Origin: an uncultured Clostridia bacterium
GTDB taxonomy: Bacteria > Bacillota > Clostridia > Christensenellales > CAG-314
Assembly (NCBI GenBank): GCA_947625725.1
Contig: CANQPI010000001.1
Coordinates: 22,085-86,084 of the forward strand
Reading direction: 5' to 3'
Length of the DNA stretch: 64,000 bases
Shown: in pieces, positions 1-64,000 of the stretch
Position numbering within the stretch: position 1 is the first letter of the stretch
How the letters are laid out: each line of letters starts with the position of its first letter
The notes under the pieces: model-generated
Told to the model about the DNA's origin: nothing
Database searches by the model: none
The model's input: only the letters and a program-made list of their open reading frames with translations
Position numbers and translations under genes: made by a program

Positions 1-108
1 TATGGCGAACACCTCGAGTCCAAGCCCAAGAGTTTCATCGTAGTGTTCTTTAAGTCGTTTGCGGATACGTAACCCGCGGCTCTGCACACTCATATTTTTA
101 CACGCCAT
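1..108 (-). CDS. hypothetical protein, N-terminal part only (runs off left edge)
   Basis: ATG at 106-108 (minus) 6 nt after GGAGAA; frame open to window edge (MACKNMSVQSRGLRIRKRLKEHYDETLG...). Confidence 0.3.
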   Translation of the reverse strand, partial: MACKNMSVQSRGLRIRKRLKEHYDETLGLGLEVFAI

Positions 109-141
109 TTATATTTCTCCATTTTTAATAAATCGTTTTCC

Positions 142-1107
142 CTATGCTCCCTCGACATCGCACTTATGTAAAATATCAAGCAGACATTTCTCTGGACAAT
201 CCTTGAGTGCGCGATAGTACTTGGTGTTAAGGAAAGGATCCATATGACAATCTATAAGCCATGAGAGTAATAGCAACTCGCGAATGTCTTGCTGCGGATG
301 GGGGGTGATGGGTGTCTCGCGAAGCGACCCGAGATTGCTATGTTGAAGCAAGATTGGCGCAAACCCAAGAGAAAGGTAACTTCCGATGTGTTGATGGTTG
401 TAGTAATGCGCTTTGTCGCTAACATCTCCGCGAAAGTTTTCGTAGGTCTTGGTCATAGCCTTCCCCGAATCATGAAGCATAATTGCATGATACAGAACAT
501 TGGTAAATCTGAAGGAGCGAATTGGGTGCGAAAAACAGTAGTTTTGGAAAACGCGCACAACATTTTGAGTATGTTCGCCGACTGTATTTTGGTGATGGGG
601 ATTGTCGTGTTCACACTTCATCCAAGAGTCCCAGTCTTCTCTGGTGTAAAGGTCGGAGGTATGTATGATGTATATATGGTCCCATCCTTCGTCGTAGTAT
701 GGCGGTTGAAATTGTTCGGACATTCTTCTCAATACCGCATCCCCGACGCCCCGCTCGCGCTTTGCATCCCTGTACGCACAAACGCCGTATTTAGCCCAGA
801 CAATGATTGCCGTCTTTTCGCATGACGGCAGTTGCGACAATAAAGCCTTGCGCCTTTTGCGGCTAAGATTGGTAGCGTCATAGACCACGTTTATCCCGCC
901 TTTTAGGGCGGATATGGTGCGATCACGCATCAAATCAAACACTCTTGCGGGATTATCCTGTGCCGCTGCATCACCGTATAATTCCTCGCGAATACCGTCA
1001 GAAGAGAGTATTTTCGGATTGGCTCCAACCACGAGCTTGGCAAGTTGAGGGGCAATGGTGGTTTTGCCGGAAGCGGGCAATCCGACAAGCATTGTGAATT
1101 TAGCCAT
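142..1107 (-). CDS. P-loop kinase (polynucleotide-kinase/AAA_33-like) fused to HD-domain phosphohydrolase
   Basis: Start moved to M32 (GGAGAA + 7 nt). Walker A GLPASGKTT at N-terminus; C-terminal half has H...HD signature (HAIMLHDSGK) plus further His residues. Confidence 0.65.
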   Translation of the reverse strand: MAKFTMLVGLPASGKTTIAPQLAKLVVGANPKILSSDGIREELYGDAAAQDNPARVFDLMRDRTISALKGGINVVYDATNLSRKRRKALLSQLPSCEKTAIIVWAKYGVCAYRDAKRERGVGDAVLRRMSEQFQPPYYDEGWDHIYIIHTSDLYTREDWDSWMKCEHDNPHHQNTVGEHTQNVVRVFQNYCFSHPIRSFRFTNVLYHAIMLHDSGKAMTKTYENFRGDVSDKAHYYNHQHIGSYLSLGFAPILLQHSNLGSLRETPITPHPQQDIRELLLLSWLIDCHMDPFLNTKYYRALKDCPEKCLLDILHKCDVEGA

Positions 1108-1489
1108 AAATAATTTCTCCAAATAGGGCGTATTGGATAATTGCATCGGCATCGGGCGAGTCGATTTGCGTGGTATCAATATGCAATTCTGCAAACTCAT
1201 CTATTTCCATAAATGAGTAATCGGTCGCCTCGCAAACATACTGATATATACCATTTATCAATTTTTCCTTTGTGAGTTCATATTTATCATCATCGTCGTC
1301 TTTCCCCACAAAGATTAACGTCCCTCCAAGAGAGATTTGCTGACGATCCGCACCCAGATATTCTCCCGAAGGTTGTATTTTTGAACACCAAGTGGAGACA
1401 ATATCGTGTGTCAACTCCTTCTCAATGATGTCGTCGATATCCTCATCCGTTACCTTAAGAGAGAGCGTTATTGGAATATAAGTACTCAT
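1100..1489 (-). CDS. hypothetical acidic protein
   Basis: 129-aa ORF, AGGAGG 5 nt upstream of ATG, 3' end overlaps next gene start. Confidence 0.75.
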   Translation of the reverse strand: MSTYIPITLSLKVTDEDIDDIIEKELTHDIVSTWCSKIQPSGEYLGADRQQISLGGTLIFVGKDDDDDKYELTKEKLINGIYQYVCEATDYSFMEIDEFAELHIDTTQIDSPDADAIIQYALFGEIIYG

Positions 1490-1498
1490 AGTTGCCTC

Positions 1499-2071
1499 CT
1501 ATATGAAACGAAGTCTGAGCCCAACTATCTCGTTGCCTTCTTTGCGGGCATAGACGGGGTAGTATCCGTCGCCATAACCGGAAGAAACTGTTACGCCATA
1601 CTTCCCAATATCGCAAGTGTTGTCACCTTCGATTTTGGAAAGGCTTCTCCAAAAGCCATTCCACAGCCTATCTTCTGCGTCATCGAATGATGGCTTGTGA
1701 CTATAGAACCCACATAGTCCTGCATCTACTCCAACGCCCCCGATAATGTCCCAACCATTGATTTTCCGTTTCCCATAAGAAGCGTGTTGAATATACAATG
1801 AAGTAATTCGAATGTCATCCATCCGCTTAATTTCATCGGGATTCAAGGGATCGTCTTCGTCCCTGTACAAAGAAGGAAAATTCTTCATATCTATAAATGC
1901 GTTATAGACACCCGGTTTAACTTTACGCTCCCACATGGCACACCAAGTATCTGTGTCGTAACAAGGATCTGTAACGTCAACATAACCATCCCCAAAGTTA
2001 AAGACTCCGATAAACGTATGATCATGTAATGTTTCGGGTTTAGGTTGTTTGTTTTGCGGTAAAAATTTCAT
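1499..2071 (-). CDS. hypothetical protein (DUF4241-like C-terminal SGYGDGYYPVY)
   Basis: 190-aa ORF, GAGGAG RBS, start overlaps upstream stop. Confidence 0.7.
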   Translation of the reverse strand: MKFLPQNKQPKPETLHDHTFIGVFNFGDGYVDVTDPCYDTDTWCAMWERKVKPGVYNAFIDMKNFPSLYRDEDDPLNPDEIKRMDDIRITSLYIQHASYGKRKINGWDIIGGVGVDAGLCGFYSHKPSFDDAEDRLWNGFWRSLSKIEGDNTCDIGKYGVTVSSGYGDGYYPVYARKEGNEIVGLRLRFI

Positions 2072-2538
2072 TTGTCTTCTCCTCGTTTTTTAAGCCACTC
2101 CTTCGGCGAAAAGAGTGTTAGTGATGGTGAATCAAACCAAGCGGTGAAGTATTCTTTGTACTTCTCCAATACACTGTGGAAAGAACCCCAATATGCGTCC
2201 CAATACGCGTCGTTGTTTTCTAGTTCTTCATCTATTTCTTCGATGAGTTCGTCAAGCATCCGCGCGGGGAATGTTTCATAGAATTGCTCCCACAATTTCG
2301 GAACCCGACAAACATCGTCCACAACTTTGGTTGCGATATCTAGTCTCTTGTACTCTCTGTCGACTTCATCACATACTTTTTGACGAATTTGTTCAATGAA
2401 TGCCACAATAGCGTCTTCAATCTCGTAGTATTCTTCGCCCTTAAAGCGTGATAGCAAAGGGTGGTGTTCCAAAAAGTCCGCGACAGCTTGACGCAAGGAC
2501 CCAGAATTGCATTCGTCCCAAAACTGATTGTTCCTCAT
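2068..2538 (-). CDS. hypothetical protein
   Basis: 156-aa ORF with AAGGAG RBS. Confidence 0.75.
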   Translation of the reverse strand: MRNNQFWDECNSGSLRQAVADFLEHHPLLSRFKGEEYYEIEDAIVAFIEQIRQKVCDEVDREYKRLDIATKVVDDVCRVPKLWEQFYETFPARMLDELIEEIDEELENNDAYWDAYWGSFHSVLEKYKEYFTAWFDSPSLTLFSPKEWLKKRGEDK

Positions 2539-2552
2539 AATGATTTTCTCCT

Positions 2553-3056
2553 TTAATTAGACTCCGTTCCTTCGGGGATGCCATCGAGAATTGTGTCAAA
2601 TGTGATAGGGGCGCCATAGTATCCCTCAGCCCAATCCTCTGTGAATGTTTTTATCTCCGGCACGGGGTCGGTTTCGTCGGGATTATATATTTTCTTGAAA
2701 TATCGCCATTTATGGTCAAGACCAAATACATACATATATTCGCAGTCGCTGTTTTGAAATTCCCAAATGGCGATCTGCGATGGCGGACAATATTCCTCGC
2801 CGCGATCTCTATGATATGCTACACAAACGCCATCCGCAGGTGTATCAAATGTGTGTTTTTGCCCTTTCTTTGGCGCAAGCCGTGGTCCCAACGAAGAGAG
2901 ATCGCCGAGAGCCAAGAGCGCGTCGACGCTTTGCGGGGTATTGTAGTGTTTCACAAGCATTCTTCCGTTGTAGCTGGGATATCCATCCCAATGGCAATAA
3001 ATTCCTGTGTATGTATGGTCTGCTTTTTCTTTACAAATGAAACTATGTGTACTCAT
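2553..3056 (-). CDS. hypothetical protein (HWDGYP motif)
   Basis: 167-aa ORF with GAGGAG RBS. Confidence 0.75.
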   Translation of the reverse strand: MSTHSFICKEKADHTYTGIYCHWDGYPSYNGRMLVKHYNTPQSVDALLALGDLSSLGPRLAPKKGQKHTFDTPADGVCVAYHRDRGEEYCPPSQIAIWEFQNSDCEYMYVFGLDHKWRYFKKIYNPDETDPVPEIKTFTEDWAEGYYGAPITFDTILDGIPEGTESN

Positions 3057-3168
3057 AACAATCTCCTCGTTTCTATTTTAACTGTTTGCAAAACCGCGAA
3101 ACTCTATAAAAGAGATCTTTTATCCAAATTAAAGATGTTTACATATGTGACTCCCAAAGAGTCAGCGC

Positions 3169-3903
3169 TTATTGAAGTTTGGATTTAACCGAAAACCCGA
3201 GCACAGCACGATACTCCTTTTCAACAAGAGAGTAGGCGTAGCCAGTCTCGCTATTGATATAGCAACTATAACTCCCGTAGTTTTTGAAAGGAGAACGCAA
3301 CCACCAACTGAAGCCAAGACTCCGTGCTCGTTGATTGTTAAAAAGTGCATATTGCTCCCCTTCTCCCGGGAACGAGTAGTAATTTCCTCCACAAACCTCT
3401 ATCTCGGATAGCGGGAAAAGTTTGTTGTAAGTGTCAACCAGAGTAGAATTTTGCCCGCTCGTTGCTGTTTTCTTTGCTGTAACCGCAGCATATTCGGAGA
3501 TTTCTTTAGGCAGCATTTTTTCGAACAACGGCAATCTATTGTGCAGTTCACTCGTTTCCCACTTGTTAGACGCCAAACCGAAGTTCCATCCCCCGTCAAT
3601 TCCTATAATGATAAATGTTGCGGGGCTCGTAGCACCGTTCTCGTCGATGTCGTGATTGAAATCTGCAAGAATTACTTTTAACTTCCCCTTAATACCAGCG
3701 CATGACTGGACAATAGCATAATCTCCAACCATAAAGCGCTCATCGGGATATTCTGATGTCGCTATGTATTCAAGCATTTCGCCAAGAGAACAGTCAACCT
3801 GCCTCGGGACGCGGCATTCAACGGATTGGACGCGCATAATACGACAATTCCCGCAGTGAGGCTTCGTTCCTAACAGTTCGCAGTAATTACAGTTTCCTTC
3901 CAT
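3169..3903 (-). CDS. hypothetical protein, DUF6273-like (WWLRSP) with N-terminal Cys cluster
   Basis: 244-aa ORF, TAGGAG RBS; CNYC..CGNC N-terminus; FSWWLRSP near C-terminus. Confidence 0.7.
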   Translation of the reverse strand: MEGNCNYCELLGTKPHCGNCRIMRVQSVECRVPRQVDCSLGEMLEYIATSEYPDERFMVGDYAIVQSCAGIKGKLKVILADFNHDIDENGATSPATFIIIGIDGGWNFGLASNKWETSELHNRLPLFEKMLPKEISEYAAVTAKKTATSGQNSTLVDTYNKLFPLSEIEVCGGNYYSFPGEGEQYALFNNQRARSLGFSWWLRSPFKNYGSYSCYINSETGYAYSLVEKEYRAVLGFSVKSKLQ

Positions 3904-3914
3904 TGTTATTACTC

Positions 3915-4364
3915 CTATCTAATATTCTTCCAATATTTAATTGCGTCCGTCGCCAATTTGTCGCAACGGTTATTATATTTGTTGTCTGCATGTCCTTTGA
4001 CTTTTACGAAACGCACCGAGTGCATTTCTATTAGCTCAATGAGCTGTGTCCATAAATCCTTATTTTGAACGGGCTTTTTACTGCTATTTTTCCAGTTAGA
4101 TTGTCGCCAAGCAGCAATCCAGCCACAATTAAATGCGTTGACCACATATGCCGAATCACTATATATGGTAACAATGCAATTATGTTTCAACGCGGAGAGT
4201 GCCTTTATGACCGCTGTTAGTTCCATTCTGTTGGAAGTGGTATTTGGTTCTGCTCCGTACAATTCTTTTTTGTGAGTGCCGCATATTAGAACAGCACCCC
4301 ATCCGCCAACGCCGGGGTTCCCGGAGCAGGCTCCATCGGTGTAAATGGCGACTTCTTGATGCAT
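3915..4364 (-). CDS. rnhA: ribonuclease HI
   Basis: Start moved to M23 (AAGGAG + 7 nt). IYTDGAC (Asp), NRMELTAV (Glu), YSDSAYV (Asp), GHADNKYNNRCDKLA (His/Asp): canonical RNase HI catalytic set. Confidence 0.9.
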   Translation of the reverse strand: MHQEVAIYTDGACSGNPGVGGWGAVLICGTHKKELYGAEPNTTSNRMELTAVIKALSALKHNCIVTIYSDSAYVVNAFNCGWIAAWRQSNWKNSSKKPVQNKDLWTQLIELIEMHSVRFVKVKGHADNKYNNRCDKLATDAIKYWKNIR

Positions 4365-4871
4365 TTTAATCTCCTTTACGCAATCCTCGCTATTAGCGCT
4401 TGGTCTCATTCTGTGAGCTCTGAATGGCATTTGAGTACGGGGAGTAGTTTCGCGGTGACGAAATGCTATTTGTAATACTCAATGTAGCCAAATTACTAAT
4501 AGTTTGGGTGTGGTGTTGAAGGCATTGGCGACTTTGGGGCTTTTTGGGGGCTACGTGCGGGAATGTCTACAGGTGATCAGTAAGTGCCCATAGCAGCGTC
4601 CGGTTGGCTCCCGCTGTCACTTCGCGTTACCTTGAATTTCATTCGAGGCTCTAATGGAAATTAGAAACAGCGATTGCGAAATTTATTATTGTTGTAAAAT
4701 TAGATGCTCACAAACGCGGAAGGATGTGTATGCGGAAAGCCGACGGCACGGAAGGCTTTCCGCATATGCATCCGACGCGTTTGATTGGGTGGCGTCAAAG
4801 CGCTAATCCTCGTGTAGGAAGATATGTTTAATGTAATCAAACACCTGATGATTCAGTATTCCCATCCAATT
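4365..4871 (-). other. ORF-free spacer between RT and RNase HI; candidate RT-associated non-coding RNA region
   Basis: 507 nt with no RBS-preceded ORF on the transcribed strand in an otherwise gene-dense arm; contains several hairpins. Confidence 0.4.
4714..4780 (-). other. 67-nt extended hairpin (12-bp perfect core ATGCGGAAAGCC/GGCTTTCCGCAT plus two flanking helices)
   Basis: ACGCG-tc-GGATG-cat-ATGCGGAAAGCC-12 nt loop-GGCTTTCCGCAT-aca-CATCC-ttc-CGCGT read directly; only a weak U-tract follows. Confidence 0.7.
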
Positions 4872-6299
4872 TTATATGTTACCTTTGTTTAACAAGCGTC
4901 TAATGTCTATTTGACACTTGGACGTATAGTGAGCAATGTACGAATCTATCGTATCAGGCTCAATAGAATGACAATAGGAAATCTCTCCCGCGAGAGCTTG
5001 TATATCTTTGCTGTCCCAAGTGCGTCCGTTTTTGTAGTCTGTACCCAGTGCGAACAACGCAGTTTTGAGATGCTTTTTACGCTTGTATCCAACCGTGATG
5101 TTATTATCTTGGTTGAGCATCAATCCGAGGTTCCAGTTGCGTCCAGCAGATGAACCATAGCGAATTTTCTTGTTGCTAAACGTGAAAGGAGCACCGGCTT
5201 TTTGCAGGATTTCAAGCAATCCACACAAAACTTTAGTGTGATGTTTATCTTCTTCAATCATTGCGTTTAGAATGTTCCTGAATTTAGGCGCGCTGTCCTT
5301 GGTGATTTGGATTGTTTCCATTGTAACTACGCTGCTAGGATGATTTTCTTTGAAACGCTTGAGCGATGCGGTCGCCGCCTCTTGCTTATCTCGATAAATT
5401 ACGGGCACGTTGTCTACCGAAATTTTGAATATGGGGTAAGGAACGTATCCATTTTCATCGGGATTTTTTACATACTTCAGGCTCTCGACAATCCTTGCGT
5501 GGGACATAATTCGTTGTATTGCGTAATTTTCAAAGTCGAATTGACTCGATAATTGGATGTCGTCTGCGAACCTTGTATAAATCAAGTGCGGCTGGTGATC
5601 TCTTGCAAACTTGGCAATGGAATGGTCGATCGGAATCATGAGAAGATTTGTAAGCATCGGACTTATCGGTGTTCCTTGTGGTAGTCCGCCGTTCAAGAAA
5701 CAAATCGACAAGGCTTTTTGCAACTGTTCGCGCCCCTCTTCTTTTCCCAGAACAAGGTTAAATGGATAGATGAGAGAAAGCATCTTGATTGCAAAATCCA
5801 TCGTTATGCTTCCAAAGAAATCGTGGAAATCAGTTTTGAGAAACCAACGCGAGTTGTTGGCTTGATGTCGCCGTAGCGCATCAATCGGGGAGCGGTTTGG
5901 GATATAAGCAAAAGCAGAAGTGTGGTAGTTTGCAAAGAACGAAGTCTTCAGCAAATATGCCAACGTTCGTTGTGCCTCCATGAGGTCGTCATTTGGCGCA
6001 TCGATTCGTCTCAAGCCGCCGGTCTTTTTGGGTATGGGGAACGAGTGGTAAAAAACTGATTTGTCCTCGGCATCAATAAATTTTTTGAAGTGGCTGTTGA
6101 ACCCCATGAGTTTTCGAATGAGTTCATTGACGTCGACCTTGTTAATTAAGCGTTGCGGAGTTATTTCTCGATATATGGTTCGCGTGTCTCTTGTATCTTT
6201 AGAGGACGTTTCAAAGCAATTTGAATTAACACCTTGTAGCAAATCGTCAAATGAAACTTGCACTTCGCGAGGTTGAATATAATATGTAATATACGGCAT
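4872..6299 (-). CDS. reverse transcriptase, retron/unknown-group (UG/DRT)-like
   Basis: IPKKTGGLRRIDAP, YIPNRSPIDALRRH, FLKTDFHDFFGSI, LPQGTPISPMLTNLL, YTRFADDIQLSS in canonical order; TAGGAG RBS. Confidence 0.9.
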   Translation of the reverse strand: MPYITYYIQPREVQVSFDDLLQGVNSNCFETSSKDTRDTRTIYREITPQRLINKVDVNELIRKLMGFNSHFKKFIDAEDKSVFYHSFPIPKKTGGLRRIDAPNDDLMEAQRTLAYLLKTSFFANYHTSAFAYIPNRSPIDALRRHQANNSRWFLKTDFHDFFGSITMDFAIKMLSLIYPFNLVLGKEEGREQLQKALSICFLNGGLPQGTPISPMLTNLLMIPIDHSIAKFARDHQPHLIYTRFADDIQLSSQFDFENYAIQRIMSHARIVESLKYVKNPDENGYVPYPIFKISVDNVPVIYRDKQEAATASLKRFKENHPSSVVTMETIQITKDSAPKFRNILNAMIEEDKHHTKVLCGLLEILQKAGAPFTFSNKKIRYGSSAGRNWNLGLMLNQDNNITVGYKRKKHLKTALFALGTDYKNGRTWDSKDIQALAGEISYCHSIEPDTIDSYIAHYTSKCQIDIRRLLNKGNI

Positions 6300-6594
6300 T
6301 TTGTATCTCCTAATAAACTACAGTATGGAAAACGGTTTCCCTCAGATCAGACTGCTCCGGAGGAAGCTGGGGTGGGGGCGACGTTCAGTCGTCCGATTTG
6401 CACGTTTTTGCTGAAATCCGCTACGAAAATTGGCTAATTGAATCAGTTTTTGTTGTTGGATAACATCAACGGGTCTTGGAGAGAGCTAAGGAAGACGCCG
6501 CGATGCAGAAGTCTCTTCTTCGGGTCGGATTGTCGCGTTCACAATGCGGTACTTTTAATGTCATTAAAAGCCTTATATAAGAATGCTTTATTAG
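6300..6594 (-). other. ORF-free spacer upstream of RT; candidate ncRNA/leader
   Basis: 295 nt without ORF between E1-like stop and RT start; hairpins at 6552-6570, about 6385-6400 and 6328-6341. Confidence 0.4.
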
Positions 6595-7269
6595 TTAAAA
6601 TGTGTCGATTGCGAATGTAAATGGATTAGCAACGGCTATATGAGTCAGTGCCCCTTGACGAACAAAGTTCATAAAGTTGGTTATTCCAAGCGCGCAAATA
6701 ACGCGTACGGTTGGAGCTACTCCCATTTCAACGTTGCAAGCGGTCACGGGAGTTGTTTCTTTTGCTTCCTCGTGGGTAAAGTCCATGGTACTGATAAATC
6801 CATCTATATCCCTTGGGTTGTTCCAGTCGGCAGCGTAGTGTTGGGCATCTTCTAGTCTCGTTCGGAAGTCAAACATCGCCTTGATCGCGCGATTGAATTT
6901 ATTTTCCGTGGCAATTTGGCGTCGCAAGTCGATGTTGTCTACGCAGAGAAAGACATAACCGTTAAGCCTCACTTTTGGCTCCCAGCCCTGAGAGCAAATT
7001 TCAACGTTGTTTTCGCAGTCGGGATTGATTGCGACTAACATCTTTTTGACTGCCTCGACTTTCGGGGCTCCAATGTCCGAGTTGACAAACATTTGGTTTG
7101 CGATATTATGTGCGACGACTCTATCAAAATCGTAGAGTGTGATTTTCGTAAGACCCAGTCTAACGAGCAGTTCGGCGATGGTAGAGCCTACGGAGCCGCA
7201 ACCAATAATGTGGCAGCGCTCCCTGATTTTTGTTGGGTTGAAGTAGTCTATAGATTTGACAAGATCCAT
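6595..7269 (-). CDS. E1-like (ThiF/MoeB/HesA family) adenylyltransferase, minimal form
   Basis: Start moved to M11 (AAGGAGGTGA upstream; 8-nt gap after JAB stop). IIGCGSVGSTIAELLVRLG Rossmann loop, YDFDRV, CVDNIDLRR, Cys in TACNVE. Confidence 0.8.
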   Translation of the reverse strand: MDLVKSIDYFNPTKIRERCHIIGCGSVGSTIAELLVRLGLTKITLYDFDRVVAHNIANQMFVNSDIGAPKVEAVKKMLVAINPDCENNVEICSQGWEPKVRLNGYVFLCVDNIDLRRQIATENKFNRAIKAMFDFRTRLEDAQHYAADWNNPRDIDGFISTMDFTHEEAKETTPVTACNVEMGVAPTVRVICALGITNFMNFVRQGALTHIAVANPFTFAIDTF

Positions 7270-7277
7270 TGGTAATC

Positions 7278-8138
7278 TCACCTCCTTGGGTATCTCCACT
7301 TATTATAGGGGCTATAATCCCATTCATCGGGTTCTTCGTCGTCGCGCGCAGGAGCATCCATATAGTTCATGCTTGTTTGGGGACTATACTGTTGTGCCTT
7401 TCCTTTCGTCTTCTTTGTGGAGTTCACTCCCAGCGGATAAAGTGGGCGTGGAGTAGGAACAGTCACTTTTTTGCCTGTTTCTTTAATGAAGTTCTCAAGG
7501 GTTTCGCCGTCCTCAAACTCTACGCTTATTGTTATTTCGTTAGTATTGTACAAGGCATTGTATTGAAGATCGTATATTAAACTTGTCACTTCGCCCCTCT
7601 TGTTGACTATCATGAATATGTAGAAAACGTCGTTGTTTTCGTTGGGGGTTTCGAAAAGGTTAAGTATCTTTTTCTGGTAGGCGGTGTCGACTGCCGAGGG
7701 GGTACATCCCATATTGACGTGGCTATGTCCGTGTAGGCGCACTTTATTGAAAATGTCGTCGGGCAAACTGTCGAGCCATTGGTTATACTCGCCTTGGTCA
7801 GATGTGACTGTCGCTTCCGATACCTCGTGGGGAAATGTAAGGATGTCCTCGACAAGAAATTCCCTCTCTGCCGTTCGCGTAACGAGCCCATGCCATTGCA
7901 CTTCTGTATTATAGGTGATTACTAAAGCGTACATTTTTGCATAAGCCTTCGGAGTGAACCGGAGAGTTGCTCGCCGATCATCAAAGCCGTTGTCCCCAAG
8001 AGAAAAAGAGAAGTTGAATTGAGGAATGTCTGTAAGTTGCAGACGCTCTTTTCTCTTTGATTCAAGAAAAGCCTTGAAGTCCCCAAGGAGTTTCTCCGCA
8101 AGTTCGGGAGATGTATCACGTAGAATTTTTTTAGCCAT
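7278..8138 (-). CDS. JAB/JAMM (MPN+) metalloisopeptidase
   Basis: HGHSHVNMGCTPSAVD = HxHx7Sx2D with upstream Glu (FPHEVSE); start overlaps upstream stop (TAATG). Confidence 0.8.
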   Translation of the reverse strand: MAKKILRDTSPELAEKLLGDFKAFLESKRKERLQLTDIPQFNFSFSLGDNGFDDRRATLRFTPKAYAKMYALVITYNTEVQWHGLVTRTAEREFLVEDILTFPHEVSEATVTSDQGEYNQWLDSLPDDIFNKVRLHGHSHVNMGCTPSAVDTAYQKKILNLFETPNENNDVFYIFMIVNKRGEVTSLIYDLQYNALYNTNEITISVEFEDGETLENFIKETGKKVTVPTPRPLYPLGVNSTKKTKGKAQQYSPQTSMNYMDAPARDDEEPDEWDYSPYNKWRYPRR

Positions 8139-9526
8139 TATTCGTTCTCCTCGTCTTGTGATCTTTCGATGTAATTGACGAACTCGTCGGGAGTCATGCG
8201 GCGACCGTCATCAAGAAGAATGCACTTGCGCGAAAAGGCAAAATCTTCGATGTCTTCGATAAAGCGTCCCATAACCGTTGTATCAGAGAAATTTATATTC
8301 TTGGTCGCGGCAACCGCTTGATCGATTGCACTCTGCCAATCTCCCGACATCAGATAGTTGTCTATATATGCTTTATTGCCGCCAAGACACCCATAGTAAC
8401 AGAGGTGCGGGTGAGGCATTGCTTCCGGATCGTTAATGCAATGTCTCTCGCATCTCACTGGGGTTAATGCTGACAACCCTTTGAGTGTAAATTTGCTTTC
8501 CACAACGAACACGCCCTTGTGTCGACGGAATATATAGTCGCATACTTTTTGAGCAAATGGGAAATCCTCGAAATAAGAGGCATTTTCGAGAACGTTGTCA
8601 ATAATATTTTCGTCATAATATTCCAATGTCTCTACAATGCCGAAGTCTATGGCACCCGAACCAGATGCCGTTACTTCGTTAATTCTCAGGTGTCTTCTCG
8701 ATTGGAAGAAATTCACAATTTCGTTTGCTTTGCTTTCCGGAGCTGACTTCCAACAGTATAACTCCTGCCTTATCTTGTCCAAGGTTTGCAAACAGCCGTC
8801 GATGCGTTCCTCATACTCCCTTACGTCGCTAATCAAAGACTCCTCGTTGCCTTCAAGGTTCTTAATGCGATTTTTGATGTAAGTTTTGTTGTAGTCCGTG
8901 AGCAGTTTAATTGTCGCAAGATTCGCGAAATCTATGCCTTGACATGCGTCGTTTATGATGCTTGCGATCAAGTCAAAATCAACCTTGCTCGAGGAACGAT
9001 GAACTGCTCCGAAACTTTTGTATATTTGAAGTTCCTCCCCTTCGGGATTGGTGGGATAAAACCACGGGAAAACACGGAACAGTGTTGAGCACAAAAGGCG
9101 TACCCAGCGCAATGTAATTTTACGAACAAAGATAATGCTCTTTTTAAGTTCGTTGTTGACGTATACTTTTGTTTCTTCCGCCGTTCCCAAATATTGGTTT
9201 ACTGGGTAGGGCTTTGAATCAAGTGCTACCCACCCCTCTGCAAAAATTGTAGGAAGAGCCTCGTCTTGACGTGCCGCCGTTCCTATAAATAAATCGCAAT
9301 CGTTTGTTTGGGATATGAATGGATTCCCATCGGCGCCGCGAACAACTTGTGCATGCGGTTTTATGAGTTGTAGCGTCGATATATCACCATGGTGGTGCTT
9401 GAGAACAATATACCTCAACACCGCTTCGAGCTCGACGCTACCGTCGAACTCGAGAGGTTGTTGGCTAAAATAAGCGTTTGCGCTGGGGCCTGTAAGTATA
9501 GTTGTTAACCTATCCATTGCAGACAC
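8138..9526 (-). CDS. E2-like (UBC-fold candidate) protein with long N-terminal extension
   Basis: C-terminal MPHPHLCYYGCLGGN resembles the E2 HPN-x-Cys active-site signature; sits between the Ubl and JAB genes; TAGGAG RBS. Confidence 0.55.
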   Translation of the reverse strand: MSAMDRLTTILTGPSANAYFSQQPLEFDGSVELEAVLRYIVLKHHHGDISTLQLIKPHAQVVRGADGNPFISQTNDCDLFIGTAARQDEALPTIFAEGWVALDSKPYPVNQYLGTAEETKVYVNNELKKSIIFVRKITLRWVRLLCSTLFRVFPWFYPTNPEGEELQIYKSFGAVHRSSSKVDFDLIASIINDACQGIDFANLATIKLLTDYNKTYIKNRIKNLEGNEESLISDVREYEERIDGCLQTLDKIRQELYCWKSAPESKANEIVNFFQSRRHLRINEVTASGSGAIDFGIVETLEYYDENIIDNVLENASYFEDFPFAQKVCDYIFRRHKGVFVVESKFTLKGLSALTPVRCERHCINDPEAMPHPHLCYYGCLGGNKAYIDNYLMSGDWQSAIDQAVAATKNINFSDTTVMGRFIEDIEDFAFSRKCILLDDGRRMTPDEFVNYIERSQDEENE

Positions 9527-9541
9527 TCCTATGTATTGATG

Positions 9542-9778
9542 TTATCTTGCTCCGTCTGCCTTCACGATGGCGCCAAGGGCAATTTCGTCGCCGGACTTGT
9601 AACCCAAGTTTTCGAGGGTGCTGTTGAGCTCCGTGTTAGTCAGGGTTTTGCCATTGATGTTGACGGAACAGCCGCCGACGTTGGCTCCAACCTGAGCGAA
9701 TATCTCCAAAGGAGTTGTGCTGGGCTGAACAGTGATTTCTCTACGAGTTGTATTAGTTTTTACGCTGACTTTAATCAT
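9542..9778 (-). CDS. ubiquitin-like (ThiS/MoaD beta-grasp-like) small protein
   Basis: 78 aa; ..VNINGKTL..LGYKSGDEIALGAIVKADGAR pattern typical of ThiS/MoaD-type Ubls; AAGGAG RBS; first gene of the coupled cassette. Confidence 0.6.
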   Translation of the reverse strand: MIKVSVKTNTTRREITVQPSTTPLEIFAQVGANVGGCSVNINGKTLTNTELNSTLENLGYKSGDEIALGAIVKADGAR

Positions 9779-9841
9779 GTTTGTTTCTCCTTGTTTATTA
9801 TTTTGTTTTAGAGGGGGCGCGGTTAAGCGCCCCGTTTGTGG

Positions 9842-10276
9842 TTAGCCGCGGCGAGCAGGTGTCTCGGTCACTACGCCCACAACGCTGATTTTGCTGACGA
9901 GGTCAGCCTTTGCGTCACGGATTGCTTTCGCAGCCCGGGGCACGCTTGTTTCGAGCGTCTTAACGTAGCCAATAACGCCGCCAAGTTTCTCAGCCACATA
10001 GTCCTTAGCCTTGTCGTCGCTAAGACCAGTTTCCAAGGTGCCTGTGAATGTAGCAAAGCCTTCTGTGCCGCGAGAAGTTCCGCCAAATACCATTCCGAAT
10101 CCGCTAACCGTGTCTTTGCCTTCTTCATAGGCAATACGGAATACGTCGCGCTCGATATCGCCTTCCTTGGTTGTGATTGCGAGCCCATTGGGATTGTACT
10201 TTTGCAGAAGCTTGATGTCCTCGACTTTAATCGCGGATGTCACCACAAAAGTGTTTGCAACGATTTGAATTTGCAT
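9842..10276 (-). CDS. hypothetical protein ending in ..TPARRG
   Basis: Start moved to M14 (AAGGAG + 8 nt); 144 aa; GC-rich hairpin (9814-9833) separates it from the Ubl gene. Confidence 0.7.
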   Translation of the reverse strand: MQIQIVANTFVVTSAIKVEDIKLLQKYNPNGLAITTKEGDIERDVFRIAYEEGKDTVSGFGMVFGGTSRGTEGFATFTGTLETGLSDDKAKDYVAEKLGGVIGYVKTLETSVPRAAKAIRDAKADLVSKISVVGVVTETPARRG

Positions 10277-10339
10277 AGTTTGTTTCTCCTTTTCATGTAT
10301 TTTTTTTATCATCACTCGAAAGAGTTTGATACAATAAAT

Positions 10340-10496
10340 ATGGAACGGAACGCCTCAATGTATAAGAAGAAAATAAAAACAAAAGAGGTAGTAGAAAGTA
10401 TCCGCGTTTCTCTACTGCGACAAAAAAGAAAGGTCGCTTTATGCTTAAAGAAAGAAGATGGTAGAGGCATCTTGACGAAAAGACGCTCCGTTCCAT
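10340..10496 (-). ncRNA. structured element bracketed by a 13-bp helix, directly 3' of the tRNA-like element
   Basis: AUGGAACGGAGCG (10496-10484) pairs with CGUUCCGUUCCAU (10352-10340). The single non-Watson-Crick pair is G-U only on the minus-strand RNA. Two internal hairpins. Confidence 0.4.
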
Positions 10497-10595
10497 TGGT
10501 GGAGAGTGGTGGAGTCAAACCACCGCGGTAGGACGTATGGCGCCAAGCCTACCAGGGAGTTCGCGTCCCCTGCTTAATCGCTTGCGTAACTCTCC
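10497..10595 (-). ncRNA. tRNA-like element (class-II-like, non-canonical), ends in ACCA
   Basis: 7-bp acceptor stem GGAGAGT/ACTCTCC + ACCA; T-arm-like GGTGG-TTTGACT-CCACC; anticodon-arm-like GGGGA-CGCGAAC-TCCCT; long extra arm. No proper D-arm; G33; C56 absent. Confidence 0.35.
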
Positions 10596-10609
10596 ATAAT
10601 TAACAAAAT

Positions 10610-10948
10610 TTATTTTTCGTTTGGCTCTCGCTCAACGCATTCGCCATCAACAAAGTGGTAATCTCCCGAATAAGCGCAATCAGCGCAGTCATCGGTTTCG
10701 TCGCCGCCGAAGGGACAATCAAAGCCGAAGTCCTCTCTTAACCGTGCGCCACATTCCGGGCAGTAGTTAAGACCAAATTTTTCTTTCAGTCTTTCTTTCA
10801 CCCTCTCTGTTGCTTCTTCAATATTTTCCCCTTGCGCAAATGCAAGGAAATAACCACATACCGAGCATTTCGCTACGACTATTCCTTCGCCTGCTTCCGG
10901 TCTTGGTCTTATTATCGGCTCGTGCAATTCGTTTTCTCTCGTTTCCAT
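10610..10948 (-). CDS. hypothetical zinc-ribbon protein
   Basis: Start at M8 (GGAGG RBS); CSVCGY...YCPECG pairs. Confidence 0.7.
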   Translation of the reverse strand: METRENELHEPIIRPRPEAGEGIVVAKCSVCGYFLAFAQGENIEEATERVKERLKEKFGLNYCPECGARLREDFGFDCPFGGDETDDCADCAYSGDYHFVDGECVEREPNEK

Positions 10949-10965
10949 TATTGTTCCTCCGTTTG

Positions 10966-11271
10966 TCAAACTATTGCTAACTTAATGCTTGTGTGCTGAT
11001 CACTTTCCCAGCCTTGAATAAAGGCGTCGAAGTCTGTATCGGTATCCTTGTCGATGATCAGTGAACCTTCTTCAGGGTTGCCGTCAGCGTCTGTGGATGC
11101 TTGTTCGTCCGCTATCCACGACTCACGCTTTTCGCGTTCGACGAGTTCCTTGAACGCAGTACGGGCTTTGTTCTCATTGGTGAAAGGTGTTACTTCGACA
11201 CCATGGTTGCCATCGTATGCCCACTCAAAAATGAGGCAAAACGTGTGATTTGACGCTTCCTGATTGTTCAT
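10966..11271 (-). CDS. hypothetical protein
   Basis: Start at M20 (AAGGAG RBS). Confidence 0.65.
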   Translation of the reverse strand: MNNQEASNHTFCLIFEWAYDGNHGVEVTPFTNENKARTAFKELVEREKRESWIADEQASTDADGNPEEGSLIIDKDTDTDFDAFIQGWESDQHTSIKLAIV

Positions 11272-11321
11272 AAAAGACTCCTTTGATTGAATTGTGCAGA
11301 GTACTGTATTGCCCCTCTTGT

Positions 11322-11660
11322 TTACCACGACGTGAGAATATTTTGATGTGCAATCTCATCGAGGGGGAACACATATACGTCTGGGCACATCTTTGGGTAT
11401 GGGATATCTATGCCCACCTGATATCCATTAAAGAATTTTCGAATAAGCTCGGAAACCAAATGCTGATTTTCTTGCCAAGATCCATCTCCCGGGTATGAAT
11501 CAAGGAATAGAGTCAAGGTGTTGGCGGCGCCATCCGAAGAATAACAGATTTGGTAAAACCTTACGGGTTCTGCGTTTCCGGTGGTTTTGGATAAGTCAAC
11601 AATATTGTGCTCTTCCAAAAATTCTTTTATTTGATTTAATTGTTCACTTGTGATGTTCAT
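11322..11660 (-). CDS. hypothetical protein
   Basis: Start at M23 (AAGGGG RBS). Confidence 0.65.
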   Translation of the reverse strand: MNITSEQLNQIKEFLEEHNIVDLSKTTGNAEPVRFYQICYSSDGAANTLTLFLDSYPGDGSWQENQHLVSELIRKFFNGYQVGIDIPYPKMCPDVYVFPLDEIAHQNILTSW

Positions 11661-11677
11661 AAAAGCCCCCTTTGTAA

Positions 11678-11875
11678 TCAAAATTCTTGCCAATCGGTGC
11701 ACTTGCCATCGGGAGACACGGCACATATTTGTTTCTCAAGGAGTTCGCCCGGCTCAAGGACAAACTCTCCTTTTCTGTATTTCTCTTGGGCAATTTCCAA
11801 CGCTTCCTCTTCGTTTTTAGCTTCGACAGTAAATCCATCGGTGACTGTTTCTTGTATCCAAACTATAAATTTCAC
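11678..11875 (-). CDS. hypothetical small protein
   Basis: 65-aa ORF, GTG start 8 nt after AAGGAG. Confidence 0.6.
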   Translation of the reverse strand: MKFIVWIQETVTDGFTVEAKNEEEALEIAQEKYRKGEFVLEPGELLEKQICAVSPDGKCTDWQEF

Positions 11876-11951
11876 AATTGATTCTCCTTTAACCCGACCA
11901 GAAAATTATAAGATGTTGCGCGTCTCTTTGGGCACGTATTTGGGCGAGGTG

Positions 11952-12209
11952 TTATAAACTATTCTTCATCACTTTCAGAATGTATGACAACTCCTTACAG
12001 GGAGCCCTGTTTTCGGCAGTCATGTTTCTTAGAAGTTTCTGGGAGAGACTGGGGTAAAGGTCTGCTAACATTCTGAGCGTTTTATCGTGTTCGAGGATCT
12101 CTTTCAACATTTTGAGTTTCGCTTCTTTCTTTGTTGGTGCGATTATAGAACTGCTGTAACCCCCATTGATTGAGAGCGTAACGAAATACGGTTTAAGAGG
12201 CTTAGACAT
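11952..12209 (-). CDS. hypothetical protein
   Basis: 85-aa ORF with AAGGAG RBS. Confidence 0.65.
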   Translation of the reverse strand: MSKPLKPYFVTLSINGGYSSSIIAPTKKEAKLKMLKEILEHDKTLRMLADLYPSLSQKLLRNMTAENRAPCKELSYILKVMKNSL

Positions 12210-12263
12210 ACAAATATCTCCTTTTATTTTTTATTTTCAAAAGTTTCAGATAACTCTTCGAAA

Positions 12264-12992
12264 TTACCTTTCTACGAGAATCGAGTTGTCGCTTACTTTA
12301 TTGTAGATGAATGTGCGGTGATTCGCGCCGTCGATGTATTCCGTGTGTTCTTCGTCGTTAACGAGAGGATACATATTCCTTGCCCATAAAATAATCGCGT
12401 CCCGCAATTCTTCGTTATCTTCGTCGCTTGTATCAAACCCTTGCAGAGCGAGGAGCGGTGCAACCCTTCGGAAAAACACCTCGTCGTACCAATCATCGAA
12501 ATCATCGTACTCGTCTTTTAAGTGCGTGTCATAGGGACCATTCTCCACATCGCATTTCATGTCGTAAAAGACATCCAAAAGTGCGGTGCTACGGATTACT
12601 TCTTCGTCGTTTCCCTCTAAATAAGCGCAACATTCATTAACCCAACTTTTTACCCAAGATTCAAGCGAAACATAGCTCCCGTAGAGTTTCTTGATTCGCT
12701 CAACCATATCGGCTTGTCTTCTCGGGATTTTTCCCTCTGCCATAAAAGGTCCGTACTGGAGATAGAGTTCCCGCATCTCTTCCGATTTTATTTTGCCATA
12801 AGGAAGGCTTGCAATTCGAAGCCAGTATGCTACCGGATCAATTTGCACATTCACGATTTTAGCGTTTGATATTTCGGCGTCAGCACTAGATGCCGCGATA
12901 CAAACGCCACCCCTGCAGTCACTGTGACAAACCAAATTTTTGAAGTTGATATCGTCCGCAACCTCTGCGGAAATCATGATAAGTGTTTTCAT
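12264..12992 (-). CDS. hypothetical protein
   Basis: 242-aa ORF, GGAGGG RBS 5 nt upstream of ATG. Confidence 0.75.
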   Translation of the reverse strand: MKTLIMISAEVADDINFKNLVCHSDCRGGVCIAASSADAEISNAKIVNVQIDPVAYWLRIASLPYGKIKSEEMRELYLQYGPFMAEGKIPRRQADMVERIKKLYGSYVSLESWVKSWVNECCAYLEGNDEEVIRSTALLDVFYDMKCDVENGPYDTHLKDEYDDFDDWYDEVFFRRVAPLLALQGFDTSDEDNEELRDAIILWARNMYPLVNDEEHTEYIDGANHRTFIYNKVSDNSILVER

Positions 12993-13010
12993 CAACGCCC
13001 TCCGTTTTAT

Positions 13011-13073
13011 ATTTTAATAAAAGCCCCAGTTCCACCCACCATCAAATCGCTTGAATTGCGGATGGAAGTGGGG
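13011..13073 (-). terminator. intrinsic terminator candidate closing the 14.4->13.0 kb transcription unit
   Basis: 11-bp stem (CCCCACTTCCA / TGGAACTGGGG, one mismatch) followed by CTTTTATT on the minus strand. Confidence 0.6.
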
Positions 13074-13074
13074 C

Positions 13075-13646
13075 GAAATTTGCTGCGGCAACCAGAGATA
13101 TCACTAGTCGACATTACTCGGACTTCGCTTTCTCACTCGGAAACTTGATACGTAATTGCAAACTAATAATAGTTTTTTTGGCTTCCACTATGGCAGGAAC
13201 TCTCCCGTATTAGTTTCCTTGATTACGAACCAACAACTATCAAATTTATTGTCGCAATGGCACCACGCCGGTTTAATTAAAGTAGCGAAGCTATCGGGTT
13301 ATTACGTTGTAGCCCAAAATAATAATCCGTTCACATCTCGCAGTTCGGAGGAAAGAGCGGCTTGTCATCTGCCCAACAAGCGAGGCAGCCAAATGCATGG
13401 CTTAACGTCTTTGCTTCGTACGGTTTTTATGCAACCTTCCGTCAAATAGTTGGTGTGGTTAGCACCTGACTTTCAATCTGTTGCCTTTGGTGGGTTTGGT
13501 CGGAAATGCTCCGCCATCTTCGGTCGCCCGATGTTTTTCTGCTTAAACTATGAACCCATACAATATTGTCCCCGAGGCGTTGCTGCCCTTCTACCTTTCG
13601 GGGAGGCTGACACTCAGCTAATAGGCAGTTTTTTGCCGTCCTTTTA
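13075..13646 (-). ncRNA. 570-nt ORF-free tail of a strongly promoted transcript; candidate large non-coding RNA
   Basis: No RBS-preceded ORF on the transcribed strand; flanked by a terminator; plus-strand ORFs in the track lack RBSs and look non-coding. Confidence 0.35.
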
Positions 13647-13799
13647 TTACCTCTCTGACATAGCTAGCCTGACATCAGTCAGGGAGGCGACGAGCGCGGC
13701 AAGACACCGCGTCGGCTTCTCTCGCGACGAGACCGATATTATTGTGAAAATTGTCACCCCAAAGCGCGGGGCATTCGCGGGCTGTTCATCGAACTCCAT
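13647..13799 (-). CDS. possible 50-aa ORF
   Basis: ATG 9 nt after AGGAG; MEFDEQPANAPRFGV...; below the track length cutoff. Confidence 0.25.
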   Translation of the reverse strand: MEFDEQPANAPRFGVTIFTIISVSSREKPTRCLAALVASLTDVRLAMSER

Positions 13800-13884
13800 T
13801 TACCACAGCTCCTATTACTCTCAGGCAAGCTTCCCGACGATCCAAGCGTCTTGCTTCTCCTTGTTGCTTCGTGGCACCCATTTT

Positions 13885-14064
13885 TTACGCTTTTGATTTA
13901 CGTTTGCGACGAGCGCGGGGCATTCGCGGTACAATCCATTTTCTCCAATTGCAAGAAAATTTGCTGACGCGGTTTCCCTTGCCGTCGCGCATTGGCTTAT
14001 TCAGGCGGTCAATGCCTGCCGTCTGCATATTGTATCTGGCGATACTTCTTAAAAGTTTTCTCAT
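13885..14064 (-). CDS. possible 59-aa highly basic protein
   Basis: ATG 5 nt after AGGAG; MRKLLRSIARYNMQTAGIDRLNK...PRMPRARRKRKSKA; below the track length cutoff. Confidence 0.35.
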   Translation of the reverse strand: MRKLLRSIARYNMQTAGIDRLNKPMRDGKGNRVSKFSCNWRKWIVPRMPRARRKRKSKA

Positions 14065-14441
14065 AATAACTCCTATTATAGTTTCACAATCCTAACGCGA
14101 CAGAATGTTAATCCAGCGAAGGAAGGAGACGCATTCGAGGTGCTTCTGGCGTGTGAGGAGTTTGTTGGTTTAATGGTTGTTTAATGGTTTTAATCAACAA
14201 TAATTCTGAAAAGTGAATGGGTTTTTATCCTAAGAGAAAGGTTCGAGTATTTAAGAGATGGTCGCGAACGCTCATTCGAACCGCTCAAGGGGCTTAGGGT
14301 TCCGATGAAAGTGACCAGATGGTATCCCTCAGGCGGCTTCCCGCCTTCACTTCTCGATGCCCTGAACGTTGTCCAAGGTTCTACAAGGTAGAAATGCGAT
14401 TGTGAATTGCTTTACAGTCCCCAAACGTGTCGTGTAATTGT

Positions 14442-14470
14442 ATTATATGACACAGATGTGGAGTTGTCAA
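14442..14470 (-). promoter_or_regulatory. sigma-70-type consensus promoter (TTGACA-17-TATAAT) with A-rich upstream tract
   Basis: Minus strand: TTGACA at 14470-14465, exact 17-nt spacer, TATAAT at 14447-14442; AAAAAAACTTTCAAAAAAA just upstream. Confidence 0.7.
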
Positions 14471-14490
14471 GCGTTTTTTTGAAAGTTTTT

Positions 14491-14871
14491 TTAAGAATTT
14501 TCTTTGGCTTTGCGAGCTTTCATTTTCGCGTACCAACGGTGTTGATATTCGGCACGCTTACGCCTTTGCTCCGCCAAGATTTCCTCGGCGGTTGGCGCAG
14601 CCCCCGAAGGAGCGGGGACAAGACGTCTGACGGGTGCCGTCAAAGATGCCGCATTGACGACCTCAATGGATGCGATCTCAGCCGCGAGGGCGGCTTTGCT
14701 TGCAACCAAGGTGAGATATGTTGCATCTTCCTTGTCGCAGGGAATGGTGGCGCCGGTGCAGTTGAGCTTGATGTCGACGTGCCCAACGCGGTCGATTTTT
14801 TTGATAAGTTGCGTTACGTGCTTGAGCGCCTTAGCCTTACGCCCAATAATTTCAGCTGTTCTGTTATCCAT
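14491..14871 (-). CDS. hypothetical protein
   Basis: Start at M9 (AAGGAG + 8 nt). Confidence 0.7.
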   Translation of the reverse strand: MDNRTAEIIGRKAKALKHVTQLIKKIDRVGHVDIKLNCTGATIPCDKEDATYLTLVASKAALAAEIASIEVVNAASLTAPVRRLVPAPSGAAPTAEEILAEQRRKRAEYQHRWYAKMKARKAKENS

Positions 14872-14896
14872 AGTTACTCTCCTTGTTTTTTGCATT

Positions 14897-14920
14897 AAAA
14901 AAGCACCCCGTCAAGGGTAC
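14897..14920 (-). terminator. intrinsic terminator candidate
   Basis: Minus strand GTACCC-TTGACG-GGGTGC followed by TTTTTT. Confidence 0.45.
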
Positions 14921-14985
14921 TTGGTTGTCAAATGTGTTACTTGTGAGGCGGTGTGTAACGCGATGGACACAGAATGATTGCCTCA

Positions 14986-15384
14986 TTATTTGTCTGTGTA
15001 AATGTGGTTCTCCTCTACTTTTTGGTAAGGGTTGTCAATAAAGAACGAGATTAAAAACGACCCATCCTCTAGTCCAGTACCGTTTATGTTAATCGCTTTG
15101 CATTGTGATAATGTAGAAATGAAACTTTTCATGTTATTCTTTTCATCTCCAATTATCAGGTCGTTGGCGAACCGCAGCGCTATCTCAACAAATTCTTCGC
15201 CTTCGCGGACAACGCTATATTCAATAGCGCCCTCATTTTTATCTGCAAGCGTTTGACAGTAATCGAGAACTTGTATCACAACTGACGCTTTTTCTGGGTC
15301 TACAATATAGTTCCCTTCTCTACGTTTGGCGAGATGCTCTAAATACGCCTCGCCTAATAGTTCGTTGAATTCTTCTTCGGTCAT
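14986..15384 (-). CDS. hypothetical protein
   Basis: Start at M16 (AGGAGG + 5 nt). Confidence 0.7.
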   Translation of the reverse strand: MTEEEFNELLGEAYLEHLAKRREGNYIVDPEKASVVIQVLDYCQTLADKNEGAIEYSVVREGEEFVEIALRFANDLIIGDEKNNMKSFISTLSQCKAININGTGLEDGSFLISFFIDNPYQKVEENHIYTDK

Positions 15385-15683
15385 ATGTCCTCCTGACGCA
15401 CAGAGGACAATCGATAGCCCCCTGCGCAAATATAATATTAAACTGCGCAGCGGCTATCAGCCACTCAAATAAGCAAACAACCCGTTAAAAAGGAGCGGGT
15501 GGTGCATATCGCACCACCCCAGTGGAAGCAACTCGTAAAAACGAGTACACAACCAAATGCGCCAAGCCAGCGGCGCAACGCTACGCCCTCAGCCAGATGG
15601 GCGTTACGCATTATAAATATATCACTCCGTTTTGGAAAAGTCAATCAAAAAAACATTATTCCAAGACAGAGGCTTGGGGACTA

Positions 15684-16436
15684 TTATTTTTTCACCCTTC
15701 TGAAGCCGTCAATTCCATATTTGCCGTTTGTAAGCAGGCGATATGCGACATCAACTAGGATGCGAAGCAAGTAGGTGTCATTCGACACGCGAACCGTCAA
15801 GCGCGCCTTGTTGCTCTTTTTACCATATAGGTCATCGAGATACGCGACGTCGTGGGTGTTGCATCTAGTCAAAGCACAACCCTCGGGCAGTATGTCGTCA
15901 AGTATGCCCTGAAGCAGTTTGACTACTTTGGTATTGCTATCGGGCGTCCCGCCCATTTCGATTTTCTGTGCTGCTTCGCGCAAGTAGTATGTTGTTGCAA
16001 TATCCTTCGCGGGTATGCCCAACGATTTAGCGGCACGCAAGCATAGCAATTGGTTAAGTTTGCTTACGGAATGCGCCCATTCCGTATCGATTTTTGCCCT
16101 CTTGCAAAATGCAAGCAGGTTGATTTGACGCTCTTTGTCGACCAATTCGACCGAAATGACCGCATTGGCGTTTGTCTTGTCGTGGGATTCGTGATGCCCA
16201 AATGTCTTGTATGCGTATGCCTTGATAACATCAGGCACGGCATTTTCGGTGCCTATGAACTTGTCATAAAACGCATTGGCAGCCATCTCGCCATACTGCT
16301 TCTCTAAGGCAACAAGGTTGTCCATAGATGTACTGTATGCCGCGCTGTCGACTGGTTTTTTGCCAAGTATAGCGTTGACCTCTTTGACAGCATCACGCAA
16401 TTTCGCCTCGACCGTTTCCATTGTGATTTGTTCCAT
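15684..16436 (-). CDS. hypothetical protein
   Basis: Start at M11 (AAGGAG + 9 nt); 250 aa. Confidence 0.75.
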   Translation of the reverse strand: MEQITMETVEAKLRDAVKEVNAILGKKPVDSAAYSTSMDNLVALEKQYGEMAANAFYDKFIGTENAVPDVIKAYAYKTFGHHESHDKTNANAVISVELVDKERQINLLAFCKRAKIDTEWAHSVSKLNQLLCLRAAKSLGIPAKDIATTYYLREAAQKIEMGGTPDSNTKVVKLLQGILDDILPEGCALTRCNTHDVAYLDDLYGKKSNKARLTVRVSNDTYLLRILVDVAYRLLTNGKYGIDGFRRVKK

Positions 16437-16461
16437 AATAAAACACTCCTTGAATGTATTA

Positions 16462-16542
16462 GGCAATCAGTTGGCTGCTATGCCATCCACGCCCGCCGCT
16501 GGGAGGCTTGCCTGTGGGCGCGAGGCTTGCATATAGCAAGCC
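16462..16542 (-). repeat. two-hairpin leader motif, copy 1
   Basis: GGCTTGC-tatat-GCAAGCC then CGCCC-[acaGGCAAGCCTCCCAGCGGC]-GGGCG, about 25 nt upstream of the RBS of gene 15684-16436. Confidence 0.6.
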
Positions 16543-16556
16543 CAAAGGAGGAAAAA

Positions 16557-16655
16557 ATGAAAAGGCTATGCCCAAGTGGCACAGTATTGACCGTTACGCA
16601 ATATGGTCACTTCATCACCAAACAAATACCATTGCTTGGCGGTAGAGAATTTTGA
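16557..16655 (+). CDS. possible 32-aa ORF antisense to 16566-16712
   Basis: AAAGGAGG 5 nt upstream of ATG; MKRLCPSGTVLTVTQYGHFITKQIPLLGGREF. Confidence 0.2.
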   Translation: MKRLCPSGTVLTVTQYGHFITKQIPLLGGREF

Positions 16656-16712
16656 TGACTTTTTGCCCGTACATTTATTGATGAACAAATACGTCGCTCT
16701 TTGTTTTAACAT
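16566..16712 (-). CDS. possible 48-aa protein
   Basis: Start at M19 (AAGGGG RBS), preceded by motif copy 2 just as gene 15684-16436 is preceded by copy 1. Confidence 0.35.
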   Translation of the reverse strand: MLKQRATYLFINKCTGKKSSKFSTAKQWYLFGDEVTILRNGQYCATWA

Positions 16713-16733
16713 AATCCGATCCCCTTGTTGTAA

Positions 16734-16825
16734 GGCAATCAGTTGACTATAACGCCATCCACCCACGCCACAGGGAGGCTTGCCATTGTGGGCAAGAGCC
16801 GCATATCATAAGCGACACGCGGCTC
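16734..16825 (-). repeat. two-hairpin leader motif, copy 2
   Basis: GAGCCGC-16 nt-GCGGCTC then GCCCAC-[aatGGCAAGCCTCCCTGTGGC]-GTGGGT, then ..TGGATGGC..CAACTGATTGCCT shared with copy 1. Confidence 0.6.
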
Positions 16826-17265
16826 CCAATATACCCGCATTGATGAAATGCGGAAGGAATTGTTTGATTATGTGTTGTTTGAAGTCTATACATATACATT
16901 ATCTAAAACATCAAAATGTACGCAATGCCCCTTGGGCAAGTGCGTAGTTCCCCTGCTGGCAGATTTTGATAACCGCCACGCCATAGCATTGCTTGAATAC
17001 TATGTGTATAACGGCTAAAAGGGTAGATGTTACGCAATGTACTTCTAAGACCGGCAATGTCCGCAAGCCGCGTTTAGGCTATCGCTACCTGTTGCCGTTT
17101 TCACTAACCGACACGCCGCAAGTCTACACCTATGCGGCTGAACCGTCGCCTTATTGCGTTTAAGGTTACGCTATGGTAATTCTATCGCCAACCATAGTTG
17201 GCTATAGCAACTTGCCGAATAGGTATCGTGCTATTAAAATAGTCGAACTTCTGACCTATTCGTTG

Positions 17266-17329
17266 CCCGCCCTACGCCACTGGGAGGCGTTGCTACGCAG
17301 GGCATAAGTCACCGCCGCACTATGCGGCG
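17266..17329 (-). repeat. two-hairpin motif, copy 3 (more divergent)
   Basis: CGCCGC-atagt-GCGGCG then GCCCTGCG-[tagCAACGCCTCCCAGTGG]-CGTAGGGC. Confidence 0.5.
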
Positions 17330-17344
17330 ATGACGCTCGTATGG

Positions 17345-17494
17345 TTACAAAGTTTCGTTGTATGTGCGCTCGAAGTCATCACGCAAGGCTATGCCTTCGG
17401 CATCATCGGGATTGATTGCAAGCAATGCCCGAATGGCACGCCGTGTCATCTCCTTGGTATCCTGCCGCGCCCTAATCTGTTGGGCAATGGTCAT
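17345..17494 (-). CDS. possible 49-aa protein
   Basis: AGGAGG 7 nt upstream of ATG; MTIAQQIRARQDTKEMTRRAIRALLAINPDDAEGIALRDDFERTYNETL; below the track cutoff. Confidence 0.45.
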   Translation of the reverse strand: MTIAQQIRARQDTKEMTRRAIRALLAINPDDAEGIALRDDFERTYNETL

Positions 17495-17528
17495 TCGTTA
17501 TCCTCCTGGAATGTTGGTCAATCGTCAC

Positions 17529-17599
17529 GCCGTTCGGTTGCCGTTGGACGGTTGCCACTATAAGGGACGAGCCGTCAACCCCTTTAGGGGTTAGGTTGC
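17529..17599. repeat. 71-bp dispersed direct repeat, copy a
   Basis: Identical to 17668-17738; contains GGTTGCC x2, CCGTTGGACGG, GACGAGCCGTC and the AACCCCTTTAGGGGTT palindrome. Confidence 0.9.
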
Positions 17600-17667
17600 G
17601 GCACCCCCCCCACACACGCGAGGGGTGTCGGCACAGCCTGCCCACATAGGCGGGCGCCGTCGTGGTT

Positions 17668-17738
17668 GCCGTTCGGTTGCCGTTGGACGGTTGCCACTAT
17701 AAGGGACGAGCCGTCAACCCCTTTAGGGGTTAGGTTGC
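17668..17738. repeat. 71-bp dispersed direct repeat, copy b
   Basis: 71/71 identical to 17529-17599 by direct comparison. Confidence 0.9.
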
Positions 17739-17879
17739 TCGCGGTGGTGGGTGTTCTGGTCGCCCCCTTCCCCTGCACCCTATCCCCCACCGACGTACGC
17801 ACACGCTCGCGGTGGTGGGTGTTCTGGTCGCCCCCTTCCCCTGCACCCTATCCCCCACCGACGTACGCACACGCTCGCG
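17738..17879. repeat. 68-bp tandem repeat, 2.1 copies; C-rich on plus strand, G4-type motif on minus strand
   Basis: Units 17738-17805 and 17806-17873 identical. Minus strand reads GGGGGATAGGGTGCAGGGGAAGGGGG in each unit. Confidence 0.9.
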
Positions 17880-17896
17880 TGTGTATATGTGTGCGT

Positions 17897-17932
17897 AAAA
17901 AAAATCCCGCAGGGATTTTGCACCCTGCGGGA
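17897..17932 (-). terminator. strong intrinsic terminator after the HTH gene
   Basis: Minus strand TCCCGCAGGG-tgcaaaat-CCCTGCGGGA followed by T8, 17 nt after the stop of 17949-18809. Confidence 0.8.
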
Positions 17933-17948
17933 CTGCGTTTCAACCCCT

Positions 17949-18809
17949 TTAGGGGTTGATGCGTGGCAAGTTCGTTTTGTCGGTTCCACCGAGATTTTCA
18001 ATCTCGGTGCGTATCCAAGTGCGTACCTCGCTTGCCATCGCTGATACGCGTTGCTTGCTTATAGCAAGCAATTTGGCGGTTTCAGCCGTTGGCTTTTTGA
18101 GTACTACGTACTCAAAGCACTTCCAGCGTTTGGCGGTAGCGTAGGGGTGCTTGCGTTTGACTTCGTCAAACGCGGCGACGAGCGCGTTGCCCTGCTTTGG
18201 CGTGGAGAAGTATTTCTTTGCCCCTAAAGGGGGCAAAGAGCATTCGTCCTGTTCGGGTTCAACCCCTTCGGGGTTGAGCGAGCAAATTTGCTGAGTGGCG
18301 AACCTAAGGTCACGGTCGCAAACCTCTTCCTTCGGAAGAGTTTTGCGGTCACGGCTCTTGTAGTCGTCACGGCTGTCGATTGCTTTAGCAATCGCCTCGA
18401 ACCCTCGCGTGATTGCGTGCGCGACGTTGCCGTCCCTGACAGCCTCGCACACCGCGAGGACGAAGTCCTCGCGCCATTCTTGCACCTCATTCGTAAGTTC
18501 TACGAACTTACGGGCACTGTCCACGAGGTCGTAGGGCAGGTATGCGTTGCGTGCGAGCGTTGCGTGCTTGCTTGCGACGGCGGCGGCATAGTGCAGGAAG
18601 TCGAGATGCCCGAAGTAACCTACCTCTACGAGGTAGGTTAGGTCGTCGATTGGGTAGCACTCAAGACTAAAAGTCTTGGCGAGTTCAACGAGGCGGCTGA
18701 GTTCGGCTTGCAGGTGGCTCTCACGGACTTCGTCCGTGAGGCTGTCGTCTGCGAGGGTTGCAATGACTTCGTCATTGGCGATTGCGTTTGTTTGTTGGCT
18801 GTGTTTCAT
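17949..18809 (-). CDS. HTH protein with sigma-70 region-4-like C-terminus
   Basis: Start at M31 (AAAGGAG + 5 nt). C-terminal FEYVVLKKPTAETAKLLAISKQRVSAMASEVRTWIR resembles sigma region 4 / LuxR-type HTH. GC-rich codon usage unlike neighbours. Confidence 0.6.
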   Translation of the reverse strand: MKHSQQTNAIANDEVIATLADDSLTDEVRESHLQAELSRLVELAKTFSLECYPIDDLTYLVEVGYFGHLDFLHYAAAVASKHATLARNAYLPYDLVDSARKFVELTNEVQEWREDFVLAVCEAVRDGNVAHAITRGFEAIAKAIDSRDDYKSRDRKTLPKEEVCDRDLRFATQQICSLNPEGVEPEQDECSLPPLGAKKYFSTPKQGNALVAAFDEVKRKHPYATAKRWKCFEYVVLKKPTAETAKLLAISKQRVSAMASEVRTWIRTEIENLGGTDKTNLPRINP

Positions 18810-18908
18810 TTTTGCTCCTTTGCCCCTACGGGGCAACCAACCGTCCGTGGCTTGCGTACCCCTTTGGGGTAGCGGTTGGCTCGGTGGGCTGGCTCCCACC
18901 TTGCCACC

Positions 18909-18917
18909 ATTGTACCA
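18909..18917 (-). promoter_or_regulatory. possible extended -10 (TGGTACAAT) for the HTH gene
   Basis: TGnTAcAAT on minus strand about 100 nt upstream of the ATG; three small hairpins in the leader. Confidence 0.3.
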
Positions 18918-19003
18918 CGCCGACGGCGGAATGGCGCAACGGATTTGCAGAGCAAATCCCGTGACGGGCGCGATAACTCACTTCGCGAGTGCATACGCCT
19001 AGG

Positions 19004-19080
19004 CACGCTAATATCCCACTTCGCGGGCGGGCGGGCGCTTGCACGCTAATAACTAACTCTCGCGCGGGCGCGGGCGGGCG
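19004..19080. repeat. 38-bp imperfect direct repeat x2 with GGGCGGGCGGGCG tracts
   Basis: CACGCTAAT at 19004 and 19042, each followed by a CGCGGGCGGGCGGGCG-like run. Confidence 0.6.
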
Positions 19081-19354
19081 TCTATCCTTGTCGCGCGCAC
19101 ACGTGCGGGCGCGCACTTAAGGTTTATTATTTCTTGGATATTTTGTTTGGGAAGTAACGTGGACGTGGGTTGCCTGTCGCTCTTGGGGGTAGGGGGTTGA
19201 GGGTATTATAAAATACTTAGTGGAAATCAAAGATACAAGAGGGTTTGCCGTCGTGGGGTTGGCGGTGTGGTAGTTGCTTGTTTGCTCTCTGGCGGTGGCA
19301 CTTTGCCACCGAACTCGCGGGGAAATAGTATATATAAAAATAAATAATTCGGGG

Positions 19355-19376
19355 GGCTTGCCTCCCTGCGTGGCGG
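19355..19376 (+). repeat. core of the GCCTCCC..GTGGCG motif in inverted orientation
   Basis: GGCTTGCCTCCCTGCGTGGCGG on the plus strand; other copies carry this core on the minus strand; followed by the 9-bp-stem hairpin 19379-19407. Confidence 0.4.
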
Positions 19377-19704
19377 TTGATATTATCTTTTTAGCGTAGA
19401 TAATATCGCAGGGCAGGGGCTATTTTACACATAAATTTATTATATAAATACACCAAAACAATATGTCAGTTCTCCTTCCATCCCACCAAAAAATCCCCGA
19501 CATTTTTACCCCAATTTTCCTCGAAACTCCGTTCGGAGATCTATCGTACACTAGGGAAAGTTTGCTCTCATGCAAATTGCCCTCGTTATCAAATACCCCG
19601 GGGTACAATTACACAAAAGCCCGCACAGTAGGACAAGTTGTCGAAGACGACAAAAAAAGCCCCTTTTATATAGATATAAGTTATGCTTATTTACGACAGT
19701 AAAA

Positions 19705-19750
19705 CTATCTACTATAGGGGTAAAGTATAAGCTATCTACACAGGGGTAAA
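19705..19750. repeat. direct repeats CTATCTAC-N2-3-AGGGGTAAA x2 (iteron/operator-like)
   Basis: 19705-19724 and 19732-19750 in the AT-rich divergent region. Confidence 0.6.
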
Positions 19751-19780
19751 CTATATATTAGTATATTAGAGTACCCAAGT

Positions 19781-19823
19781 AACAGAGAGTACAAATAATA
19801 GTACACACTAAACAGAGAGTACA
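19781..19823. repeat. direct repeats AACAGAGAGTACAA x2
   Basis: 19781-19794 and 19811-19823; additional AGTACAC words nearby. Confidence 0.6.
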
Positions 19824-20002
19824 ATTAAAATAAAAAAAATAAAAGAAAGATTTACATCAGTAAACATATAGTACACAAGATATGCGTATATAACTAATAG
19901 CTAAATACGCGTACTTATATTATGTTTACTAATAAACTATTTAATATTAGATAAATATTAGAAAAAAAATATAAATTTTTCAAATAAATTATTAAAAAAC
20001 TA

Positions 20003-20031
20003 TTGACAAGTACTCAATTATGTCGTATAAT
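20003..20031 (+). promoter_or_regulatory. sigma-70-type consensus promoter (TTGACA-17-TATAAT) for the rightward arm
   Basis: TTGACA 20003-20008, 17-nt spacer, TATAAT 20026-20031, AT-rich upstream. Confidence 0.7.
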
Positions 20032-20037
20032 ATGTAC

Positions 20038-20320
20038 AGGTAGAATAGAGAATCAAGATATTGGATAGAGAGTATTCGCTATTACCGCCGCCTTACGGGC
20101 GGGTTGCTAACTGCATCCTAAGTACCCTTGTATGCTTCGTACCCACACGGAGTTTGCGAGCGGAGCGAGCACCTAAGTTGTTTGAGCGTAACCTCCTCTC
20201 TATCTAAGTACAAAAAGTACGTTTTAGGATACCTTTCCTTTTTAGGGAAGAAAAAATTTCCCCCTACTATAGGGCGCAAATTTTCAAAAGTGCAACCCCC
20301 CTGGTTGCATTTTTTATTTT
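20038..20320 (+). ncRNA. about 280-nt structured leader or short transcript ending at an intrinsic terminator
   Basis: No ORF. Long-range pairs GATAGAGAG(20064)/CTCTCTATC(20196) and ATCCTAA(20115)/TTAGGAT(20224); internal hairpins. Terminator 25 nt before the first RBS. Confidence 0.45.
20291..20320 (+). terminator. intrinsic terminator
   Basis: TGCAACC-CCCCT-GGTTGCA followed by TTTTTTATTTT. Confidence 0.75.
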
Positions 20321-20344
20321 CTACGGGCTATTTTGGAGGCCAAA

Positions 20345-20734
20345 ATGTCGATTTTTTCTGTTCTGTTTTTAATGATTTTATTCCACGTTATTGATGACTT
20401 TTATCTTCAGGGCGTATTGGCTCAGATGAAGCAGCGCGACTGGTGGAGGAAGCACACTCCGGGCGATATGTATCGGTTTGATTACGTAGCGGCTCTTATC
20501 GTCCACGCCGTCAGCTGGTCTATTATGGTCACTCTTCCTATCTTTTTCGCGACGGCTTTCAATCCCCCATCTTGGATGTACTTGTTCATTCTCGTAAATG
20601 CGGTTATACATGCGGTGGTAGATCACGCGAAAGCGAATCGGCGCGTAATCAACTTGGTTGACGATCAGAGTATACATCTCGTACAAGTTTTATTTGAGTG
20701 GTTTTGCTACGGACTTTGGGTTTTGTTTAATTAG
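20345..20734 (+). CDS. DUF3307-like integral membrane protein
   Basis: Start at M5 (GGAGG RBS); HVIDDFYLQ motif and several hydrophobic segments. Confidence 0.7.
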   Translation: MSIFSVLFLMILFHVIDDFYLQGVLAQMKQRDWWRKHTPGDMYRFDYVAALIVHAVSWSIMVTLPIFFATAFNPPSWMYLFILVNAVIHAVVDHAKANRRVINLVDDQSIHLVQVLFEWFCYGLWVLFN

Positions 20735-20747
20735 AAGGAGTTTATTT

Positions 20748-21002
20748 ATGAATAAAAGTAAGATTGAGATTTCTGACGCTTGTTGTAGTTACCATTGCGA
20801 TAAATTTGATGACTGCGCGCGTGCGTATAAAAACAATGTTGGCTATTGCGTTCTACACGACTATGAGAATACAGCCTCGGCGTTCGCTTATCACGGGGCG
20901 GACGGTTTGCGTGAGGCCTGCGTTAGATACCGTTGCGGCGAGAACGGAAATTACAGGATGTTCACCTCGCGAGAGGAGTCGGGTAGTAATAAGGGGCGGT
21001 AA
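20748..21002 (+). CDS. hypothetical Cys-rich protein
   Basis: Start at M31 (AAGGAG RBS). Confidence 0.65.
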   Translation: MNKSKIEISDACCSYHCDKFDDCARAYKNNVGYCVLHDYENTASAFAYHGADGLREACVRYRCGENGNYRMFTSREESGSNKGR

Positions 21003-21023
21003 TAAGGGTAGTGAGGAGGAAAA

Positions 21024-21485
21024 ATGTTAATTTACAGAAAACGTTGGGTGATCATAAAGGACGACTCGGAAATATTCTGTGGGCTTGCGCGCAACTATCA
21101 ATTCAAGCATTTTGTCTCCATCGGCGATACAGCCATAAAGACTTATCGCAGCGAGAGAACGGCGCGGAGCGGGTTTCTTGCGAGTTGGCGGGATGCGCAA
21201 GAACTTATTGCGGCGGGCAGAATAAAATTCGTTAACATTACAGAGTCAATAGAGATGGATTCGGGGCGCGTGTACGAACCCGCGACTGATGCGACATGGA
21301 ATATCCAGTATATGTTGGGATGTTCAAACGGCGCCTACATCGGAACAGCGTATTGTCCTGCTTGTAATGCGGAACTCGCCCATTACACCGATTGGTATGC
21401 ACCGTCTGTGCCGGTGGAGTTGCTAAAACTGTGTCCTCATCGGTGCCCAAATTGCGGAGAAACACTAAGGAGAGTTAAGGAATGA
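21024..21485 (+). CDS. hypothetical protein with C-terminal zinc ribbon
   Basis: GAGGAGG RBS; CPACN...CPHRCPNCG. Confidence 0.75.
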   Translation: MLIYRKRWVIIKDDSEIFCGLARNYQFKHFVSIGDTAIKTYRSERTARSGFLASWRDAQELIAAGRIKFVNITESIEMDSGRVYEPATDATWNIQYMLGCSNGAYIGTAYCPACNAELAHYTDWYAPSVPVELLKLCPHRCPNCGETLRRVKE

Positions 21486-22102
21486 GTTCAAGGGCAATGC
21501 CAACAAAAGACTGGACGGGCAATGTCAAAAGCATATTCGTGTGCAACGGTGCGAGCAATCATAGCGATAGCGAGCGACAATGCGACGATTACTACGCAAC
21601 TGAGCCCAAGGCGACGCAAAAGTTGTGTGAAGTCGAGAAATTCACCGACACCGTTTGGGAATGTGCATGCGGAGGCGGACATATGGTGCGAGCCTTGCAG
21701 GAGAGCGGCTACAACGTGATTGCCTCCGATATAGTCAATCGGGGAGGAACGGATTCAATGGAAGAGATTGACTTTCTCTCAACGGAACACTCCGATTTCG
21801 ATATAATCACCAACCCACCGTACAAATACGCGAAAGAGTTTGTGGAGCATGCACTAGATATTGTCGATAACGGGCGGAAGGTGGCAATGTTTCTGAAGTT
21901 GACGTTCTTAGAAAGCAAAGCGAGACGGGAGTTGTTTAAGAGATACCCGCCAAAAAGAATTTTGGTCTTCTCAGAAAGAGTACAGTGCGCAAAGAACGGT
22001 GACTTTAAGGCTTATAAACAAGGTGGCAGTAATGCGGTTGCCTACGCTTGGTATATTTGGGAGAAAGGTTATAAAGGAGAACCCACTGTCGGGTGGATAT
22101 AG
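21482..22102 (+). CDS. N6-adenine DNA methyltransferase
   Basis: ITNPPY catalytic motif; ECACGGGH AdoMet-binding-like motif; ATGA start/stop overlap. Confidence 0.85.
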   Translation: MSSRAMPTKDWTGNVKSIFVCNGASNHSDSERQCDDYYATEPKATQKLCEVEKFTDTVWECACGGGHMVRALQESGYNVIASDIVNRGGTDSMEEIDFLSTEHSDFDIITNPPYKYAKEFVEHALDIVDNGRKVAMFLKLTFLESKARRELFKRYPPKRILVFSERVQCAKNGDFKAYKQGGSNAVAYAWYIWEKGYKGEPTVGWI

Positions 22103-22119
22103 AACGGGAGGTTGATGAT

Positions 22120-22287
22120 ATGACTAACAGAGAGTGGCTCGAAAGTTTGAGCGATGAGGAATTGGCCATAGTGATAGGCGGGTGTACTTGTTGTATTTAT
22201 GACGACATAGACAATTGCGCAGACAAGGACAGCACTTGTTGCGATGGACGGTTGAAGTGGCTCCAAGCCGAACACAGGGAGACATAA
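22120..22287 (+). CDS. hypothetical small Cys-rich protein
   Basis: Start at M10; MTNREWLESLSDEELA... Confidence 0.55.
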   Translation: MTNREWLESLSDEELAIVIGGCTCCIYDDIDNCADKDSTCCDGRLKWLQAEHRET

Positions 22288-22288
22288 A

Positions 22289-22483
22289 ATGATTGGAGTA
22301 AAGATTGTATTGGGTATTATTTCAGCACTTTTTGTGTGTTGTGCATTAGTTATGTTTTTTGCTGAAATAGACACTTGGCGCGACACTTCGCAGGAAATAC
22401 CCAAAAGCCTTAGTATTATCATTAGCTTGATATTGTTTGCTATTGGCGTAGGCGGTATAGTGCTTGCTTGCATAAAATGGTAA
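22289..22483 (+). CDS. small membrane protein (2 TM)
   Basis: 64 aa with two hydrophobic helices. Confidence 0.6.
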   Translation: MIGVKIVLGIISALFVCCALVMFFAEIDTWRDTSQEIPKSLSIIISLILFAIGVGGIVLACIKW

Positions 22484-22508
22484 CAATTTGTAAAAATGAG
22501 GTGAAAGT

Positions 22509-22772
22509 ATGAACGATATTGTTAAAGAACTAAACGAGGTTGGGTTAGAATTAAATTGGGGTTCTGTGGATAGAATTGACGGTATGCCAAAAAACGTTGC
22601 TATTGTGCAAAGGGCTATTGCGGAACTTGAAAAGTATAAAAAGGCATTGGCGTTGGCAAGCGAGGTCGCGGCAAGGTGTGATTGTCCAGACCGAGAATGG
22701 AAGTGTGTAGGCAAAGACTGCACCATATGTTGGCAGGAATTCTTTTTGAAACAAGCGGAGGCAGAACGATGA
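22509..22772 (+). CDS. hypothetical protein
   Basis: 87-aa ORF with GAGGTG RBS. Confidence 0.65.
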   Translation: MNDIVKELNEVGLELNWGSVDRIDGMPKNVAIVQRAIAELEKYKKALALASEVAARCDCPDREWKCVGKDCTICWQEFFLKQAEAER

Positions 22773-22882
22773 GCAATAAAGCAGGTACGGTTTGTCCGTT
22801 GTGCAGGTGGTTTGTTTACGACGGAATGGGCGGATATTGCAAGAAACCAGATATGTGCGTTGGTCCTCAATGGAAGAAATGA
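22769..22882 (+). CDS. possible 37-aa Cys-rich protein
   Basis: ATGA overlap with the upstream stop; MSNKAGTVCPLCRWFVYDG... Confidence 0.4.
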   Translation: MSNKAGTVCPLCRWFVYDGMGGYCKKPDMCVGPQWKK

Positions 22883-22938
22883 GAGCCATCATCCCAGGCG
22901 AGACAAATCATAGATTGCGATAATTAAGGAGTTATTTG

Positions 22939-23088
22939 ATGATCAAGGAAACAACAAAAATACTAAAGCAAATGCTTCAAGACATTATGATGCCCAATGG
23001 TTGTGTTATGGAACGCGACATTCAAAATAACGGCGAACTGCTCAGTGCGGTTCTCTATTCACTAGCATCGGCGGGGTACCATAAATGA
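22939..23088 (+). CDS. possible 49-aa protein
   Basis: TAAGGAG 8 nt upstream; stop overlaps the next start (ATGA). Confidence 0.45.
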   Translation: MIKETTKILKQMLQDIMMPNGCVMERDIQNNGELLSAVLYSLASAGYHK

Positions 23089-23279
23089 AAATTATTCAGC
23101 CCGATTGTTCGTTCACGGAGGCAGCGCGCGTTTGCAAGGAACGCATGACAACTAACCTTGCGGTACCCTGTGGAAGTTGCCCCATAGCACCGGTATGTGT
23201 TGCTTGTTTCAAGGTGCCACCTTGCGAGTGGGAGAATACGGCGCGCGTAAATTTTGGCGAGGTGGATGATGGAAGTTAA
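23085..23279 (+). CDS. hypothetical small Cys-rich protein
   Basis: 64-aa ORF coupled to neighbours. Confidence 0.55.
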   Translation: MKIIQPDCSFTEAARVCKERMTTNLAVPCGSCPIAPVCVACFKVPPCEWENTARVNFGEVDDGS

Positions 23280-24591
23280 AGTCTGTGATGCGCTCTGCGG
23301 TGCTGGCAAGACTATGAGTTGCATCAACATGATGAACGCGGATACAGAGAACAAATACATCTTCATCACGCCGTACCTTGACGAGGTGGAGCGCATACGC
23401 AAAGGTTGTTCTGAACGGCATTTCATATCTCCGGAAAGGAAGGCAAGCAATGGTTATTCTAAACTCCGCGATTTGCCGCAGTTGCTCCGTGATGGTGAAA
23501 ATATAGCCAGCACCCACGCGCTGTTCTCCTGCTATAACGAAGAGATAAAAGACCTCATTCGGGGCAGCAATTATATCCTAGTGCTTGACGAAGTGATAGA
23601 TTTGTTCCAACCGGTCGACATTGATATTGGAGATGTGGAGTTTCTGACTCGGAATAAGATCGCCAAGCGTGATGGCGACAACGTTGTGTGGAGTGACGAT
23701 AAATATACGGGAGAAGCGTTCAATGAAGTGATGCGGATATCGCAGTCAAAGAATATGGTCGATTACGACGGTAGTTTCTATTTCTGGTCTTTGCCTATCG
23801 ATGTTTTCAAATGTTTTAAGGAAGTTTACGTTTTAACCTATTTGTTTGAATACCAACTTTTACGATATTTCTTTGACGTTAATCACGTCGAATACAAACT
23901 AATTGGAACGAGGCTCAGCAACGGCCGATATGAGTTTTGTGATATGAGCGAAATGCGTAGGCAACGCGATCTTCGCAATAAAATTCACATTGTTTACAAC
24001 GAAAAATACAACGAAATTGGAAATAAATGCTATTCTTTATCATCGAAATGGTTTATGCGTTCGCAAAAAGAGCCTAACCAACCCAACCTACGAGTTCTCA
24101 AGTCCAATATTTACAATGTGTTCCGACAGATGAAGGCGGGGGCAGATGACAAACTGTGGACTACCCTAAACAAGTACAGGGGATACCTCAAAGGGAAAGG
24201 GTATTCAAATGGGTTCATAACTTTCAACAAGCGGGCGACAAATGATTATTCGGATAAGCACTATTTGGCATATTGCGTCAACGTGTATATGATGCCCTGG
24301 ATGAAAAACTATCTTGTGCGGCTCGGCGCGCCTGACGTTAATCAAGACATGTATGCCCTGTCGGTTCTCATACAATGGCTCTTCCGCTCCGCTGTGCGCA
24401 AAGGGGAGGATGTATGGATTTACATACCGAGCAAACGGATGAGATATTTGCTCCACGAATGGATTCAAAACTTGGCGCGGGGAGAGGATCTGCGCGAAAT
24501 CAAATTTGATGTAAAGAAAGCAACAAAATTAAATGAAGCGGGATACGCCTTAACCAAGGCGAGCAAGACTAAAAAGGAGGGAGCCAAATGA
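23266..24591 (+). CDS. P-loop NTPase, SF2 helicase-like
   Basis: Walker A CGAGKT near the N-terminus, Walker B/DExx-like LVLDEV; immediately upstream of the RNAP-like gene. Confidence 0.55.
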   Translation: MMEVKVCDALCGAGKTMSCINMMNADTENKYIFITPYLDEVERIRKGCSERHFISPERKASNGYSKLRDLPQLLRDGENIASTHALFSCYNEEIKDLIRGSNYILVLDEVIDLFQPVDIDIGDVEFLTRNKIAKRDGDNVVWSDDKYTGEAFNEVMRISQSKNMVDYDGSFYFWSLPIDVFKCFKEVYVLTYLFEYQLLRYFFDVNHVEYKLIGTRLSNGRYEFCDMSEMRRQRDLRNKIHIVYNEKYNEIGNKCYSLSSKWFMRSQKEPNQPNLRVLKSNIYNVFRQMKAGADDKLWTTLNKYRGYLKGKGYSNGFITFNKRATNDYSDKHYLAYCVNVYMMPWMKNYLVRLGAPDVNQDMYALSVLIQWLFRSAVRKGEDVWIYIPSKRMRYLLHEWIQNLARGEDLREIKFDVKKATKLNEAGYALTKASKTKKEGAK

Positions 24592-24758
24592 AAACTTGCA
24601 ATAACTGCCTGTGGTACGACAAATGCGACCACGCGGCGAGATGTGAGTTCTATGACCCCATTGAAGGAGCAGATACGGATGCATTGCATGAATACAACGC
24701 GTATCTGAAACAAATGGCACAGGAAGACGAAGATACAATAAATGACCAAAACTCGTGA
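24588..24758 (+). CDS. possible 56-aa Cys-rich protein
   Basis: AGGAGG 7 nt upstream, ATGA overlap; MKTCNNCLWYDKCDHAARCEFYD... Confidence 0.5.
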   Translation: MKTCNNCLWYDKCDHAARCEFYDPIEGADTDALHEYNAYLKQMAQEDEDTINDQNS

Positions 24759-24769
24759 GGAGATAGTGA

Positions 24770-27553
24770 ATGAGTAACTCAATAAGGTTAATGTCGGTTG
24801 AAGCCAAAGACCTTTACAACGTAATGATACGGGCGGACGATGCGCAGTATAAAATCCGAGACAAGTCGGGTTTGCTTAGGTTATCGCGGTTTACCAACAC
24901 GTATGATTACTCCTTGGATCTCATTAAACTGTTGGAAATATATCGGCGTAAATATCGGAATGATAGGTTCGCTGTACAAATTGGTCGCCATAAGTACACT
25001 CAACAGATTATCAACGTCACGTTCAAGTACAGCGCCAAGATATACAACTTATGTGGCAAAAACACCTATGTCAAACTAGGCTACAATTACAGCGACTGCG
25101 ATTTCCAAGACGGCGTATATATTAAGGACGGCGAGCTGATTGGGATTCAAACCAACGTAGAGGTGGCGGAGCCTGTGGACAGGGCCATACTTGGTAAGTA
25201 CTTCGCGTTCGTCGATGGGCATTACGAGCAGATTGGAAATATACCCGTTGCCATGGACAGAGCAGCACTGCGCTCGTATTTGTATGCCAATGGGTTTGTT
25301 TGCGATGGCATAAGGTATGTACGATACAAACGTTCTGCGGGAGCAAGTCGTGTTGGGAAATGCTTGTTTATCAATGAGGTACTGTACAAAGACATTCACA
25401 AATGGGATTTGTGCGGTCTAGACATTAAAGACAATCAGCAAATTGATCTCGCATCCTTTGAGGCGTATACGGCATTGTCCATGAGCAGCATCATAGACAC
25501 TCTTGAAATTCCCGCAAACAGTATTTTGGTTATTGATGACTATTCAAGCAAGTTCAAAGACGATGTCGTAATGGTGACATCTAAAGATGGCAAGCTCGCA
25601 TCGCAACGAAAGACGGTTGAATTTTCTAACAGCATTTGGGACGGCGAGTCTTTGTTGGATATCAGTATGTTCGGTTCCTATTCTGACAAGGGAATGTTAT
25701 TGCTACGTAATCGCTTCTTCAAAACTTGTGCGTTCAACACCAACATTCAAAAGTGGTTTGAGGACAACGGCATAACCAGCGTAAAGCAATTAAATGGGTT
25801 TACATTGGCGACGGATATTAGCCAAATCAAACTTATAACAACGCCAAATAGCATAAAGTATTTGAAGTTTGGAACAATAGAGCAATGGCTCGAAAACATA
25901 GAGCCGATATTTGGAATAGTAAAGTACGAAAAAGAAACTCACTATTTTGACGGTCGAATGGTTCAATGCCATTATCAACTTCTCAATACATTGCAATTAT
26001 CATATGACGAAGTGGAACGACTGCTACGTCCCTCATTGGAGTATATCGGGCAGGTAAGAAGCGATCCCGATGTGTTGCGCTACCATATCGGATATCCATT
26101 CCGAGCCGAGCAAGAAGATGGCGAACTCAACCCTTTGAAGTCCAAGAACGACATAGTATTCAAGATGCTTGGCATCAACAATGATTTCGCCAAGACGCAA
26201 CTGTACAAGGAATTTCGCAACGACATCGTAAAAGGGTTCATGCGCAACCTAAAACAGGGGCACCTACTTTTGCACGGCAACTATTCGACGTTGTTAGGCA
26301 ATGGCGTAGAAATGTTGCAGCAAGCAATAGGGGAGTTCCGCGGATACGGTGTCATTGAGCCGGGGTGTATTCATAGCACGAAGTTCAACTACGGTGCAAC
26401 AATTTTGGCTTCGCGGAGTCCTCACATCACGATGGGCAATATCTATCTGGCGCGCAATGTGGCGAACGAGCAGATTGACAGATATTTTAACCTAACCAAT
26501 GAGATAGTTTATATCAACGCCATCGACGAGAACATTCAGCAACGCCTCAATGGGTGTGACTACGATAGCGACAGTATCCTGTTGACGGATAATGAAATAC
26601 TCATAGATGCGGCGCAGAAAAACTATCGCTTGTTCAAGGTGCCGACCTGCTTTGTTGAGTCGCAAAAAACTAACAGATATTATAACGACGAGCACAAAGC
26701 AGACCTTGATGTCAAGACGAGTGTCAACAAAATAGGCGAGATAGTCAATCTGTCACAGCAACTTAACAGCTTGTTTTGGGAACATATCAACGAAGGGCAT
26801 ACGTTCGGCGAGTGCGAAGAACTCTACAATGATATATGCAAACTAGCAGTGCTATCTGGTATTGAAATTGACAAGGCTAAGCGTGAATATGTCATTAACA
26901 GTGCCAACGAGATAGAGCGGCTCAAATCTAAGTACAAACTCATCCAAGACGACAAGCAGGTCAAGCCAATGTTTTTCAAGATGATAACCTTGGAAAACGG
27001 ATTCGAACTCAGCGACAAGGTGCATTACAGGTATTTCGCCACTACAATGGATTACTTGCAACAAATCATTGCCAAAACGAATTTCCGCCAGGCCCGCAAG
27101 TATGCCATCAAGCCTGTGCCATTTATGGACATAGTACGCCGCCCTGAGGGCAACTTATCCGGTGGTTCATATAGTTTGCGGCGCGACTTAATCATCGACA
27201 TTGTGCGTACAGCAAAAGAGGATATTAGAATCCTATACGCCGACTACGACACAAAAAGTGATGAGGATAGAATGTTTGTTTGGGCACGAGCTGCCGAGCG
27301 CAAGCAAGATTGCATCGACGCCATCGACAGAATATCCCAAGACGAGTTCCTGATGTACTCAATTCTCAAAGAGTTGGATGCGAAGGAAACCAGAGACGTG
27401 TACAGATTTATGTTTGAGGTGTTGTTCGGTGAACCAAACCAAGCCTTTTTCACAATGATCGAGCGCAGTAAAGAGCCTCTATATCGCCTTGAAGAAAGCA
27501 ATGATGGCGACATAAAATTATACGATTTTAACTTCGGGAAAGTCGCTGCATAG
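24770..27553 (+). CDS. single-subunit two-barrel RNA polymerase, YonO / RdRP-like
   Basis: ILASRSPHITMGNIYL ... LNGCDYDSDSILLT matches the RdRP/YonO pattern (R/K-N/S-P-x-h-H-x-G-D/N ... G-x-D-h-D-G/S-D); upstream basic YKRSAGASRVGKCLF segment; 927 aa. Confidence 0.65.
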   Translation: MSNSIRLMSVEAKDLYNVMIRADDAQYKIRDKSGLLRLSRFTNTYDYSLDLIKLLEIYRRKYRNDRFAVQIGRHKYTQQIINVTFKYSAKIYNLCGKNTYVKLGYNYSDCDFQDGVYIKDGELIGIQTNVEVAEPVDRAILGKYFAFVDGHYEQIGNIPVAMDRAALRSYLYANGFVCDGIRYVRYKRSAGASRVGKCLFINEVLYKDIHKWDLCGLDIKDNQQIDLASFEAYTALSMSSIIDTLEIPANSILVIDDYSSKFKDDVVMVTSKDGKLASQRKTVEFSNSIWDGESLLDISMFGSYSDKGMLLLRNRFFKTCAFNTNIQKWFEDNGITSVKQLNGFTLATDISQIKLITTPNSIKYLKFGTIEQWLENIEPIFGIVKYEKETHYFDGRMVQCHYQLLNTLQLSYDEVERLLRPSLEYIGQVRSDPDVLRYHIGYPFRAEQEDGELNPLKSKNDIVFKMLGINNDFAKTQLYKEFRNDIVKGFMRNLKQGHLLLHGNYSTLLGNGVEMLQQAIGEFRGYGVIEPGCIHSTKFNYGATILASRSPHITMGNIYLARNVANEQIDRYFNLTNEIVYINAIDENIQQRLNGCDYDSDSILLTDNEILIDAAQKNYRLFKVPTCFVESQKTNRYYNDEHKADLDVKTSVNKIGEIVNLSQQLNSLFWEHINEGHTFGECEELYNDICKLAVLSGIEIDKAKREYVINSANEIERLKSKYKLIQDDKQVKPMFFKMITLENGFELSDKVHYRYFATTMDYLQQIIAKTNFRQARKYAIKPVPFMDIVRRPEGNLSGGSYSLRRDLIIDIVRTAKEDIRILYADYDTKSDEDRMFVWARAAERKQDCIDAIDRISQDEFLMYSILKELDAKETRDVYRFMFEVLFGEPNQAFFTMIERSKEPLYRLEESNDGDIKLYDFNFGKVAA

Positions 27554-27861
27554 GTGTAAATTTTCATAACATTTCTATTTCATTTTTCAAAATTTAGATA
27601 AAATATTTCGACCATTTTTTGCAATTTTACCCCAATTTTTGTCCGAAACCCTTAAAAAATTTTTCCAGAAAATTTTGAACCCCCCCCTATAGCAGGGGTG
27701 TTTCAGAGCAAAATGCAACCCTCGCTTAATTGCCGTATATGGAGAGAGACGACCAGGAGGTCGCCGAGAGCGTGATTGCGGCGTGCTCCGACAGCCTTCA
27801 TTTTGCCCGACGGCAGGGTGCGGACGGTTTGAATTTTTATCAAAGGAGACCAACTGATATT

Positions 27862-29103
27862 ATGATACAACTTACAAAGATGCCCAACGAAAGCGAAGAA
27901 CAATTTATTTGGCGACTGGGCAGAGCAAAGGACTGCGGTGAGCTTGACCTTGAATGGGAGGAAATCGCAGATATCATCAACAAGGAGTGTCGCGAAGACG
28001 AAAGTGAGTACCGCAACGAGTCGGCTTATCGGAAGCCGTATCAACAAGCCAAAAGGTTCTATGAAGCGGGCGTCTTTAAGGACCTAACGGCAGAAGCATA
28101 TATCAAAATTATGCAAGAACAAACGCGCAGCCTCAAAATGGAAAAGCAGAAGGTGCGCGACGAAAAGTTAGAACTCAATAGGTGGATGCGCCAGCAAGCG
28201 CGCGACGAACTCATCTGCGAGAAGATATGCGATGAAGTCAAAGCCCTCCCTCCTGTGGAGTTTCCCGCACTGATACCATGCGAGCCGAGAAACACGGAGG
28301 CAGTTTTGTGTTTCGCCGATACCCACTATGGAACGGAGTTCGAGATTAAAGGTCTGTTCGGCAATGTATTGAACCGTTATAGCCCCGAGATATTCGGCGA
28401 AAGAATGTTTAACTTGCTGTGCCAAGCTATACGCATAATCGAGGAAAAGGGGCTAACCAGACTACATGTTTTCTCCCTGGGAGATGAAATCGACGGCATA
28501 CTTCGGGTATCGCAACTCATGAAACTCAGACATGGCGTCGTTGAGTCCACAATCCAATACGCCGAGTACATCAGCAATTGGCTCAATGAATTGACGAAGC
28601 ACGTTCACGTAGATTTCTATTCGGTTTGCGGCAATCACACTGAACTTCGGATGCTTGGTCAACCCAAGGGAACGTTTACAGAGGACAACATGACAATGGT
28701 CATTAACGAGTTCATCAAAACGCGCCTTGCGGACAACGCGAACTTCACATTCCATCACAACGAAACAGGCTTGATTTACAACAACATATGCGGATATAAC
28801 GTTCTCGGAATACATGGTGAGGTCAAAAACCTTGGAATGGCGCTGACCACTTTCACCAACACATACGGAGTTATGATTGACATTCTTGTGGGTGCACACA
28901 AACACCATCTCAGTATGGAAACGGTGGGGCGTGATAAGGAGGTCATCAGTGTTCCATCTGTAATAGGCATAGATGACTATGCAATGTCGCTTGGAAAGAC
29001 CTCAAACCCTGGCGCGCTGATGTTCTTTGTGGAAGAGGGCAAGGGCATAGTGGAACAGAGGAACTTGAAATTGAATGACGGCAACACGCCCGTCGGAAAG
29101 TAG
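27862..29103 (+). CDS. calcineurin-like metallophosphoesterase with N-terminal helical domain
   Basis: FADTHYG, LGDEIDG, CGNHTE, GIHGE, GAHKHH motifs. Start uncertain (27862 chosen; the ORF is open from 27730). Confidence 0.75.
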   Translation: MIQLTKMPNESEEQFIWRLGRAKDCGELDLEWEEIADIINKECREDESEYRNESAYRKPYQQAKRFYEAGVFKDLTAEAYIKIMQEQTRSLKMEKQKVRDEKLELNRWMRQQARDELICEKICDEVKALPPVEFPALIPCEPRNTEAVLCFADTHYGTEFEIKGLFGNVLNRYSPEIFGERMFNLLCQAIRIIEEKGLTRLHVFSLGDEIDGILRVSQLMKLRHGVVESTIQYAEYISNWLNELTKHVHVDFYSVCGNHTELRMLGQPKGTFTEDNMTMVINEFIKTRLADNANFTFHHNETGLIYNNICGYNVLGIHGEVKNLGMALTTFTNTYGVMIDILVGAHKHHLSMETVGRDKEVISVPSVIGIDDYAMSLGKTSNPGALMFFVEEGKGIVEQRNLKLNDGNTPVGK

Positions 29104-29113
29104 GAGGGATAAA

Positions 29114-29395
29114 ATGCTTAACGCAACACAATTTAGCCGTCTGCTTGCAGAAAGCAGAGGCATTACATATCAGCACGCAAAGGAAATTACGGACACAGTA
29201 TTCTCGATGTTGGGGGAAGTTTTATACGAACGGGGTGAAGATGTTAGCATCTATGGCGTCGGTTCGTTCAAGCACAAGATTGCCAAGGAAAAGAATACCA
29301 GACATCCGGCAACGGGAGAAATAATTCGTGTCCCCGAGCGCATTTACATCAAGTTCAACGAGTCGGAAGCGCGGACAATAACTTACGCAGAATAG
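29114..29395 (+). CDS. hup: HU/IHF-family DNA-binding protein
   Basis: GVGSFKHKIAKEKNTRHPATGEIIRVPERIYIKF matches the HU beta-arm pattern; AGGAGGG RBS. Confidence 0.85.
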   Translation: MLNATQFSRLLAESRGITYQHAKEITDTVFSMLGEVLYERGEDVSIYGVGSFKHKIAKEKNTRHPATGEIIRVPERIYIKFNESEARTITYAE

Positions 29396-29404
29396 GTGGG
29401 CGCA

Positions 29405-30397
29405 ATGAAGAAACTTGATGCGATCACAAGTGCCGAATGGGGTGAGGTGTGCGACTTTAACAAACAATTGTTGGAGTCGTTCCTATGTGACTCGGTGGAA
29501 CTTTCGGAAAAGTCCAAACGAGCCTATGAGTCAAATCTTAAAATATGGTTTGTCTGGGTAAAGAACAACCTCGGCAACAAGTCACAAATTGACATTAAAC
29601 CTTTGGATTACAAAAGATTTCAGAATTGGATGGTAAACAGAGGCTGTTCATCAGCCGACGTTAACAACAAAAGAGCCGCAATTTCTTCTCTGAACGGATA
29701 CATCGAGATTTATTTTCACGACACATATCCCATGTTTCGCAACTTTATCAACAAATCTATCAAGCGCCCGCCAACAAAGGTCGTGCGAGAGAAGATACCA
29801 TTAACGAAAGCGGAGTTTCGGCATCTGGTGGATGAGTTGCGAAAGCGGGGCGAATATCAAATGGTGGCATATGTACTATTCACATTTGACACAGGATGCC
29901 GCAGAGAGGAAAGCCGCCAACTCACAAAAGATGTGGTCGCGGCAAACCCAATTATCGCTCGTCGCTCGGTGATAGATGATGAGGGGAACTCCGTCGACAA
30001 GGAAATTCGGCTGTACCACACAAAACCCATCCGATGCAAAGGGGCTAAGATAAGGCGATTGACCTTTGGAGAGGAAGCGATGATTGCTCTCAAAGAGTGG
30101 CTTGACGTCCGCGGAGATGACGATTGCCCCTATATGTTTGTGTCTAAATATGGCGGCGTTACCAAGCAAGTGAGCGAAACCACGTTCAACGCTTGGTTCA
30201 CCAATACGATTTCGCAGATAGTCGGACGCTCCGTTCATCCCCACACCCTCAGAGCGAGCAGGGCCACGCAAGCCGTCGTGGAAGACGGGAAAGATGTAGA
30301 GGCGGTGCGCCAACTACTTGGACACGAAGACCAAAGCACGACGCTTAATTACTATATCGTTAAGGAAGACGATGACGATGTAGGTGATTTGTTTTAG
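29405..30397 (+). CDS. tyrosine recombinase / phage integrase family
   Basis: HPHTLRASRAT and LLGHEDQSTTLNYY (R..HxxR..Y catalytic set). Confidence 0.85.
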   Translation: MKKLDAITSAEWGEVCDFNKQLLESFLCDSVELSEKSKRAYESNLKIWFVWVKNNLGNKSQIDIKPLDYKRFQNWMVNRGCSSADVNNKRAAISSLNGYIEIYFHDTYPMFRNFINKSIKRPPTKVVREKIPLTKAEFRHLVDELRKRGEYQMVAYVLFTFDTGCRREESRQLTKDVVAANPIIARRSVIDDEGNSVDKEIRLYHTKPIRCKGAKIRRLTFGEEAMIALKEWLDVRGDDDCPYMFVSKYGGVTKQVSETTFNAWFTNTISQIVGRSVHPHTLRASRATQAVVEDGKDVEAVRQLLGHEDQSTTLNYYIVKEDDDDVGDLF

Positions 30398-30451
30398 TCG
30401 ATACTGCTATATGTGATGGTATCGGCTTATCAAGGAATAAAAGGAGGGCAT

Positions 30452-31597
30452 ATGAAGCCAAATAATTTCGAGCGAACCGCCCTTCAGGGCGAAAACTTGC
30501 TTGAGCAAACAATAAATTTACGCAAAAGGCCCCAAAGAATAGCCAAAGATTTCTCATATCCCCATATTCAGCAGCAGGAAGTTGACTCTCAGCGCAAGTA
30601 CTATTGTACATGCTGTGGCAAATCTTATACGGCACAACAGGGCAACTTTATTGCTGCCAAGAACTCCATACTTTGGCAGGGCAACAACGGTTATATACCG
30701 GTATGCAAAACTTGCGTTAAGGCTATATACAATTCGTTCGTAGATTTTTTTGAAGGTAATGAGGAACACGCACTCGAAAGAATGTGCCAGATTTTCGATT
30801 TGTTCTACGACGAAGCGGCCTCGGCAATGACATTAAAGGACACTCACCTTGGTCAGCCGCGCATAGCGTTATATCCGTCTAAAGTCAATACAAGGCAGGT
30901 CGCTCAACGGGGACAGACCTACTTAGATACGATACGGGCAGATGTTGCTAACAGGCACGTAATAAGAGACGATGAAGATATGCAGGCTCACGTTGAGTCT
31001 TCAAAAGTAAACGGGGAATCCGGAGAGTTTGTTGTAACCGACGAAATGATTGCTAAATGGGGCTACGGCTATCAACCCAGGGACTACCAATACCTAGAAG
31101 TCGAAGAGGCTGACTGGCGGTCAAGGGTAGAGTGCAAAACAAAACCCCAAGAGCAACTCATACGCTCAATTTGTCTTGCGCAGCTTCAAATCCGCGTGGC
31201 ACAGCTCAGCGGCAAGTCTGCAGATGTAGCAACAGCTCAGAAAACATATGTAGACTTGTTGTCCGCATATAACGTGCTGCCGAAGCAAAATGCAGTTGAT
31301 GACGACAAGAACCAAGTTACACTTGGTACACTTATAAAAAAATGGGAAGAAGAAGAGCCAATTCCTGAGCCCGACGAAGAATGGAAAGACGTAGATGGTA
31401 TTCAGCGGTATGTTGATGTCTACCTCTATGGGCATTTGGCAAATCTTGCGCACTTACCCAATGCGAACGAAGAGGCTTATCGCAAAGAGATGGAGAAGTA
31501 TACTGTAACGCCGCCCTCCTATGAAGGGGACGGAGATAGTATCGATGACACATCCCTCGTTGATAAACTTGCCACCAAAGGGGGCGGCAACAAATGA
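30452..31597 (+). CDS. hypothetical protein; position suggests small terminase or packaging accessory
   Basis: AAGGAGGG RBS; Cys cluster CTCCG...CKTC; stop overlaps the TerL start. Confidence 0.55.
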   Translation: MKPNNFERTALQGENLLEQTINLRKRPQRIAKDFSYPHIQQQEVDSQRKYYCTCCGKSYTAQQGNFIAAKNSILWQGNNGYIPVCKTCVKAIYNSFVDFFEGNEEHALERMCQIFDLFYDEAASAMTLKDTHLGQPRIALYPSKVNTRQVAQRGQTYLDTIRADVANRHVIRDDEDMQAHVESSKVNGESGEFVVTDEMIAKWGYGYQPRDYQYLEVEEADWRSRVECKTKPQEQLIRSICLAQLQIRVAQLSGKSADVATAQKTYVDLLSAYNVLPKQNAVDDDKNQVTLGTLIKKWEEEEPIPEPDEEWKDVDGIQRYVDVYLYGHLANLAHLPNANEEAYRKEMEKYTVTPPSYEGDGDSIDDTSLVDKLATKGGGNK

Positions 31598-33378
31598 GCC
31601 AACCTGAGGCGGTCGCGTCGGCAATGGTACAGACCGATGCCGAGATTATACGAGAAAAGCACCAAAAGACGATGCGTGCGGTAGCCAAGTGGGTTTCCTT
31701 TTATAGGGCAAACCCACATAGGTTCGTTAGGGACTATCTGGGAGTTAAACTTTACCCGTTTCAACAAATAATAATCAAAGAGATGTTCGAGAAGGTGAAC
31801 ACAGTCCTCCTTGCCTGTCGCGGTATAGGCAAGACTTTTTTATTTGGGGTTTTTTGCTCGGGATATTGCATCCTGTACCCCGGAACAACTATTTGCATTG
31901 CCTCAAAAACAAGAGGGCAAGCCGCTGAGGTAATAGATAAGGTGCAGTTGCTCATGGTGGAATCTCCGAACCTTCGCTCTGAGATTGTTGAAATAAAACG
32001 GAACGAGAGAGAAGCCAGCATTACATTCCGTAATGGATCGGTCGTCAAGGTGGTCACTTCATCTGATAACGGGCGTCACAATCGTGCGACCGTATTGATT
32101 ATCGATGAGTTTCGTATGGTTGACAAAAATACGATTGACACCGTGTTGAAAAAGTTTTTGACATCATCGCGTATGCCGGGCTATTTGCGCAAACCGCAAT
32201 ATGCAGACTATCCCAGGGAGAGAACGAAGGAACTTTATGGCAGCAGCTGTTGGTATGAATCGCACTGGTCTTATGAGTTAGTCAAATCTTACATCTCCAA
32301 CATGATGCGCGGCAGGAGTTACTTTTGCTGCTCTCTGCCATATCAGTTGGCGATAAAAGAACATATCTTGGAGCGCGAACGCATCGAGGACGATATGTCT
32401 GAGTCGACGTTCAACTCCATGACATTTACAATGGAAATGGAGTCATTGTTCTGGCGTCAAGGCGAAGGCGGGCTTTATAACTTTGATGATATCAACAAAA
32501 CGCGCGTTCTGGAGTATGCATTTTACCCCAGAGAAGAGGTGATGCACGTCCCAGATAAGAGGGTACACATACCACCAAAACGCCCCGAGGAAATTCGAAT
32601 TCTTTCTGCCGATATTGCATTGATGGCTTCGACCAAAAGCAAAAACGACGCCACATCTATTTTCATCAACCAAATGCAGCCATTGTACAACGGACGGTAT
32701 TCTAAGAATATAGTTTACGCAACTAACAACGAGGGACTCCGAACAGAGGTTCAAGCACTGGTAATTCGTCGCTTGTTTGACGAATTCGATTGTGATTATT
32801 TGGTAATTGACGTCAAGGGCCTGGGTATTGGCGTGGTGGACGCATTGATGGGGGATATATATGATGCAAGTTCTGGCATTACATATCCTGCTCTCAGCTG
32901 TTGTAACGACGATACTATTGCTCAAAGGTGTGCGATAGCGGATGCGCCCAAAAAAATTTGGGCGGTGCAAGGGTCGCCAGAGTTCAACTCACAATGCGCG
33001 CTGGCACTGAGAGAGGAGTTTAAGCAGGGGCGATTGCACTTATTGGATACGGACATTGAGATTGAAAATACCTTAAGGGAACTCAAAGGGTATTCATCGT
33101 TGACACCTGCCGAGCAGGCAACATTACAGCTTCCGTATGTACATACAACCCTTTTGGTCAAGGAATTGGTTGACCTGGAATATGAAACGAGAAACAACGT
33201 CATCCGGGTAAAGGAAAAGCCCGGGCGGCGTAAAGACAGATATAGTAGTTTGAGCTACAACGTTTACGTCTCTAATGCCGTTGAGCGTTCATTGGCTCAA
33301 TCTACAAGACAAAATATTTCGGAGGCGCGAATCCGTTGGCGCGTGCCCCAATTATACAAAAATAAAGGAGGTTATTGA
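31594..33378 (+). CDS. terL: terminase large subunit
   Basis: Walker A-like ACRGIGKT, Walker B VLIIDEF; size and position upstream of the portal gene. Confidence 0.85.
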   Translation: MSQPEAVASAMVQTDAEIIREKHQKTMRAVAKWVSFYRANPHRFVRDYLGVKLYPFQQIIIKEMFEKVNTVLLACRGIGKTFLFGVFCSGYCILYPGTTICIASKTRGQAAEVIDKVQLLMVESPNLRSEIVEIKRNEREASITFRNGSVVKVVTSSDNGRHNRATVLIIDEFRMVDKNTIDTVLKKFLTSSRMPGYLRKPQYADYPRERTKELYGSSCWYESHWSYELVKSYISNMMRGRSYFCCSLPYQLAIKEHILERERIEDDMSESTFNSMTFTMEMESLFWRQGEGGLYNFDDINKTRVLEYAFYPREEVMHVPDKRVHIPPKRPEEIRILSADIALMASTKSKNDATSIFINQMQPLYNGRYSKNIVYATNNEGLRTEVQALVIRRLFDEFDCDYLVIDVKGLGIGVVDALMGDIYDASSGITYPALSCCNDDTIAQRCAIADAPKKIWAVQGSPEFNSQCALALREEFKQGRLHLLDTDIEIENTLRELKGYSSLTPAEQATLQLPYVHTTLLVKELVDLEYETRNNVIRVKEKPGRRKDRYSSLSYNVYVSNAVERSLAQSTRQNISEARIRWRVPQLYKNKGGY

Positions 33379-34874
33379 TGTCCAAAAAAAATAAGCAGAA
33401 AAATCGCGGTGGCACATATGTAGCTCCAAAGGCTCACAATGCGCCCAGCCAGAGCGAATTGCTTCAGCTATTTTCCCGCGAATTGATGCGCATAAAAACA
33501 TATAACCCCAATGTAACTTCTTCAAAAAAAACGTACTCCTATGGTGGATATACAAAGGAAAATGTCCTAAAGTGGTTGCAATCGCCGTCGGCAAGTGAGA
33601 AGAGTTTGCGAGACGCATCAAACTACATGTATATTGCCTCTATGCATTACAACAGGTTGATTCGCTACTACTCGAAACTTTATGTGGGTAGTTATGTGGT
33701 TTTGCCCGTGGGTTTTGATTCTAAATCGATACCCAGTAATTTCGACAAGCAGTATCGCAAGGTTTGTACAATACTCTCTTCAATGAAAATTCCAAGCAAG
33801 ATGTCCACAATTATAGACTACGCATTGCGCGATGGGGTGTTTTATGGGATACGGGTAAGCGATACGAATTCATGCAATATTTTCCGCATCGATCCAGACT
33901 ATTGCAAGATAGTAGCTATATGCGACGACACATTTTTATATGCCGTCGACATGACGAAATTGACCGGCAAATTGGAATTTTATCCTACCGAATTCACCGC
34001 GATGTACCAAGAGTATTTGCGGACTGGCAATAAGTGGCAAGAAGTGCCGTTGGACTGTTCGGTATGCATAAAGAGTGACGAGAGCCTTGTGGATTATGTC
34101 ATTCCGCAGTTTGCCGCCGTGTTGCCCGACTTATATACGATTGCCAACACAAAGGAATTGCAGGAAACTGCTGCAGAAATTCGCAACTATAAAATGTTGG
34201 CGGGGCAAATTCCTTATGACGACAAGGGGAACGTCCTTATCCCCGACCCTATCGTGGACAAATATTACGATCACATTGCTAACGCGCTTGGTGTTCGCGT
34301 TGGGCTTGCTCTGTCCCCATTTAAGTTAGAGGCGCTAACTTTTGACAACAAGGCGGGGATAACGGATATCGATGATGTCGCCAAAGCAGAGGATGCGTTC
34401 TGGTCAACAGCGGGAAGTTCCGGCTTGCTTCACGGCAAAACGAATGATACTGCGGGCGTTACTAAACTCGCCATCAAGAATGATGAAAGTTACGTGTGGG
34501 GGATTGTTCAGCAATTTGAAGCGGTAATCAACCGTTATCTGAAGTCCGGTTTTGGGGGAAAGGCAAAATTTAGGATTTCGATATTGCCCATAACTATTTT
34601 CAACCAAGAGGAGAAAATTCAGCAGTACAAAGAAGCTGCAACTCTCGGGATCGGGAAGATGTATTATGCTGCGGCGCTGGGCATTGACCCATCGGATATT
34701 GCGGGCATGAACTGCATCGAAACCGACATCTTACCATTCGCCGAATTAAAGCCCTTAAAGAGCACCTATACGGAAAGCGCAAGTGGTGATGGCGGGCGTC
34801 CTGCATCGCCAGACACTGATCTCACGCCGTCAGGCGAAAACACCCGAGATAACGACACCAACGCTAACAAGTGA
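33378..34874 (+). CDS. portal protein
   Basis: 498 aa directly after TerL (TGATG overlap); typical size and position. Confidence 0.7.
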   Translation: MSKKNKQKNRGGTYVAPKAHNAPSQSELLQLFSRELMRIKTYNPNVTSSKKTYSYGGYTKENVLKWLQSPSASEKSLRDASNYMYIASMHYNRLIRYYSKLYVGSYVVLPVGFDSKSIPSNFDKQYRKVCTILSSMKIPSKMSTIIDYALRDGVFYGIRVSDTNSCNIFRIDPDYCKIVAICDDTFLYAVDMTKLTGKLEFYPTEFTAMYQEYLRTGNKWQEVPLDCSVCIKSDESLVDYVIPQFAAVLPDLYTIANTKELQETAAEIRNYKMLAGQIPYDDKGNVLIPDPIVDKYYDHIANALGVRVGLALSPFKLEALTFDNKAGITDIDDVAKAEDAFWSTAGSSGLLHGKTNDTAGVTKLAIKNDESYVWGIVQQFEAVINRYLKSGFGGKAKFRISILPITIFNQEEKIQQYKEAATLGIGKMYYAAALGIDPSDIAGMNCIETDILPFAELKPLKSTYTESASGDGGRPASPDTDLTPSGENTRDNDTNANK

Positions 34875-34885
34875 GGTGATATGCT

Positions 34886-35101
34886 ATGTGCACAAAAATG
34901 TTTATCAAATTTATCGATGAAAGTGTCGCAGTCGCGTTGAGTGACCGCGGCTTTTCATATATGCAAGAAAAAATCAACGAAGGTCAGACACTCTATGTAT
35001 TTGAACGCTCCGACGAACTTATGGCTGCCCTGAACGAAGTTCTGTGCGGAGACAAGTATCAGAATGTGATATGTGTGGATGATTCGACGTTGCTTTTTTA
35101 G
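34886..35101 (+). CDS. hypothetical protein
   Basis: 71-aa ORF with GAGGTG RBS. Confidence 0.6.
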   Translation: MCTKMFIKFIDESVAVALSDRGFSYMQEKINEGQTLYVFERSDELMAALNEVLCGDKYQNVICVDDSTLLF

Positions 35102-35110
35102 GAGGACAAA

Positions 35111-36742
35111 ATGAACGAAAAACTTTTTATTCCATTTACAAGTCAAGTTGTCCCCGTGAAACCCATCAACGAACAGATGACACTGTGCAAGTGCTATGTC
35201 TTGGCGCTTGGAAAAAATCGAAAAAAGACAAGTATCTCAAAGGAAGCCGCCGATGATGCGCTATCCTCCCTATACAATATCCCCGTTGTCGGACATCTTT
35301 ATGTCGATAAGGACGGTAAGGTTTGGATGGGCGGACACGACCAAGTCATCGAGAAGGGTGCGGATGGAGTCTACAGATTCCGCACACTTACCGTCCCATA
35401 CGGCGTGGTTCCTCAACAAGACAACGTTCATTACGAAGAAGTTACCGAGTCTGATGGTGTTACGCGCACCTATATGGTTGCAGATGTAATCCTTTGGACG
35501 GGCAAATATCCAGAGTTGATGAAAGCGGTTTACAGCAAAGATATGTACTTTTCTCAAAGCATGGAAATTACACCGACCGCTGCGAAGAGAGAGAATGGAT
35601 ATTTGGTTATCGACAAGTTTCAATTCTCAGCTCTTTGCTTGTTGTGCAAGAGCGACGACGAACATAATGTCGAGCCCTGTTTTGAGTCGGCATGCGTCGA
35701 GCCCTATGACTTTTGCGCTTCTGATGAATGGACGAAACGTTTTGAGGAATTCAAAACTGAGTTGGCGCGGGCATATTCGGTAGCCCACGATGAGGAAGGA
35801 GGAAAACCAGCATTGAACAAAGAACAAATTATTCAAATAATGCTTGAATTCGGTCTGGGGGCAGATTCCAATTTGCCTTTTGAGGTTGCGGACGGAATGA
35901 GCGAGGAAGAATTTAGAGCCAAGTTGCAAGAAACATTTGGGGCGGCAAACCAAGAAGAAACAGCCGCGGTCGTGAGCAATCCAGATGTCCCTGTAATCGA
36001 TAACGGGCAGTTAGTGTCCACCGAAGATACTTCTACAGAGGCGCAAGACACAGCAAATTTTGCGAAACAGGAAACAGAAACAGTAGAAGACGATGCTCCG
36101 GCGAATGAGCCTCTTGCGTATGCCGCAGAGCGTACATATCGCGAAAAGGCTGAGGCTCTCGATGAGGCTCTGAGCAAACTGGGCGTTTCAACTGATGCCA
36201 TCTGTCAGCACTATTACCTCATTGATTTCGATAGTGAGTATGTTTATGCGAACCTTTTTTATTGCAACAGAGATGGTGAGGAGCGCAATGAAACATATCG
36301 CATTCCGTACAGTGTCGACGCAGATGGCGGGTGCACCCTTGATACGACAAATCAAGAACCGGTGCGTCTTGTGTGGTTGACTAAAGCCGACGAAGAGAAG
36401 TTGGCTGCTCAAGAAAATCAACTGCGCGAGTTGACCGAATATAAACAAGCGAAACTCGAAGAAGAGCGCAACAGAGAGTTTGCCGCAGTTCTTGCAGAAT
36501 TTCCCGAGTTGCAAGATCTCGATGAATATCGTGCCGTTGTTAGTAACGTTGCGACATTCGAGAGTCCTGATGCACTTTGTGAGAAAATGTATGCGCTGCG
36601 GGGCAAATACAATTTGTTTGCCAGCAAACCTTCGAGCCAAAGCCCCTCCGACATTCGTATTCCCGTGGGCGTCGAAGCCCATAAGGGTCAAAACGAGATG
36701 GAAGAGTTTATGAACAGATATTGCCCTCGTCGGGCAAATTAA
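35111..36742 (+). CDS. head morphogenesis protein (possible protease/scaffold fusion)
   Basis: 543 aa; acidic low-complexity middle; C-terminal coiled-coil-like KLAAQENQLRELTEYKQAKLEEERNREF; lies between the portal and capsid genes. Confidence 0.45.
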   Translation: MNEKLFIPFTSQVVPVKPINEQMTLCKCYVLALGKNRKKTSISKEAADDALSSLYNIPVVGHLYVDKDGKVWMGGHDQVIEKGADGVYRFRTLTVPYGVVPQQDNVHYEEVTESDGVTRTYMVADVILWTGKYPELMKAVYSKDMYFSQSMEITPTAAKRENGYLVIDKFQFSALCLLCKSDDEHNVEPCFESACVEPYDFCASDEWTKRFEEFKTELARAYSVAHDEEGGKPALNKEQIIQIMLEFGLGADSNLPFEVADGMSEEEFRAKLQETFGAANQEETAAVVSNPDVPVIDNGQLVSTEDTSTEAQDTANFAKQETETVEDDAPANEPLAYAAERTYREKAEALDEALSKLGVSTDAICQHYYLIDFDSEYVYANLFYCNRDGEERNETYRIPYSVDADGGCTLDTTNQEPVRLVWLTKADEEKLAAQENQLRELTEYKQAKLEEERNREFAAVLAEFPELQDLDEYRAVVSNVATFESPDALCEKMYALRGKYNLFASKPSSQSPSDIRIPVGVEAHKGQNEMEEFMNRYCPRRAN

Positions 36743-36791
36743 CATCCTTATGGGTGTAACAAAAAAACAATAATAAGGAGAACTAAACACA

Positions 36792-37280
36792 ATGTATGCA
36801 CGTGTAAGAACTGACAACATGTCGGGCACTCAAGTCGGAAAAGATCTCGTTTCCGCGAAATACTTCGTCGAATCCGATCCTAAGGATATCGAAAACGGCA
36901 GCCTTGTTGCCATCGGTGCTCTTCTCGAAGGAGAGAGAGAAATTCGCAAAGCTACCGCTCCCAAAAAGGACACGGCCATCTTTGACCTCGCCCTTGTCGC
37001 CACCCCTGAAGTAATAAAGGACAAGACTTATTACTCTCTCGGCGACTTTATCAATAAAGCTGGCAATCCCATCCGTTGCTACAGACTCACCCCAGGCAGC
37101 ACCTTTGCTGTAACGAAAGAGGTGCTCGACGGACAACCCACTGTTGATTACTTTGTAGAAGCTGCCGATGACAGCACCAAGTTCAAAGTGGTTGAGTCCA
37201 ACACAGAGGGTAGCACTCTTGTCGGCAAAATTCTTGCCATCGAAGGCGACTACACGGTTATCGAAGTAGCCCGCCAATGA
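36792..37280 (+). CDS. virion morphogenesis protein, function unassigned
   Basis: 162-aa ORF with AAGGAG RBS in the head module. Confidence 0.6.
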   Translation: MYARVRTDNMSGTQVGKDLVSAKYFVESDPKDIENGSLVAIGALLEGEREIRKATAPKKDTAIFDLALVATPEVIKDKTYYSLGDFINKAGNPIRCYRLTPGSTFAVTKEVLDGQPTVDYFVEAADDSTKFKVVESNTEGSTLVGKILAIEGDYTVIEVARQ

Positions 37281-37672
37281 AGAAGGCCCACGTCTCGTCC
37301 AATGCAAAGCCCATAGGCGGTTCTGAAAATCATCTCGGCAAAGAAATAAGCGAGTTGATTAGTCCAGACACCAAAATATTGAGCGATGGCTCGGTTGTGG
37401 GTACGATACATTACGTGACGGACTACGTGGGCTTTAACGAAAGCAATCCGGACGAGCAGGAAGGGTATTTCTTCCCCGTGCGCCTCACAGGTAGTGGAAG
37501 CAAAATGACACTCAAGAAAGATGGTGTAGCCAAAGAGGAAAAGACTGGAATGAAATATGACCCAAACTTAATACTTCGCGTTGACGGACAAAATACCGTT
37601 TGGAGTATTGAGGTCGATGGGAATGAAGTTGTAAAACTCAACTTCACAAAAGCGACATTTGATTCGCATTAA
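37277..37672 (+). CDS. virion morphogenesis protein, function unassigned
   Basis: 131-aa ORF with ATGA coupling. Confidence 0.6.
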   Translation: MKKAHVSSNAKPIGGSENHLGKEISELISPDTKILSDGSVVGTIHYVTDYVGFNESNPDEQEGYFFPVRLTGSGSKMTLKKDGVAKEEKTGMKYDPNLILRVDGQNTVWSIEVDGNEVVKLNFTKATFDSH

Positions 37673-37701
37673 ACATCTATAAACTAAAAGGAGAACTACA
37701 A

Positions 37702-38688
37702 ATGCAAGTTTTGGAAAAAATCATCAACGTAATTAAAGGCGTTGGCGTTGAAAACTACAGCAAGGAAGACAGATCTACCGCCGTCCGTCAAGCCCTCGTT
37801 GAGGTAAACGGCGGCAGCACAAAACTGTCTCGCAAAAATTTCTATCGGGGCACTCAACTGTTTGACCTTGTGCAAGAGTTGATTCCCACACTCATTGACG
37901 AAGGTTTCAAAGACACTGATGAAATCTTCAAGTTGGTAGAGTACCGCAACATCAAGGATGGCGATCAGATCGAATTCGTGGTCGATGGTGATTCCTTGTT
38001 CGTTGTAGCTGATGCCGCTCTGGGTATTCAGGGTGTTAGACGTCAACGCATTGACGATCGTCAAACCATTACTGTTAACACTTCCTTCAAAATCGTGCGT
38101 GTGTACGAGGAACTTTCTCGTTTGCTCACCGGCAAAGTAAACTTCGACACGTTCGTTGAGAATGTGGCTAAGTCTTTCAAGCAAACTATCATGAACGACG
38201 CTTTCGCCGCTCTTGATGCGATCTCTGCGGATACTTTCAATCTTGGCTCTGATTACGTAAAGAGTGGTAGTTTTGACGAGGCTGCGCTCGTAGAACTTGT
38301 TGAACATGTTGAGGCCGCGACGGGCATGAAGGCTCGTATTTACGGAACCAAGTCTGCGCTGCGCAAAATCACAACCGCCGAGGTTTCTGAGGAAGCAAAG
38401 AGCGACAAGTATCATCTCGGTTACTACGGCATGTTCAATGGCACCGAGTTGGTTCAAATGCGTCAAAGCCATAAGCCAGGCACGTCCACGTTCGCTTTGA
38501 ATAACAACAAACTGTACATCATCGCTGCCGGCGATGCTCCTATCAAGGTTGTTAACGAGGGCGAAGGCCTCATCATAGAGAGAGATCCCACGGCGAACAA
38601 CGACCTGACTCAGGAATACATCTATGGTCAAAACGTCGGCGTCGGCGTTATCTGCTCTGCTAAAATGGGTGTTTGGACGCTCGCTTAA
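37702..38688 (+). CDS. major capsid protein
   Basis: 328 aa, strong RBS, position and composition typical of siphovirus major capsid proteins. Confidence 0.7.
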   Translation: MQVLEKIINVIKGVGVENYSKEDRSTAVRQALVEVNGGSTKLSRKNFYRGTQLFDLVQELIPTLIDEGFKDTDEIFKLVEYRNIKDGDQIEFVVDGDSLFVVADAALGIQGVRRQRIDDRQTITVNTSFKIVRVYEELSRLLTGKVNFDTFVENVAKSFKQTIMNDAFAALDAISADTFNLGSDYVKSGSFDEAALVELVEHVEAATGMKARIYGTKSALRKITTAEVSEEAKSDKYHLGYYGMFNGTELVQMRQSHKPGTSTFALNNNKLYIIAAGDAPIKVVNEGEGLIIERDPTANNDLTQEYIYGQNVGVGVICSAKMGVWTLA

Positions 38689-38785
38689 TTAAGGCATCGT
38701 TTTACCGTGGGCAAATAAATTGCCCACGGTGCCCATTGGGTGTCTTGACGTTGTCAAGAAATTTGAATAAAAGGAGAATAAGGAA

Positions 38786-39301
38786 ATGACATCTCAAACT
38801 ACAAACGAGCAAGAAATCAAGAGAAATGTCAAAATCAATGGCAGAACACTCATCAAAGTTCGTAGCAATGTGTATGGCTCGCTTCATTATGTCAACCCGT
38901 ATAACGGATATCGTATTGTGTGGTTGGCAAGTGGCGACATTCAGCTCGTTGAATTTGATGAACTTGTAAGAATGAAGAATACGGCTCCGGCGTTTTTCCA
39001 AAATCAATGGGTATTGATTGTTGGAGTGGGCGATGGTGAAGCGTGCAAGGCTAGCGCCGATGAAATTTGCCACGCTTTGGCGGTAGACCAATATTACAAG
39101 GGATATCTCGAACCCGCGGCAATGACAAATATCTGCGATTGGGATGAGAAAACAATTGCCGAAAGAGTCGCCGTGCTTAGCGATGGGGCAAAGACTAATC
39201 TGGTCGCCACGCTGAACGGATATATTGCGAGCGGCAAACTCGATTCGCTGCGTAAGATTGCGGCATTTGAAAAGGCTCTTGGTTGCGCGTTGACAAAATA
39301 A
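38786..39301 (+). CDS. hypothetical head-module protein
   Basis: 171-aa ORF with AAGGAG RBS. Confidence 0.65.
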   Translation: MTSQTTNEQEIKRNVKINGRTLIKVRSNVYGSLHYVNPYNGYRIVWLASGDIQLVEFDELVRMKNTAPAFFQNQWVLIVGVGDGEACKASADEICHALAVDQYYKGYLEPAAMTNICDWDEKTIAERVAVLSDGAKTNLVATLNGYIASGKLDSLRKIAAFEKALGCALTK

Positions 39302-39312
39302 AGGAGTGACAA

Positions 39313-39747
39313 ATGGCAACCAAGTTTTCAACAATCTATGATAGAGCCGTCTTTAAGTTCAAGGATTATAGTTTTTTGAAAATTATTCCCGATTACAAAG
39401 AGGCTATATTGCAACAGTATTTACTGTCTGCGGTTGCTGATTTCGCATATGTTTGCGATGTGGATTTGGAAGATATTGATTTAGATCAAGAACAATTCAA
39501 CCAGGATCTCAGCAACGAAATCATTGAAATTCTTGCGTTGGGCATTGCGTATCACTGGCTAAGCGGGCAGATTCTAAGCAAAGAACATATGCGCAACCTA
39601 CTCCATAATAAGGATTACACCTCATATTCTCCAGGCAATTTGCTCGGGGAGATGCGTAGCCTTAGGGAGGAGTACGCGCAAGAATATCGCGGCAAGATAA
39701 ATGGGTATTCGGTAAGACACGCTGATATTGCAAACCGTAAGGTTTAG
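39313..39747 (+). CDS. possible head-tail connector/adaptor
   Basis: 144 aa, position after the capsid gene. Confidence 0.4.
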   Translation: MATKFSTIYDRAVFKFKDYSFLKIIPDYKEAILQQYLLSAVADFAYVCDVDLEDIDLDQEQFNQDLSNEIIEILALGIAYHWLSGQILSKEHMRNLLHNKDYTSYSPGNLLGEMRSLREEYAQEYRGKINGYSVRHADIANRKV

Positions 39748-39757
39748 GGAGGTGCAA

Positions 39758-40084
39758 ATGGAAAAACAACTTTTGCATTACCTTGAACATTTGCGCGGTG
39801 ACATCTGGAAGTTGCTCCCGATGAGAGAAGCAGAAATGATGGGAATAGATAACCATCTCGGTGATTATCTCGAAACACTCGTGGCCAACGTGAGTGGCGC
39901 AACTACTACATACCCGATTCTCGCCGACCAAAAACAATTTTTGTATGTGATAAACAACATCCAATACCTTAACAAACAGCCAATCAGGTTTAAGCGATGG
40001 CGACAGATAGTATTGAACTCCACGCAGAGCATAGACAATCTGTATGTGTTGTACGGAGGTGTCAAAGATGTCAAAGGCAAATGA
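39758..40084 (+). CDS. hypothetical head-tail joining protein
   Basis: Start at M11 (GGGAGG RBS). Confidence 0.5.
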   Translation: MEKQLLHYLEHLRGDIWKLLPMREAEMMGIDNHLGDYLETLVANVSGATTTYPILADQKQFLYVINNIQYLNKQPIRFKRWRQIVLNSTQSIDNLYVLYGGVKDVKGK

Positions 40085-41096
40085 TTGGATGAGCGTATAT
40101 CGTTATTGGCTCAACGAAGAACGTAAGGCGAACACTGAGCAAGCCAAGCTCCTTGCGCAAGAAACATTCGAGGAAGACATTAAAAACTCTCCGTCATATC
40201 AAGAAGATGCTTTGCGCAATGGCGAGTCGCAGCCTATGAGTGTAACCAGAGAAAATACCCGCAAGGCTCGTTTCACTGTTGCCCCGGGCGATGATATGCA
40301 TATCGGCGACCTTATAACCGTGTTTGGCGAAAATTGGCTTTGTATTGAGTTATACATCGACGAGTATGGTATGAAATATGGGGAGCTTTGGATGTGTAAC
40401 CACGTTTTCCATTACCAAGACCACGACAAAAATATAATTCACAAAGACGCCATTATCGACGATGGCTCCTACACAAAAGGAACCGACAAGGCTTTACCAA
40501 TTACGGATAACTATTATAGGTGCTACATCTCACTTGACGATGAAAGCAGAGCTCTATTTGTGGACAAGCGTCTTGCGATTGACGAAATTGTCGATGGGCG
40601 CGGACGTGATATATTGGAAGTCGGCAAGATTTCCTGGATAGATACAAGAAGCCACAACTACGGCGAGGGAAGCCATCTAATGGTTTTCGGCCTCATTGAC
40701 GATCCGTACAACGAGGAACACGACAATATTGCCGAGATGATTTGCGATTATGTCGAGCCCCAAAGTGATACCCCCGACATTGGCGGTGACAGCGATGAGC
40801 CAGTCGCGGGACATTTTGAGATAAGCGGAAGGGACGAAATGCGCCTTGGTACAGAGAGAACATACACGGTTAGTGCTTTTGGCGATTCTGAGACCGATGT
40901 GGAGTTACCAGAGGAAATTTCGTGGACGCTCGACACAACAGTCGATGGCGTGACGATAACCCCTCAAGGGGCGTCGTGTCTTTTGGGCGTTTCCAACAAC
41001 GAAGTTCTCGTTGGCGAAGTAATTAGGCTGAAAGCAGAAGACGCGTCCGGGAAAATAGCCTCGGCTACGAAAGAGGTGGTGATTATCTATGGCTAA
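40068..41096 (+). CDS. structural protein with C-terminal Ig-like (Big_2-type) domain
   Basis: Start at M9 (GGAGG RBS); C-terminal ..YTVSAFGDSE..VTITPQGASCLLGV..IRLKAEDASGK. Confidence 0.55.
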   Translation: MSKANDWMSVYRYWLNEERKANTEQAKLLAQETFEEDIKNSPSYQEDALRNGESQPMSVTRENTRKARFTVAPGDDMHIGDLITVFGENWLCIELYIDEYGMKYGELWMCNHVFHYQDHDKNIIHKDAIIDDGSYTKGTDKALPITDNYYRCYISLDDESRALFVDKRLAIDEIVDGRGRDILEVGKISWIDTRSHNYGEGSHLMVFGLIDDPYNEEHDNIAEMICDYVEPQSDTPDIGGDSDEPVAGHFEISGRDEMRLGTERTYTVSAFGDSETDVELPEEISWTLDTTVDGVTITPQGASCLLGVSNNEVLVGEVIRLKAEDASGKIASATKEVVIIYG

Positions 41097-41592
41097 TTCA
41101 TATCTTGACCAACTTGTTACATACCCCGCGGAAATTATTAACAGAATTGCTTCTGACGATACATGCGTGGGGTTACTTGTCAATAAGGCACCATCTACGG
41201 TAGACGACACCGATCGCGATGCCGTGCTCGACGAACATCTCTTTGACTACCAGTACGTAGATTCCACGACGCAAACATCTACCGCATACGTCTGGGTAGA
41301 GGTTGACGTGGGCGACGTGGAGAATAAACACATCAAGGATTTGAGAGTCTACGTGACCATTGCTTGTCACAAATCCTATATGAAACTTGAGACAAAAGTT
41401 TTCAAGGGGATGATGGGCAACAGGCGAGATAACCTTGCTCGGCGTATAGACGTGTTGCTCAACGATTCGGAGTTTCTGGGCATTGGAAGATTGTCTTTGA
41501 AGTCCGTGAATACCTGTGCGCCGATTAACGGGTTTACGGTGAAGGAACTCACATACATAACGCCAGATTTTAATCAGGTGCCACTAAACTGA
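41089..41592 (+). CDS. hypothetical tail/neck protein
   Basis: 167-aa ORF, coupled. Confidence 0.6.
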   Translation: MANSYLDQLVTYPAEIINRIASDDTCVGLLVNKAPSTVDDTDRDAVLDEHLFDYQYVDSTTQTSTAYVWVEVDVGDVENKHIKDLRVYVTIACHKSYMKLETKVFKGMMGNRRDNLARRIDVLLNDSEFLGIGRLSLKSVNTCAPINGFTVKELTYITPDFNQVPLN

Positions 41593-42362
41593 TGAAACTT
41601 CTATATGAAGATTTAATGAGTGGCGACGTCATTCCAGTCGAGGGTGTGGGACATATTCGGTCTCCATACCTAAGGGAATTGATGCCGACCAAGGGAATCG
41701 GCACTTGGCGATACAACATTTATTTGAACGTGCTGGAGTGGGATAAAGAGAGTATCTTGAAAGCAGACTTTTTTTCCCTCGGGAGAAATTCCAAGGCACT
41801 CCAAAACGAAAAACTTAATGCTTTCGACGTTGCCACACTGGTCGAAACAACGAGGGGACTTTTGCTTGAAGCAATGTCTTTTTTTTTAGACCCAAAAGAG
41901 GAAATGGTGTGGAACAAGGAACAGCGACTATTTGAAGTACATCTCAAAGAGGACGGTTCCATTATCGGGCAAATAACCCGTGATAATTTTGACGAAGTTA
42001 GACACTTGATGTTGCAGATGAACTATATAGGGTTGGGAGAAGAGGCAGCCAAACCGACCAAGTTTACATCTCGCAAGGCAAAAGAACTTTGGGAGCAAGC
42101 GCAGAAGCATTTGCAGGCTTCGAAGGCCAAGTCAATCAAAGAGAAAAGAATGGAACTTGGCAACATTGTGTCAAAGCTTTGCGCCGTTCCAAGCGGCTAT
42201 ACTTTGTTGAATATATACGATTTAACCGTATTTCAACTTTATGATCAATTCTTCCAGTACGGATACATTCGCGCGATGGACTTAAGCGAGCGCGCCTATT
42301 CAATACACGGAGGAAAAGACTTTAAGTTTGAAAACTGGTTGGATCCAATTCTAAAAAAATAA
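41592..42362 (+). CDS. hypothetical tail/neck protein
   Basis: 256-aa ORF with TGATG overlap. Confidence 0.6.
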   Translation: MKLLYEDLMSGDVIPVEGVGHIRSPYLRELMPTKGIGTWRYNIYLNVLEWDKESILKADFFSLGRNSKALQNEKLNAFDVATLVETTRGLLLEAMSFFLDPKEEMVWNKEQRLFEVHLKEDGSIIGQITRDNFDEVRHLMLQMNYIGLGEEAAKPTKFTSRKAKELWEQAQKHLQASKAKSIKEKRMELGNIVSKLCAVPSGYTLLNIYDLTVFQLYDQFFQYGYIRAMDLSERAYSIHGGKDFKFENWLDPILKK

Positions 42363-42374
42363 GGAGAAATAAAA

Positions 42375-42941
42375 ATGCCATCTACAAACAAGACGAAACT
42401 TGCCAACAGATATGGCTTGAACTTGTATTTTTACAAGTATGGCGCGGCCGAAAACGATTACACCGACCCTAGCAAAGCGCTTGCCGTTATCGATTTCGCA
42501 AACGAAATTTCCTTTGAGCTGAGCGGCGACTTGGTTTGGGCAACTGGCGGCCGCGGACATAAGCGTCTGATTGGTTTCAGAGATCCCTACGAGGGAACGA
42601 TGACCATTTCTACGCAAATCACCAACGACGTGTTGCTTGACATTCTTACGGGCGGCGACGGTTCTGAAGCCGGTCGTAGCCACGTGTTTAAGAACACCGA
42701 CGACACCAACAACTACTTTGAAATCAGGGGCTACACCGTTTACAAAGGAGAAGGTGGGGAAGTCGTTTACGAGAAACTCATTGCTCACAAAGCAATGGTC
42801 AGCCCGTCTTACAGTATGAGCTACACCGGGGAAGGCGATCCTCAAAGCATCGACATCGAATTTCAACTTGCCGCCGACGACAAAGAGCAGGTTCTTACGC
42901 TTGAGCGCGCAGATGAAACCGAGGAGCCCACTGCGGAATAG
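42375..42941 (+). CDS. major tail protein (positional call)
   Basis: 188 aa, strong RBS, followed by a terminator-like hairpin, upstream of the chaperone and tape-measure genes. Confidence 0.5.
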   Translation: MPSTNKTKLANRYGLNLYFYKYGAAENDYTDPSKALAVIDFANEISFELSGDLVWATGGRGHKRLIGFRDPYEGTMTISTQITNDVLLDILTGGDGSEAGRSHVFKNTDDTNNYFEIRGYTVYKGEGGEVVYEKLIAHKAMVSPSYSMSYTGEGDPQSIDIEFQLAADDKEQVLTLERADETEEPTAE

Positions 42942-42961
42942 TCTGTTGACTACAAAATCTT

Positions 42962-43003
42962 GATATCGCCACGGGGAGACCTGTGGCGGTATCTTCTTTA
43001 TTT
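42962..43003 (+). terminator. intrinsic terminator/attenuator after the major tail gene
   Basis: GATATCGCCAC-10 nt-GTGGCGGTATC (11 bp, one G-U) followed by TTCTTTATTT. Confidence 0.55.
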
Positions 43004-43465
43004 ATGGTACGGAAATCCAAATACAACACAGGAGATATCACTAAACGTACATACAATGGCGTGATCTACGATAGCGCACTTGAAATCAAGTATTTGCGCG
43101 AAGTAATTGAGCCGGGCATGGCGGCAGGTGATATTGCCTACTGGGAACGTCAAAAAAAATACATCTTGCAAGACGGATTTACGTATAGGGGTAAGCGCGT
43201 ATTGCCAATCACTTATGTCGCTGACTTCTATGTAGTATTTGCCGATGGACGCGAACAGGTCGTGGACACCAAAGGGTGTGCAGACCCGAAAGCACTAATC
43301 AAGAGAAAAATGTTTTGGTTTAGATACCCCGATATAGATTATTTGTGGGCAGCTTATTCCCGCATCGACGGGGGATGGATGGATTATGATGCAGTTCAAC
43401 ATAATCGGTCAATACGAAGAAAAGCCAAAAAGGAAAATTCAAAAAAGGAGAACAAGGATTTATGA
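43004..43465 (+). CDS. DUF1064-like PD-(D/E)xK nuclease
   Basis: KSKYNTG..YDSALEIKYL..ITYVADFYV..QVVDTKG pattern; no obvious RBS. Confidence 0.55.
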   Translation: MVRKSKYNTGDITKRTYNGVIYDSALEIKYLREVIEPGMAAGDIAYWERQKKYILQDGFTYRGKRVLPITYVADFYVVFADGREQVVDTKGCADPKALIKRKMFWFRYPDIDYLWAAYSRIDGGWMDYDAVQHNRSIRRKAKKENSKKENKDL

Positions 43466-44073
43466 ACAATCAAGAAACAAACGCGCAAGAATCCGTACAA
43501 CCCATCGCGTTTTTGGTAAAAGAACCCATTCGTGTGCTCTATAAACCTAACGATGAACAAGAGGGAACCTACATTACAATCTATCCGCAAATAGACATCA
43601 AGACGAGAATGCAAGCGGCAGAACGCATAGCGGAAACTGTTTTCCCCCACGATGCGGAAAGCATTGAAGAATATGCGCCGGCGACATTGCAGTTTGAACA
43701 GCGTTACGAAATTGTAAAGGCGTTTACCGATTTTGCATTGCCGGAAAACGTTGAGGACATATGGCCAATTTTAATGTATACGTCTATTTACGATACAGTT
43801 GTGCGCTACGTCGGGGAGTGGCAGGTACTCGAGATATTCAAAGACGCAGATTGTTTGATTGAGGCGCGTAAGGAAAACATTGTACACAAAACGGAAATAA
43901 CGAAATTGCTTACTGCCGCGGCAGATAAGTTTGGAGAGGTAGCATCTCAATTCTCCAAAGACGACATCCAGAAACTATTGGATGTAGTTAAGCAAATGTC
44001 TGATTTTTCGCCGGAAGCGTTGGTGAAAGCGGTGACACAGGCGCAAGGGATGCAAGGAAATAAAACAGAATAA
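43462..44073 (+). CDS. hypothetical protein (possible tail assembly chaperone)
   Basis: 203 aa, acidic, AAGGAG RBS. Confidence 0.45.
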   Translation: MNNQETNAQESVQPIAFLVKEPIRVLYKPNDEQEGTYITIYPQIDIKTRMQAAERIAETVFPHDAESIEEYAPATLQFEQRYEIVKAFTDFALPENVEDIWPILMYTSIYDTVVRYVGEWQVLEIFKDADCLIEARKENIVHKTEITKLLTAAADKFGEVASQFSKDDIQKLLDVVKQMSDFSPEALVKAVTQAQGMQGNKTE

Positions 44074-44120
44074 TCTCAGGACGGCGCTCCCAGAAGCTCG
44101 TTCTGAAAGGGAGCAACAGA

Positions 44121-44438
44121 ATGTTACAAACACTTCAAATAATAAGTCTAATCATTGGTGTAACCAACAGCCTTTTCATCGGATTGGTGGCTTTATGCAA
44201 GCCGTTTCGTAATTGGTTTTTAGAGCGCTATCGCGGTCGCGAGACGGATAAGTGTCTGCTTCGTGACAGGATAACGCACATTTATTACAAATACCACACG
44301 ACACAAAAGATACCCCAATATGATTACGACAACCTTGACAGGCTATATCAACAATACAAAAAACTCGGTGGCAACTCTTTTGTCGATAAGATTTGGGCTG
44401 AGATACAAGACCAGTGGGAAGTCACTAAAAATCAATAA
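44121..44438 (+). CDS. small membrane-anchored protein
   Basis: N-terminal TM segment (IISLIIGVTNSLFIGLVAL). Confidence 0.55.
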   Translation: MLQTLQIISLIIGVTNSLFIGLVALCKPFRNWFLERYRGRETDKCLLRDRITHIYYKYHTTQKIPQYDYDNLDRLYQQYKKLGGNSFVDKIWAEIQDQWEVTKNQ

Positions 44439-44461
44439 TATTTTTCCGGAGGGGGACATGT

Positions 44462-45016
44462 ATGAGCAATATGATTAGTGAGCGGGCAATTATGGAACTC
44501 GTGCAGAAGTATGCCGTGTCCCCCGCAGGAAGAAAAAAGATTCGAGAGAAAACAGGATGGGTTTATAGCGAGCACCCAGAGCGCGACTTGATTGCGTATG
44601 GAGAAAAGATGAAGATTGTTTTGCTAAAACATATTGTGCCGCTAATTCACTCAATAACAGCAGATGATATTATAGTCCAACCGCCGCAGATGATAAATGG
44701 AGTTTGGGGCATTAAACTAGCATTTCGCAAGGGTAGCTTGAGAAGGAAGTCCTTGATATATGATGAACTGAGCCGCGGTATAAACAATATCGTCTTACTT
44801 TTCGCAAAGGGCTATCACGCCAGTATGCAGGTTGAAGGTATGTGGAACGTTGGCTCGGCAGAGAATCCAAACTACATCCACGTTAAGAGTAGGCAAGACA
44901 GACCGGCCAATAGTTTTTTGTTGGATGCTGTCAAGGAATTTAATGCTACGGAAGGTGGCGGCATTGCCACGGCATTGCTCCTTGGAGAATACAAGAAGGC
45001 TTCCGAAACTAACTAA
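44462..45016 (+). CDS. hypothetical protein
   Basis: 184-aa ORF with GGAGGGGG RBS. Confidence 0.6.
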   Translation: MSNMISERAIMELVQKYAVSPAGRKKIREKTGWVYSEHPERDLIAYGEKMKIVLLKHIVPLIHSITADDIIVQPPQMINGVWGIKLAFRKGSLRRKSLIYDELSRGINNIVLLFAKGYHASMQVEGMWNVGSAENPNYIHVKSRQDRPANSFLLDAVKEFNATEGGGIATALLLGEYKKASETN

Positions 45017-45070
45017 GAGTATTCGCTCGCCAGGTGCGAGTTTTAATAAATTTCAAAAGGAGGGCTAATC

Positions 45071-48000
45071 GTGCCACAAACAAGTAATACGCCAAACGAA
45101 GCGATTGGCATAATGTTTAAGGTCTACGGTAATGGAAGTATCGTAGGAAACAGCTCGGGCGCATTGATCAAGCGGCAACTGAAAGAGATAGTCGCACAGA
45201 TAAATGCAAAGCCCTTCGGCATTAAGATACAAGTAGATAAAAGCTATTTCGCCAAACAACTATCGGGCATCAAAAAGGAAATAGAAAAGCAACTTGGGAC
45301 GTTGCCTCTGCAAATTAACCCAACCGCTAATACAAAAAATTCGGGAGGCAACAGCAATGGCGGCAATAGTGCCGGCAGTAAAGCGGCAGATGCCCAGGTT
45401 GAAAAGACACTTGAACGAATATATGCTCTTCGTCTCAAAATATATAAATTACAGAGCAAAGGCGAGGGTGATTCTATTGCCTCGGTGCAAACAAGAAATC
45501 AACTTAAACAACTTGAAGAAAGCGTCCAAAAAGGCTATCAAGGGTTGAGCGATGAGCAAAAGGCATCCCTCGAGAGTTATAATAGCCAGCTGGATATAGC
45601 GCTAAAATCTGAAGAAGAGCGTCTCGGAGTTGCTCGCCAATTGACCGAGGAACTTAAGGCGCAGAAAGCTTTCGCCAATGGGATGGAGCGTGCAAAACTT
45701 AGCGACAGAATGGAGTCGCTTTACACGCAAAACGCTGATGTTCTTGCACGAAGCCCTGAGGCTAAGGGGCTTGTTGACGACTTAAAAAGGGATGTCACGG
45801 CAGCTCTAGGCAAGAGAGATCAGTTACCGAAGGATGAGCTACGCGCATTAAGTCAACGCATTGTTGAAGTTAGTGCTAAGGTTAAAGAATGTGGAACTCA
45901 AACGGACACCCTAGGGAATAAATTCAAAGAAACATTTGCGAGCAAGGCTTTACAGCGTATTGCGAATATCGCACTGATGTTTATTGCTCAAGCACTTCGT
46001 CAAGTATACACTAATGTTAAAGAAATCGACGATGCAATGACGCAGCTTAAAATTGTTACAAGGGATAGCGCGAAGGCGTATCGTGATTTTGCGGATGATA
46101 TTGCGAAGTCTGCGCAAGAAATTGGTGCAAGTATAACTGATCTTATCAATTCCACTACGGTTTATGCGAGGTTGGGCTACTCTCTCAAAGAGGCTGCTAC
46201 GTTAGCAAAGGCTACAACAATTTATAGCAATGTTGCCAGCACGAGCGTGGGGGATGCAACCACAAATATCACCGCCATTATAAAGGCTTTTGGCATCGAG
46301 GCAAGCAGTGTTGAGGATGTATTAGACCAACTTGTATACGTTGGCAATCACTTTGCAATAAGCTCCGCGGAAATTGGCGAGGGCATGAACAATGCTGCGA
46401 GTGCACTTGCCGCCAACGGAAACACATTACAAGAAGCTATTGGTATTTTGACGGCAGCCAACGTAACCGTCCAAAACGTAAGTAAATCTTCTACGGGCGT
46501 GCGCACAATTGCCGCGCGTATTTCTCGAAGCCTTACTGAACTTGACGAATTGGGAGAGGATGTCGGCGATGTATACTCGACTGCTAAGCTCGATAGCGAA
46601 ATGAGGGCACTAGGTGTTGCAATTACGACGGCGAATGGTGAGTTGCGTTCCACATATGATATTTTGGCGGATTTGTCTGAGCGCTGGGAAGAGTACACAG
46701 ATACCGAGCGCGCGGCTATTGCGGAAATGCTAGCGGGAACACGTCAACAAAACGTATTTTACAGCATAATGCAAAACTGGGGAGATGCTACGCGGGTTGT
46801 CAAGGATGCCTCTTTGGCGACGGGGACGCTCCAAAAATCGCAAGAGATATATCTTGACTCCATTGAAGGCAAATCGCAAAGGCTTAAAGCAACCTGGGAG
46901 CAATTTTCTCAGGATTTACTAGATAGTGCCATAGTCAAATTTTTCGTTGACTTACTCGATTGGATTGGGGGCGTTTTGGATGGAATTATTTCACTTGGAG
47001 ATGGCGCAGTTTCGAAAATTGGTTTGATTGCTGCTGCACTTGCAGGACTCATGGCGATGTTAACCAAGTTAACCCCGCGCATAGCGACGCTTATTGAGAA
47101 TTTTAGAGCTATTAGGGACATGGCGACACAACTTGGTGGCAAAGGAGCGGCGCTTAAGGGCTGGATACTAGACATTGGCTTGGCCTTAAAAGATTTCATG
47201 GCGAAAAATGGGCCATTGTTAATTATTACAACAATCATCACTCTAATGACTACCCTCGAGGGAAAAGTGAAAGGCTCTGTCGAGCTAATAGTTGGGTTTA
47301 TTACCTTACTAACGGTCGTAGTCGTTGCCGCAATAAAAACAATAGACGGAGCCATAAAGAACTTTCTGGAAACGAACATAGTAGGATGGGTTTTAGTCGT
47401 CCTAACTGCGGTGGTCGCGATGATAAAGGGAATCGCCGATTTAATCAAGGAGTGCAATCCCTCTTTTGATGAGCTTAAAGACAGAGCAAAAGAAGCAAAA
47501 GAAGCCTGGGAAGAAGCCGGAAAGGCTATCGAGGAAACAAAAGATAAACTTGAGGAAGTAGCAAAGCAGATAGATGAACTCAACGCGAAGGATTCATTGA
47601 CATTTATTGACGAGCAACAACTTGCCGCTCTTAAACAAGAGGAAGCCCAGCTAAAAATGCTTCGAGAAATACAAGAGGCGACGGCAAAGCAGTACCAAAA
47701 GTCAAGTGTGGCGGCAACGCGCGATGCTATGGACGTTCTCAACGGCAAAGTTAAGAATGGTCAAAGGGACAACCCTGGTTGGGCGGCAGTCGTCGGCTTT
47801 TTCACTCTCGGCATAGGCAACGCTATATGGGCGGGGGCTGACGCCGCTAAGGAAACGCTTTCAGAGGCTACGGATCGTATACTCTCAGACTGGGAAAACG
47901 CCACAGACGAAGAGCGTAATCAGGTCTTGGAGTATATGCAGCAACAAGAGGAACTCCTGCAAGGCTATGAATATCAGATGCCTGAAGTGGATGCCGATGG

Positions 48001-50059
48001 TAATATCAAAGAGCTCGAAGACTGGCAGAAGGCAGTTAACCAAATGCTTGATGAGTCATATGGGGCCCAAGAAAAATATGCGGTTGCGACCGGCAATTAT
48101 GCCGCGGCATGGGAAGCGGTCTTTTCAAGACTTCAATACCAGACAGCAATAACCAAATTGACCGATCTCGCTAATTCGTTCAAAAATACGGCGTTAATCA
48201 CCGGAGAGACAATCCAAAACCTCTACGATGAGGACGGGGAAATAAAAGGGTTTTTGGAACACCTTAAGGATGTTGGTCTGTGGGACGGCACCAACATGGA
48301 GCAAATCGCGACGGTCGTAAGGTCGTTGCGAACAGGAATGGAGCAGATTCCCCAGCTATCACTTGCAGACGATATCGAGCAGATGACCGACAAGTTTGAG
48401 GCCTTGAGTAATGCGCTTGAAGAGGTAAATTCCACTGGTGTAATGACGCTCGACACCTTGGCTAAACTGGCAAAAGATTATCCAACGCTGCTTCGCACAT
48501 ATTTTATCAACACAAATGATGGATATATGTTGCGCGATGAGTACAAAAACGTCTCTTCATACGACATTTTAGAAGGAATGGCTGTCGACTCAGTAAAAGA
48601 ATATGCTAAGCAGTTGAAAGAGCAGCAAGATATTTTGGCGGGGTTAAAACCTGAAGACGACGACTATGCCACGGCTTTACGCAATGTAGCCATCGCCCAA
48701 GACAACCTCAACAACAAGACTCTCGAGTGGGCGTCATTACTTCGCGAGGCTAAGATTGCGGAAGAAAAGGAACGCTTAGAGGAAGAAAAAGAACGCCTTG
48801 AGGAACAACTCGACCTTTACAAAAGCCTAGTAGATATACGGAAAGACCTGCTTGAAACATACGAGGAAGAAACCAAGCACCAAAAAGAACTTGCTAAGAA
48901 ACAGATGAATGTGAGCAATCTTCGTACGCAGCTTTCTTTGCTTCGTATGGATAATTCTGCTGAAGGGCAGGCACGCGCCAGAGAATTAGAAGCACAACTC
49001 AAAGAGGCTCAGGAAGAGCTCGACGAATACGTGCTTGAAGATGCCGTCAGCGACATCGTGCAGTCTCTTGACGATCAATACGCCGAGTACGAATCGTTCA
49101 TCAACAGCGAGGTGGATAGAATTTCTGCACAGATTGAGGAACTAGCAAAGACCATACGCGATGTATTACAGGAAGCCTTGAATGGGGATTCTAATGGAGA
49201 AGAATTTACGCTCCCCGGTCAAACAACCAATGCCTCTGCCACGGAGATTAACGATTTGTATCGTGCTTTGCATGATAAGCCTATTAACGCCGACAACCCC
49301 GATGCTGATGGGAATGTTCAAAAGTTTATGAGCGCGGCAGCTGCCGGTAACTCGGTTGAAGCAGACCAATACTACAATGACGCCAAGGAGTTTTTGAACA
49401 ACTACAAAGAGCAAAAGCCCACAGGTAGTGGTGGCGATGGCGTCGATTGGAGTGGTGTTTCGGTTAAGAGAGGCTCAAGTTGGGCCTTAGGACAAAGGGT
49501 GACTATCAACTTTGGCGGGAAGGACTTTTCTGCAAGACTCGCGAGATACGCGACTTCGAAAGAAATACGCAATGGGTTAAGCAACATGCCAGATATGAGC
49601 GCGGGCGTTCACGACGGACGATTGTTTATACACGAGAAGGGCGGCTCAACGGTGGATTATTTCGCAATGGATCCTTCTAACAAAAATCCACAAGATTATG
49701 GGCTGCTTGTAGATTTGCTTAAAACACATGGGCATATATATCATACAGGCGGATTTGTCGGAGACATCACATCTCTACGTAGCAACGAAGAGTTCGCTAA
49801 GCTTCTCAAGGGCGAGCATGTCTCTACTCCCGCTCAAATGGACACTTTTATGCGCAAGACTTTGCCGAAGCTCATCGGCTACACTCCGAATGGGGGCGGG
49901 ACAATTAACAACAACGCTCCCCTCGTTGAAATAAGGTGTGGGGAGGTTTCGCCCGAAACTATGCCGCAATTAAGACGGCTTGTCGATGATGCTGCCGATG
50001 AGGTGTACCGTCGTATGGAAGATGCGCTCGGCAGGACGGGCTACAAGAAAAAATATTAA
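45071..50059 (+). CDS. tail tape measure protein
   Basis: 1662 aa, GTG start after GGAGGG; coiled-coil-rich, hydrophobic central segment; TP901-type core (..AIAEMLAGTRQQNVFYSIMQNW). Confidence 0.9.
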   Translation: MPQTSNTPNEAIGIMFKVYGNGSIVGNSSGALIKRQLKEIVAQINAKPFGIKIQVDKSYFAKQLSGIKKEIEKQLGTLPLQINPTANTKNSGGNSNGGNSAGSKAADAQVEKTLERIYALRLKIYKLQSKGEGDSIASVQTRNQLKQLEESVQKGYQGLSDEQKASLESYNSQLDIALKSEEERLGVARQLTEELKAQKAFANGMERAKLSDRMESLYTQNADVLARSPEAKGLVDDLKRDVTAALGKRDQLPKDELRALSQRIVEVSAKVKECGTQTDTLGNKFKETFASKALQRIANIALMFIAQALRQVYTNVKEIDDAMTQLKIVTRDSAKAYRDFADDIAKSAQEIGASITDLINSTTVYARLGYSLKEAATLAKATTIYSNVASTSVGDATTNITAIIKAFGIEASSVEDVLDQLVYVGNHFAISSAEIGEGMNNAASALAANGNTLQEAIGILTAANVTVQNVSKSSTGVRTIAARISRSLTELDELGEDVGDVYSTAKLDSEMRALGVAITTANGELRSTYDILADLSERWEEYTDTERAAIAEMLAGTRQQNVFYSIMQNWGDATRVVKDASLATGTLQKSQEIYLDSIEGKSQRLKATWEQFSQDLLDSAIVKFFVDLLDWIGGVLDGIISLGDGAVSKIGLIAAALAGLMAMLTKLTPRIATLIENFRAIRDMATQLGGKGAALKGWILDIGLALKDFMAKNGPLLIITTIITLMTTLEGKVKGSVELIVGFITLLTVVVVAAIKTIDGAIKNFLETNIVGWVLVVLTAVVAMIKGIADLIKECNPSFDELKDRAKEAKEAWEEAGKAIEETKDKLEEVAKQIDELNAKDSLTFIDEQQLAALKQEEAQLKMLREIQEATAKQYQKSSVAATRDAMDVLNGKVKNGQRDNPGWAAVVGFFTLGIGNAIWAGADAAKETLSEATDRILSDWENATDEERNQVLEYMQQQEELLQGYEYQMPEVDADGNIKELEDWQKAVNQMLDESYGAQEKYAVATGNYAAAWEAVFSRLQYQTAITKLTDLANSFKNTALITGETIQNLYDEDGEIKGFLEHLKDVGLWDGTNMEQIATVVRSLRTGMEQIPQLSLADDIEQMTDKFEALSNALEEVNSTGVMTLDTLAKLAKDYPTLLRTYFINTNDGYMLRDEYKNVSSYDILEGMAVDSVKEYAKQLKEQQDILAGLKPEDDDYATALRNVAIAQDNLNNKTLEWASLLREAKIAEEKERLEEEKERLEEQLDLYKSLVDIRKDLLETYEEETKHQKELAKKQMNVSNLRTQLSLLRMDNSAEGQARARELEAQLKEAQEELDEYVLEDAVSDIVQSLDDQYAEYESFINSEVDRISAQIEELAKTIRDVLQEALNGDSNGEEFTLPGQTTNASATEINDLYRALHDKPINADNPDADGNVQKFMSAAAAGNSVEADQYYNDAKEFLNNYKEQKPTGSGGDGVDWSGVSVKRGSSWALGQRVTINFGGKDFSARLARYATSKEIRNGLSNMPDMSAGVHDGRLFIHEKGGSTVDYFAMDPSNKNPQDYGLLVDLLKTHGHIYHTGGFVGDITSLRSNEEFAKLLKGEHVSTPAQMDTFMRKTLPKLIGYTPNGGGTINNNAPLVEIRCGEVSPETMPQLRRLVDDAADEVYRRMEDALGRTGYKKKY

Positions 50060-50113
50060 CATGGGGTGGCAAAAACTTGCCACCCTTTGCAATAAACAGG
50101 AGGAACAAGAGGA

Positions 50114-50935
50114 ATGTTACAAGCAACAGAGTTCACATACGATGGCGTTTACTCTGGGTTATACGGATTAAAAATCGCCACGCTTGACGGAAGTTACATG
50201 GACGAAACCGCTTATGCTACTCCGAATATAACTACGGCGAAATCGCCAAACCAAAAACGGTTTTATTACACGGATTCACAATATGAGAGTCCTCCCACTT
50301 TTAATTTTTCAATTATTAGTCCTACTCCGATTCCCGATGGGGTGCAGCGAGAAATAATGGCGTGGCTAGATAATAGACGTGGGTTTCGCCCACTAATATT
50401 TATGCAGCCCGGACTGGATCAGTATACGTACAATTGCGTTATTACTATCGCGGGAATACACTATCACGCGGGAAATGTGATAGGTTACAATCTGTCAATA
50501 CTTTTCGATTCGCCATATCACTTGAAGGCAACGCGTAATGTCATTGTGACCAGCGACGGGGCTGCGCCAAAAGAGGTGCGCTTGCACAACGGGTCGGATA
50601 TAAGAGATGACTACGTGTACCCCGTGGTCACATTCACTTCGAATGGCACATTTACTTCCGACGGTGGAGTGGCGAATTGTAACATAGAAATAATCAACAC
50701 AACTGACGACAAAGAGAGAAGGTTCGTTTTTGCTGGGCTTGATACAGGCGGCGGCGTGACGTTAACCGTGGACAATGAACGCAAACTAATTACCGGCAAC
50801 AAAGGGGATTTTTATCTCGAAAATTTTGTTGACAAGAAGTGGCTTCGCCTCAGACATGGTGTCAATTACGTGACGGTGAGAGTTAATGGGCAGGCAACAT
50901 TCAGTTATCCCGAATATGCCAAAATCAGATTTTAA
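50114..50935 (+). CDS. distal tail protein (Dit)
   Basis: 273 aa directly after the tape measure gene; N-terminus FTYDGVYSGLYGLKIA typical of siphovirus tail family proteins. Confidence 0.7.
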   Translation: MLQATEFTYDGVYSGLYGLKIATLDGSYMDETAYATPNITTAKSPNQKRFYYTDSQYESPPTFNFSIISPTPIPDGVQREIMAWLDNRRGFRPLIFMQPGLDQYTYNCVITIAGIHYHAGNVIGYNLSILFDSPYHLKATRNVIVTSDGAAPKEVRLHNGSDIRDDYVYPVVTFTSNGTFTSDGGVANCNIEIINTTDDKERRFVFAGLDTGGGVTLTVDNERKLITGNKGDFYLENFVDKKWLRLRHGVNYVTVRVNGQATFSYPEYAKIRF

Positions 50936-50952
50936 GTAAGGAGAGAGAAACG

Positions 50953-53900
50953 ATGCAAAGTAACTTTGATTTTTACAAAAAACTTGAGAGCGTGGATATC
51001 TCCTTGTGTAATCCAGATGGCAAACGGTTGTGTATATTAGATGCACTAGACCGAAACCCAACTCTAAGGTTTAACGATATTTCAGAGATATCATTCAGCG
51101 TTCCGCTCCTTGAGGGCAAGGAAAAATACTATAGACTGGTAGAGTCTAAGCGACTGGTTTACGTCGATAATATAGGGTGGTTTCAAATCTCTTCCGCGAC
51201 CGAAAGTGTAAGAGGTGCTGCTCGCACAAAGCAGGTTACTGCCCAGTCATTGCAAGTGGTTTTCAAGAACAAGGGTTTCGTAAGAGAAGATAGGGTGTAC
51301 ATGTTCTACAATCCTAACGATCCCACAGATAGTGAATATCAAAGTTCCAATGTCGGCGCGATGCCCTCGGTTGTTGGACAACTATATCGGCAACTCGGCA
51401 TAAAACTTAGAGTGAGTAACGTCGACAGGGAAATCGTAGATGATTTCGGAGAATGGACTCTGGTTTATATTCCCAAACAATTAACATTTCAGTCGGCGGG
51501 CGGTGGAAACTTGATGTATACACCGCGCGACGGAGCAGTCAATATCTGTCGTAGTTTTACCGATAACGATACAACCTACGGCTATGACTTTATGGTCAAC
51601 GACGTGTCACCAGCCTTTGAAGTTGTCTTTGAGTTTGACTATTTGCATCACGCGATTAAAGTTAAAACGATAGATGAGATTGTCAAGCCAACAGATATTT
51701 ACTTGTCTTTCGAGAATCTACTCAAGGAGTTATCTCTCCAAGAAAAATCGGATGACATTGTAACAGTACTTTCATGCAACGGCAAGGATTTAGATATTCG
51801 CACCGTTAACCCAATGGGCACAAACTATCTTGTCAACTTTGATTATTACGCCAAGGAAGTTAGCGACGACGGCAAGATTGCATATCCGTGGATGTCCCGA
51901 GAACTTATAGAGGCATTAAAGCAGTGGAAGCAAGAGTGGGAGCAGTGGCAACGAGATGACCCTAGCCGCACAGGACACGCTGAATCATATCAAACTTTGG
52001 TAGGTAAACTACAGAAACGCTACCAAGAACTCTCAGAGATCGAGGCCCAGATCACGGCGGGCAATTTGTGGCTCACAGATTTATGTACGGCGCGAGATCA
52101 ATTTATTGATGACAAAGACAAGGACGACAAGGCAGGCGTCGATCTCGATGGCGGAGGCTACATAATGGCGGAAAAGGTGGAGGGCACCGACACCAGAAGT
52201 CTACTGTCGAACTCTCCATATGCGCAGGCACCCTTTAACGGAAGTTCTCGTGTTACAGGCTACAAAAGCGCCCCAACCGTATCAAAGGACGACGATGGTC
52301 GCTATGTGTTCACCTTTGGGGGAGAAAGCAAACAAGGCACCGCATCTGAGATGATAGATGCATATACAGATGACGAGACGGGCGACGACTCGGAACCAGC
52401 CACATACATGTATTTCGGAGACACCGACCCCGCTACAAGCTATTGCAAGATACTGGTAGCGGCAAGGGTGGAAGTGACGAAGGACTCCGATGGTGTAGCA
52501 ACAACGAGCGGAAGTGGTACTGTAACGTTTGATGACGTGGTATTTACAGTAACCTCTCAGGCGAGCACGTTCAAGGTGGGTTGTCCCGATGGGTCTACGA
52601 AGAACCTATCCACATCAAATTCATATTTTATCTACAATGGAATCCGCTATAAGGTTGCGAAAAGTGCGGATAACGTCATCTCTATTCATTGTTACTATGT
52701 CAACGGATTTGAGCGGTACAGCACATATCAGGCGGCGGCAGGTTATGAAGGTTTTGACGGATGGTGCACGCTATGGGAAAAACGCATTGCAAAGCTTAAC
52801 CGCGACAAAGCAGCAAAGCAGACGGAGATAGATACCATCAACGCTCTTTTAGAATACATCAGCGATAGGTGCGAGGTGCGCAAATTTATCTCGCGCCAAA
52901 ATGGAGGAGAGGCTCTTGTCAACGAGCTTGACCATTATTGGATTGAAGGTGACTATGAGAACGATACCCTTGCGGCTCTTGATGACACAACAATGAGCGA
53001 GACAATAGAACTTGCCGAGCAACTTATGAGCGCGGGGACAAAAGAGCTAGAGAAGGTGAGCAAGCCGACTTTTGAAATGTCGGTGGATGCAGTCAACTTT
53101 ATTCGCATACCTGAATTTGCCAAATTTACGCGGCAACTTGAGTTGGGAAGAACAATTACGATAGAAAAGGACGATGAAACACGCTACGAACCTGTGTTGA
53201 TGTCCGTGGAATACAGTTTAGATAATCCCGACACGTTTACTCTTACGTTCTCAACTGCGGGCACAAATTGCGAGGTTGCGAAAACTTTTGGCGATTTAAT
53301 AAAGGAGTCTTCTTCAACGAGCCGCAGTATTTCATCCAACTGGTCGATATTAACGGATTATTCGCGGAGCAAAGAAACTCTTACAACATTAGTGGCAAAA
53401 CCTTTGGAAAGGTCGCTGCGCGCCGTATATGATACAGTGGCAAATCAAGAATTTACAGTTGACGAAACGGGGATATTAGGTAGACGGCGCAACGAAGAAG
53501 GTTCGGAGGAGTTTCTGCCCGAGCAAGTGCGGCTTACCAATAATACAATAATATTTACTCGGAATAATTGGAAAAGCACAGCGACTGCCCTGGGTAAAAT
53601 AATACTTGCCGACGGTACATCGGCGTATGGTCTCGCGGCGGAAGTACTAATAGGAGATCTGATTTTCGGTAGTCAAGTTCATATCAAAAACGATGGTGGA
53701 AATATCACTTTGGATGAGAATGGAATTACCATCAAAGATAGCGATGGCAACGTACATTTTCAAGCCACTCCCGACGGCACTGTTAGTGTTTCGGGTTACG
53801 CAACTGACGCCGCTTTGAACGATGTCAAAACCACTTTCGAGGCAAGCGTCGAGGGTGTCAAAGCCGAGATTACGCAAGCGGTTTCAGATACATATGCGCC

Positions 53901-55428
53901 CAAAGAAGCAAGTTCGAAAACGTTTGGGTACAGTTTGACGGCCGATGGGTTCAAACTCTACGACCAAAGCGGGGAAGATGACCCGGTTTTATATGCCAAT
54001 AGCAACGGAATAGAAGTCCGCGGCAAAATAACATCAGATTCGGGACGAATTGGAGCGTTGTATGTAGAAGAGGTTGAGGGCACAAGAATAGACACCGAAC
54101 AACAAGAATTTTCTTGTATTGTTTCAACTACAATTCCAGCCGGTGCCATAGGAACACTTGATGATAGCAAACCTATGATTTATCAGTATACATACGGTGT
54201 CAGGGATGTTCGTTGGACGCTAGAAGACCTACTAGAGGCGGCGGGTCTTTCTATAGAAGGAGCAACCATTTGTGGGGTAGAGCTTGAAAATAATTCTAAG
54301 CTCCACGAGGGCATAACGTTGCAATCCATTTGTGGTACTTACATAGAGTTGGCTGGGTGGTTAGAAGGGAAGACCTCGACGCTACTTCTTGCTTATAGAT
54401 TGACTGCTACGTGCAAGGTCAAATATTATACCAAAACGACAAAAATAATACGATATCCTGTCGTTAGGACACCAGACAAAACTTTCAACATTTCTTCATA
54501 TGAGGAGCAAGGCTTCGTTGAGGCAAGCGATTTGCAAGTGGGAACAGCCCATGTTCATGAGATGGATTGCGCCAAAATAAACATCGGGGCTCTTTCAATA
54601 AGCGATGACAATGCAGATGATACAGTCATAGGCACGCGAGGGAGTGGCTTCTTTTTCGACGATTACGACGACGGTGCAACCGACCGCTATACTGCGCATT
54701 TAGAGTACTCAGGAAATACTATAATGCTGTTCGTTGATGGAGGGCTTAGTCCGCCGCAACGAGATTGCCGGTTTGGTATTGAATATAAAACAACGACCTC
54801 CGATCTTGTCAAAACAACTTCTTTGACTATTGTAGCGGGGCAAAGAAGTGCCTACATTACTATACCGCTCCTCGGCGAAATTACAATGGCGCAATTTCCC
54901 AACGGGAAAACTACGACCTCATTCCAAATGGAAGATGGAGCATGGGATGAGGCGGCGCCAGGAATTGGCTTGTTTGGCGGCGGCATATATCCGTCTCGTA
55001 ATGGTGAGAGCAATCTCGGAACGGAACAACGCAAATGGAAGATGATATTCGCAAAAGAGATATTCACCGACCAAGATAGCAACACTTCAAGCGACAGGAA
55101 CCTAAAAAAGAATATTTCTTGTTTGGACGAAAGACACGAACGCTTTTTTGATAATTTGGTTCCCGTTAAATACCAACTCAAGGATGACGATAGTGGCAAA
55201 TATCATCTTGGCTTAATCGCTCAGGATGTCAAGTGCGCGATGGATGAAGCCGGTTTAATTCCGCAAGATTATGCAATATATGCAGAATGGGTGAGGGGCA
55301 AGGGCAACATTTCTAGGTCTTTGAAGTATGGGGAATTTATACCATTGACCATTAGAGAGATACAGTTGCTAAAAAAACGCTTAATAGCTTTGGAAAATAG
55401 TTTGTCTACGACAAAGAATGAAAAATAA
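50953..55428 (+). CDS. tail-associated/central fibre protein (Tal) with C-terminal S74 intramolecular chaperone domain
   Basis: 1491 aa after Dit; C-terminal SSDRNLKKNI...HLGLIAQDV... matches the peptidase S74 autoprocessing chaperone pattern. Confidence 0.8.
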   Translation: MQSNFDFYKKLESVDISLCNPDGKRLCILDALDRNPTLRFNDISEISFSVPLLEGKEKYYRLVESKRLVYVDNIGWFQISSATESVRGAARTKQVTAQSLQVVFKNKGFVREDRVYMFYNPNDPTDSEYQSSNVGAMPSVVGQLYRQLGIKLRVSNVDREIVDDFGEWTLVYIPKQLTFQSAGGGNLMYTPRDGAVNICRSFTDNDTTYGYDFMVNDVSPAFEVVFEFDYLHHAIKVKTIDEIVKPTDIYLSFENLLKELSLQEKSDDIVTVLSCNGKDLDIRTVNPMGTNYLVNFDYYAKEVSDDGKIAYPWMSRELIEALKQWKQEWEQWQRDDPSRTGHAESYQTLVGKLQKRYQELSEIEAQITAGNLWLTDLCTARDQFIDDKDKDDKAGVDLDGGGYIMAEKVEGTDTRSLLSNSPYAQAPFNGSSRVTGYKSAPTVSKDDDGRYVFTFGGESKQGTASEMIDAYTDDETGDDSEPATYMYFGDTDPATSYCKILVAARVEVTKDSDGVATTSGSGTVTFDDVVFTVTSQASTFKVGCPDGSTKNLSTSNSYFIYNGIRYKVAKSADNVISIHCYYVNGFERYSTYQAAAGYEGFDGWCTLWEKRIAKLNRDKAAKQTEIDTINALLEYISDRCEVRKFISRQNGGEALVNELDHYWIEGDYENDTLAALDDTTMSETIELAEQLMSAGTKELEKVSKPTFEMSVDAVNFIRIPEFAKFTRQLELGRTITIEKDDETRYEPVLMSVEYSLDNPDTFTLTFSTAGTNCEVAKTFGDLIKESSSTSRSISSNWSILTDYSRSKETLTTLVAKPLERSLRAVYDTVANQEFTVDETGILGRRRNEEGSEEFLPEQVRLTNNTIIFTRNNWKSTATALGKIILADGTSAYGLAAEVLIGDLIFGSQVHIKNDGGNITLDENGITIKDSDGNVHFQATPDGTVSVSGYATDAALNDVKTTFEASVEGVKAEITQAVSDTYAPKEASSKTFGYSLTADGFKLYDQSGEDDPVLYANSNGIEVRGKITSDSGRIGALYVEEVEGTRIDTEQQEFSCIVSTTIPAGAIGTLDDSKPMIYQYTYGVRDVRWTLEDLLEAAGLSIEGATICGVELENNSKLHEGITLQSICGTYIELAGWLEGKTSTLLLAYRLTATCKVKYYTKTTKIIRYPVVRTPDKTFNISSYEEQGFVEASDLQVGTAHVHEMDCAKINIGALSISDDNADDTVIGTRGSGFFFDDYDDGATDRYTAHLEYSGNTIMLFVDGGLSPPQRDCRFGIEYKTTTSDLVKTTSLTIVAGQRSAYITIPLLGEITMAQFPNGKTTTSFQMEDGAWDEAAPGIGLFGGGIYPSRNGESNLGTEQRKWKMIFAKEIFTDQDSNTSSDRNLKKNISCLDERHERFFDNLVPVKYQLKDDDSGKYHLGLIAQDVKCAMDEAGLIPQDYAIYAEWVRGKGNISRSLKYGEFIPLTIREIQLLKKRLIALENSLSTTKNEK

Positions 55429-55897
55429 CTCGATCTGCCAGTCCACGATAGAGGAAAAAATTCCATTCCCACTCCAGAGTGCCGTCTTGTTGCACGGTGG
55501 CAGAACCATAAGTTGTATTGGCGTCAGTGCAATTTATGAATAGCGTTATCTTTGAGCCTGCCAAAACGGTGGATCTTGTGTAGCCTTTTGCCTGAATTTT
55601 ATATGCGTAAGGATAGAATGTGCCACTGAAGGGTTCATCGGGTTTTATCTCATTTTTTGAGCAAAGCGTTACTTTTATGCTTGAAATATGGATGGTGCGC
55701 CCACTTTCTAATTTGTAGTCAAACTCAAAGTTTGGATACACGGGCACTTCGTAACCAACTTCTTTATCGGCGAGGTAGTCGCCGTGAAGTTGTTCGGTCG
55801 TGCATTGGCAACCATTGTTGTCATTGCATCCCACAAGCAATACCCCTAATCCCAGCGTCAATACGGCGCACAAAATTACACAAACAAACTTTTTCAT
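55406..55897 (-). CDS. lipoprotein (reverse-strand moron)
   Basis: Start at M5 (GGAGG RBS). Signal peptide with lipobox LLVGC. Convergent 23-nt overlap with the Tal 3' end. Confidence 0.75.
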   Translation of the reverse strand: MKKFVCVILCAVLTLGLGVLLVGCNDNNGCQCTTEQLHGDYLADKEVGYEVPVYPNFEFDYKLESGRTIHISSIKVTLCSKNEIKPDEPFSGTFYPYAYKIQAKGYTRSTVLAGSKITLFINCTDANTTYGSATVQQDGTLEWEWNFFLYRGLADRVIFHSLS

Positions 55898-55924
55898 AAT
55901 TACCTCCATAGGTGATTTTTTAAT

Positions 55925-55953
55925 ATATTATCATTTTTGGGCGAAGATTGCAA
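55925..55953 (-). promoter_or_regulatory. promoter of the lipoprotein moron (TTGCAA-17-TAATAT) overlapped by an inverted repeat
   Basis: -35 at 55953-55948, -10 at 55930-55925. 9-bp inverted repeat TTGCAACAC (55948-55956) / GTGTTGCAA (55978-55986) covers the -35. Confidence 0.5.
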
Positions 55954-56055
55954 CACCCATTGCGAGAAATTGCAGACGTGTTGCAATTTTCATTCGCCTA
56001 TTCGCGGTGAACGCTTAATAGGCCATTCGAAAATAAGGAATAAAAGGAGATTACA

Positions 56056-56442
56056 ATGAAATTACACAATCTTATCGAAGCGAGAAACACGCTTGCAAAC
56101 CACGCCAACGAGCGGGTATCCGTCAAACTGGCGTATTGGATAATGAAATTCCTAAAGAAGTCGGAGCAAGAGGAAACCTTCTACTACGACAAATACAGAG
56201 AATTGCTCAATGAGTACGCAAAGCGAGATGAGAACGGGGAAATAATGCGCAAACCCGACGACCCGAATCAAATTCTTTTGATTCCCGAACGTGTCGACGA
56301 ATATCGCAATAAATTCACCGAATTGGAAAACACCGAAGTGGATGTTCCCAATATGCATTTCGCCCTTGATGACCTAAGCGAACTCAAATTATCTGCGCAG
56401 GAGGTTTACTCGCTTGACGAACTAATCGTTGAGGAGAAGTAA
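56056..56442 (+). CDS. hypothetical protein
   Basis: 128-aa ORF with AAGGAG RBS. Confidence 0.65.
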   Translation: MKLHNLIEARNTLANHANERVSVKLAYWIMKFLKKSEQEETFYYDKYRELLNEYAKRDENGEIMRKPDDPNQILLIPERVDEYRNKFTELENTEVDVPNMHFALDDLSELKLSAQEVYSLDELIVEEK

Positions 56443-57840
56443 ATGTCTATAGATTTGAAAGGTAAGGCAGTCAAACACTTGCTCTTGCCCACAGTGAGCT
56501 ACGAAAGTAGCACTATAAAAATAATCTCGGCGCAACAAGGTGACTCCCAGTCGCGCTATTTTAGCGTACAACTCTACGATGATGGCGGCACAATTGACGT
56601 AACAGGCTATTCTAATGTTACTCTCAATGCCACGCTGCCGGACGAAACCAAAGAGTTATACGCGGGCGAGATTGATTCCACGAGGAATCGGGCGATTTGT
56701 CCCCTCCCCTCTGACATCTTATGTCAAGAGGGCAGAGTGGCGTGTGATATTTGCTTTTGGACGGGTGAAAACGACGACAAGGTTGTTTTAACGAGTCAAA
56801 CGTTTTACGTTATGGTTCTACCCTCGCAAGCAAGTGAGGATGCAATCATTGCTCAGGATAAATCGGGGTTACTCGCCGATATCGTTGTTAATGAACAAAA
56901 TCGTATTGAAGCCGAAAATGCTCGTCAGGCAGCGGAACAGGAACGCGCCGATACTGAAAGCACTCGTAACTCTAACGAAGAAGCGCGCAAGTCTGACGAA
57001 TCCGATAGGGCTAATGCCGAAACACAAAGAGAGTCGGCAGAAACCAATCGCGAGGCTGCCGAAACGGGTAGATCGAAAGCCGAAGACACTCGTGTTGCCG
57101 CAGAGAACACCAGGGGCACCAATGAGGCTAGCCGCGAAACCGCCGAAGCCAGTCGTGTAAGCGCGGAAGAAAAGCGTGTTGCAGCCGAAAAGGGCAGAGT
57201 AGATGCTGAGTCAAAGCGTGATACAGCCGAGGCTGGCAGAGCGAGCGCCGAAACGGCTCGTGTCTCAGCAGAAAAGACCAGAGATAGCAACGAAACAACT
57301 CGCAAAAACAATGAATCTGCACGAGAGACAGCCGAGAGCAAACGAGCCACGGCAGAAAGCGATCGAGCGACGGCAGAGTCCGCGAGGGCTAGTGCCGAAC
57401 AGACACGAGTATCCGCTGAGAATACTCGCAAAAGCCAAGAAACTGCTCGCCAAAATGCAGAGATAGAGCGTTCCTCTGCGTTTGATACACTGAAATCCAA
57501 TGCGGAAACGGCGACGAAAAATGCAAACGACGCGGCAAAAGCGGCAAATGATGCAACAAAAACGGCAAACGACGCGGCGCAAGCGGCAAGCGATGTAACA
57601 ATAACTTCAGAGGTGATTGAGTATCAACTAACCGACACGGGAACTCTGCCCGAAACTGGATGGGCAACAAACATGCCATCTCCCGTTCAAGGCAAATATT
57701 TTTGGACGAAGGTAACAACTACCTACGGGAATAAAACAACTAAGGTTCGCGTTAGCGTTGCTTATTGCGGAACGGACGGGGAAACCCCCGTGTCCGCATC
57801 TATCAATGATAATGGCGAACTTGTCATTTCGTGGGAATAA
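56443..57840 (+). CDS. baseplate/fibre protein, BppU-like N-terminus plus long AE/R-rich repeat rod
   Basis: N-terminal Ig-like region (..SQSRYFSVQLYDDGG..) then about 200 aa of AExxRxxAExxR-type repeats. Confidence 0.55.
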   Translation: MSIDLKGKAVKHLLLPTVSYESSTIKIISAQQGDSQSRYFSVQLYDDGGTIDVTGYSNVTLNATLPDETKELYAGEIDSTRNRAICPLPSDILCQEGRVACDICFWTGENDDKVVLTSQTFYVMVLPSQASEDAIIAQDKSGLLADIVVNEQNRIEAENARQAAEQERADTESTRNSNEEARKSDESDRANAETQRESAETNREAAETGRSKAEDTRVAAENTRGTNEASRETAEASRVSAEEKRVAAEKGRVDAESKRDTAEAGRASAETARVSAEKTRDSNETTRKNNESARETAESKRATAESDRATAESARASAEQTRVSAENTRKSQETARQNAEIERSSAFDTLKSNAETATKNANDAAKAANDATKTANDAAQAASDVTITSEVIEYQLTDTGTLPETGWATNMPSPVQGKYFWTKVTTTYGNKTTKVRVSVAYCGTDGETPVSASINDNGELVISWE

Positions 57841-57849
57841 GGAGGGAAT

Positions 57850-58263
57850 ATGGTACTAGCAAAATGTTCTTTGAAGACTTTCGCCCCACATAACTCTCCA
57901 ACGGATTCGCAAGGGATAATGTTCCCACGCGGAGACGTGGTTGAAATATATTTTGAACTCGAAGGAATTGAGCGCGAACAGGTTAACAATCTGTATTTTT
58001 CGTGCGAAAAATTGGGACTATTTTACGAACTTCCTTATGAGGAGAGCAAGAATGCATATTACTTGCGGATAAATACCGAGGATTCGTGGAAATTGCTCCC
58101 CGCAATCGCCACATACGACATCACTCTCGAACTTGCAGACACAAATACATTAACTCTCATTGCGAGCGCCCCGTTTGTCGTTCTCAAAAAGCGCAATCCA
58201 ATATATGATGATGAGCCCGACGACGAGTCGGATAACGAGGTGCGAGATGAAGAAAAAGGTTGA
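57850..58263 (+). CDS. hypothetical tail protein
   Basis: 137-aa ORF with AAGGAGGG RBS. Confidence 0.6.
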   Translation: MVLAKCSLKTFAPHNSPTDSQGIMFPRGDVVEIYFELEGIEREQVNNLYFSCEKLGLFYELPYEESKNAYYLRINTEDSWKLLPAIATYDITLELADTNTLTLIASAPFVVLKKRNPIYDDEPDDESDNEVRDEEKG

Positions 58264-58597
58264 TGTTCGCCCGGCGCCAAGACCTAAAATCAAGTTGGGT
58301 GCCTCGGTTTCGTTATTGGCGAGCGATTACGAAAAACTGAAAAATCATCCCAAGATAAATGGTGTCGAACTCATTGGGAACGTGGGCGCAATAGACTTGA
58401 AGTTGTTGCCGCTTAATGCGGAGGAGTACGAGGAACAAAGTATCGGCGACGCTCGGCGTGATGGAGTGTATTTAGTGACCCTGAGTAATGATGGCGCCAA
58501 AAAAGTCAAACTTCCTGTCGAACTTGGTTTCAAGACCGTGGGGGAGATCGACCATGCTTCCGAGGTGGGAGCATATCAGTTTGTGGAGAAAAAATAA
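58247..58597 (+). CDS. hypothetical tail protein
   Basis: Start at M30 (overlaps the upstream 3' end). Confidence 0.5.
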   Translation: MKKKVDVRPAPRPKIKLGASVSLLASDYEKLKNHPKINGVELIGNVGAIDLKLLPLNAEEYEEQSIGDARRDGVYLVTLSNDGAKKVKLPVELGFKTVGEIDHASEVGAYQFVEKK

Positions 58598-58606
58598 GGA
58601 GCAAGT

Positions 58607-59593
58607 ATGGCAACAACAGAGAAGAATTATAAAATTATACAAAAACTTGGGGATGACGAGTTTCTCGTACTTCATCCCGAAACTACGGCGGAAAACGTTG
58701 TCGTAACAAAAGAAGACGGCTCAACGGAATCTGCCAAGCAATCCCTCGATACGCTCAGCACAGAGATTGAACAAATCAAACAAGGTGCCGTTACGGGCGT
58801 CAAAGGCGAAGCCGAAGAGGGAGATTTCAGACATGGCGACGTGACAATAACCAAGGGAAATATCGGACTTGGTAATGTAACAGATGATGCGCAGGTAAAA
58901 CGCTCCGAAATGGGCGAGGCTAACGGTGTCGCGACTCTTGACGGCACAGGAAAGGTTCCCGCCGCGCAATTGCCGGGTTTTGTAGATGATGTCGAGTCAT
59001 ATGTCAATAGAGCGGCTTTCCCCGAGACGGGCGAAGACGGCAAAATCTACATCGACAAGGAAACCAACAAGCAATATAGGTGGGACGGAGAGTCTGATTA
59101 TGTGGAGATTTCTTCCTCGCTTGCACTTGGCGAAACCGAGTCAACTGCCTATTCTGGTGCGAAAGGCAAAAAGAATAGAGAAGATATCGACGCGCTCAAA
59201 ACGCAAGTATCGGCTATCGAGGAGAAAAACACAGTGCAAGATACGAGCATCCAAAAGAACACGGATGACATCGCAGCTATTAAAGATGGCACAACGCCAG
59301 CGGCTAAGGCTAAAACCGCCGAGAACGCCGACAAACTAACGACCCCGCGCAACATTTCCGTTAGCGGCGATGCGACGGGTGGTAATTCGTTCGATGGCTC
59401 GCTTGACGTTGACATAGAAGTGGAACTTTCGCCAACGGGAGTTGAAGCAGGAAGTTATTCCGCGGTAACAGTTGACACAAAAGGAAGGGTAACGGCTGGC
59501 GCCATGGTAATAGAAGTTGGTCAGGCAGGACAGGAAACTCCAAGCGCAAACCTCGCGGTTGGCGGGCTATTCTTCAAAGCGCTGGAAGCGTAA
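58607..59593 (+). CDS. tail fibre protein
   Basis: 328 aa; shares the VTGVKG..NIGLGNVT.DAQVKRSEMG..GVATL..GKVP.AQLP..VDDV module with the next gene. Confidence 0.7.
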   Translation: MATTEKNYKIIQKLGDDEFLVLHPETTAENVVVTKEDGSTESAKQSLDTLSTEIEQIKQGAVTGVKGEAEEGDFRHGDVTITKGNIGLGNVTDDAQVKRSEMGEANGVATLDGTGKVPAAQLPGFVDDVESYVNRAAFPETGEDGKIYIDKETNKQYRWDGESDYVEISSSLALGETESTAYSGAKGKKNREDIDALKTQVSAIEEKNTVQDTSIQKNTDDIAAIKDGTTPAAKAKTAENADKLTTPRNISVSGDATGGNSFDGSLDVDIEVELSPTGVEAGSYSAVTVDTKGRVTAGAMVIEVGQAGQETPSANLAVGGLFFKALEA

Positions 59594-59608
59594 AGAGAGG
59601 GTGCAACT

Positions 59609-61405
59609 ATGGAGTTCCAAATTTACAAAAAGCTTAATGCCAACGGCGAAATTGTTGAGCTATCCGTGGTTGCGGAAAGAACAAAGCACAAACTCCATTT
59701 TGGTACGGCCGTTTACGACGGTTCGGCGGACGCAACGATCCCCGAGGCCACACAATCGGCTTCGGGATTACTTTCTGCCACTGATAAGAAGGTGCTCGAC
59801 TCGCTAAAAAATCTCGCCACATCGTCCGTAACGGGCGTCAAGGGTGGTGCCGAGGAGAGTTATAGAACCGGGCAGGTCGAAATTACCAAGACAAACATTG
59901 GGCTTGGCAACGTCACTAATGACGCGCAAGTCAAACGCTCGGAAATGGGCAAGGCGGGTGGTGTTGCTACGCTGGGAACGGATGGCAAAGTCCCCTCCGC
60001 GCAGTTACCGTCTTATGTAGATGATGTTGAGGAGTATGCCGATAAGACCAAGTTCCCCACGCAAGGCGAGAGTGGCAAGATCTACGTCGCTCAAGATACC
60101 AATGTTACCTACCGTTGGAGTGGCACGGGTTACGTTGAAATCGGTTCGTCCCTGGCATTAGGCGAAACGTCGAGCACCGCATATGCGGGCGACAAAGGAA
60201 AGAAAAATGCCGACAACATTGCTTCGTTGCAGACGAGGATGACGGCGGTGGAAGGCAAAAACACATCGCAAGACACCGCAATAACCAAAGCCCAAGAAAC
60301 AGCCACAGCGGCTCAGACGACGGCGAACAACGCTGTTAGATATAATGCCGCGCAGTCACTGACCGACACGCAGAAGGCGCAAGCGAGAACCAATCTTGGT
60401 CTCGGCGGCTTGGCAACGAAGTCGGCGATTGCTTCGGGCGACATAACCGATGGCACAATCGTCAATGCGGATATCAACGCAAATGCCGCTATCGCGCAAA
60501 GCAAAATTGACGGACTTCCAAAGTCGTTGACCGATTTGGGCGACCGCATAACTAACTTAACATATAACGACCTGAAACGCATTAACGTCAAATCCTATAC
60601 GGGTGGTGGTACTACCTTTTGGTATTATCCCATTGCGACATTACCCGTCGATAATGATGGTAACTACGCAAGCGTTGTCATAACGGGGCGAATCGGCGGA
60701 TGGGTAAAAACTAATATGTCTTACATCAATGCCGTCGTGTCAAACCGAAGCGGCGAGACAGGTTCGTTCGTCGACTTAGGCGACAACACAAGTTCGGCAC
60801 TAGGCATTACGGATATCGTGCTATATCGTCAAACCGACAACAGAACGATAGTCTATCTCAAATGTAACGCTTACTTCGCTTTTGATATTAACGTTCAGGT
60901 GATGCAAGCGACTTACACCTACAATGGTTCTTATACGACAGCACCCACGGGGACACTTAAATGGAGCGCTTCGACGGCAGCCAATAGCCTGTTCGTTAAC
61001 GTCAACGGCGCGTATGTCAAGGATAAAAAATTGGCTACGGAAGAATTCGTGACAGGAAAGGGATACACGACATTGGCACTTGGCGAAACAGCAACAACAG
61101 CCTATGCCGGCAGCAAGGGCAAAGCAAATGCAGATGCCATTGCGGCTTTACAGACAAGAGCGGGAAATATCGAGAGCAAAAATACAACTCAGGATACAGA
61201 TATATCGGAGTTGAAAACTCGTATGGCCGCTGTAGAAACGAAGAACGGCACGCAAGATACCGCGATTACGAACGCGCAAAACGCGGTGACGGCAGCACAG
61301 ACTACTGCAAATAACGCCGTGCGGTACAATTCCGAGCAGAGTTTGACGGCCGATCAAAAAAAAACAGGCGCGAAGCAACATCGGCGCGGGTACGTCCAGT
61401 TTTAG
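59609..61405 (+). CDS. tail fibre protein, 5' segment (frame lost at the A9 tract 61356-61364)
   Basis: 598-aa ORF; the last 14 codons after the A9 run are out-of-frame junk ending in a premature stop. Confidence 0.7.
   Translation: MEFQIYKKLNANGEIVELSVVAERTKHKLHFGTAVYDGSADATIPEATQSASGLLSATDKKVLDSLKNLATSSVTGVKGGAEESYRTGQVEITKTNIGLGNVTNDAQVKRSEMGKAGGVATLGTDGKVPSAQLPSYVDDVEEYADKTKFPTQGESGKIYVAQDTNVTYRWSGTGYVEIGSSLALGETSSTAYAGDKGKKNADNIASLQTRMTAVEGKNTSQDTAITKAQETATAAQTTANNAVRYNAAQSLTDTQKAQARTNLGLGGLATKSAIASGDITDGTIVNADINANAAIAQSKIDGLPKSLTDLGDRITNLTYNDLKRINVKSYTGGGTTFWYYPIATLPVDNDGNYASVVITGRIGGWVKTNMSYINAVVSNRSGETGSFVDLGDNTSSALGITDIVLYRQTDNRTIVYLKCNAYFAFDINVQVMQATYTYNGSYTTAPTGTLKWSASTAANSLFVNVNGAYVKDKKLATEEFVTGKGYTTLALGETATTAYAGSKGKANADAIAALQTRAGNIESKNTTQDTDISELKTRMAAVETKNGTQDTAITNAQNAVTAAQTTANNAVRYNSEQSLTADQKKTGAKQHRRGYVQF
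61356..61364 (+). other. A9 homopolymer at the frameshift junction of the fibre gene
   Basis: gatcAAAAAAAAAcagg. Removing one A restores ..DQKKQARSNIGAGTSSFSGSYNDLTNKPT.., parallel to the upstream paralogous ..TQKAQARTNLGLGG. Confidence 0.85.
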
Positions 61406-62003
61406 CGGGTCGTATAACGACTTAACAAACAAACCAACCATACCAACTATACCTAATATCGGTATCACAAATAGTGGGAGCGGCAATGCGGTGACTTCTA
61501 TAACCGCAAGCGGACACACAATAACCGTCACAAAGGGTGCCACTTATGCTACCAGTGCAGACCTAGCCACAGTCAAAAGCACTGCGGATAGCGCAAGCGC
61601 GACTGCGAGCACGGCGGTACAGTCCGTCTCGGGCTCAAACGGCATCACGACAAGCAAGAGCGGCACGGCAATTACAGTCAAAGGCGTTACGGCGAACACA
61701 AGCACGATAGGTGTTGCGTATTTGCATACCTCTGCTGATTGCACATCCTTTTCGAGCGATAACGGTGGGGCTACCCCTGCGGCGGTCAAAAAAGCGATTA
61801 CAACAGAAGCCACACAACCAAACGGCATTTTTAACGCTACATCAACGCACCGTGGCACAATGTCGAAAGAGGACAAGGCGAAGTTAGACGCGTTCGGAGC
61901 GGCAAGCACATATGCCTTGAAATCCGACTTGACGGGTTTTATCAAAGCATCGGATGTGGCATTTTCAATTAACAGTAATGGCGAATTGGTCGTCACTTAC
62001 TAA
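61365..62003 (+). CDS. tail fibre protein, 3' segment in the +1 frame
   Basis: Frame open from the junction to 62003; the track shows only the part from the internal Met (61491). Confidence 0.6.
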   Translation, partial: QARSNIGAGTSSFSGSYNDLTNKPTIPTIPNIGITNSGSGNAVTSITASGHTITVTKGATYATSADLATVKSTADSASATASTAVQSVSGSNGITTSKSGTAITVKGVTANTSTIGVAYLHTSADCTSFSSDNGGATPAAVKKAITTEATQPNGIFNATSTHRGTMSKEDKAKLDAFGAASTYALKSDLTGFIKASDVAFSINSNGELVVTY

Positions 62004-62020
62004 TATAAGGAGATGAAATA

Positions 62021-62914
62021 ATGGAAACAAACCTTGGACGTGTACGGGGCGCCGGTGTATTTGGATCGACGTCGACAAGCACAACAAGCATTGCAACAAA
62101 CACCGTAAAAGCGAGTGGTGGCATTGTTCCCCTTAAGGGCGATACCATAATTAACGCCAACGGTGATTTGTGTGAAATAACGGCCGTAACAAGTACCGCT
62201 TACACGGTCACAAAATATGGAAGTATAAGAGGTGCTGATGGAGCGTCTGGGCAAGAAGGACAATATGCGGCGACGTATCGCGGCCCCGCACAAGAGTACG
62301 ATGATGTGTCAAACCCAATACCCGAGCAATGGGCACAAGATGATTATCCGGAATATTCCTTGGGCGTGGGTTATGTAGATCCGCGCAACGTGTATTTAGG
62401 TTGTACAATATACGTTCCAGTAAAACTTAAATCGAACGGGCTGGTGTACTGGGCACCGTGTAAAACATTGAATACAGCTGTCGGAACTTTTCTTATTAAG
62501 GTCAAGCAAACTCAACCATTCGACAAATGCGCAGTATTAACGGGGCCCGAGGGTCCTGTTGGCCCAGAACCGACGAGAGTATTAAATACCATTCGTTTGA
62601 GATGTGCTGATAGTAGTACGTATAATTTTGATATTACATTCAGCATTATTTGTAATGAAAAAATAACAGCAGCGACATTCAATGAATTGGGGCAATGGTG
62701 TGTACTAAATGGCTTTTTAACGACGCTACCCGTAAGTGGAGCAGTTGCTAGAGAGGCGGTCACATTGTTGCCAGTCTTTATAACGATTGAGACAAATTTT
62801 ATGAGATTAGTTGCTGCGCAGCCAGGCTCTGATTTGACGTTAGCAAGTGTTTCGATACGCGAGAATATTGGCACGATATTATTAAATATAACGAGTCGAA
62901 CATTAAAAGCATAA
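62021..62914 (+). CDS. hypothetical fibre-associated protein with short collagen-like tracts
   Basis: 297 aa; GADGASGQEGQ and GPEGPVGPEP; AAGGAG RBS. Confidence 0.6.
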   Translation: METNLGRVRGAGVFGSTSTSTTSIATNTVKASGGIVPLKGDTIINANGDLCEITAVTSTAYTVTKYGSIRGADGASGQEGQYAATYRGPAQEYDDVSNPIPEQWAQDDYPEYSLGVGYVDPRNVYLGCTIYVPVKLKSNGLVYWAPCKTLNTAVGTFLIKVKQTQPFDKCAVLTGPEGPVGPEPTRVLNTIRLRCADSSTYNFDITFSIICNEKITAATFNELGQWCVLNGFLTTLPVSGAVAREAVTLLPVFITIETNFMRLVAAQPGSDLTLASVSIRENIGTILLNITSRTLKA

Positions 62915-62954
62915 TATTTTAATTATTTGACTATCGTCTGTGCTAGGAGGTTAT

Positions 62955-63341
62955 ATGAAAGTAATAAAAACCTTTTTGATGGTCTTGTGGCAGTTACCAC
63001 AAGACCTATTGGGGGCGATCATCTGTCTTGTATGCCGCATCAGAAAGCGGACTTGTCATTGTCAGGATGATCGCATTTTTGTCGAGTGGGGGCTTTACAG
63101 TGGATTGTCGTTGGGGCATTTCATTTTTGTACATACTACGGACGCGACTACGACAGTTAAACACGAGTATGGTCACACTCTTCAAAGTCATTATTTGGGG
63201 TGGCTCTATCTTTTGGTTATAGGGCTGCCTTCTATTATATGGGCTGGTTGTTTTGACCGCTATCGCGCAAGAAAAGGCGTATCATACTATTCGTTTTATA
63301 CGGAGCGGTGGGCGGACAAACTCGGCGGAATTACTAGATAA
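62955..63341 (+). CDS. small membrane protein with HExxH motif
   Basis: Start at M6 (TAGGAGG RBS); hydrophobic N-terminus; VKHEYGHTLQSH. Confidence 0.6.
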   Translation: MKVIKTFLMVLWQLPQDLLGAIICLVCRIRKRTCHCQDDRIFVEWGLYSGLSLGHFIFVHTTDATTTVKHEYGHTLQSHYLGWLYLLVIGLPSIIWAGCFDRYRARKGVSYYSFYTERWADKLGGITR

Positions 63342-63362
63342 CGGAAAATAAGGAGAAAAATT

Positions 63363-63761
63363 ATGAATTGGCAACCAATTGTTTTATCGGTGATTGGAAT
63401 TGTTCTGACTGCACTTGTGAGTTGGGCTACCGAACGGCTCATAGCTCTCATCAACTCCAAAATATCCAATACCAAATATGCTAAATACTTGACCGACGCA
63501 GTCGAGGTAGTGACACGCGCCGTAAAGACAACTTATCAGACATACGTAGAAACGCTCAAAAAGGATCCGACCAACGCATTCACAGCAGATGCTCAAAAAG
63601 AGGCTTTGGGAAAAGCCTGCGACTTGGTTAGAGAGCAACTGAGCGGCGACATTCAAGATTACATCGAGAAGAACTTCGGCGGGTTTGAGCAGTGGATGAA
63701 AAACACCATCGAGAGCGTTATCTACGATCTCAAAAATTCGGCGGGAAAGTCAGCCGACTAA
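63363..63761 (+). CDS. holin candidate (LL-H-like: single N-terminal TM plus charged tail)
   Basis: 132 aa; N-terminal TM (IVLSVIGIVLTALVSWA); position at the end of the tail module. Confidence 0.45.
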   Translation: MNWQPIVLSVIGIVLTALVSWATERLIALINSKISNTKYAKYLTDAVEVVTRAVKTTYQTYVETLKKDPTNAFTADAQKEALGKACDLVREQLSGDIQDYIEKNFGGFEQWMKNTIESVIYDLKNSAGKSAD

Positions 63762-63767
63762 ATAAAA

Positions 63768-63815
63768 AAGGCAACTATCGGATAAAATTCCGGCAGTTGC
63801 CTTTAACCTTGATTT
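63768..63815 (+). terminator. terminator candidate after the holin gene
   Basis: AAGGCAACT-18 nt-AGTTGCCTT followed by a T-rich stretch. Confidence 0.45.
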
Positions 63816-63892
63816 TTGTTGTATAATCTATACGCAATACGACCATATTATATAAGGGTAAAATTGCTATGGGAAAACATTGACAAAAACTA

Positions 63893-63921
63893 TTGACATG
63901 GTCAGAAACCAATGCTATAAT
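63893..63921 (+). promoter_or_regulatory. sigma-70-type consensus promoter (TTGACA-17-TATAAT)
   Basis: TTGACA 63893-63898, 17-nt spacer, TATAAT 63916-63921; a second TTGACA lies at 63880. Confidence 0.65.
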
Positions 63922-64000
63922 ATAACCACTAAGGAGCGAATCGCGGCTCCAAATGGCTGTACCACCGCCATAAGTGGTAGTTAAAAAGAAGATGCGGTGC

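Follow-up and report, generated by a model that had tools for sequence, protein, structure and literature searches.

A 99-nt structured RNA of a tRNA-array-associated family in a probable phage early transcription unit from an uncultured Clostridia bacterium

The DNA analysed here is a 64-kb stretch from an uncultured Clostridia bacterium, which we refer to as the window. The interval 13011-14470 on its minus strand holds a unit that would be read by the host RNA polymerase, starting from a consensus promoter with an A-rich upstream element and running through a long leader, a small basic reading frame (ORF59), a 99-nt RNA and a tail to a terminator. Its features, in the order of transcription, are the following.

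14442..14492, minus strand: sigma-A type early promoter, with an A-rich upstream tract, -35 element TTGACA (14470-14465), 17-nt spacer and -10 element TATAAT (14447-14442)
14065..14434, minus strand: untranslated leader of ~370 nt, with hairpins including AGGCGG-GAAG-CCGCCU (14346-14331) and two short boxes common to the leader of locus L019
13885..14064, minus strand: ORF59, a very basic protein of 59 aa, with AGGAG 5 nt before its ATG and 42 homologues
13780..13878, minus strand: 99-nt structured RNA, a three-way junction, recognised from 96.3% identity to loci L017/L018, alignments, covariation and model R1
13647..13799, minus strand: ORF50, a frame of 50 aa, with AGGAG 9 nt upstream; its AUG and first 7 codons lie in the invariant core of the RNA and its apparent ribosome-binding site lies in the variable arm of the RNA
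13075..13779, minus strand: non-coding tail, with no ORF, no detectable conservation and no excess structure; relatives have tRNA genes here
13016..13074, minus strand: intrinsic terminator, a 52-nt interrupted hairpin (13074-13023, 20 pairs) followed by UUUUAUU (13022-13016)

The promoter and its A-rich tract, which an earlier note on this DNA had singled out, are real. The sequence TTGACA-17-TATAAT matches the consensus at 12 of 12 positions, and the 64-kb window contains three such perfect matches against 0.04 expected, all three with an A-rich tract upstream. The position is kept in related phages, as L015, L017 and L019 likewise carry promoter and A-tract 3' of a homologous 126-aa gene. 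In L017 and L019 the matching promoter-led unit consists of small genes, followed by the RNA, tRNAs and a DUF2828 gene. Close relatives of the source phage were not found, and a search for them with the proteins of a 242-aa neighbour and of the reverse transcriptase returned no homologue, or a single remote one.

The leader hairpin described in the same note is present at the position given above. Overall, folding of the leader is not significant (z = -0.79). The two boxes in common with the L019 leader, TTCACAATCGCATT (14406-14393) and AGGATTGTGAA (14093-14083), are collinear short matches with E = 0.05 and E = 3, and we take them as weak evidence of a relationship between the two leaders.

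The very basic 59-aa ORF listed in the earlier note has relatives in other phages. We retrieved 42 homologues at E<=1e-3, which are 41-90 aa long, 43-65% identical and located within tightly packed early genes of other phages. The residues R6, A9, S34, F36 and W40 are invariant in the family, and ORF59 has both the family's size range (40-90 aa) and its motif, MRKxLRSIARxNM..G...NK......S.F..NW. Searches of Pfam and PHROG with ORF59 gave no family match. Judged by its sequence, ORF59 is a real gene, and its family, which is conserved and has no name, consists of small early proteins of phages. A linkage between this family and the RNA family described below was considered and rejected, as it occurs in 0 of 205 other loci.

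The RNA begins seven bases after the ORF59 stop codon. It has the following elements in the window.

13880-13876 with 13782-13778, minus strand: closing helix P1
13874-13871 (CCAC) with 13806-13803 (GUGG), minus strand: helix P2, fully paired as in the family
13798-13794 with 13787-13783, loop 13793-13788, minus strand: arm P3
13802-13780, minus strand: exact copy of the invariant 23-mer UAAAUGGAGUUCGAUGAACAGCC, which constitutes the 3' core

The 5' element of the family, GGUGC followed by a 4-nt P2 strand, is present as GGUGCCAC at 13878-13871. Model R1, by which the family was defined in the present analysis, finds the RNA as its sole match in the window, with 78.7 bits (E = 4e-20). The RNA is 96.3% identical to that of L017/L018 over 108 nt; at the same loci the neighbouring 260-aa and 126-aa proteins are ~54-57% and ~41-44% identical, respectively. 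The L019 copy differs by indels of 1, 3 and 5 nt, which exclude coding. The window copy departs from the general pattern in P1, which is 5 bp long and has two flanking pairs (G-C and U.G) beyond GGU/GCC, fewer than the three or more found in most copies. No tRNA gene was found in the 64-kb window, so that this copy does not lie in a tRNA array there.

Across the family, a common core is combined with freely varying peripheral stems. The core comprises P1 (GGU/GCC plus variable flanking pairs), P2 (a 4-bp helix bearing a variable arm of 50-120 nt with a UUGR loop), an invariant UAAA junction strand and the short P3 arm, made up of two Watson-Crick pairs together with a G.A/A.A/G.G stack and a loop of 6 nt. 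About 25 nucleotides at this small junction are near-invariant, and the whole RNA measures 60-240 nt. We defined the 3' core as (U)UAAAUGGAGUUNGAYGAACAGCC with the P3 register 5-20 and 6-19. Among the matches listed there are 143 unique copies, of which 109 have at least three P1 flank pairs; P2 is completely paired in 108 of the 143 listed, with UA, CG, AU and GC exchanges.

Covariation was evaluated in two alignments. In A4, 93.2% of cells are paired against 71% in shuffles, and the covariation score is 0.53 against 0.14 in shuffles, with 0 of 500 shuffles as high; since the copies were recruited with the invariant 23-mer as bait and selected for at least three P1 flank pairs, the 23-mer and three P1 pairs are in part conserved by construction. 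A6, which takes in copies found by the model rather than by the bait and is fitted to the model, has 93.8% of cells paired and 213 cells with double changes against 70 in shuffles (0 of 500 as high). Support for the P3 register comes from U5-A20, replaced by C-G or U.G, from G9/G16, which change jointly to A/A, and from L100, which has a variant that is Watson-Crick throughout. Two further helices were rejected, a GUU/AAC mini-hairpin in the 3' core, in which U10 and U11 vary without compensation, and a P2b helix (GC/GC), which shows no covariation. These sequence comparisons show a three-way junction for the family, and the covariation is strong.

Uncultivated phages usually carry the RNA among their tRNA genes. 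The invariant 23-mer occurs in over 200 contigs overall, with at least 120 metagenome stretches and at least 80 IMG/VR contigs. Among the matches listed, 98 of 140 loci have tRNAs, 520 in total; all 75 tRNA neighbours within 300 nt of a listed RNA lie on the same strand (75/75), and 23 tRNAs downstream of listed copies are only 7-30 nt away. The spacing of the RNA inside the arrays is tRNA-like. A locus holds up to five copies, often several paralogues per array, and the array copies score 30-94 bits with R1, a range into which the window copy falls.

Rfam 15 contains no match to the family, and a distant blastn search of 50,697 GenBank phage genomes with one family copy left the conserved core unmatched. 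A literature search on the sequence and on RNAs of tRNA arrays gave nothing relevant, and the family may be listed in the supplement of a catalogue of 10,006 csRNAs. The family is apparently very common and unnamed. The combination of near-invariant nucleotides, clear compensatory changes, hundreds of copies and a consistent position in phage tRNA arrays is what gives it its interest. Such arrays are discussed as tools against host defences that target tRNAs and for code switching, and an RNA that travels with them, often in several versions, offers a direct handle on array biology.

Based on these results, the best explanation of 13011-14470, to which we assign a probability of about 0.6, is an early unit of an uncultivated SPbeta-like Clostridia phage that comprises ORF59, a 99-nt RNA of the tRNA-array type and a spacer tail. 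The unit itself would be ordinary phage biology, in which a strong early promoter serves one small early protein and a spacer and a terminator follow. The earlier note had proposed a large phage non-coding RNA for this interval. Its instinct was right in that the unit holds a non-coding phage RNA of a type that resides beside tRNAs; its size and place were not, as the RNA is 99 nt long and lies between ORF59 and the start of ORF50 instead of in the 570-nt tail. We infer that cleavage at P1 or close to it would release this RNA from the polycistronic transcript and that it would accumulate as a stable small RNA. The invariant junction and P3 may form a docking surface for one conserved partner, and the variable arm differs among paralogues. 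Candidate partners would be components of host translation or RNA processing, such as ribosomal proteins uL18/uL5 or RNase M5/P/Z, or else a protein of the phage, for example the DUF2828-vWA protein that is often encoded nearby.

A DUF2828-vWA gene (DUF2828+DUF7788/vWA) is near the RNA in 10 of 31 loci, a count that has no control frequency to set against it, and the window has no DUF2828 gene. A relationship of DUF2828 with Ro60/TROVE is unsupported, since a profile search of PDB sequences gave no RNA-binding relative.

Several known RNAs resemble the family in part. Small stable RNAs other than tRNAs, species 1 and 2 of phage T4, are encoded and processed within a tRNA cluster, and the family is like them, by description, in being a small non-tRNA RNA in a phage tRNA gene cluster. 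Bacterial Y RNAs, which act with Ro60/Rsr, are small and modular, combining a conserved part that binds protein with one that varies; they often occur in several copies and are encoded beside a large vWA-containing protein and tRNA-related genes. The family likewise has a conserved and a variable part, multiple copies and a vWA-protein neighbour, but that neighbour is DUF2828+DUF7788/vWA and not a recognised TROVE protein, and the Rfam Y-RNA models are unmatched. In 5S rRNA, whose genes adjoin tRNA arrays in Firmicutes, a closing helix continues into the precursor flanks and leads to a three-way junction with an arm that holds a non-canonical stack of G.A and G.G. Size, closing helix, junction and non-canonical arm are similar in the family, as are the short words GGUG..CGAAG, AUGG.AGU and GAAC.GCC, whereas the arm equivalent to helices IV/V has only 5 pairs and a loop and the other arm is hypervariable. 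The Rfam 5S model RF00001 did not match any of 18 loci at gathering score, nor a 146-nt copy at E<=10.

Other comparisons are with RNAs of phage tRNA neighbourhoods. ROOL and GOLLD are structured, multi-domain RNAs of 0.6-0.8 kb from phages and prophages of Firmicutes and from rumen or gut metagenomes, often beside tRNA genes with which they are probably co-transcribed (PMC5737381). The window RNA is similarly a phage-borne structured RNA of a type found beside tRNA genes, but it has 99 nt and a single three-way junction, and the two Rfam models are unmatched in the window and in the family. HDV-like theta ribozymes are small conserved RNAs on the tRNA strand beside tRNA genes of uncultivated tailed gut phages (PMC10879173). 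The family shares this size class, setting and strand; it differs in that its three-way junction is closed by a flank-made helix, in contrast to the nested double pseudoknot of the HDV fold, and no HDV-like model matches it.

In a further reading, which we regard as rather unlikely, the family would be an undescribed, very abundant RNA class of uncultivated gut or rumen phages with a biochemical activity of its own, either a self-cleaving ribozyme of a new kind that processes tRNA arrays or a mimic, resembling 5S rRNA or Y RNA, that docks on a conserved component of host translation or RNA processing. If this were so, paralogues in one array would carry different variable arms for different targets. 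The family is a good candidate for ribozyme or ribonucleoprotein assays.

The more specific proposal that the family is a self-cleaving ribozyme that, like HDV-like theta ribozymes and hammerheads in other phages, cuts polycistronic tRNA-array transcripts, and that in the window it parts the ORF59 mRNA from the downstream RNA, is rather unlikely. It would account for the concentration of near-invariant nucleotides at a small junction with variable peripheral stems, for the several copies per genome and for their tight placement between same-strand tRNAs, and the tRNA-linked theta ribozymes are a precedent (PMC10879173). However, the Rfam models for hammerhead, twister, twister-sister, pistol, hatchet and HDV-like ribozymes are unmatched even at E<=10, no cleavage site can be proposed and the flank-made closing helix more closely resembles a processing stem for a protein nuclease.

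The history of the window copy was considered separately, given a pair of perfect direct repeats of 18 nt.

13912..13929, minus strand: copy A, CCGCGAAUGCCCCGCGCU, within the 3'-terminal part of ORF59
13763..13780, minus strand: copy B, whose first base is the final base of the RNA; homology to L017 ends here

For an identical 18-mer pair in 1.5 kb of sequence E is 0.002, and deletion of the 149 nt between the repeats would, as the sequence reads, leave ORF59 ending in ...PRMPRALG-stop. The window copy looks recently transplanted, given its 96% identity to the copy of a distant relative, the flanking 18-nt repeats, the shortened closing helix and the missing tRNAs around it. It could also be a relic, because P1 has only 5 bp and no tRNA was found in 64 kb. 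In its strongest form, which we consider unlikely, the whole interval 3' of ORF59 would be a recombination scar, with the RNA a recent non-functional passenger, the tail a decayed RNA-gene island or gene and the terminator the only functional element. The repeats that bracket the inserted segment, the end of L017 homology exactly at copy B, the reduced P1, the absence of tRNAs at a position where relatives have them and a tail without signal speak for this account. Yet the RNA core is intact and its score is well within the range of array copies, 96% identity leaves too little time for decay either way, and the identical sequence, with a single SNP, is found in several independent assemblies.

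Several related readings were rejected. The 18-mer is not a conserved motif, as its four IMG/VR matches are due to chance. A template or variable repeat of a diversity-generating retroelement (DGR) would require a long A-mismatched repeat pair, and the window contains none. An msr-msd RNA was considered because a retron-type reverse transcriptase lies at 4872-6299, but the interval is 6.7-8.2 kb upstream of it with several genes between; long inverted repeats of the a1/a2 type do not flank the interval.

The unit ends at the hairpin noticed in the earlier note 1.4 kb downstream of the promoter, which folds as an interrupted stem with a local z of -5.8; because of the interruption it escaped a simple scan for terminators. 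The next gene, with its ATG (12992) 23 nt downstream of the terminator, has the ribosome-binding site GGAGGG and was confirmed by exact look-up. There is no minus-strand promoter-like site from 14442 to 12995, so the next gene is without its own promoter, and the terminator would have to be partly read through for downstream expression. This layout is suggestive of lambda N-type antitermination, in which arginine-rich ORF59 would recognise a hairpin of the leader, for example GGCGG-GAAG-CCGCC, by binding and allow read-through of 13074-13016 into the promoter-less genes. We consider this analogy very improbable. ORF59 is indeed small and very basic and is the first gene behind a strong early promoter, a hairpin is present in the leader, the terminator directly precedes promoter-less genes, and in the unit of a second consensus promoter (20003) the leader also ends in a terminator before the first ORF. 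But homologues of ORF59 elsewhere lie inside tight gene blocks and not after promoters, relatives do not share the leader hairpin and ORF59 has no similarity to known antiterminators, so that the resemblance is one of layout alone.

The tail was examined for structure and homologues. Including the terminator, its fold has z = -3.06; without the terminator hairpin z is -0.74 and 19 of 100 shuffles fold as well, while coding controls give z from -0.59 to +0.63 and local windows of 120 nt give z between -1.9 and +1.0. No homologue was found in GenBank phages, plasmids, 20-mer scans of IMG/VR or 1.47 Mb of related loci. No tRNAs were found in the tail, and vestigial tRNAs were rejected, as relaxed ARAGORN did not rise above background. 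The Rfam 15 models for ROOL, GOLLD, HEARO, OLE, raiA and group I/II introns, the families that the earlier note had put forward for a search, gave 0 matches window-wide at gathering score, and at E<=10 over 12800-14700 there were only chance-level snoRNA or miRNA matches.

The tail therefore has neither the low folding energy nor the conserved, compensating homologues of a large ornate RNA. The least probable of the readings is that its ~600 nt form a large structured RNA, ROOL/GOLLD-like or of a new class: it is ORF-free, is transcribed from a very strong promoter to a good terminator, adjoins an RNA of the tRNA-array type, a neighbourhood also of ROOL and GOLLD (PMC5737381), and has a low z with the terminator included, but without the terminator it folds like the coding controls with no local window standing out, no Rfam family matches, and in the absence of a homologue there is no covariation to count. 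As far as it could be run, the check that the earlier note had named as decisive against this idea thus came out against it. Most likely the ~700-nt tail is a non-functional spacer at a place that tRNA genes occupy in relatives; alternatively, it may be an RNA particular to this lineage.

Finally, we considered protein-coding explanations. As had been reported, the minus strand has no ORF of at least 60 aa, and 3' of ORF50 it has no ORF of at least 10 aa preceded by a Shine-Dalgarno sequence, which agrees with the reported 570 nt. In each of the three minus frames TAA, TAG and TGA are all frequent, at the density expected by chance, and stop-codon recoding was rejected on this ground. The plus-strand ORFs (97, 148 and 114 aa) are as implausible as had been suspected, being without ribosome-binding sites and of spurious-type codon usage; a plus-strand gene joining the 97 and 148 aa, in one frame with one stop, was rejected for the same reasons. 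ORF50, previously listed as possible, is probably an artefact and not a gene, because its AUG falls in the invariant core of the RNA. In other RNA copies the frame from this AUG stops after 7-32 unrelated codons, no protein family matches and the codon score (-0.025) lies between those of real and spurious ORFs. Given its good Shine-Dalgarno sequence, it could nevertheless be translated. In the first six copies the variable sites of the 23-mer fell on third codon positions, as for a conserved peptide ME(F/L)DEQP. This was ruled out with divergent copies, in which the changes follow the P3 loop and helix instead of the codon pattern and alter the peptide. Gene calls that start at the AUG of the invariant core, such as ORF50, are thus likely to be false.

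Sensitive blastn comparison of the unit with related viral and metagenomic loci gave one match region (13887-13780), 96.3% identical over 108 nt to the loci L017 and L018. Its counterpart in L019, another such locus, is ~66% identical and carries indels of 1, 3 and 5 nt; thus, the segment is not coding. Within it lies a structured RNA of 99 nt, which is the result worth pursuing in this unit.

14470-14442, minus: promoter TTGACA-17-TATAAT, matching the consensus at 12/12 positions
14064-13885, minus: ORF59, a very basic 59-aa ORF
13929-13912 and 13780-13763, minus: the two copies of a perfect 18-nt direct repeat, the first inside ORF59
13878-13780, minus: the 99-nt RNA
13799-13647, minus: ORF50, a possible 50-aa ORF
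13779-13075, minus: the ORF-free tail
13074-13023, minus: interrupted hairpin of 52 nt, followed by UUUUAUU, that terminates the unit (local folding z = -5.8)

Conserved 5' and 3' blocks of the RNA were used as baits. The combination GGTGCCACGAA-N50-80-AAATGGAGTT retrieved three further viral contigs, and the 3' block TAAATGGAGTTNGAYGAACAGCC at least 120 metagenome stretches and at least 80 IMG/VR contigs (11-260 kb). Among the matches listed, deduplication left 143 distinct copies of 59-241 nt with a recognisable 5' block. No Rfam 15 model represents the family. At gathering score, 18 family loci gave tRNA and tmRNA matches only; the RNA was not matched in five family loci at E<=5, and one 146-nt copy gave no match at E<=10. 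Distant blastn found no copy of the conserved core in 50,697 GenBank phage genomes, and the family seems limited to uncultivated phages. No account of it turned up in literature text searches on the RNA sequence or on RNAs of tRNA arrays.

The closing helix, P1, pairs the sequence directly 5' of GGUGC with that directly 3' of CAGCC and is extended by GGU/GCC. Among the matches listed, 109/143 copies have 3-12 consecutive flank pairs, and the flank sequences are unrelated from copy to copy. P2 joins the four bases after GGUG to the four before (U)UAAAUGG. This helix is complete, with four pairs, in 108/143 copies among the matches listed, with pairings that include CUAC/GUAG, CCAC/GUGG, CUCC/GGAG, CAAC/GUUG, CCAG/CUGG and UGAG/CUCA. 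In a first alignment of 53 sequences, obtained with the invariant 3' 23-mer as bait and chosen for at least three P1 flank pairs, paired cells make up 93.2% compared with 71% in shuffled versions. For covariation the score is 0.53 vs 0.14, none of 500 shuffles is as high, and slid registers all collapse. With a covariance model built from this alignment (R1), additional copies of greater divergence were detected in these loci. The second alignment, of 74 R1 matches and so biased towards the R1 structure, is 93.8% paired with 213 double-change cells vs 70 (0/500 shuffles as high). The divergent copies fix a further arm, P3, in which 23-mer positions 5-20 (UA, CG, UG) and 6-19 pair, followed by G.A at 7/18, A.A at 8/17 and G.G at 9/16. 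Positions 9 and 16 change jointly to A/A, and in one copy of the locus L100 the entire arm consists of Watson-Crick pairs (UGGUG/CACCA). The N and Y variation in the 23-mer is due to positions 10-15 being the P3 loop.

Among the matches listed, 98 of 140 family loci contain tRNA genes, 520 in total. Every tRNA neighbour within 300 nt is on the strand of the RNA (41/41 downstream, 34/34 upstream), with no tRNA identity preferred, and 23 downstream tRNAs begin just 7-30 nt past the RNA, at normal tRNA-array spacing. In many loci the RNA occurs as several paralogues that differ in their variable arms; the five copies of L100 include a tandem series of four. We conclude that the RNA truly belongs to a structured, conserved family found together with tRNA genes and on their strand.

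Some Rfam tRNA matches 3' of the motif span 103-120 nt (L017 15324-15441 and 15448-15567; L019 6403-6519 and 6524-6641; L041 1556-1664; L051 1818-1920). These would be tRNA genes with insertions of ~30-45 nt.

The protein most often encoded beside the RNA motif and the tRNA arrays has ~500 aa with DUF2828 and the vWA-like DUF7788. It was seen in 10 of 31 loci with at least 3 kb on either side, a proportion that has no control frequency. It is encoded in L015, L017, L019 and 23 other loci, and in L040 its gene ends 30 nt before the motif. An N-terminal motif resembles TROVE/Ro60; profile searches, including solved structures, were uninformative or gave no support for such a relationship. In L017 and L019 the same unit, led by its promoter, continues through a number of small genes to the RNA, then the tRNAs and then the DUF2828 gene. 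The unit studied here is without these tRNAs and DUF2828, and no DUF2828-type gene was found in the window.

We infer that the RNA would be freed from a polycistronic transcript as its tRNA neighbours are, with P1 as the processing stem. The invariant junction (G, UAAA) and the non-canonical P3 stack could be where a single conserved partner docks, and the variable arm may tell paralogues apart. The 5S-like topology and the flank-extended closing helix suggest a host translation or RNA-processing component as partner; this and the phage DUF2828-vWA protein are leads only. Alternatively, the RNA could be a new self-cleaving ribozyme that processes the array, which we consider unlikely. ROOL/GOLLD and theta ribozymes are nearest in kind, being likewise phage RNAs beside tRNAs, and as a tRNA-array-associated phage ncRNA it has precedents. 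The features tested for ROOL/GOLLD (one option of the earlier note, which also allowed a new class), theta ribozymes, 5S rRNA and known ribozymes were absent, and the family therefore appears undescribed.

R1 finds exactly one copy in the window (13886-13772 with flanks; 78.7 bits, E = 4e-20). Its core is intact and its P1 flank pairs number only two. The homology to L017 runs from the ORF59 stop codon to exactly the start of the second 18-nt repeat copy, and an ORF59 ending in ...PRMPRALG-stop would result if the 149 nt separating the repeats were lost. Three features together suggest that the RNA was recently transplanted here: its near-complete match to a distant relative, the repeats that bracket it and its shortened P1. 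That the copy is a non-functional recombination relic is slightly less probable again than the ribozyme. There is also a 13-nt direct repeat, CCGCGCUCGUCGC (13918-13906 and 13699-13687, minus; 219 nt apart), whose first copy overlaps the 3' end of the first 18-nt copy and whose second lies within ORF50. It suggests that more than one rearrangement may have occurred in this GC-rich patch.

The two tiny ORFs of the earlier note both have AGGAG at proper spacing from ATG, and they fared differently. The ORF50 AUG is positions 4-6 of the invariant 23-mer and its apparent Shine-Dalgarno sequence lies within the variable arm. Elsewhere in the family, the frame from that AUG stops after 7-32 unrelated codons. 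ORF50 is thus most likely a by-product, which may still be translated. For ORF59, a word-indexed search gave no match, and an exhaustive HMMER search gave 42 homologues (41-90 aa, 43-65% identity) with the motif MRKxLRSIARxNM..G...NK......S.F..NW, five residues of which are invariant. The homologues lie inside tight blocks of small early/replication genes in unrelated phages, and neither Pfam nor PHROG has a family that covers them. No linkage was found between the ORF59 and RNA families. ORF59 has a low codon score, as is possible with a short, very basic protein. It is a real gene.

The promoter with its A-rich upstream tract and the terminator hairpin were confirmed. The 64-kb window has three perfect consensus promoters vs 0.04 expected, each with an A-rich tract immediately 5'. 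Three relatives, L015, L017 and L019, have a homologue of the 126-aa gene (14491-14871), then an A-rich tract, TTGAC(A/T), 17 nt and TATAAT, the same order as in the window. Thus, this strong promoter has kept its position among phages that share only 41-57% protein identity. A leader of ~230-510 nt follows it in each phage, and two short boxes of the window's leader may be shared, in collinear order, with that of L019. Since the gene right after the terminator has no promoter of its own, some read-through is required. That ORF59 is the basis of an N-like antitermination unit is very improbable.

The other two perfect promoters start the region 20003-20345 (+) and lie at 63893-63921 (+), respectively. 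The first precedes a ~290-nt leader with a terminator-like hairpin, GCAACC-N5-GGTTGC and a T-run (~20291-20320), right before the first ORF; the order of promoter, leader, terminator and genes is that of the studied unit. In the relatives (L015 9970-10460, L017 11660-11920, L019 3290-3830) the promoter spacer holds TGTCTAAATAT, and inverted ATATTTAGACA occurs several times in the leaders, also right before the first gene. These look like candidate repressor operators. The window's promoter has a different spacer, without such repeats.

Transcription of a large ncRNA, over 1.4 kb or in the tail, is the least likely reading and is not supported, as the tail has no homologues, no Rfam match and, without the terminator hairpin, a folding z of -0.74 (equalled by 19/100 shuffles; coding controls -0.59 to +0.63). 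The whole-tail z of -3.06 is due to that hairpin. No similarity to the tail was found in GenBank phages, plasmids, IMG/VR 20-mer scans or 1.47 Mb of related loci. In agreement with the earlier note, the minus strand has no ORF of at least 60 aa between promoter and terminator and no Shine-Dalgarno-preceded ORF of at least 10 aa beyond ORF50, and the plus-strand ORFs are implausible (no RBS, spurious-type codon usage). The tail is also without a tRNA; relaxed ARAGORN gave three weak matches (background 0.58, maximum 2). Stop-codon recoding is excluded because the three stops occur at random density in all three minus frames.

The window comes from a tailed phage and encodes a terminase and a member of the integrase family. 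SPbeta-like Bacillus phages are weak relatives, and YonV and YonJ domains occur in neighbouring genes of related contigs. The same sequence was met again in a few assemblies, which show a single SNP. None of 5.8 billion proteins is a homologue of the 242-aa downstream gene product, and searches from this protein or the reverse transcriptase gave no related locus; by such comparisons the studied region is nearly an orphan. Comparison with relatives is possible through the 260-aa gene (15684-16466), which has 62 homologues on contigs of 90-250 kb.

Next to this gene is a second ORF-poor region (16467-17948), GC-rich (up to 63% GC) and closed by a strong terminator (17934-17903, minus). It has perfect repeats of 71 nt (two copies, 17529-17599 and 17668-17738) and a 68-nt tandem pair (17737-17872); a further 81-nt repeat is 74% identical between its two copies (16461-16541, 16733-16813). 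A divergent control region at 19000-20000 separates two gene arms, with GC-rich GGGCGGGCG-type repeats followed by an extremely AT-rich stretch that includes a 30-nt tandem repeat (19765-19824). The region may serve as an origin or have a regulatory role.

The reverse transcriptase is retron-type (475 aa, 4872-6299, minus; retron St85 family, E = 4e-47; PADLOC RT_II-A). A ThiF/E1-like protein (6595-7299) precedes it and an RNase H (3915-4430) follows, with a 296-nt gap 5' and a long imperfect hairpin just 3' (~4783-4711). Together these genes (3915-7299, minus) make up a putative retron-like module carried by the phage, in which RNase H is an unusual partner. The early genes of the phage include a 65-aa DpnD/PcfM-family protein (PF14207; 11678-11875, minus), a family whose usual setting is conjugative elements.

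Follow-up and report, generated by a model that had tools for sequence, protein, structure and literature searches.

Features of the leftward phage locus

The window, which is the whole 64-kb stretch of DNA that was analysed, carries on its minus strand a phage region in which open reading frames (ORFs) of 49, 48 and 250 amino acids (aa) and a non-coding stretch are separated by three modules, each made up of a stable hairpin (hairpin 1) and a structured element (Rz1, Rz2 or Rz3; Table 1). These elements are copies 1, 2 and 3 of a motif family that a preliminary description had placed ahead of leftward genes. We found the three sequences exactly as described there, as a family of structured RNA elements lying upstream of leftward genes, and no further sense-strand copy elsewhere in the window. 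The 250-aa ORF is conserved in every relative used, and the 48-aa ORF had no family match. The 5' ~140 nt of the non-coding stretch form a conserved alignment, and its RAGATH-16-like domain, which is below threshold in the window, has counterparts in relatives that pass the RAGATH-16 threshold (L026 with 75.7 bits and L018 with 65.8 bits). Upstream of the three predicted cleavage sites lie, in the direction of transcription, an ORF with a hairpin, a non-coding RNA with a hairpin, and again an ORF with a hairpin. No ORF lies directly downstream of copy 3 (Rz3). ARAGORN found no tRNA in the 64-kb window, and the 927-aa protein had no sequence match in the PDB.

Table 1 Minus-strand features of the leftward locus, in the direction of transcription (window coordinates).
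Feature	Position	Strand	Details
49-aa ORF	17345..17494	-	Upstream of module 3
Hairpin 1, module 3	17308..17334	-	12-bp stem; dG -22.1 kcal/mol, z -4.4; ends 4 nt before Rz3 site
Rz3, predicted HDV-like ribozyme with P4	17205..17303	-	99 nt; predicted cut 5' of G17303
Rz3 P1	17303-17297/17275-17269	-	GCCCUGC/GUAGGGC
Rz3 P2	17295-17289/17211-17205	-	UAGCAAC/GUUGCUA
Rz3 P3	17288-17286/17278-17276	-	
Rz3 L3	17285-17279	-	UCCCAGU
Rz3 P1.1 (GG)	17268-17267	-	Followed by J1/4, GCAAC
Rz3 P4	17261-17217	-	Outer stem GAAUAGGU/ACCUAUUC
Rz3 J4/2	17216-17212	-	GGCAA; putative catalytic C at 17214
Non-coding stretch	16827..17204	-	Lies between Rz3 and the module 2 hairpin
RAGATH-16-like domain	17165-17089	-	21.5 bits, below threshold
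Hairpin 1, module 2	16795..16826	-	13-bp stem; dG -23.0 kcal/mol, z -4.6; ends 1 nt before Rz2 site
Rz2, predicted minimal-type HDV-like ribozyme	16734..16793	-	60 nt; predicted cut 5' of G16793
Rz2 P1	16793-16788/16766-16761	-	GCCCAC/GUGGGU
Rz2 P2	16784-16780/16738-16734	-	GGCAA/UUGCC
Rz2 P3	16779-16777/16769-16767	-	
Rz2 L3	16776-16770	-	UCCCUGU
Rz2 P1.1 (GG)	16760-16759	-	
Rz2 L4	16758-16743	-	
Rz2 J4/2	16742-16739	-	CUGA; putative catalytic C at 16742
48-aa ORF	16566..16712	-	Start codon 22 nt past Rz2 3' end
Hairpin 1, module 1	16523..16543	-	GGGCUUGC-UAUAU-GCAAGCCU; dG -13.7 kcal/mol, z -4.4; ends 1 nt before Rz1 site
Rz1, predicted minimal-type HDV-like ribozyme	16461..16521	-	61 nt; predicted cut 5' of G16521
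Rz1 P1	16521-16516/16494-16489	-	GCGCCC/GGGCGU, opening pair G1.U
Rz1 P2	16513-16508/16466-16461	-	AGGCAA/UUGCCU
Rz1 P3	16507-16505/16497-16495	-	
Rz1 L3	16504-16498	-	UCCCAGC
Rz1 P1.1	C16503, C16502 with G16488, G16487	-	
Rz1 L4	16486-16471	-	3-bp mini-hairpin inside
Rz1 J4/2	16470-16467	-	CUGA; putative catalytic C at 16470
250-aa ORF	15684..16436	-	Start codon 25 nt past Rz1 3' end; Shine-Dalgarno (SD) AAGGAG at +10

Three elements with an HDV-like fold

The elements had been described as pairs of hairpins, of which the second kept a conserved loop on a covarying stem. This two-hairpin arrangement gives way to a nested double pseudoknot of the HDV type: the stem of the second hairpin is P1, and its loop comprises the 5' strand of P2 together with P3/L3, pairing with the downstream segment CAACTGATTGCCT to form P2 and, through the GG that follows the stem, P1.1. 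The segment CAACTGATTGCCT itself, which is shared between copies, corresponds to the J4/2 catalytic junction and the 3' strand of P2. In each copy P1, P2, P3/L3, P1.1, P4 or a short linker, and a J4/2 cytosine (a candidate one in Rz3) follow one another in the canonical order, and P1.1 is CC...GG in all three. From this arrangement and its conservation in relatives (see below) we consider it very probable that the three minus-strand elements are HDV-like (delta-like) self-cleaving ribozymes, which would probably cut the leftward phage transcript into separate RNAs. The 17-nt core has 3 matches in the window against 0.38 expected in shuffled sequence, and none of 100 shuffles reached 3. Copies 1 and 2 form an 81-nt direct repeat with 74% identity, and both were matched by a full structural descriptor (P1, P2, P3, L3, P1.1 and a CNRA junction) that found nothing in 200 dinucleotide shuffles.

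Rz1 and Rz2 are predicted members of the P4-reduced type, published as minimal drz or theta ribozymes, and are distinguished from their closest relatives by a 6-bp P1 and a 16-nt L4 insertion, both absent from the latter. They had no Rfam match at E<=10; Rz1 scored 68.2 bits against our covariance model, the seed of which includes Rz1 itself. Rz3 is, by its predicted structure, of the P4-bearing type near the Faecalibacterium prausnitzii HDV-like ribozyme (RF02682), to which it aligns end to end (29.3 bits, E=0.013; gathering score 44). Its J4/2 reads C-A-A(-G) (17214-17211), 1 nt short of the C-N-R-A consensus, and was missed by the structural descriptor. The minimum-energy fold of Rz3 contains P1 and the P4 stem and also has a competing pairing of J1/4 GGCAAC with the 3' strand of P2. 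Two syntenic orthologs of Rz3 lie above the RF02682 gathering score, L013:5051-5119 with 48.3 bits and L028:1990-2057 with 46.2 bits. None of the three window copies reached an Rfam gathering score, and we assign them to the HDV-like class rather than to the Rfam family RF02682.

Two further copies that had been suggested did not hold up. The core at 19355-19376 on the plus strand scored 3.0 bits (E=2.7) over model positions 10-27 only, with no P1 partner found by eye, and at 15563-15610, where a degenerate relative had been proposed, there was no minus-strand match; that segment holds two unrelated hairpins downstream of a sigma-70-like promoter. We also dropped put-like antiterminators and small pseudoknot riboswitches of the preQ1 type after an Rfam scan by E-value had indicated HDV and all HDV core elements had been identified. 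A reading of CCUCC as an anti-SD that sequesters the ribosome-binding site was unnecessary, CCUCC being the universal P3/L3 core and copy 3 preceding no ORF.

Conservation and covariation among related phages

Related large phage contigs, many of them binned in Clostridia MAGs, carry 2-5 copies each at the same positions, and this synteny is kept across phages in which the adjacent protein is only about 50-59% identical. Counting the window and its relatives together, 24 distinct copies follow the order P1 / J1/2 / P2 / P3 / L3 / P3' / P1' / GG / linker or P4 / C-Y-R-A / P2', and further copies beyond these were placed by eye. Pairs were counted for 19 distinct relatives on a model-based alignment (A4) whose model contained P1 and P3 only; MAFFT alignments of the full set of 28 copies (A1) and of the P4-type copies (A5) lost the register in P1 and P2 and were excluded from the counts. 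On the model-based alignment 94.7% of cells pair, compared with 34-48% when the partners are slid, and in 10 of 17 pairs both partners have changed. P1 is 99.1% paired, with both-side changes in 4/6 pairs. P2, although absent from the search model, is 89% paired with both-side changes in 4/5 pairs (for example AGGCAA/UUGCCU, UUGACAA/UUGUCAA, ACUCAAU/AUUGAGU, UGGUAA/UUACCA and GGGCU/AGCCC). Pairing in P3 is complete (100%); its outer pair shows GC to AU changes, and a GCC/GGC to GCG/CGC variant occurs in L024:208 and L028:1745. P1.1 is 97.4% paired, with the compensatory variants CU:AG (L016:5654) and UC:GA (L026:2309) in place of CC:GG. The J4/2 cytosine is invariant in 19/19 aligned relatives, and the U and G of L3 are invariant too.

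The search of relatives with a covariance model, which had been proposed as a check, thus returned both additional copies and covariation, and the alignment bore out the covarying stem and conserved loop of the former second hairpin. Because pairing in all four helices is maintained by compensatory changes, these comparisons of sequences indicate purifying selection on the fold. This bears on the suggestion that the copies are decaying, inactive ribozyme relics without present function, to which the off-consensus J4/2 and sub-threshold Rfam score of Rz3 and the broken P1.1 in some relatives' copies (L022:3425, L018:3394) would lend some weight. With every core feature intact in Rz1 and Rz2, and with synteny and compensatory change kept across such diverged phages, we regard this as improbable; Rz3 on its own may be such a relic.

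The same comparisons address elements acting as DNA, namely a terminator-plus-promoter module, an operator or a REP-like intergenic repeat, as might be suspected of an intergenic repeat before genes whose hairpin 1 is terminator-like in some relatives. The opening P1 pair is G.U in 16/19 distinct relatives, in agreement with the strand-specific G-U pairs noted before; pairing kept in this way would leave A-C mismatches on the other strand. Stem sequences vary while pairing persists, unlike a sequence-specific DNA site, and all 33 model matches lie on the strand of the gene used for orienting each locus. No minus-strand sigma-70-like site was found at the three modules, the sole promoter-like match (16780-16809) being on the plus strand, and the distance from the "loop" to the GATTGCCT box differs by 12 nt among phages, more than a two-box promoter would allow. 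For the latter two reasons a sigma-54 or sigma-70 two-box promoter over the loop and GATTGCCT box was discarded. We therefore consider an action at the DNA level very improbable.

Beyond these relatives, the core pattern was found in 42 genome and 88 viral contigs, compared with an estimate of <1 by chance, and 121 of 134 matches combine a 6-bp P1 with a P2 of 5 bp or more. These contigs, dozens in number, stem from further viral assemblies and from MAGs spanning many phyla, and those that were read differ in their flanks. Megablast of positions 14000-20000 against INPHARED phages gave no match, and the 250-aa and 286-aa proteins as queries found no related loci in IMG/VR. The 445-aa YonV_C protein led to 4 IMG/VR contigs that end before the ribozyme region, and ribozyme model R1 had no match there. 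An exact 18-mer motif had 5 matches in IMG/VR, about the number expected by chance, which were GC-rich, apparently coding and dissimilar in their flanks, and these were rejected.

Structured sense-strand elements in 5' UTRs beside terminator-like hairpins could also be cis-acting RNAs that bind a phage protein or RNA polymerase, such as a put-like antiterminator or a translational operator. The candidate partner would be the neighbouring 286-aa protein (17949-18809), which had been called sigma region-4-like and of which one distant homolog alone carries weak Sigma70_r4_2/GerE marks. This protein has no match to an RNA-binding domain, nor to a Pfam sigma domain even at E<=10, and the sequence of hairpin 1 is not conserved. 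Conservation falls precisely on the nucleotides of the HDV catalytic core (L3 U..G, P1.1 and J4/2 C), the fold is a double pseudoknot with orthologs passing RF02682, and the core recurs in the dozens of contigs above, with differing flanks in those read. A protein-binding role thus seems very improbable, and a self-cleaving ribozyme requires no protein partner. The earlier candidates of a promoter, a REP-like repeat or an antitermination-factor site accordingly found no support, and an HDV-like fold and core stand in their place.

Hairpins next to the predicted cleavage sites

Hairpin 1 of the preliminary description is real in all three modules (z about -4.5, ends 1-4 nt before the ribozyme), and that of module 3 comes straight after the 49-aa ORF's stop codon. 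Hairpin 1 is conserved in its own right, as a stable hairpin distinct from the ribozyme. Nearly every predicted cleavage site has a hairpin end 0-7 nt upstream: a hairpin ends within 10 nt of the site in 30/32 lineage copies and within 8 nt in 82/103 copies of the wide set, compared with about 30% of random positions. The proposal that it acts as a terminator stands in part. A U-run follows hairpin 1 in several relatives (e.g. L013:5606, L016:5381, L024:1130 and L028:2671), but the window hairpins are separated from G1 by C, U and UUAU and so lack the U-run of an intrinsic terminator, and an intrinsic terminator scan of the window listed none of them.

On the downstream side, Rz1-type copies are followed by an A-rich spacer and then by AAGGAG at +15 to +19, and in the wide set, wherever the ribozyme precedes an SD and ORF, the median distance to the start codon is 28 nt. 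These two sides bear on which RNA end is under selection. The ribozymes may be real and yet be selected solely for making the upstream RNA's 3' end, the function put forward for theta ribozymes that lie at the 3' ends of tRNAs, with the ribozyme-capped 5' end as a by-product. The frequency of abutting hairpins speaks for this, as do the position of Rz2 directly after the terminal hairpin of a non-coding RNA and the occurrence of the same sequence subfamily at the 3' ends of tRNAs, both in the published set and in 5 cases of the wide set. The tight and conserved spacing from the ribozyme to the SD and start codon suggests, however, that the 5' UTR arrangement is also under selection, and we regard an exclusive 3'-end role as rather unlikely. 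The 3'-end and 5'-end roles are mutually compatible.

Comparison with known ribozymes

Theta and other minimal HDV-like ribozymes, built on the minimal drz motif (e.g. drz-Mtgn-1), have been described from gut Caudoviricetes, and members of the set cleave in vitro (Kienbeck et al. 2024, Nat Commun; PMC10879173). They agree with the present elements segment by segment, with a 6-7-bp P1, a short J1/2, P2, NCC / U-CC-NNGY / GGN, GG, a short L4 and a C-first J4/2, and they occur in the same setting, in Caudoviricetes mostly of animal gut and sense to the nearest ORF. Entries in its supplementary data share strings with relatives' copies, such as GG, ATAACCAA and CCAA, and the exact sequences of the window copies were not found among the supplementary entries searched. 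Rz1 has the theta/minimal segmentation (P1, J1/2, P2, P3, U, P1.1, 4 nt, P3', P1', P1.1', L4, J4/2, P2') throughout, as GCGCCC, AC, AGGCAA, GCC, T, CC, CAGC, GGC, GGGCGT, GG, ATGGCATAGCAGCCAA, CTGA and TTGCCT, with P4 replaced by a short L4 linker. Rz1 and Rz2 depart from the published examples in L4, which has 16 nt with a mini-hairpin where these carry ATAACCAA. Minimal HDV-like ribozymes abound in gut phages, but a role has been proposed only for the tRNA-adjacent ones, and the survey left >500 "isolated" theta matches without a function (PMC10879173). No cleavage site at the window locus lies within +/-5 nt of a tRNA 3' end, the position that defines tRNA-associated theta ribozymes; since no tRNA is present, the published tRNA 3'-end role is inapplicable and the window copies fall in the "isolated" class as the survey describes it. 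Theta ribozymes of gut phages are part of the already known HDV-like class, and the window elements are predicted new members of it in a little-studied setting, away from tRNAs.

Compared with RF02682, Rz3 shares the P4 hairpin and a GGC(U)AA-type J4/2 and aligns over all 74 model positions, but it scores below the gathering score, its P4 is much longer (45 nt), its J4/2 is shorter by 1 nt, and its setting is a phage, with a RAGATH-16-like RNA downstream of it. The genomic HDV ribozyme (RF00094) has the same nested double pseudoknot, and L013:5049-5119 scored 32.5 bits against this model (gathering score 50). By our reading, the core GCCUCC..G..GGC-P1'-GG(G)CAAC is near-identical to the HDV string AGCCUCCUCGCUGGCGCCGGCUGGGCAAC. 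Here, by contrast, P4 is short or absent, and the element, in a DNA phage, is not known to take part in rolling-circle replication. It was around twister and hammerhead ribozymes that RAGATH motifs were defined; the present locus resembles such neighbourhoods in having several predicted self-cleaving ribozymes within a few kb of phage or prophage DNA beside a RAGATH-family RNA, and differs in that these are HDV-like. The HDV-like ribozymes at the 5' ends of R2/non-LTR retrotransposons, as well as RiboJ insulators, free a coding RNA from a co-transcript and are kept as a structured 5' leader. By analogy, the module proposed here would likewise place a ribozyme as a structured leader just before the translation start, although in other organisms and, for RiboJ, with a different ribozyme class.

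Predicted processing of the leftward transcript

HDV ribozymes leave a 2',3'-cyclic phosphate on the upstream RNA and a 5'-OH on the downstream RNA, with the first base buried in P1. We propose that each ribozyme folds co-transcriptionally and would cut the phosphodiester directly 5' of its first nucleotide (G16521, G16793 and G17303), leaving the upstream RNA with a 2',3'-cyclic phosphate and the downstream RNA with a 5'-OH. Assuming that the four units are co-transcribed, one leftward transcript would yield four pieces: the 49-aa mRNA, ending after the Rz3 cut in the hairpin at 17334-17308; Rz3 with the RAGATH-16-like RNA, freed between two ribozyme cuts with a hairpin at its 3' end; Rz2 with the 48-aa mRNA, the 3' end of which would be the module 1 hairpin; and Rz1 with the 250-aa mRNA. 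Every piece would have a structured, exonuclease-resistant end. Hairpin 1 may in addition shield ribozyme folding from upstream sequence and, where a U-run follows it in relatives, may terminate part of transcription. Firmicutes RNase J1 can target a 5'-OH end (the glmS precedent), so a stabilisation of the downstream RNA is something that we infer.

Since a hairpin abuts nearly every site and the ribozyme is followed either by an SD and start codon or by a conserved non-coding RNA, the context suggests that the module most likely serves as an RNase-independent punctuation of the transcript. Only tentatively do we extend this to hairpin plus minimal HDV-like ribozyme modules in general (here, in contig L127 and in others), as devices that would break up early/middle polycistronic transcripts, yielding monocistronic mRNAs and free non-coding RNAs. 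The freed non-coding RNAs would then be RAGATH-16 and a second, unnamed RNA, with hairpin 3' ends and ribozyme-capped 5'-OH ends. If this holds, the "isolated" theta/minimal HDV-like class would acquire a function, in that the stability and translation of neighbouring cistrons would be uncoupled from host RNA processing. It would explain how these phages set the ends of their mRNAs and small RNAs without host RNases, would give RAGATH-16, an orphan RNA motif, a place in a defined processing pathway, and would offer natural ribozyme-insulator parts.

An unexplained repeat can now be annotated as three predicted catalytic RNAs with cut sites predicted to the single nucleotide. The layout, with hairpins upstream, ribozymes ~25 nt before start codons and two ribozymes flanking a RAGATH-16-like RNA, makes the locus and its syntenic relatives a compact, testable case for the "isolated" class. 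Among the other contigs, L127 carries 10 copies within about 8 kb, with a small ORF after each.

Three predicted HDV-like ribozymes in the leftward arm

The window appears to be phage DNA organised in divergent arms, the leftward one extending to ~19000 and the rightward genes running from ~19400, and no close relative of it was found among the deposited phages searched. Comparative sequence evidence allows three predicted HDV-like self-cleaving ribozymes to be well identified, two of the minimal or theta type (Rz1 and Rz2) and one bearing P4 (Rz3), with a conserved hairpin before each. They correspond to copies 1, 2 and 3 of the preliminary description, which are present on the minus strand with exactly the sequences given there. 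Their 17-nt core, GCAAGCCTCCCWGYGGC, occurs three times in the window at up to three mismatches (0.38 expected; three occurrences in 0 of 100 shuffles), and copies 1 and 2 (16461–16541 and 16733–16813) form an 81-nt direct repeat with 74% identity.

Each copy had been described as two simple hairpins, the second with a conserved loop. The 5′ part of this "loop", AGGCAA, is complementary to a conserved downstream box, UUGCCU, and both change together (UUGACAA/UUGUCAA, UUGCAAA/UUUGCAA and ACUCAAU/AUUGAGU in relatives); the motif is therefore a pseudoknot rather than a simple hairpin. The second hairpin corresponds to P1, and its loop consists of the P2 5′ strand plus P3/L3. The further shared segment TGGATGGC..CAACTGATTGCCT comprises P1.1, L4, the catalytic junction and the P2 3′ strand. 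With a structural parser, we found the complete HDV-like plan (P1, J1/2, P2 5′, P3 (NCC), L3 (UCCNNGY), P3′, P1′, GG (P1.1), linker or P4, J4/2 C-Y-R-A, P2 3′) in 24 distinct copies in the window and its relatives, and a few further copies were placed by eye.

An Rfam scan of the window at gathering thresholds gave no match. At E-value thresholds, copy 3 (17232–17303, minus) matches RF02682 (HDV-F-prausnitzii) over its full length; at 29.3 bits (E=0.013) the match falls short of the gathering score, 44. Its syntenic ortholog in a related phage contig, L013:5051–5119, is above threshold (48.3 bits, E=1.9e-7) and scores 32.5 bits against the HDV ribozyme model, and L028:1990–2057 also passes the RF02682 gathering threshold (46.2 bits). 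A strict structural descriptor found Rz1 and Rz2 in the window and nothing in 200 dinucleotide shuffles. In Rz3, P1 and P4 are both present in the minimum-energy fold and J1/4 is as in HDV; because its J4/2 is one nucleotide below consensus length and was missed by the descriptor, self-cleavage is predicted for it with less certainty than for Rz1 and Rz2. Relatives conserve CACATTGGTGT, which directly abuts the predicted cleavage site of P4-type ribozymes and forms a 4-bp mini-hairpin; Rz3 lacks it and has GGTGACTTAT in its place.

Coordinates of ribozymes and neighbouring features (L numbers are contigs, with coordinates within each; all others are window positions)
Feature	Location	Strand	Details
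Rz1	16521–16461	minus	P1 GCGCCC/GGGCGU, P2 AGGCAA/UUGCCU, L3 UCCCAGC, J4/2 CUGA with C16470
Rz2	16793–16734	minus	P1 GCCCAC/GUGGGU, P2 GGCAA/UUGCC, L3 UCCCUGU, J4/2 CUGA with C16742
Rz3	17303–17205	minus	P1 GCCCUGC/GUAGGGC, P2 UAGCAAC/GUUGCUA, L3 UCCCAGU; J1/4 GCAAC; 45-nt P4 closed by GAAUAGGU/ACCUAUUC; J4/2 GGCAA with C17214
Hairpin 1, three window copies	16543–16523, 16826–16795, 17334–17308	minus	
CACATTGGTGT upstream of P4-type ribozymes	L013:5039–5050, L024:424–435, L028:1978–1989		
RAGATH-16-like domain	17089–17165	minus	Inside non-coding 16827–17204; 21.5 bits, below threshold
Second non-coding RNA	L016:5710–5900, L018:3746–, L024:258–, L028:1795–, L029:2766–		
tmRNA / long tRNA matches	L024:3947–4285, L028:5469–5807, L013:10013–10132, L029:6597–6712		
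Promoter-like site	19377–19406	plus	TTGATA-16-GATAAT
445-aa protein	23254–24591	plus	Homologs with Pfam YonV_C (phrog_2467)
927-aa protein	24770–27553	plus	phrog_8308
Possible small RNA unit	~15495–15644	minus	Promoter TTGACT-17-TATATT (15644–15616; promoter-like site to 15610), terminator 15519–15497
475-aa reverse transcriptase	4872–6299	minus	RVT_1 E=2.2e-19, phrog_2825
Ten minimal HDV-like ribozymes	L127:1715–9572	minus	IMGVR_UViG_3300043442_000931

Conservation and covariation in related phage loci

Metagenomic contigs as long as 250 kb encode 62 homologs of the 250-aa protein whose gene directly follows copy 1 (identity mostly 46–59%, 32–42% for the most distant), and the DNA around eleven of these homologs was retrieved for comparison. 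Gene order is conserved: on one side are a protein with a YonV_C domain and another of ~930 aa, then come a 225–306-aa protein (434 aa in L028), a non-coding stretch and the 250–260-aa gene. The intergenic DNA of L013 and L016 contains the same motif at the same positions, with stems that differ in sequence yet stay complementary. All relatives keep the 445-aa/927-aa pair where the rightward arm starts; the 927-aa protein has no Pfam match and no PDB match by sequence. In their leftward arm, relatives also carry a gene for tmRNA and tRNA matches of unusual length (116–120 nt), and counterparts of neither were found in the window.

A covariance model, an approach proposed in the preliminary description, was built (R1, from ten minimal-type copies, with the nested helices P1 and P3 only), and it revealed further copies and compensatory changes in relatives. 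In the 64-kb window R1 has exactly three matches (68.2, 68.2 and 15.4 bits, both 68.2-bit sites being seed members). It has 33 in relatives, each on the same strand as the protein gene by which the locus was oriented; many non-seed copies score 34–67 bits, and rightward-arm loci have no site. When pairs of the full pseudoknotted structure were counted on an alignment of the 20 best R1 matches, 94.7% of cells were paired versus 34–48% with the 3′ partners slid by 1–3 columns. On this alignment two-sided changes occur at 10 of 17 pairs, and the covariation score was reached in none of 500 shuffles. P2 has two-sided changes at four of its five pairs, and since it is absent from R1 the alignment was not fitted to it. 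Outside the aligned set P1.1 also covaries (CC:GG to CU:AG in L016:5654 and UC:GA in L026:2309), and P3 has the variant GCG/CGC (L024:208, L028:1745). The first P1 pair is G·U in 16 of 19 sequences and would be an A-C mismatch on the opposite strand, which places the structure in the sense RNA. The predicted fold, conservation and family of the three elements are established at the sequence level.

Relation to theta ribozymes and wider distribution

Minimal HDV-like "theta" ribozymes have been described in gut Caudoviricetes (Kienbeck et al. 2024, PMC10879173), with 58% at tRNA 3′ ends, in vitro cleavage by four representatives, and 526 "isolated" matches, >96% of them sense to the nearest ORF, to which no function was assigned. 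Copies in our relatives read GCTCTC-AA-TGGCAA-GCC-T-CC-TCGT-GGC-GAGAGT-GG-ATAACCAA-CCGA-TTGTCA, and Rz1 and Rz2 depart from this plan solely in their L4, which is 16 nt long and contains a 3-bp mini-hairpin. The part of the published tables compared (PMC10879173) includes one theta entry with a 17-nt L4 and no match to our exact sequences. Neither the ribozyme family nor the exact subfamily, which published tables already list, is new; what has been little studied is the context, namely no tRNA (none was found in the window), tandem copies, mRNA 5′ UTRs and a flanking RAGATH-16-like RNA.

The core pattern CCTCCNCGYGGY-N6-GGATAMYCAAC was found in 88 IMG/VR contigs and in 42 GTDB species representatives, with <1 chance match estimated per collection. 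Most of the GTDB representatives are MAGs of Clostridia/Bacillota recovered from anaerobic habitats and the guts of animals. P1 is a perfect 6-bp helix in 127 of 134 matches, and 121 matches have both this P1 and a P2 of 5 bp or more. Of 105 distinct contexts, 5 abut a tRNA 3′ end; in 32 a Shine-Dalgarno (SD) sequence and ORF start follow (median 28 nt), and an upstream hairpin is present in 82 of the 103 contexts with enough upstream sequence to fold. L127, apparently a different phage contig, is a striking putative case of ribozyme "punctuation": ten copies lie on one strand within ~8 kb, most just upstream of a small ORF, and no tRNA was found on it.

Upstream hairpins, downstream RNAs and a proposed processing scheme

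When the 45 nt preceding the ribozyme were folded for 32 copies of the lineage, hairpin 1, the separate upstream stem-loop, proved stable (median z −4.3, n=32). In 30 of the 32 it ends no more than 10 nt from the predicted cleavage site, typically 0–7 nt before it; ~30% of random positions drawn from this DNA pass a somewhat tighter cut-off (8 nt). Several relatives have a U-run after hairpin 1; none of the three window hairpins has one, and a terminator scan lists none of them.

Downstream of Rz1, the SD AAGGAG lies at +10 and the 250-aa gene has its ATG at +25; downstream of Rz2, a 48-aa ORF has its ATG at +22. Rz3 precedes ~380 nt of non-coding RNA, which is conserved in its 5′ part and contains the RAGATH-16-like domain. 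Syntenic RAGATH-16 matches are above the Rfam threshold (L026:2468–2539, 75.7 bits; L018:3001–3072, 65.8 bits). The ~400-nt stretch between the two ribozymes is conserved whole in relatives, and its 3′ half has diverged in the window. Directly 3′ of a minimal ribozyme, relatives also have a second conserved non-coding RNA (ACCAUA..UAUGGGG.GA.GCCUGCC..GGCAUAGCG), with no Rfam match at E≤10 for the L016 copy or at gathering thresholds for the others; no clear counterpart was seen in the window.

From HDV-ribozyme chemistry as generally understood, each ribozyme would cut 5′ of its own G1 during transcription, and the context indicates that the modules most likely punctuate one leftward transcript, which may start at tandem repeats at 17529–17872, upstream of a 49-aa ORF. 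The resulting pieces would have a hairpin at the end and a compact ribozyme at the start, with the 5′-OH nucleotide paired in P1. The RAGATH-16-like RNA would have both its ends set by the cuts, and two mRNAs would become separate molecules. Hairpin 1 may shield the ribozyme from misfolding with upstream sequence and, with a U-run, may terminate part of transcription. No partner protein is required for these modules, and the neighbour suggested for this role as sigma region-4-like is a 286-aa protein without a sigma-domain match.

The repeats at 17529–17872 are two perfect tandem duplications (71 nt ×2 and 68 nt ×2) containing the palindrome AACCCCTAAAGGGGTT, then TTGACGGCTCG..TATAGTG. The element is also duplicated in L020, and independent assemblies of the window's phage break there (L010 and L012 begin ~1286 nt before the 250-aa gene). 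The element may serve the leftward transcript as a phage-specific promoter or as a regulatory repeat.

Other sites in the window

Two further suspected copies are discarded. The core reported in opposite orientation at 19355–19376 (+) is only a P2/P3/L3-like string (3.0 bits, E=2.7, model positions 10–27) with a 9-nt "L3"; no P1 partner was found by eye, and the string is not conserved in relatives. It adjoins a promoter-like site inside the palindrome ATATTATC..GATAATAT; L013 and L016 share this palindrome where their rightward arm begins. The supposed degenerate relative at 15563–15610 has no R1 match on the minus strand and is not a ribozyme; the surrounding region, with a sigma-70-like promoter, two hairpins and a strong terminator, is possibly a small RNA transcription unit of its own. 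The reverse transcriptase gene at 4872–6299 adjoins a ThiF-family gene (L010 gene table) and may belong to a diversity-generating retroelement or another phage RT system.

Follow-up and report, generated by a model that had tools for sequence, protein, structure and literature searches.

Layout of the repeat array

Between the intrinsic terminator of an orphan sigma-factor-like HTH gene and a 49-aa ORF lies a compact array of perfect repeats, which raises the question of what such repeats do in a phage genome. A sequence-only reading had placed the array between these two features and proposed that it is a cis-acting site (replication origin, packaging site or centromere-like site) or a structured RNA array. 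In the window, by which we mean the whole 64,000-nt stretch of DNA analyzed here, the placement is correct: the terminator stem occupies 17934–17903 and the ORF 17494–17345, both on the minus strand, as are the array, the HTH gene, and the downstream genes and RNAs described below. No other perfect repeats of 30 nt or more occur in the 64-kb window, and the GC content of the array is 63–67%.

The array contains a 71-nt direct repeat, which we refer to as R, and a 68-nt tandem repeat. The two R copies (17529–17599 and 17668–17738) are identical at 71 of 71 positions, as had been claimed, with a spacing of 139 nt. R unit 2 (17668–17738), the upstream copy in the transcribed sense, contains a hairpin (17716–17731), a conserved R box (TTGACGGCTCGTCCCTTATAGTG, 17695–17717), and then GGCAACC-type leader repeats. 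A GC-rich 68-nt spacer (17600–17667), whose terminal G8 run stands ~10 nt ahead of the next hairpin, separates it from R unit 1 (17529–17599; hairpin 17577–17592, R box 17556–17578), the copy closest to the 49-aa ORF. Each 71-mer carries GGTTGCC twice, in agreement with the earlier description, and a third GGTTGCC lies just beyond the second 71-mer; the GGCAACC sub-repeats are spaced 11 and 14 nt apart and are not conserved between lineages. Upstream of R unit 2, the 68-nt unit is repeated 2.1 times with 100% matches; here the sequence-only reading had the repeat and its copy number right and its start (17738) off by one, as the repeat spans 17737–17879.

The sequence AACCCCTTTAGGGGTT has three exact sites, one in each 71-nt copy and one at 17942–17957, against 0.33 expected by chance with up to three mismatches. 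The third site holds a third copy of the palindrome and overlaps the stop codon of the sigma-like gene. A degenerate R box, TTGAAAcgcaGTCCCgcAggGTG, comes next and supplies half of the terminator stem, and a promoter scan lists TTGAAA-17-CAAAAT at the same position. In a pattern scan of the 64-kb window, the hairpin and the R box are restricted to 17.5–17.96 kb.

Short-read assemblies of the phage made independently give the same sequence, and two contigs (L005 and L006) confirm the R–spacer–R order. Metagenome assemblies of these phages break systematically at the array. The breaks fall k−1 nt inside the repeats, which identifies them as assembly-graph breaks rather than physical genome ends, and the real copy number could therefore exceed the assembled one. 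A collapsed path with a single R is present in two assemblies of the same phage (L007 and L010).

Several familiar kinds of repeat can be set aside. A CRISPR mini-array would have 23–48-nt repeats and unique spacers of similar size, whereas here the repeats are 71 nt long and there is one 68-nt spacer only; the sole CRISPR-type match, of the third hairpin to CRISPR-DR25, scores 19 bits against a gathering score of 36. The 68-nt period is not divisible by 3, as protein-coding repeats would require, and the window contains no template/variable repeat pair that would make the array part of a diversity-generating retroelement with the reverse transcriptase at 4872–6299. A megablast search of 15–21 kb against a phage collection and a scan of viral contigs with the GGTTGCC-rich part of R both returned no matches.

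R is conserved in diverged relatives

The R core is common to at least seven diverged relatives, all SPbeta-like Clostridia phages. The core runs from the 16-bp palindrome AACCCCTAAAGGGGTT, which TTGAC overlaps, through GC and a stretch of CCCT to a TnnAGTG box; in the R module as a whole, the overlap reads TTGACG and a GGCAACC-type leader follows the box. The 19-mer comprising the hairpin and TTGAC is 100% conserved across lineages whose adjacent proteins share only 31–44% identity, and the UAAA loop of the hairpin is invariant. The only helix of R that is conserved between lineages is the 6-bp hairpin, while the R box (CCCT..TnnAGTG) is conserved as sequence and not as pairing. This conservation supports the earlier view that the repeats are a cis-acting element rather than a product of chance, and places them in a control region shared by a group of large phages of gut bacteria.

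The placement of R is also constant, as it lies downstream of a sigma-like gene and its terminator and is directed at the RNA or genes that follow (in the window, L012/L065, L018, L086, L029, L030, L082, and L084). In four relatives that lack a small ORF (L026, L029, L082, and L084), it is located 120–200 nt upstream of a RAGATH-16 RNA. Elements integrated at tRNA-Trp (L031, L033, and L034) have one R unit, oriented in the same way, ahead of their tyrosine integrase gene.

Comparing the repeats among related phages, as the sequence-only reading had proposed, reveals at least two R units, identical within the genome, in every phage lineage examined. The unit length differs by lineage (78/79, 101, 112, or 139 nt). 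From within-genome identity combined with lineage-specific lengths, the units appear to undergo concerted evolution, which bears out the earlier suggestion that perfect identity reflects recent duplication or homogenization. Copy number may also differ between L084 and L085, which encode an identical protein; L085 has a scaffold gap.

The hairpin and TTGAC alone are not diagnostic of R, because the 19-mer is also present in about 40 unrelated, mostly marine contigs; of its 47 matches in metagenomes, most are unrelated hairpin-plus-promoter junctions, again mostly marine.

The 68-nt G-tract module

The 68-nt module (units 17737–17804 and 17805–17872, with a partial unit at 17873–17879) consists of an alternating purine/pyrimidine stretch, a G-quadruplex (G4) motif, and a C-rich tail. 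As had been noted, each full unit carries a canonical G4-type sequence motif on the minus strand, GGGGGATAGGGTGCAGGGGAAGGGGG, with four G-tracts of at least three (17763–17788 and 17831–17856). These two are the only (G3+N1–7)x4 motifs on either strand of the 64 kb, compared with averages of 0.33 in shuffles of the window and 0.11 in shuffles of the GC-rich island. With G4 energies included, ViennaRNA predicts a G4 in the most stable fold of the 68-nt unit (−25.4 vs −21.7 kcal/mol), and the C-rich tail can pair with the G-tracts to give a competing predicted hairpin.

The four G-tracts are kept in three lineages (the window, L012, and L018/L086), with variation in the middle loop. This G4-capable unit is thus accessory to the element rather than its core: only the window phage has it in duplicate, L012 and L018/L086 each have one, and the remaining lineages, about half of the total, lack it. 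It resembles canonical promoter-proximal G4 motifs in having four G-tracts of at least three, loops of 2–4 nt, a location on the non-template strand, and a distance of ~25–30 nt from the hairpin downstream; unlike them, it is missing from about half of the related lineages and has a C-rich tail able to pair with its G-tracts.

The adjacent gene encodes a sigma-like protein

The HTH gene (17949–18809) encodes 286 aa from its ATG, with the ORF open up to a GTG at 18899, and ends at the intrinsic terminator (17895–17934), a 12-bp stem followed by T8; equivalent terminators are found in relatives. A single-sequence homology search with the protein returned only the query itself, and peptide-seeded searches with the 286-aa protein and a 260-aa protein returned nothing. 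By profile, the family has 17 clusters, and an exhaustive HMMER search brings it to 30 representatives, none of which, distant members included, contains a Pfam domain. The C-terminus of the 286-aa protein gives weak, sub-threshold matches to Sigma70_r4 (Pfam E 0.058), GerE, and the sigma70-ECF family TIGR02937, the last being matched in 7 of the 17 family members (best E 0.029, also sub-threshold). Sigma region 2 was not found in its sequence, and searching PDB sequences with a profile of the 17-member alignment returned nothing. An AF2 model of the protein has pLDDT 76, and the Foldseek top matches in PDB and BFVD are mostly sigma factors, with E values of 6e-3 to 0.7 and TM scores of 0.2–0.3. 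The protein looks sigma-factor-like rather than Rep-, ParB-, RHH-, or KorB-like; with sub-threshold matches behind the assignment, it is a candidate sigma factor. Near the locus, no informative match came from searching the flanking proteins against Pfam and PHROGs.

R shares its hairpin with a promoter but lacks sigma-A geometry

A connection between R and transcription comes from the relatives. In L012, L018, L086, and L087, a 17-nt spacer containing TG separates the hairpin and TTGAC[AG] from a TATAAT or TATCAT box; together they form the canonical promoter of the sigma-like gene, which has the 16–18-bp spacing and the −10 A2 and T6 of sigma-70/sigma-A promoters. The 3′ part of R, in turn, matches the 5′ leader of the sigma-like gene. 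R itself departs from the sigma-A pattern: its TTGACG lies only 10 nt from a TATAGT-like box in which position 2 is A, G, or T, and no −10 was found at 17 nt from TTGACG. In the window, L084, and L018, a promoter scan of the sense strand also found no sigma-A-type promoter from the terminator up to the genes that follow. A promoter reading of R therefore needs a putative alternative factor. A T7-like promoter can be discarded, since no single-subunit RNA polymerase domain was found in the 927-aa ORF. The pairing of palindrome and protein is not universal, because the window's own sigma-like-gene promoter bears a different palindrome (18941–18959).

With a probability of roughly 0.5, judged from sequence comparison, we propose that the R units are tandemly duplicated, factor-dependent promoter/operator modules for the leftward operon.

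The leftward leader contains predicted ribozymes

Downstream of R, the 49-aa ORF (17345–17494) has an AGGAGG Shine–Dalgarno sequence and is lineage-specific, its position in relatives being taken by unrelated small ORFs or none. Beyond it are three HDV-like ribozyme candidates: rz1 (17204–17303), which has a long P4 and a predicted cleavage site 5′ of G17303 from a descriptor parse; rz2 (16734–16793), a minimal form just upstream of a small ORF (16711–16566); and rz3 (16461–16521), also minimal, in the 5′ UTR of a conserved 250-aa gene of unknown function (15684–16436). The latter is the first large gene of the leftward operon, and homologs with 37–53% identity to it follow the arrays of L026, L030, L065, and L018.

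In the descriptor parse, all three candidates have the nested double pseudoknot (P1, P1.1, P2, and P3) and the C in J4/2. The loose descriptor alone is not specific, as shuffles average 0.6 hits, and four matches from a scan of viral contigs with the rz2/rz3-type pattern (L022–L025) were discarded as chance matches in coding DNA. An alignment of rz2/rz3-type copies from five loci with the rz1 copy of L018, from which the window rz1 was left out, has 97.2% of its cells paired compared with 31–47% in slid controls. It contains seven compensatory pairs and a G1·U in 7 of 11 sequences, and its covariation score was reached by 0 of 500 shuffles. Only rz1 receives an Rfam score, at 29.3 bits (E 0.011) to HDV-F-prausnitzii, which does not reach the gathering score of 44. 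From this covariation, we predict that the three elements are HDV-like ribozymes.

Between rz1 and rz2 lies a RAGATH-16-type RNA block (17089–17165). The window copy scores 21.5 bits against RAGATH-16 (RF03047), below the gathering score of 65.6, while the syntenic copies in L026, L029, L082, and L084 reach it with 65.8 bits. As the window block aligns to these copies with long invariant stretches, it is a diverged homolog and not a formal member of the family.

A model for the locus

These observations can be combined in a model. Host sigma-A RNA polymerase would transcribe the sigma-like gene and stop at its strong terminator. The sigma-like protein, or another phage regulator recognizing the invariant palindrome, would then direct initiation at the R units, giving a transcript that has a GC-rich leader and the small ORF and may continue into ~16 kb of accessory genes. 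The three predicted ribozymes would cut this transcript into defined pieces, one of which holds the RAGATH-16-type RNA. The 68-nt units would be a clade-specific upstream accessory module, duplicated by happenstance in the window phage. Ongoing unequal recombination or replication slippage could account for the identity of the copies, with no special homogenizing machinery needed and the multiplicity of the array being maintained.

A further proposal, which we regard as doubtful, is that R is the cognate promoter of a very small and hitherto unrecognized family of sigma-like phage factors, with its −35 determinant in the invariant hairpin TAAAGGGG, and that infection by the large phage, or its induction, triggers excision of the tRNA-Trp elements in a helper–satellite circuit based on a sigma factor, the G4 module and tandem copy number tuning the output. 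The R module before the integrases of small integrative elements suggests a testable route by which large gut phages and satellites could communicate.

If the model is correct, an orphan family of sigma-like proteins would be paired with a precisely defined and highly conserved DNA target, and for the orphan RNA motif RAGATH-16 both a promoter and a genomic setting would be known, along with defined processing sites. The HDV-like ribozymes, whose role in bacteria has so far been hard to pin down, would punctuate the leader of a phage operon into separate RNAs.

Alternative functions

The origin, packaging, and centromere-like functions proposed from the window sequence lose support from the comparison with relatives, as the units are directional, share hairpin and TTGAC with the relatives' promoter, and occur singly before integrases. 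For a replication origin, the R units would be iterons, the HTH protein the initiator, and the G-rich transcript or non-template strand (as a G4 or R-loop) a help to priming, as in ColE1-type or mitochondrial CSBII-type systems. This would fit tandem identical units that each hold a palindrome of the protein-binding type and that directly follow the gene of a DNA-binding protein, and the sense strand after the terminator is G-rich. The cumulative GC-skew minimum near 17–18 kb also falls here, but it is uninformative because it coincides with the switch in gene orientation. We consider an origin unlikely, as the 63–67% GC array has no AT-rich unwinding element (an AT-rich zone with 26- and 30-nt repeats is ~2 kb away, at 19698–19966), and the units, at 78–139 nt and of lineage-variable length, far exceed iterons. 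Iteron origins combine ~17–22-bp repeats in phase with an AT-rich region and an initiator gene, and only the GGCAACC sub-repeats are iteron-like. Moreover, the adjacent protein is sigma-like and not Rep-like, the G-tract is missing from about half of the lineages, and the units are strictly directional toward downstream genes, with a single unit preceding an integrase.

Transcribed by read-through or from a start further upstream, the repeats could instead act as structured RNA; possible roles are those of an RNA G-quadruplex regulator, a protein sponge, a put-like processive antiterminator, or a hairpin that stabilizes the 5′ end. Relative to shuffles, both strands of the region have the more stable predicted folds (z −3.6 and −4.2), the invariant UAAA loop would be unusual at the center of a DNA operator, and a G4 is predicted in the 68-nt minimum-energy fold. 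Internal terminators in the operon would require antitermination, and the nearby DNA is rich in structured RNAs. These points have to be weighed against the lack of a conserved helix in R beyond the 6-bp hairpin, an R box conserved as sequence, the absence of any Rfam family match to R, and the location of the array after a strong terminator. The same hairpin also flanks the −35 of a DNA promoter in relatives, and taken together we think an RNA-level element is not a likely explanation.

Copy number raises the question of whether the extra units matter, since one R and one G-tract module could be functional and the others be recent slippage products of no selective value. The single G-tract unit of L012 and L018/L086, duplicated only in the window phage, the single-R path in two assemblies of the same phage (L007 and L010), and a perfect identity that implies very recent events would all fit neutral duplication. 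However, at least two R units are found in every phage lineage examined, with independently derived boundaries (78–139 nt), which argues that the multiplicity of R is maintained; the argument does not extend to the 68-nt unit. We consider neutral duplication of the array quite unlikely.

A partition site would have the adjacent HTH protein bind the 16-bp palindrome for plasmid-like upkeep of the prophage. In F sopC, tandem units with one palindrome each lie immediately downstream of the gene for the binding protein. The array has the same anatomy, that of a sopC-like parS or an iteron array, with tandem near-identical units of a single palindrome beside a DNA-binding protein gene, and Clostridioides phage-plasmids are among the phage's distant relatives. 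It differs from both in its GC-rich composition, its fixed orientation tied to downstream genes, its variable unit length, and the single units before integrases in integrated elements. No partition ATPase or Rep was recognized; among the proteins scanned around the locus, which represent part of the window's ORFs, there was no ParA-type ATPase and no member of the ParA or ParB families. With a neighbor that is sigma-like and not ParB-, RHH-, or KorB-like, we find a partition site improbable.

A pac site recognized by the small terminase is highly improbable: repeated binding motifs are frequent in pac sites, and the region corresponding to the SPbeta packaging start, a divergent intergenic region at the early/late boundary (bioRxiv 10.1101/2021.11.22.469490), is ~2 kb from the array, but that position is occupied by the AT-rich divergent zone and not the array, the large terminase gene (31594–33378) is 14 kb off, the contig ends have the k−1 signature of assembly-graph breaks, and R also precedes integrases in small elements.

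Comparison with known systems

Phage middle and late promoters are read by phage factors, as with gp28 and gp33/34 of SPO1 and MotA/AsiA of T4, where an upstream box lies ~12 bp from the −10. The locus resembles these systems in having, in relatives, a host-type promoter for the regulator gene and then non-canonical sites without the host −35/−10 geometry, and it resembles the T4 MotA box in particular in the unusual closeness of an upstream box to a −10-like box. It differs from them in that the putative sites are tandem units of 71–139 nt at one locus with an invariant 16-bp palindrome, and the regulator family is one of ~30 unannotated sequences.

Within SPbeta itself, we considered a likeness to the YonO promoter region and rejected it, as that region, a non-coding gap of 1.7 kb that contains a DUF3800-VIII RNA, has no similarity to R. 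Another parallel is the SPBRE/MrpR operator system of this Bacillus phage, in which a 15-bp motif lies over about 10 promoters (PMC10516654). Both systems have a short, invariant, repeated element in early-gene promoter regions of an SPbeta-like phage, and the window contains a gene of the tyrosine-recombinase family (29396–30397). Unlike SPBRE, which is dispersed over many early promoters, R is found at one locus of the 64-kb window, where it lies within long tandem units and is accompanied by a conserved downstream box.

Minimal HDV-like and theta ribozymes are known from gut phages (PMC10879173), and the predicted ribozymes of the window share with them the nested double pseudoknot, the G1·U wobble, and a reduced P4. 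They differ in scoring below Rfam thresholds and in their setting, as they are not beside tRNAs and all three lie as punctuation in the leader of one operon, surrounding an sRNA and small ORFs.

Anatomy of the repeat array

The array consists of two 71-nt repeats (17529–17599 and 17668–17738), identical at 71/71 positions and spaced 139 nt apart, together with a 68-nt unit that runs head to tail for 2.1 copies at 17737–17879 with 100% matches. Re-analysis of the sequence bears out the repeats described in the sequence-only reading. The array is flanked by a strong minus-strand terminator (17934–17903, followed by T8) and by a 49-aa ORF whose Shine-Dalgarno sequence is AGGAGG. The array is housed in a GC-rich island (55–67% GC vs ~45% elsewhere), and apart from its own repeats the window has no perfect repeat of 30 nt or longer. 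Each full 68-nt unit reads GGGGGATAGGGTGCAGGGGAAGGGGG on the minus strand, and the G-quadruplex-type (G4) motif claimed for it follows the canonical pattern; the only two canonical G4 motifs on both strands of the 64 kb lie in these units, against a shuffle mean of 0.33. The exact palindrome AACCCCTTTAGGGGTT occurs three times in the window, once per 71-mer and once at 17942–17957.

Several samples yielded short-read assemblies of this phage that are 99.96–100% identical to the window, yet are broken within the repeats. The repeats are real, since these assemblies match the window and two of the contigs (L005 and L006) support an R-spacer-R order, where R is the directional module carried by the 71-nt repeat; contigs L007 and L010 follow a collapsed single-R path. 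Logan contigs (k=31) stop precisely 30 nt into the repeats, at 17850 and 17558, which identifies these ends as graph breaks and not DNA termini. The copy numbers of the array may be under-assembled.

R is conserved across diverged lineages

Relatives were gathered by a hairpin scan of public collections and from the genomic contexts of homologs of the adjacent protein, and come from Clostridia and Christensenellaceae MAG contigs of 120–280 kb. At least seven diverged lineages have the window's architecture. Read in the direction of transcription, the HTH gene and a terminator come first; a GC-rich upstream module may follow, then two or more R units and, in some cases, a small ORF. After these come an HDV-like ribozyme, a conserved RNA block, a further pair of ribozymes and a conserved 250-aa gene. 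The adjacent proteins of the relatives are only 31–44% identical to that of the window, while the 19-mer AACCCCTAAAGGGGTTGAC is invariant. The full R core is AACCCCTAAAGGGGTTGAC[G/A/C]GC-nnn-CCCT-T-n-n-A-[G/A]-n-G, followed on its 3' side by a low-complexity leader of the ACGGCAACC/CCGACC type.

The R unit is 139 nt long in the window (2 copies), 101 nt in L012/L065 (at least 2.2 copies), L018 (2) and L086 (at least 3), 78 nt in L029 (at least 2), 79 nt in L082 (at least 3), L084 (2) and L085 (at least 3), and 112 nt in L030 (2). L084 and L085 encode the same protein, and their apparent copy-number difference is uncertain given a scaffold gap in L085. Within each genome the R copies are 100% identical, even in parts that are not conserved across lineages. 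The array is under concerted evolution with its multiplicity kept; the homogenisation proposed from the window is thus upheld, with perfect identity inside genomes and lineage-specific unit lengths of 78–139 nt. R repeats are present in all relatives, contrary to the absence from relatives that would have counted against the sequence-only reading, and the proposal that the repeats are cis-acting is upheld.

The identical 19-mer, hairpin plus TTGAC, also occurs in unrelated, mostly marine contigs (L011, 773–830, and ~40 metagenome loci, L035–L081), and is therefore not diagnostic alone. In L011 it abuts a canonical TTGACT-18-TGcTATGAT promoter, and the hairpin/-35 junction may be a recurrent design.

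The G-tract unit is an accessory module

The motif CGTC..GGGG(G)ATAGGG(G)-3/4 nt-GGGG(G)AAGGGGG is shared by the window, L012 and L018/L086, where it lies 23–30 nt 5' of the first R hairpin and is preceded by an alternating purine/pyrimidine stretch. All four G-tracts are retained in these loci, and the differences mostly concern the central loop and the lengths of the tracts. The module is single-copy in L012 and L018/L086, is replaced by two G-runs in L030, and is absent from L029, L082, L084 and L091. When the 68-nt unit is folded as RNA with G4 energies allowed, a G4 is part of the predicted minimum-energy fold (-25.4 vs -21.7 kcal/mol), and a hairpin that the C-rich tail can form competes with it. 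G4 formation is plausible. On the comparison of lineages, the 68-nt unit is accessory and a G4 cannot be the core function of the locus; neutral duplication is a plausible account of its tandem copies.

R as a proposed factor-dependent promoter/operator

We give roughly even odds (about 0.5) to the reading of the tandem R units as a factor-dependent promoter/operator. Five lines point to a directional element of this kind. First, in L012, L018, L086 and L087 the hairpin and TTGAC[A/G] are followed by a 17-nt spacer with TG and then TATAAT or TATCAT. This arrangement is a textbook promoter for the HTH gene, which makes the TT in the 3' arm of the hairpin the first bases of a -35 box; in addition, the 5' leader of the HTH gene is repeated in the 3' part of R. 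Second, R always points toward the downstream RNA and genes. Third, consensus scans of three lineages gave no sense-strand promoter of sigma-A type in the interval from the terminator to the downstream genes. Fourth, at loci without the small ORF, R lies 120–200 nt 5' of the conserved RNA. Fifth, single R units in the same orientation sit between tRNA-Trp (attL) and the tyrosine integrase of small integrated elements in Clostridiales MAGs (L031, 5368–5400; L033, 1563–1595; L034, 7449–7485), which could reflect satellite/helper-phage cross-talk.

R itself does not have sigma-A promoter geometry, as only 10 nt separate TTGACG from a TATAGT-like box whose position 2 is not conserved; a specific factor would therefore be required, and the adjacent HTH protein is the obvious candidate. 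Were the TATAGT-like box to act as a -10, the -35 position would fall on the invariant hairpin loop and 3' arm (TAAAGGGG), which would explain the invariance of the loop.

The candidate factor is an orphan 286-aa protein (17949–18809, minus strand) from a tiny family: 5.8 billion proteins contain 17 clusters of it, and an exhaustive search gives 30 representatives. No Pfam domain was found in the protein; the conserved HTH at its C-terminus (RWKCFEY.VL..EIA.LLAISKQ..S) has weak matches to Sigma70_r4, GerE and TIGR02937. The AF2 model has a pLDDT of 76, with both helical domains above 90, and its top structural matches in the PDB and a viral library are mostly sigma factors (sigma32, WhiG/sigma28, sigmaE, sigmaH, phage gp79 and phage ECF-type sigmas; best E 6e-3), none significant by itself. 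Overall, the protein is likely to be sigma-like. Its ORF contains stable tetraloop hairpins (18221–18232, 18259–18277 and about 18325–18350; for example AAAACTCTTCC-GAAG-GAAGAGGTTT, coding for KTLPKEEV) that are kept in L018 and L029, both as hairpin and as peptide.

An element acting at the RNA level is a less probable alternative, in favour of which the hairpin loop is invariant and folding z-scores are good, although helix conservation across lineages is limited to the 6-bp hairpin.

Candidate ribozymes downstream of R

The leader of the leftward operon lies beyond the coordinates of the original observation but belongs to the same system. Its ORF-poor stretch 16461–17303 is punctuated by three minus-strand candidates for HDV-like ribozymes: rz1 (17303–17204; descriptor parse and a weak Rfam match), rz2 (16793–16734) and rz3 (16521–16461). 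The window has three exact copies of the core GCCTCCCNNNGGC, each within a candidate, and all three candidates parse as P1, P2, P3, P1.1 and J4/2. Rfam matched only rz1, below threshold (29.3 bits). Relatives have two or three HDV-like candidates at equivalent positions. We aligned 11 sequences, namely rz2/rz3-type copies of the window and four related loci plus the L018 rz1 copy, leaving out the window's rz1 with its long P4. Paired cells make up 97.2% of this alignment, vs 31–47% with slid partners; seven pairs show compensatory changes, and the covariation score of 0.497 (vs 0.153) is reached by 0/500 shuffles. A G1.U wobble is present in 7/11 copies. This covariation strongly supports a double-pseudoknot fold for the candidates.

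A block with homology to RAGATH-16 (RF03047) separates rz1 from rz2. The window copy (17089–17165, minus strand) is diverged (21.5 bits), yet has long invariant stretches when aligned with the relatives' copies, which are syntenic and reach the gathering score in L026 (213–284), L029 (7868–7939), L082 (6354–6425) and L084 (6227–6298). This orphan motif thereby gains a conserved genomic context. Cleavage of an R-driven transcript at the three ribozymes would yield four pieces: the leader with the 49-aa ORF mRNA; a ~510-nt piece with rz1 and the RAGATH-16-type RNA; a ~270-nt piece with rz2 plus a small ORF; and an mRNA that starts with the retained rz3 and covers the 250-aa gene (15684–16436, minus strand) and beyond.

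Phage context and suggested replication, packaging or partition roles

The window is part of a large phage. Accessory genes occupy 1–19 kb on the minus strand. Next come a divergent zone rich in AT, where tandem repeats have units of 26 and 30 nt (19698–19966, or 19.7–20.0 kb; 18–26% GC), and a perfect rightward TTGACA-17-TATAAT promoter (20003–20031). The plus-strand genes beyond it include a 927-aa ORF and those for a YonV-like protein, a tyrosine-recombinase-family protein and the large terminase. The YonV-like protein shares 37–40% identity with its counterparts in SPbeta-like Bacillus phages and in Clostridioides phage-plasmids.

The interpretation given in the sequence-only reading is supported in part: of the origin, pac or centromere-like site that it had offered, none is the reading we favour. 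For a centromere, the array's anatomy matches sopC, yet a search of flanking proteins recognised no partition genes, and the orientation of the units and their integrase contexts speak against it. As for pac, 14 kb separate the array from the terminase gene, contig ends arise from k-mer breaks, and analogy with SPbeta indicates the divergent zone instead. An origin would have to be built from GC-rich, directional units that are long and vary in length among lineages, with a classic AT-rich iteron zone 2 kb away; that AT-rich zone is the better origin or pac candidate. Neutral duplication is unlikely for R.

Several other features were observed. The leftward operon also encodes a 475-aa reverse transcriptase (4872–6299, minus strand; RVT_1 E 2e-19), for which no TR/VR-like repeat was found in the window; it may be of the retron, UG/Abi or DGR type. 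A 333-aa Phage_integrase-family protein within the structural/late region (29396–30397, plus strand) may be an integrase or else a repressor of the MrpR/YopR type. The sigma-like gene is preceded by a GC-rich, non-coding stretch (18900–19300) with a palindrome (GGATTTGC-AGA-GCAAATCC, 18941–18959) beside a TGgTACAAT extended -10, a 38-nt tandem repeat (19003–19076) and a G-rich part (19100–19300, GC skew +0.44); relatives have similar hairpin-rich regions of ~1 kb. In SPbeta, the yonN-yonK gap (L092, NC_001884 59152–60834) is 1.7 kb of unannotated sequence in the YonO transcription start region, with a DUF3800-VIII RNA above gathering score.

Comparison with known systems

Within the promoter/operator family of readings, the palindrome may alternatively serve as a repressor's operator, comparable to the SPBRE/MrpR system of SPbeta (PMC10516654); unlike SPBRE, R is restricted to one locus in the window. 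The palindrome was not found in the literature searched, and the adjacent protein family is unannotated. The individual elements (tandem promoter/operator repeats, phage sigma cascades, G4 motifs, HDV-like ribozymes) are of known kinds; their combination in a conserved cassette, and a hairpin-containing R module common to integrative elements, appear to be undescribed.
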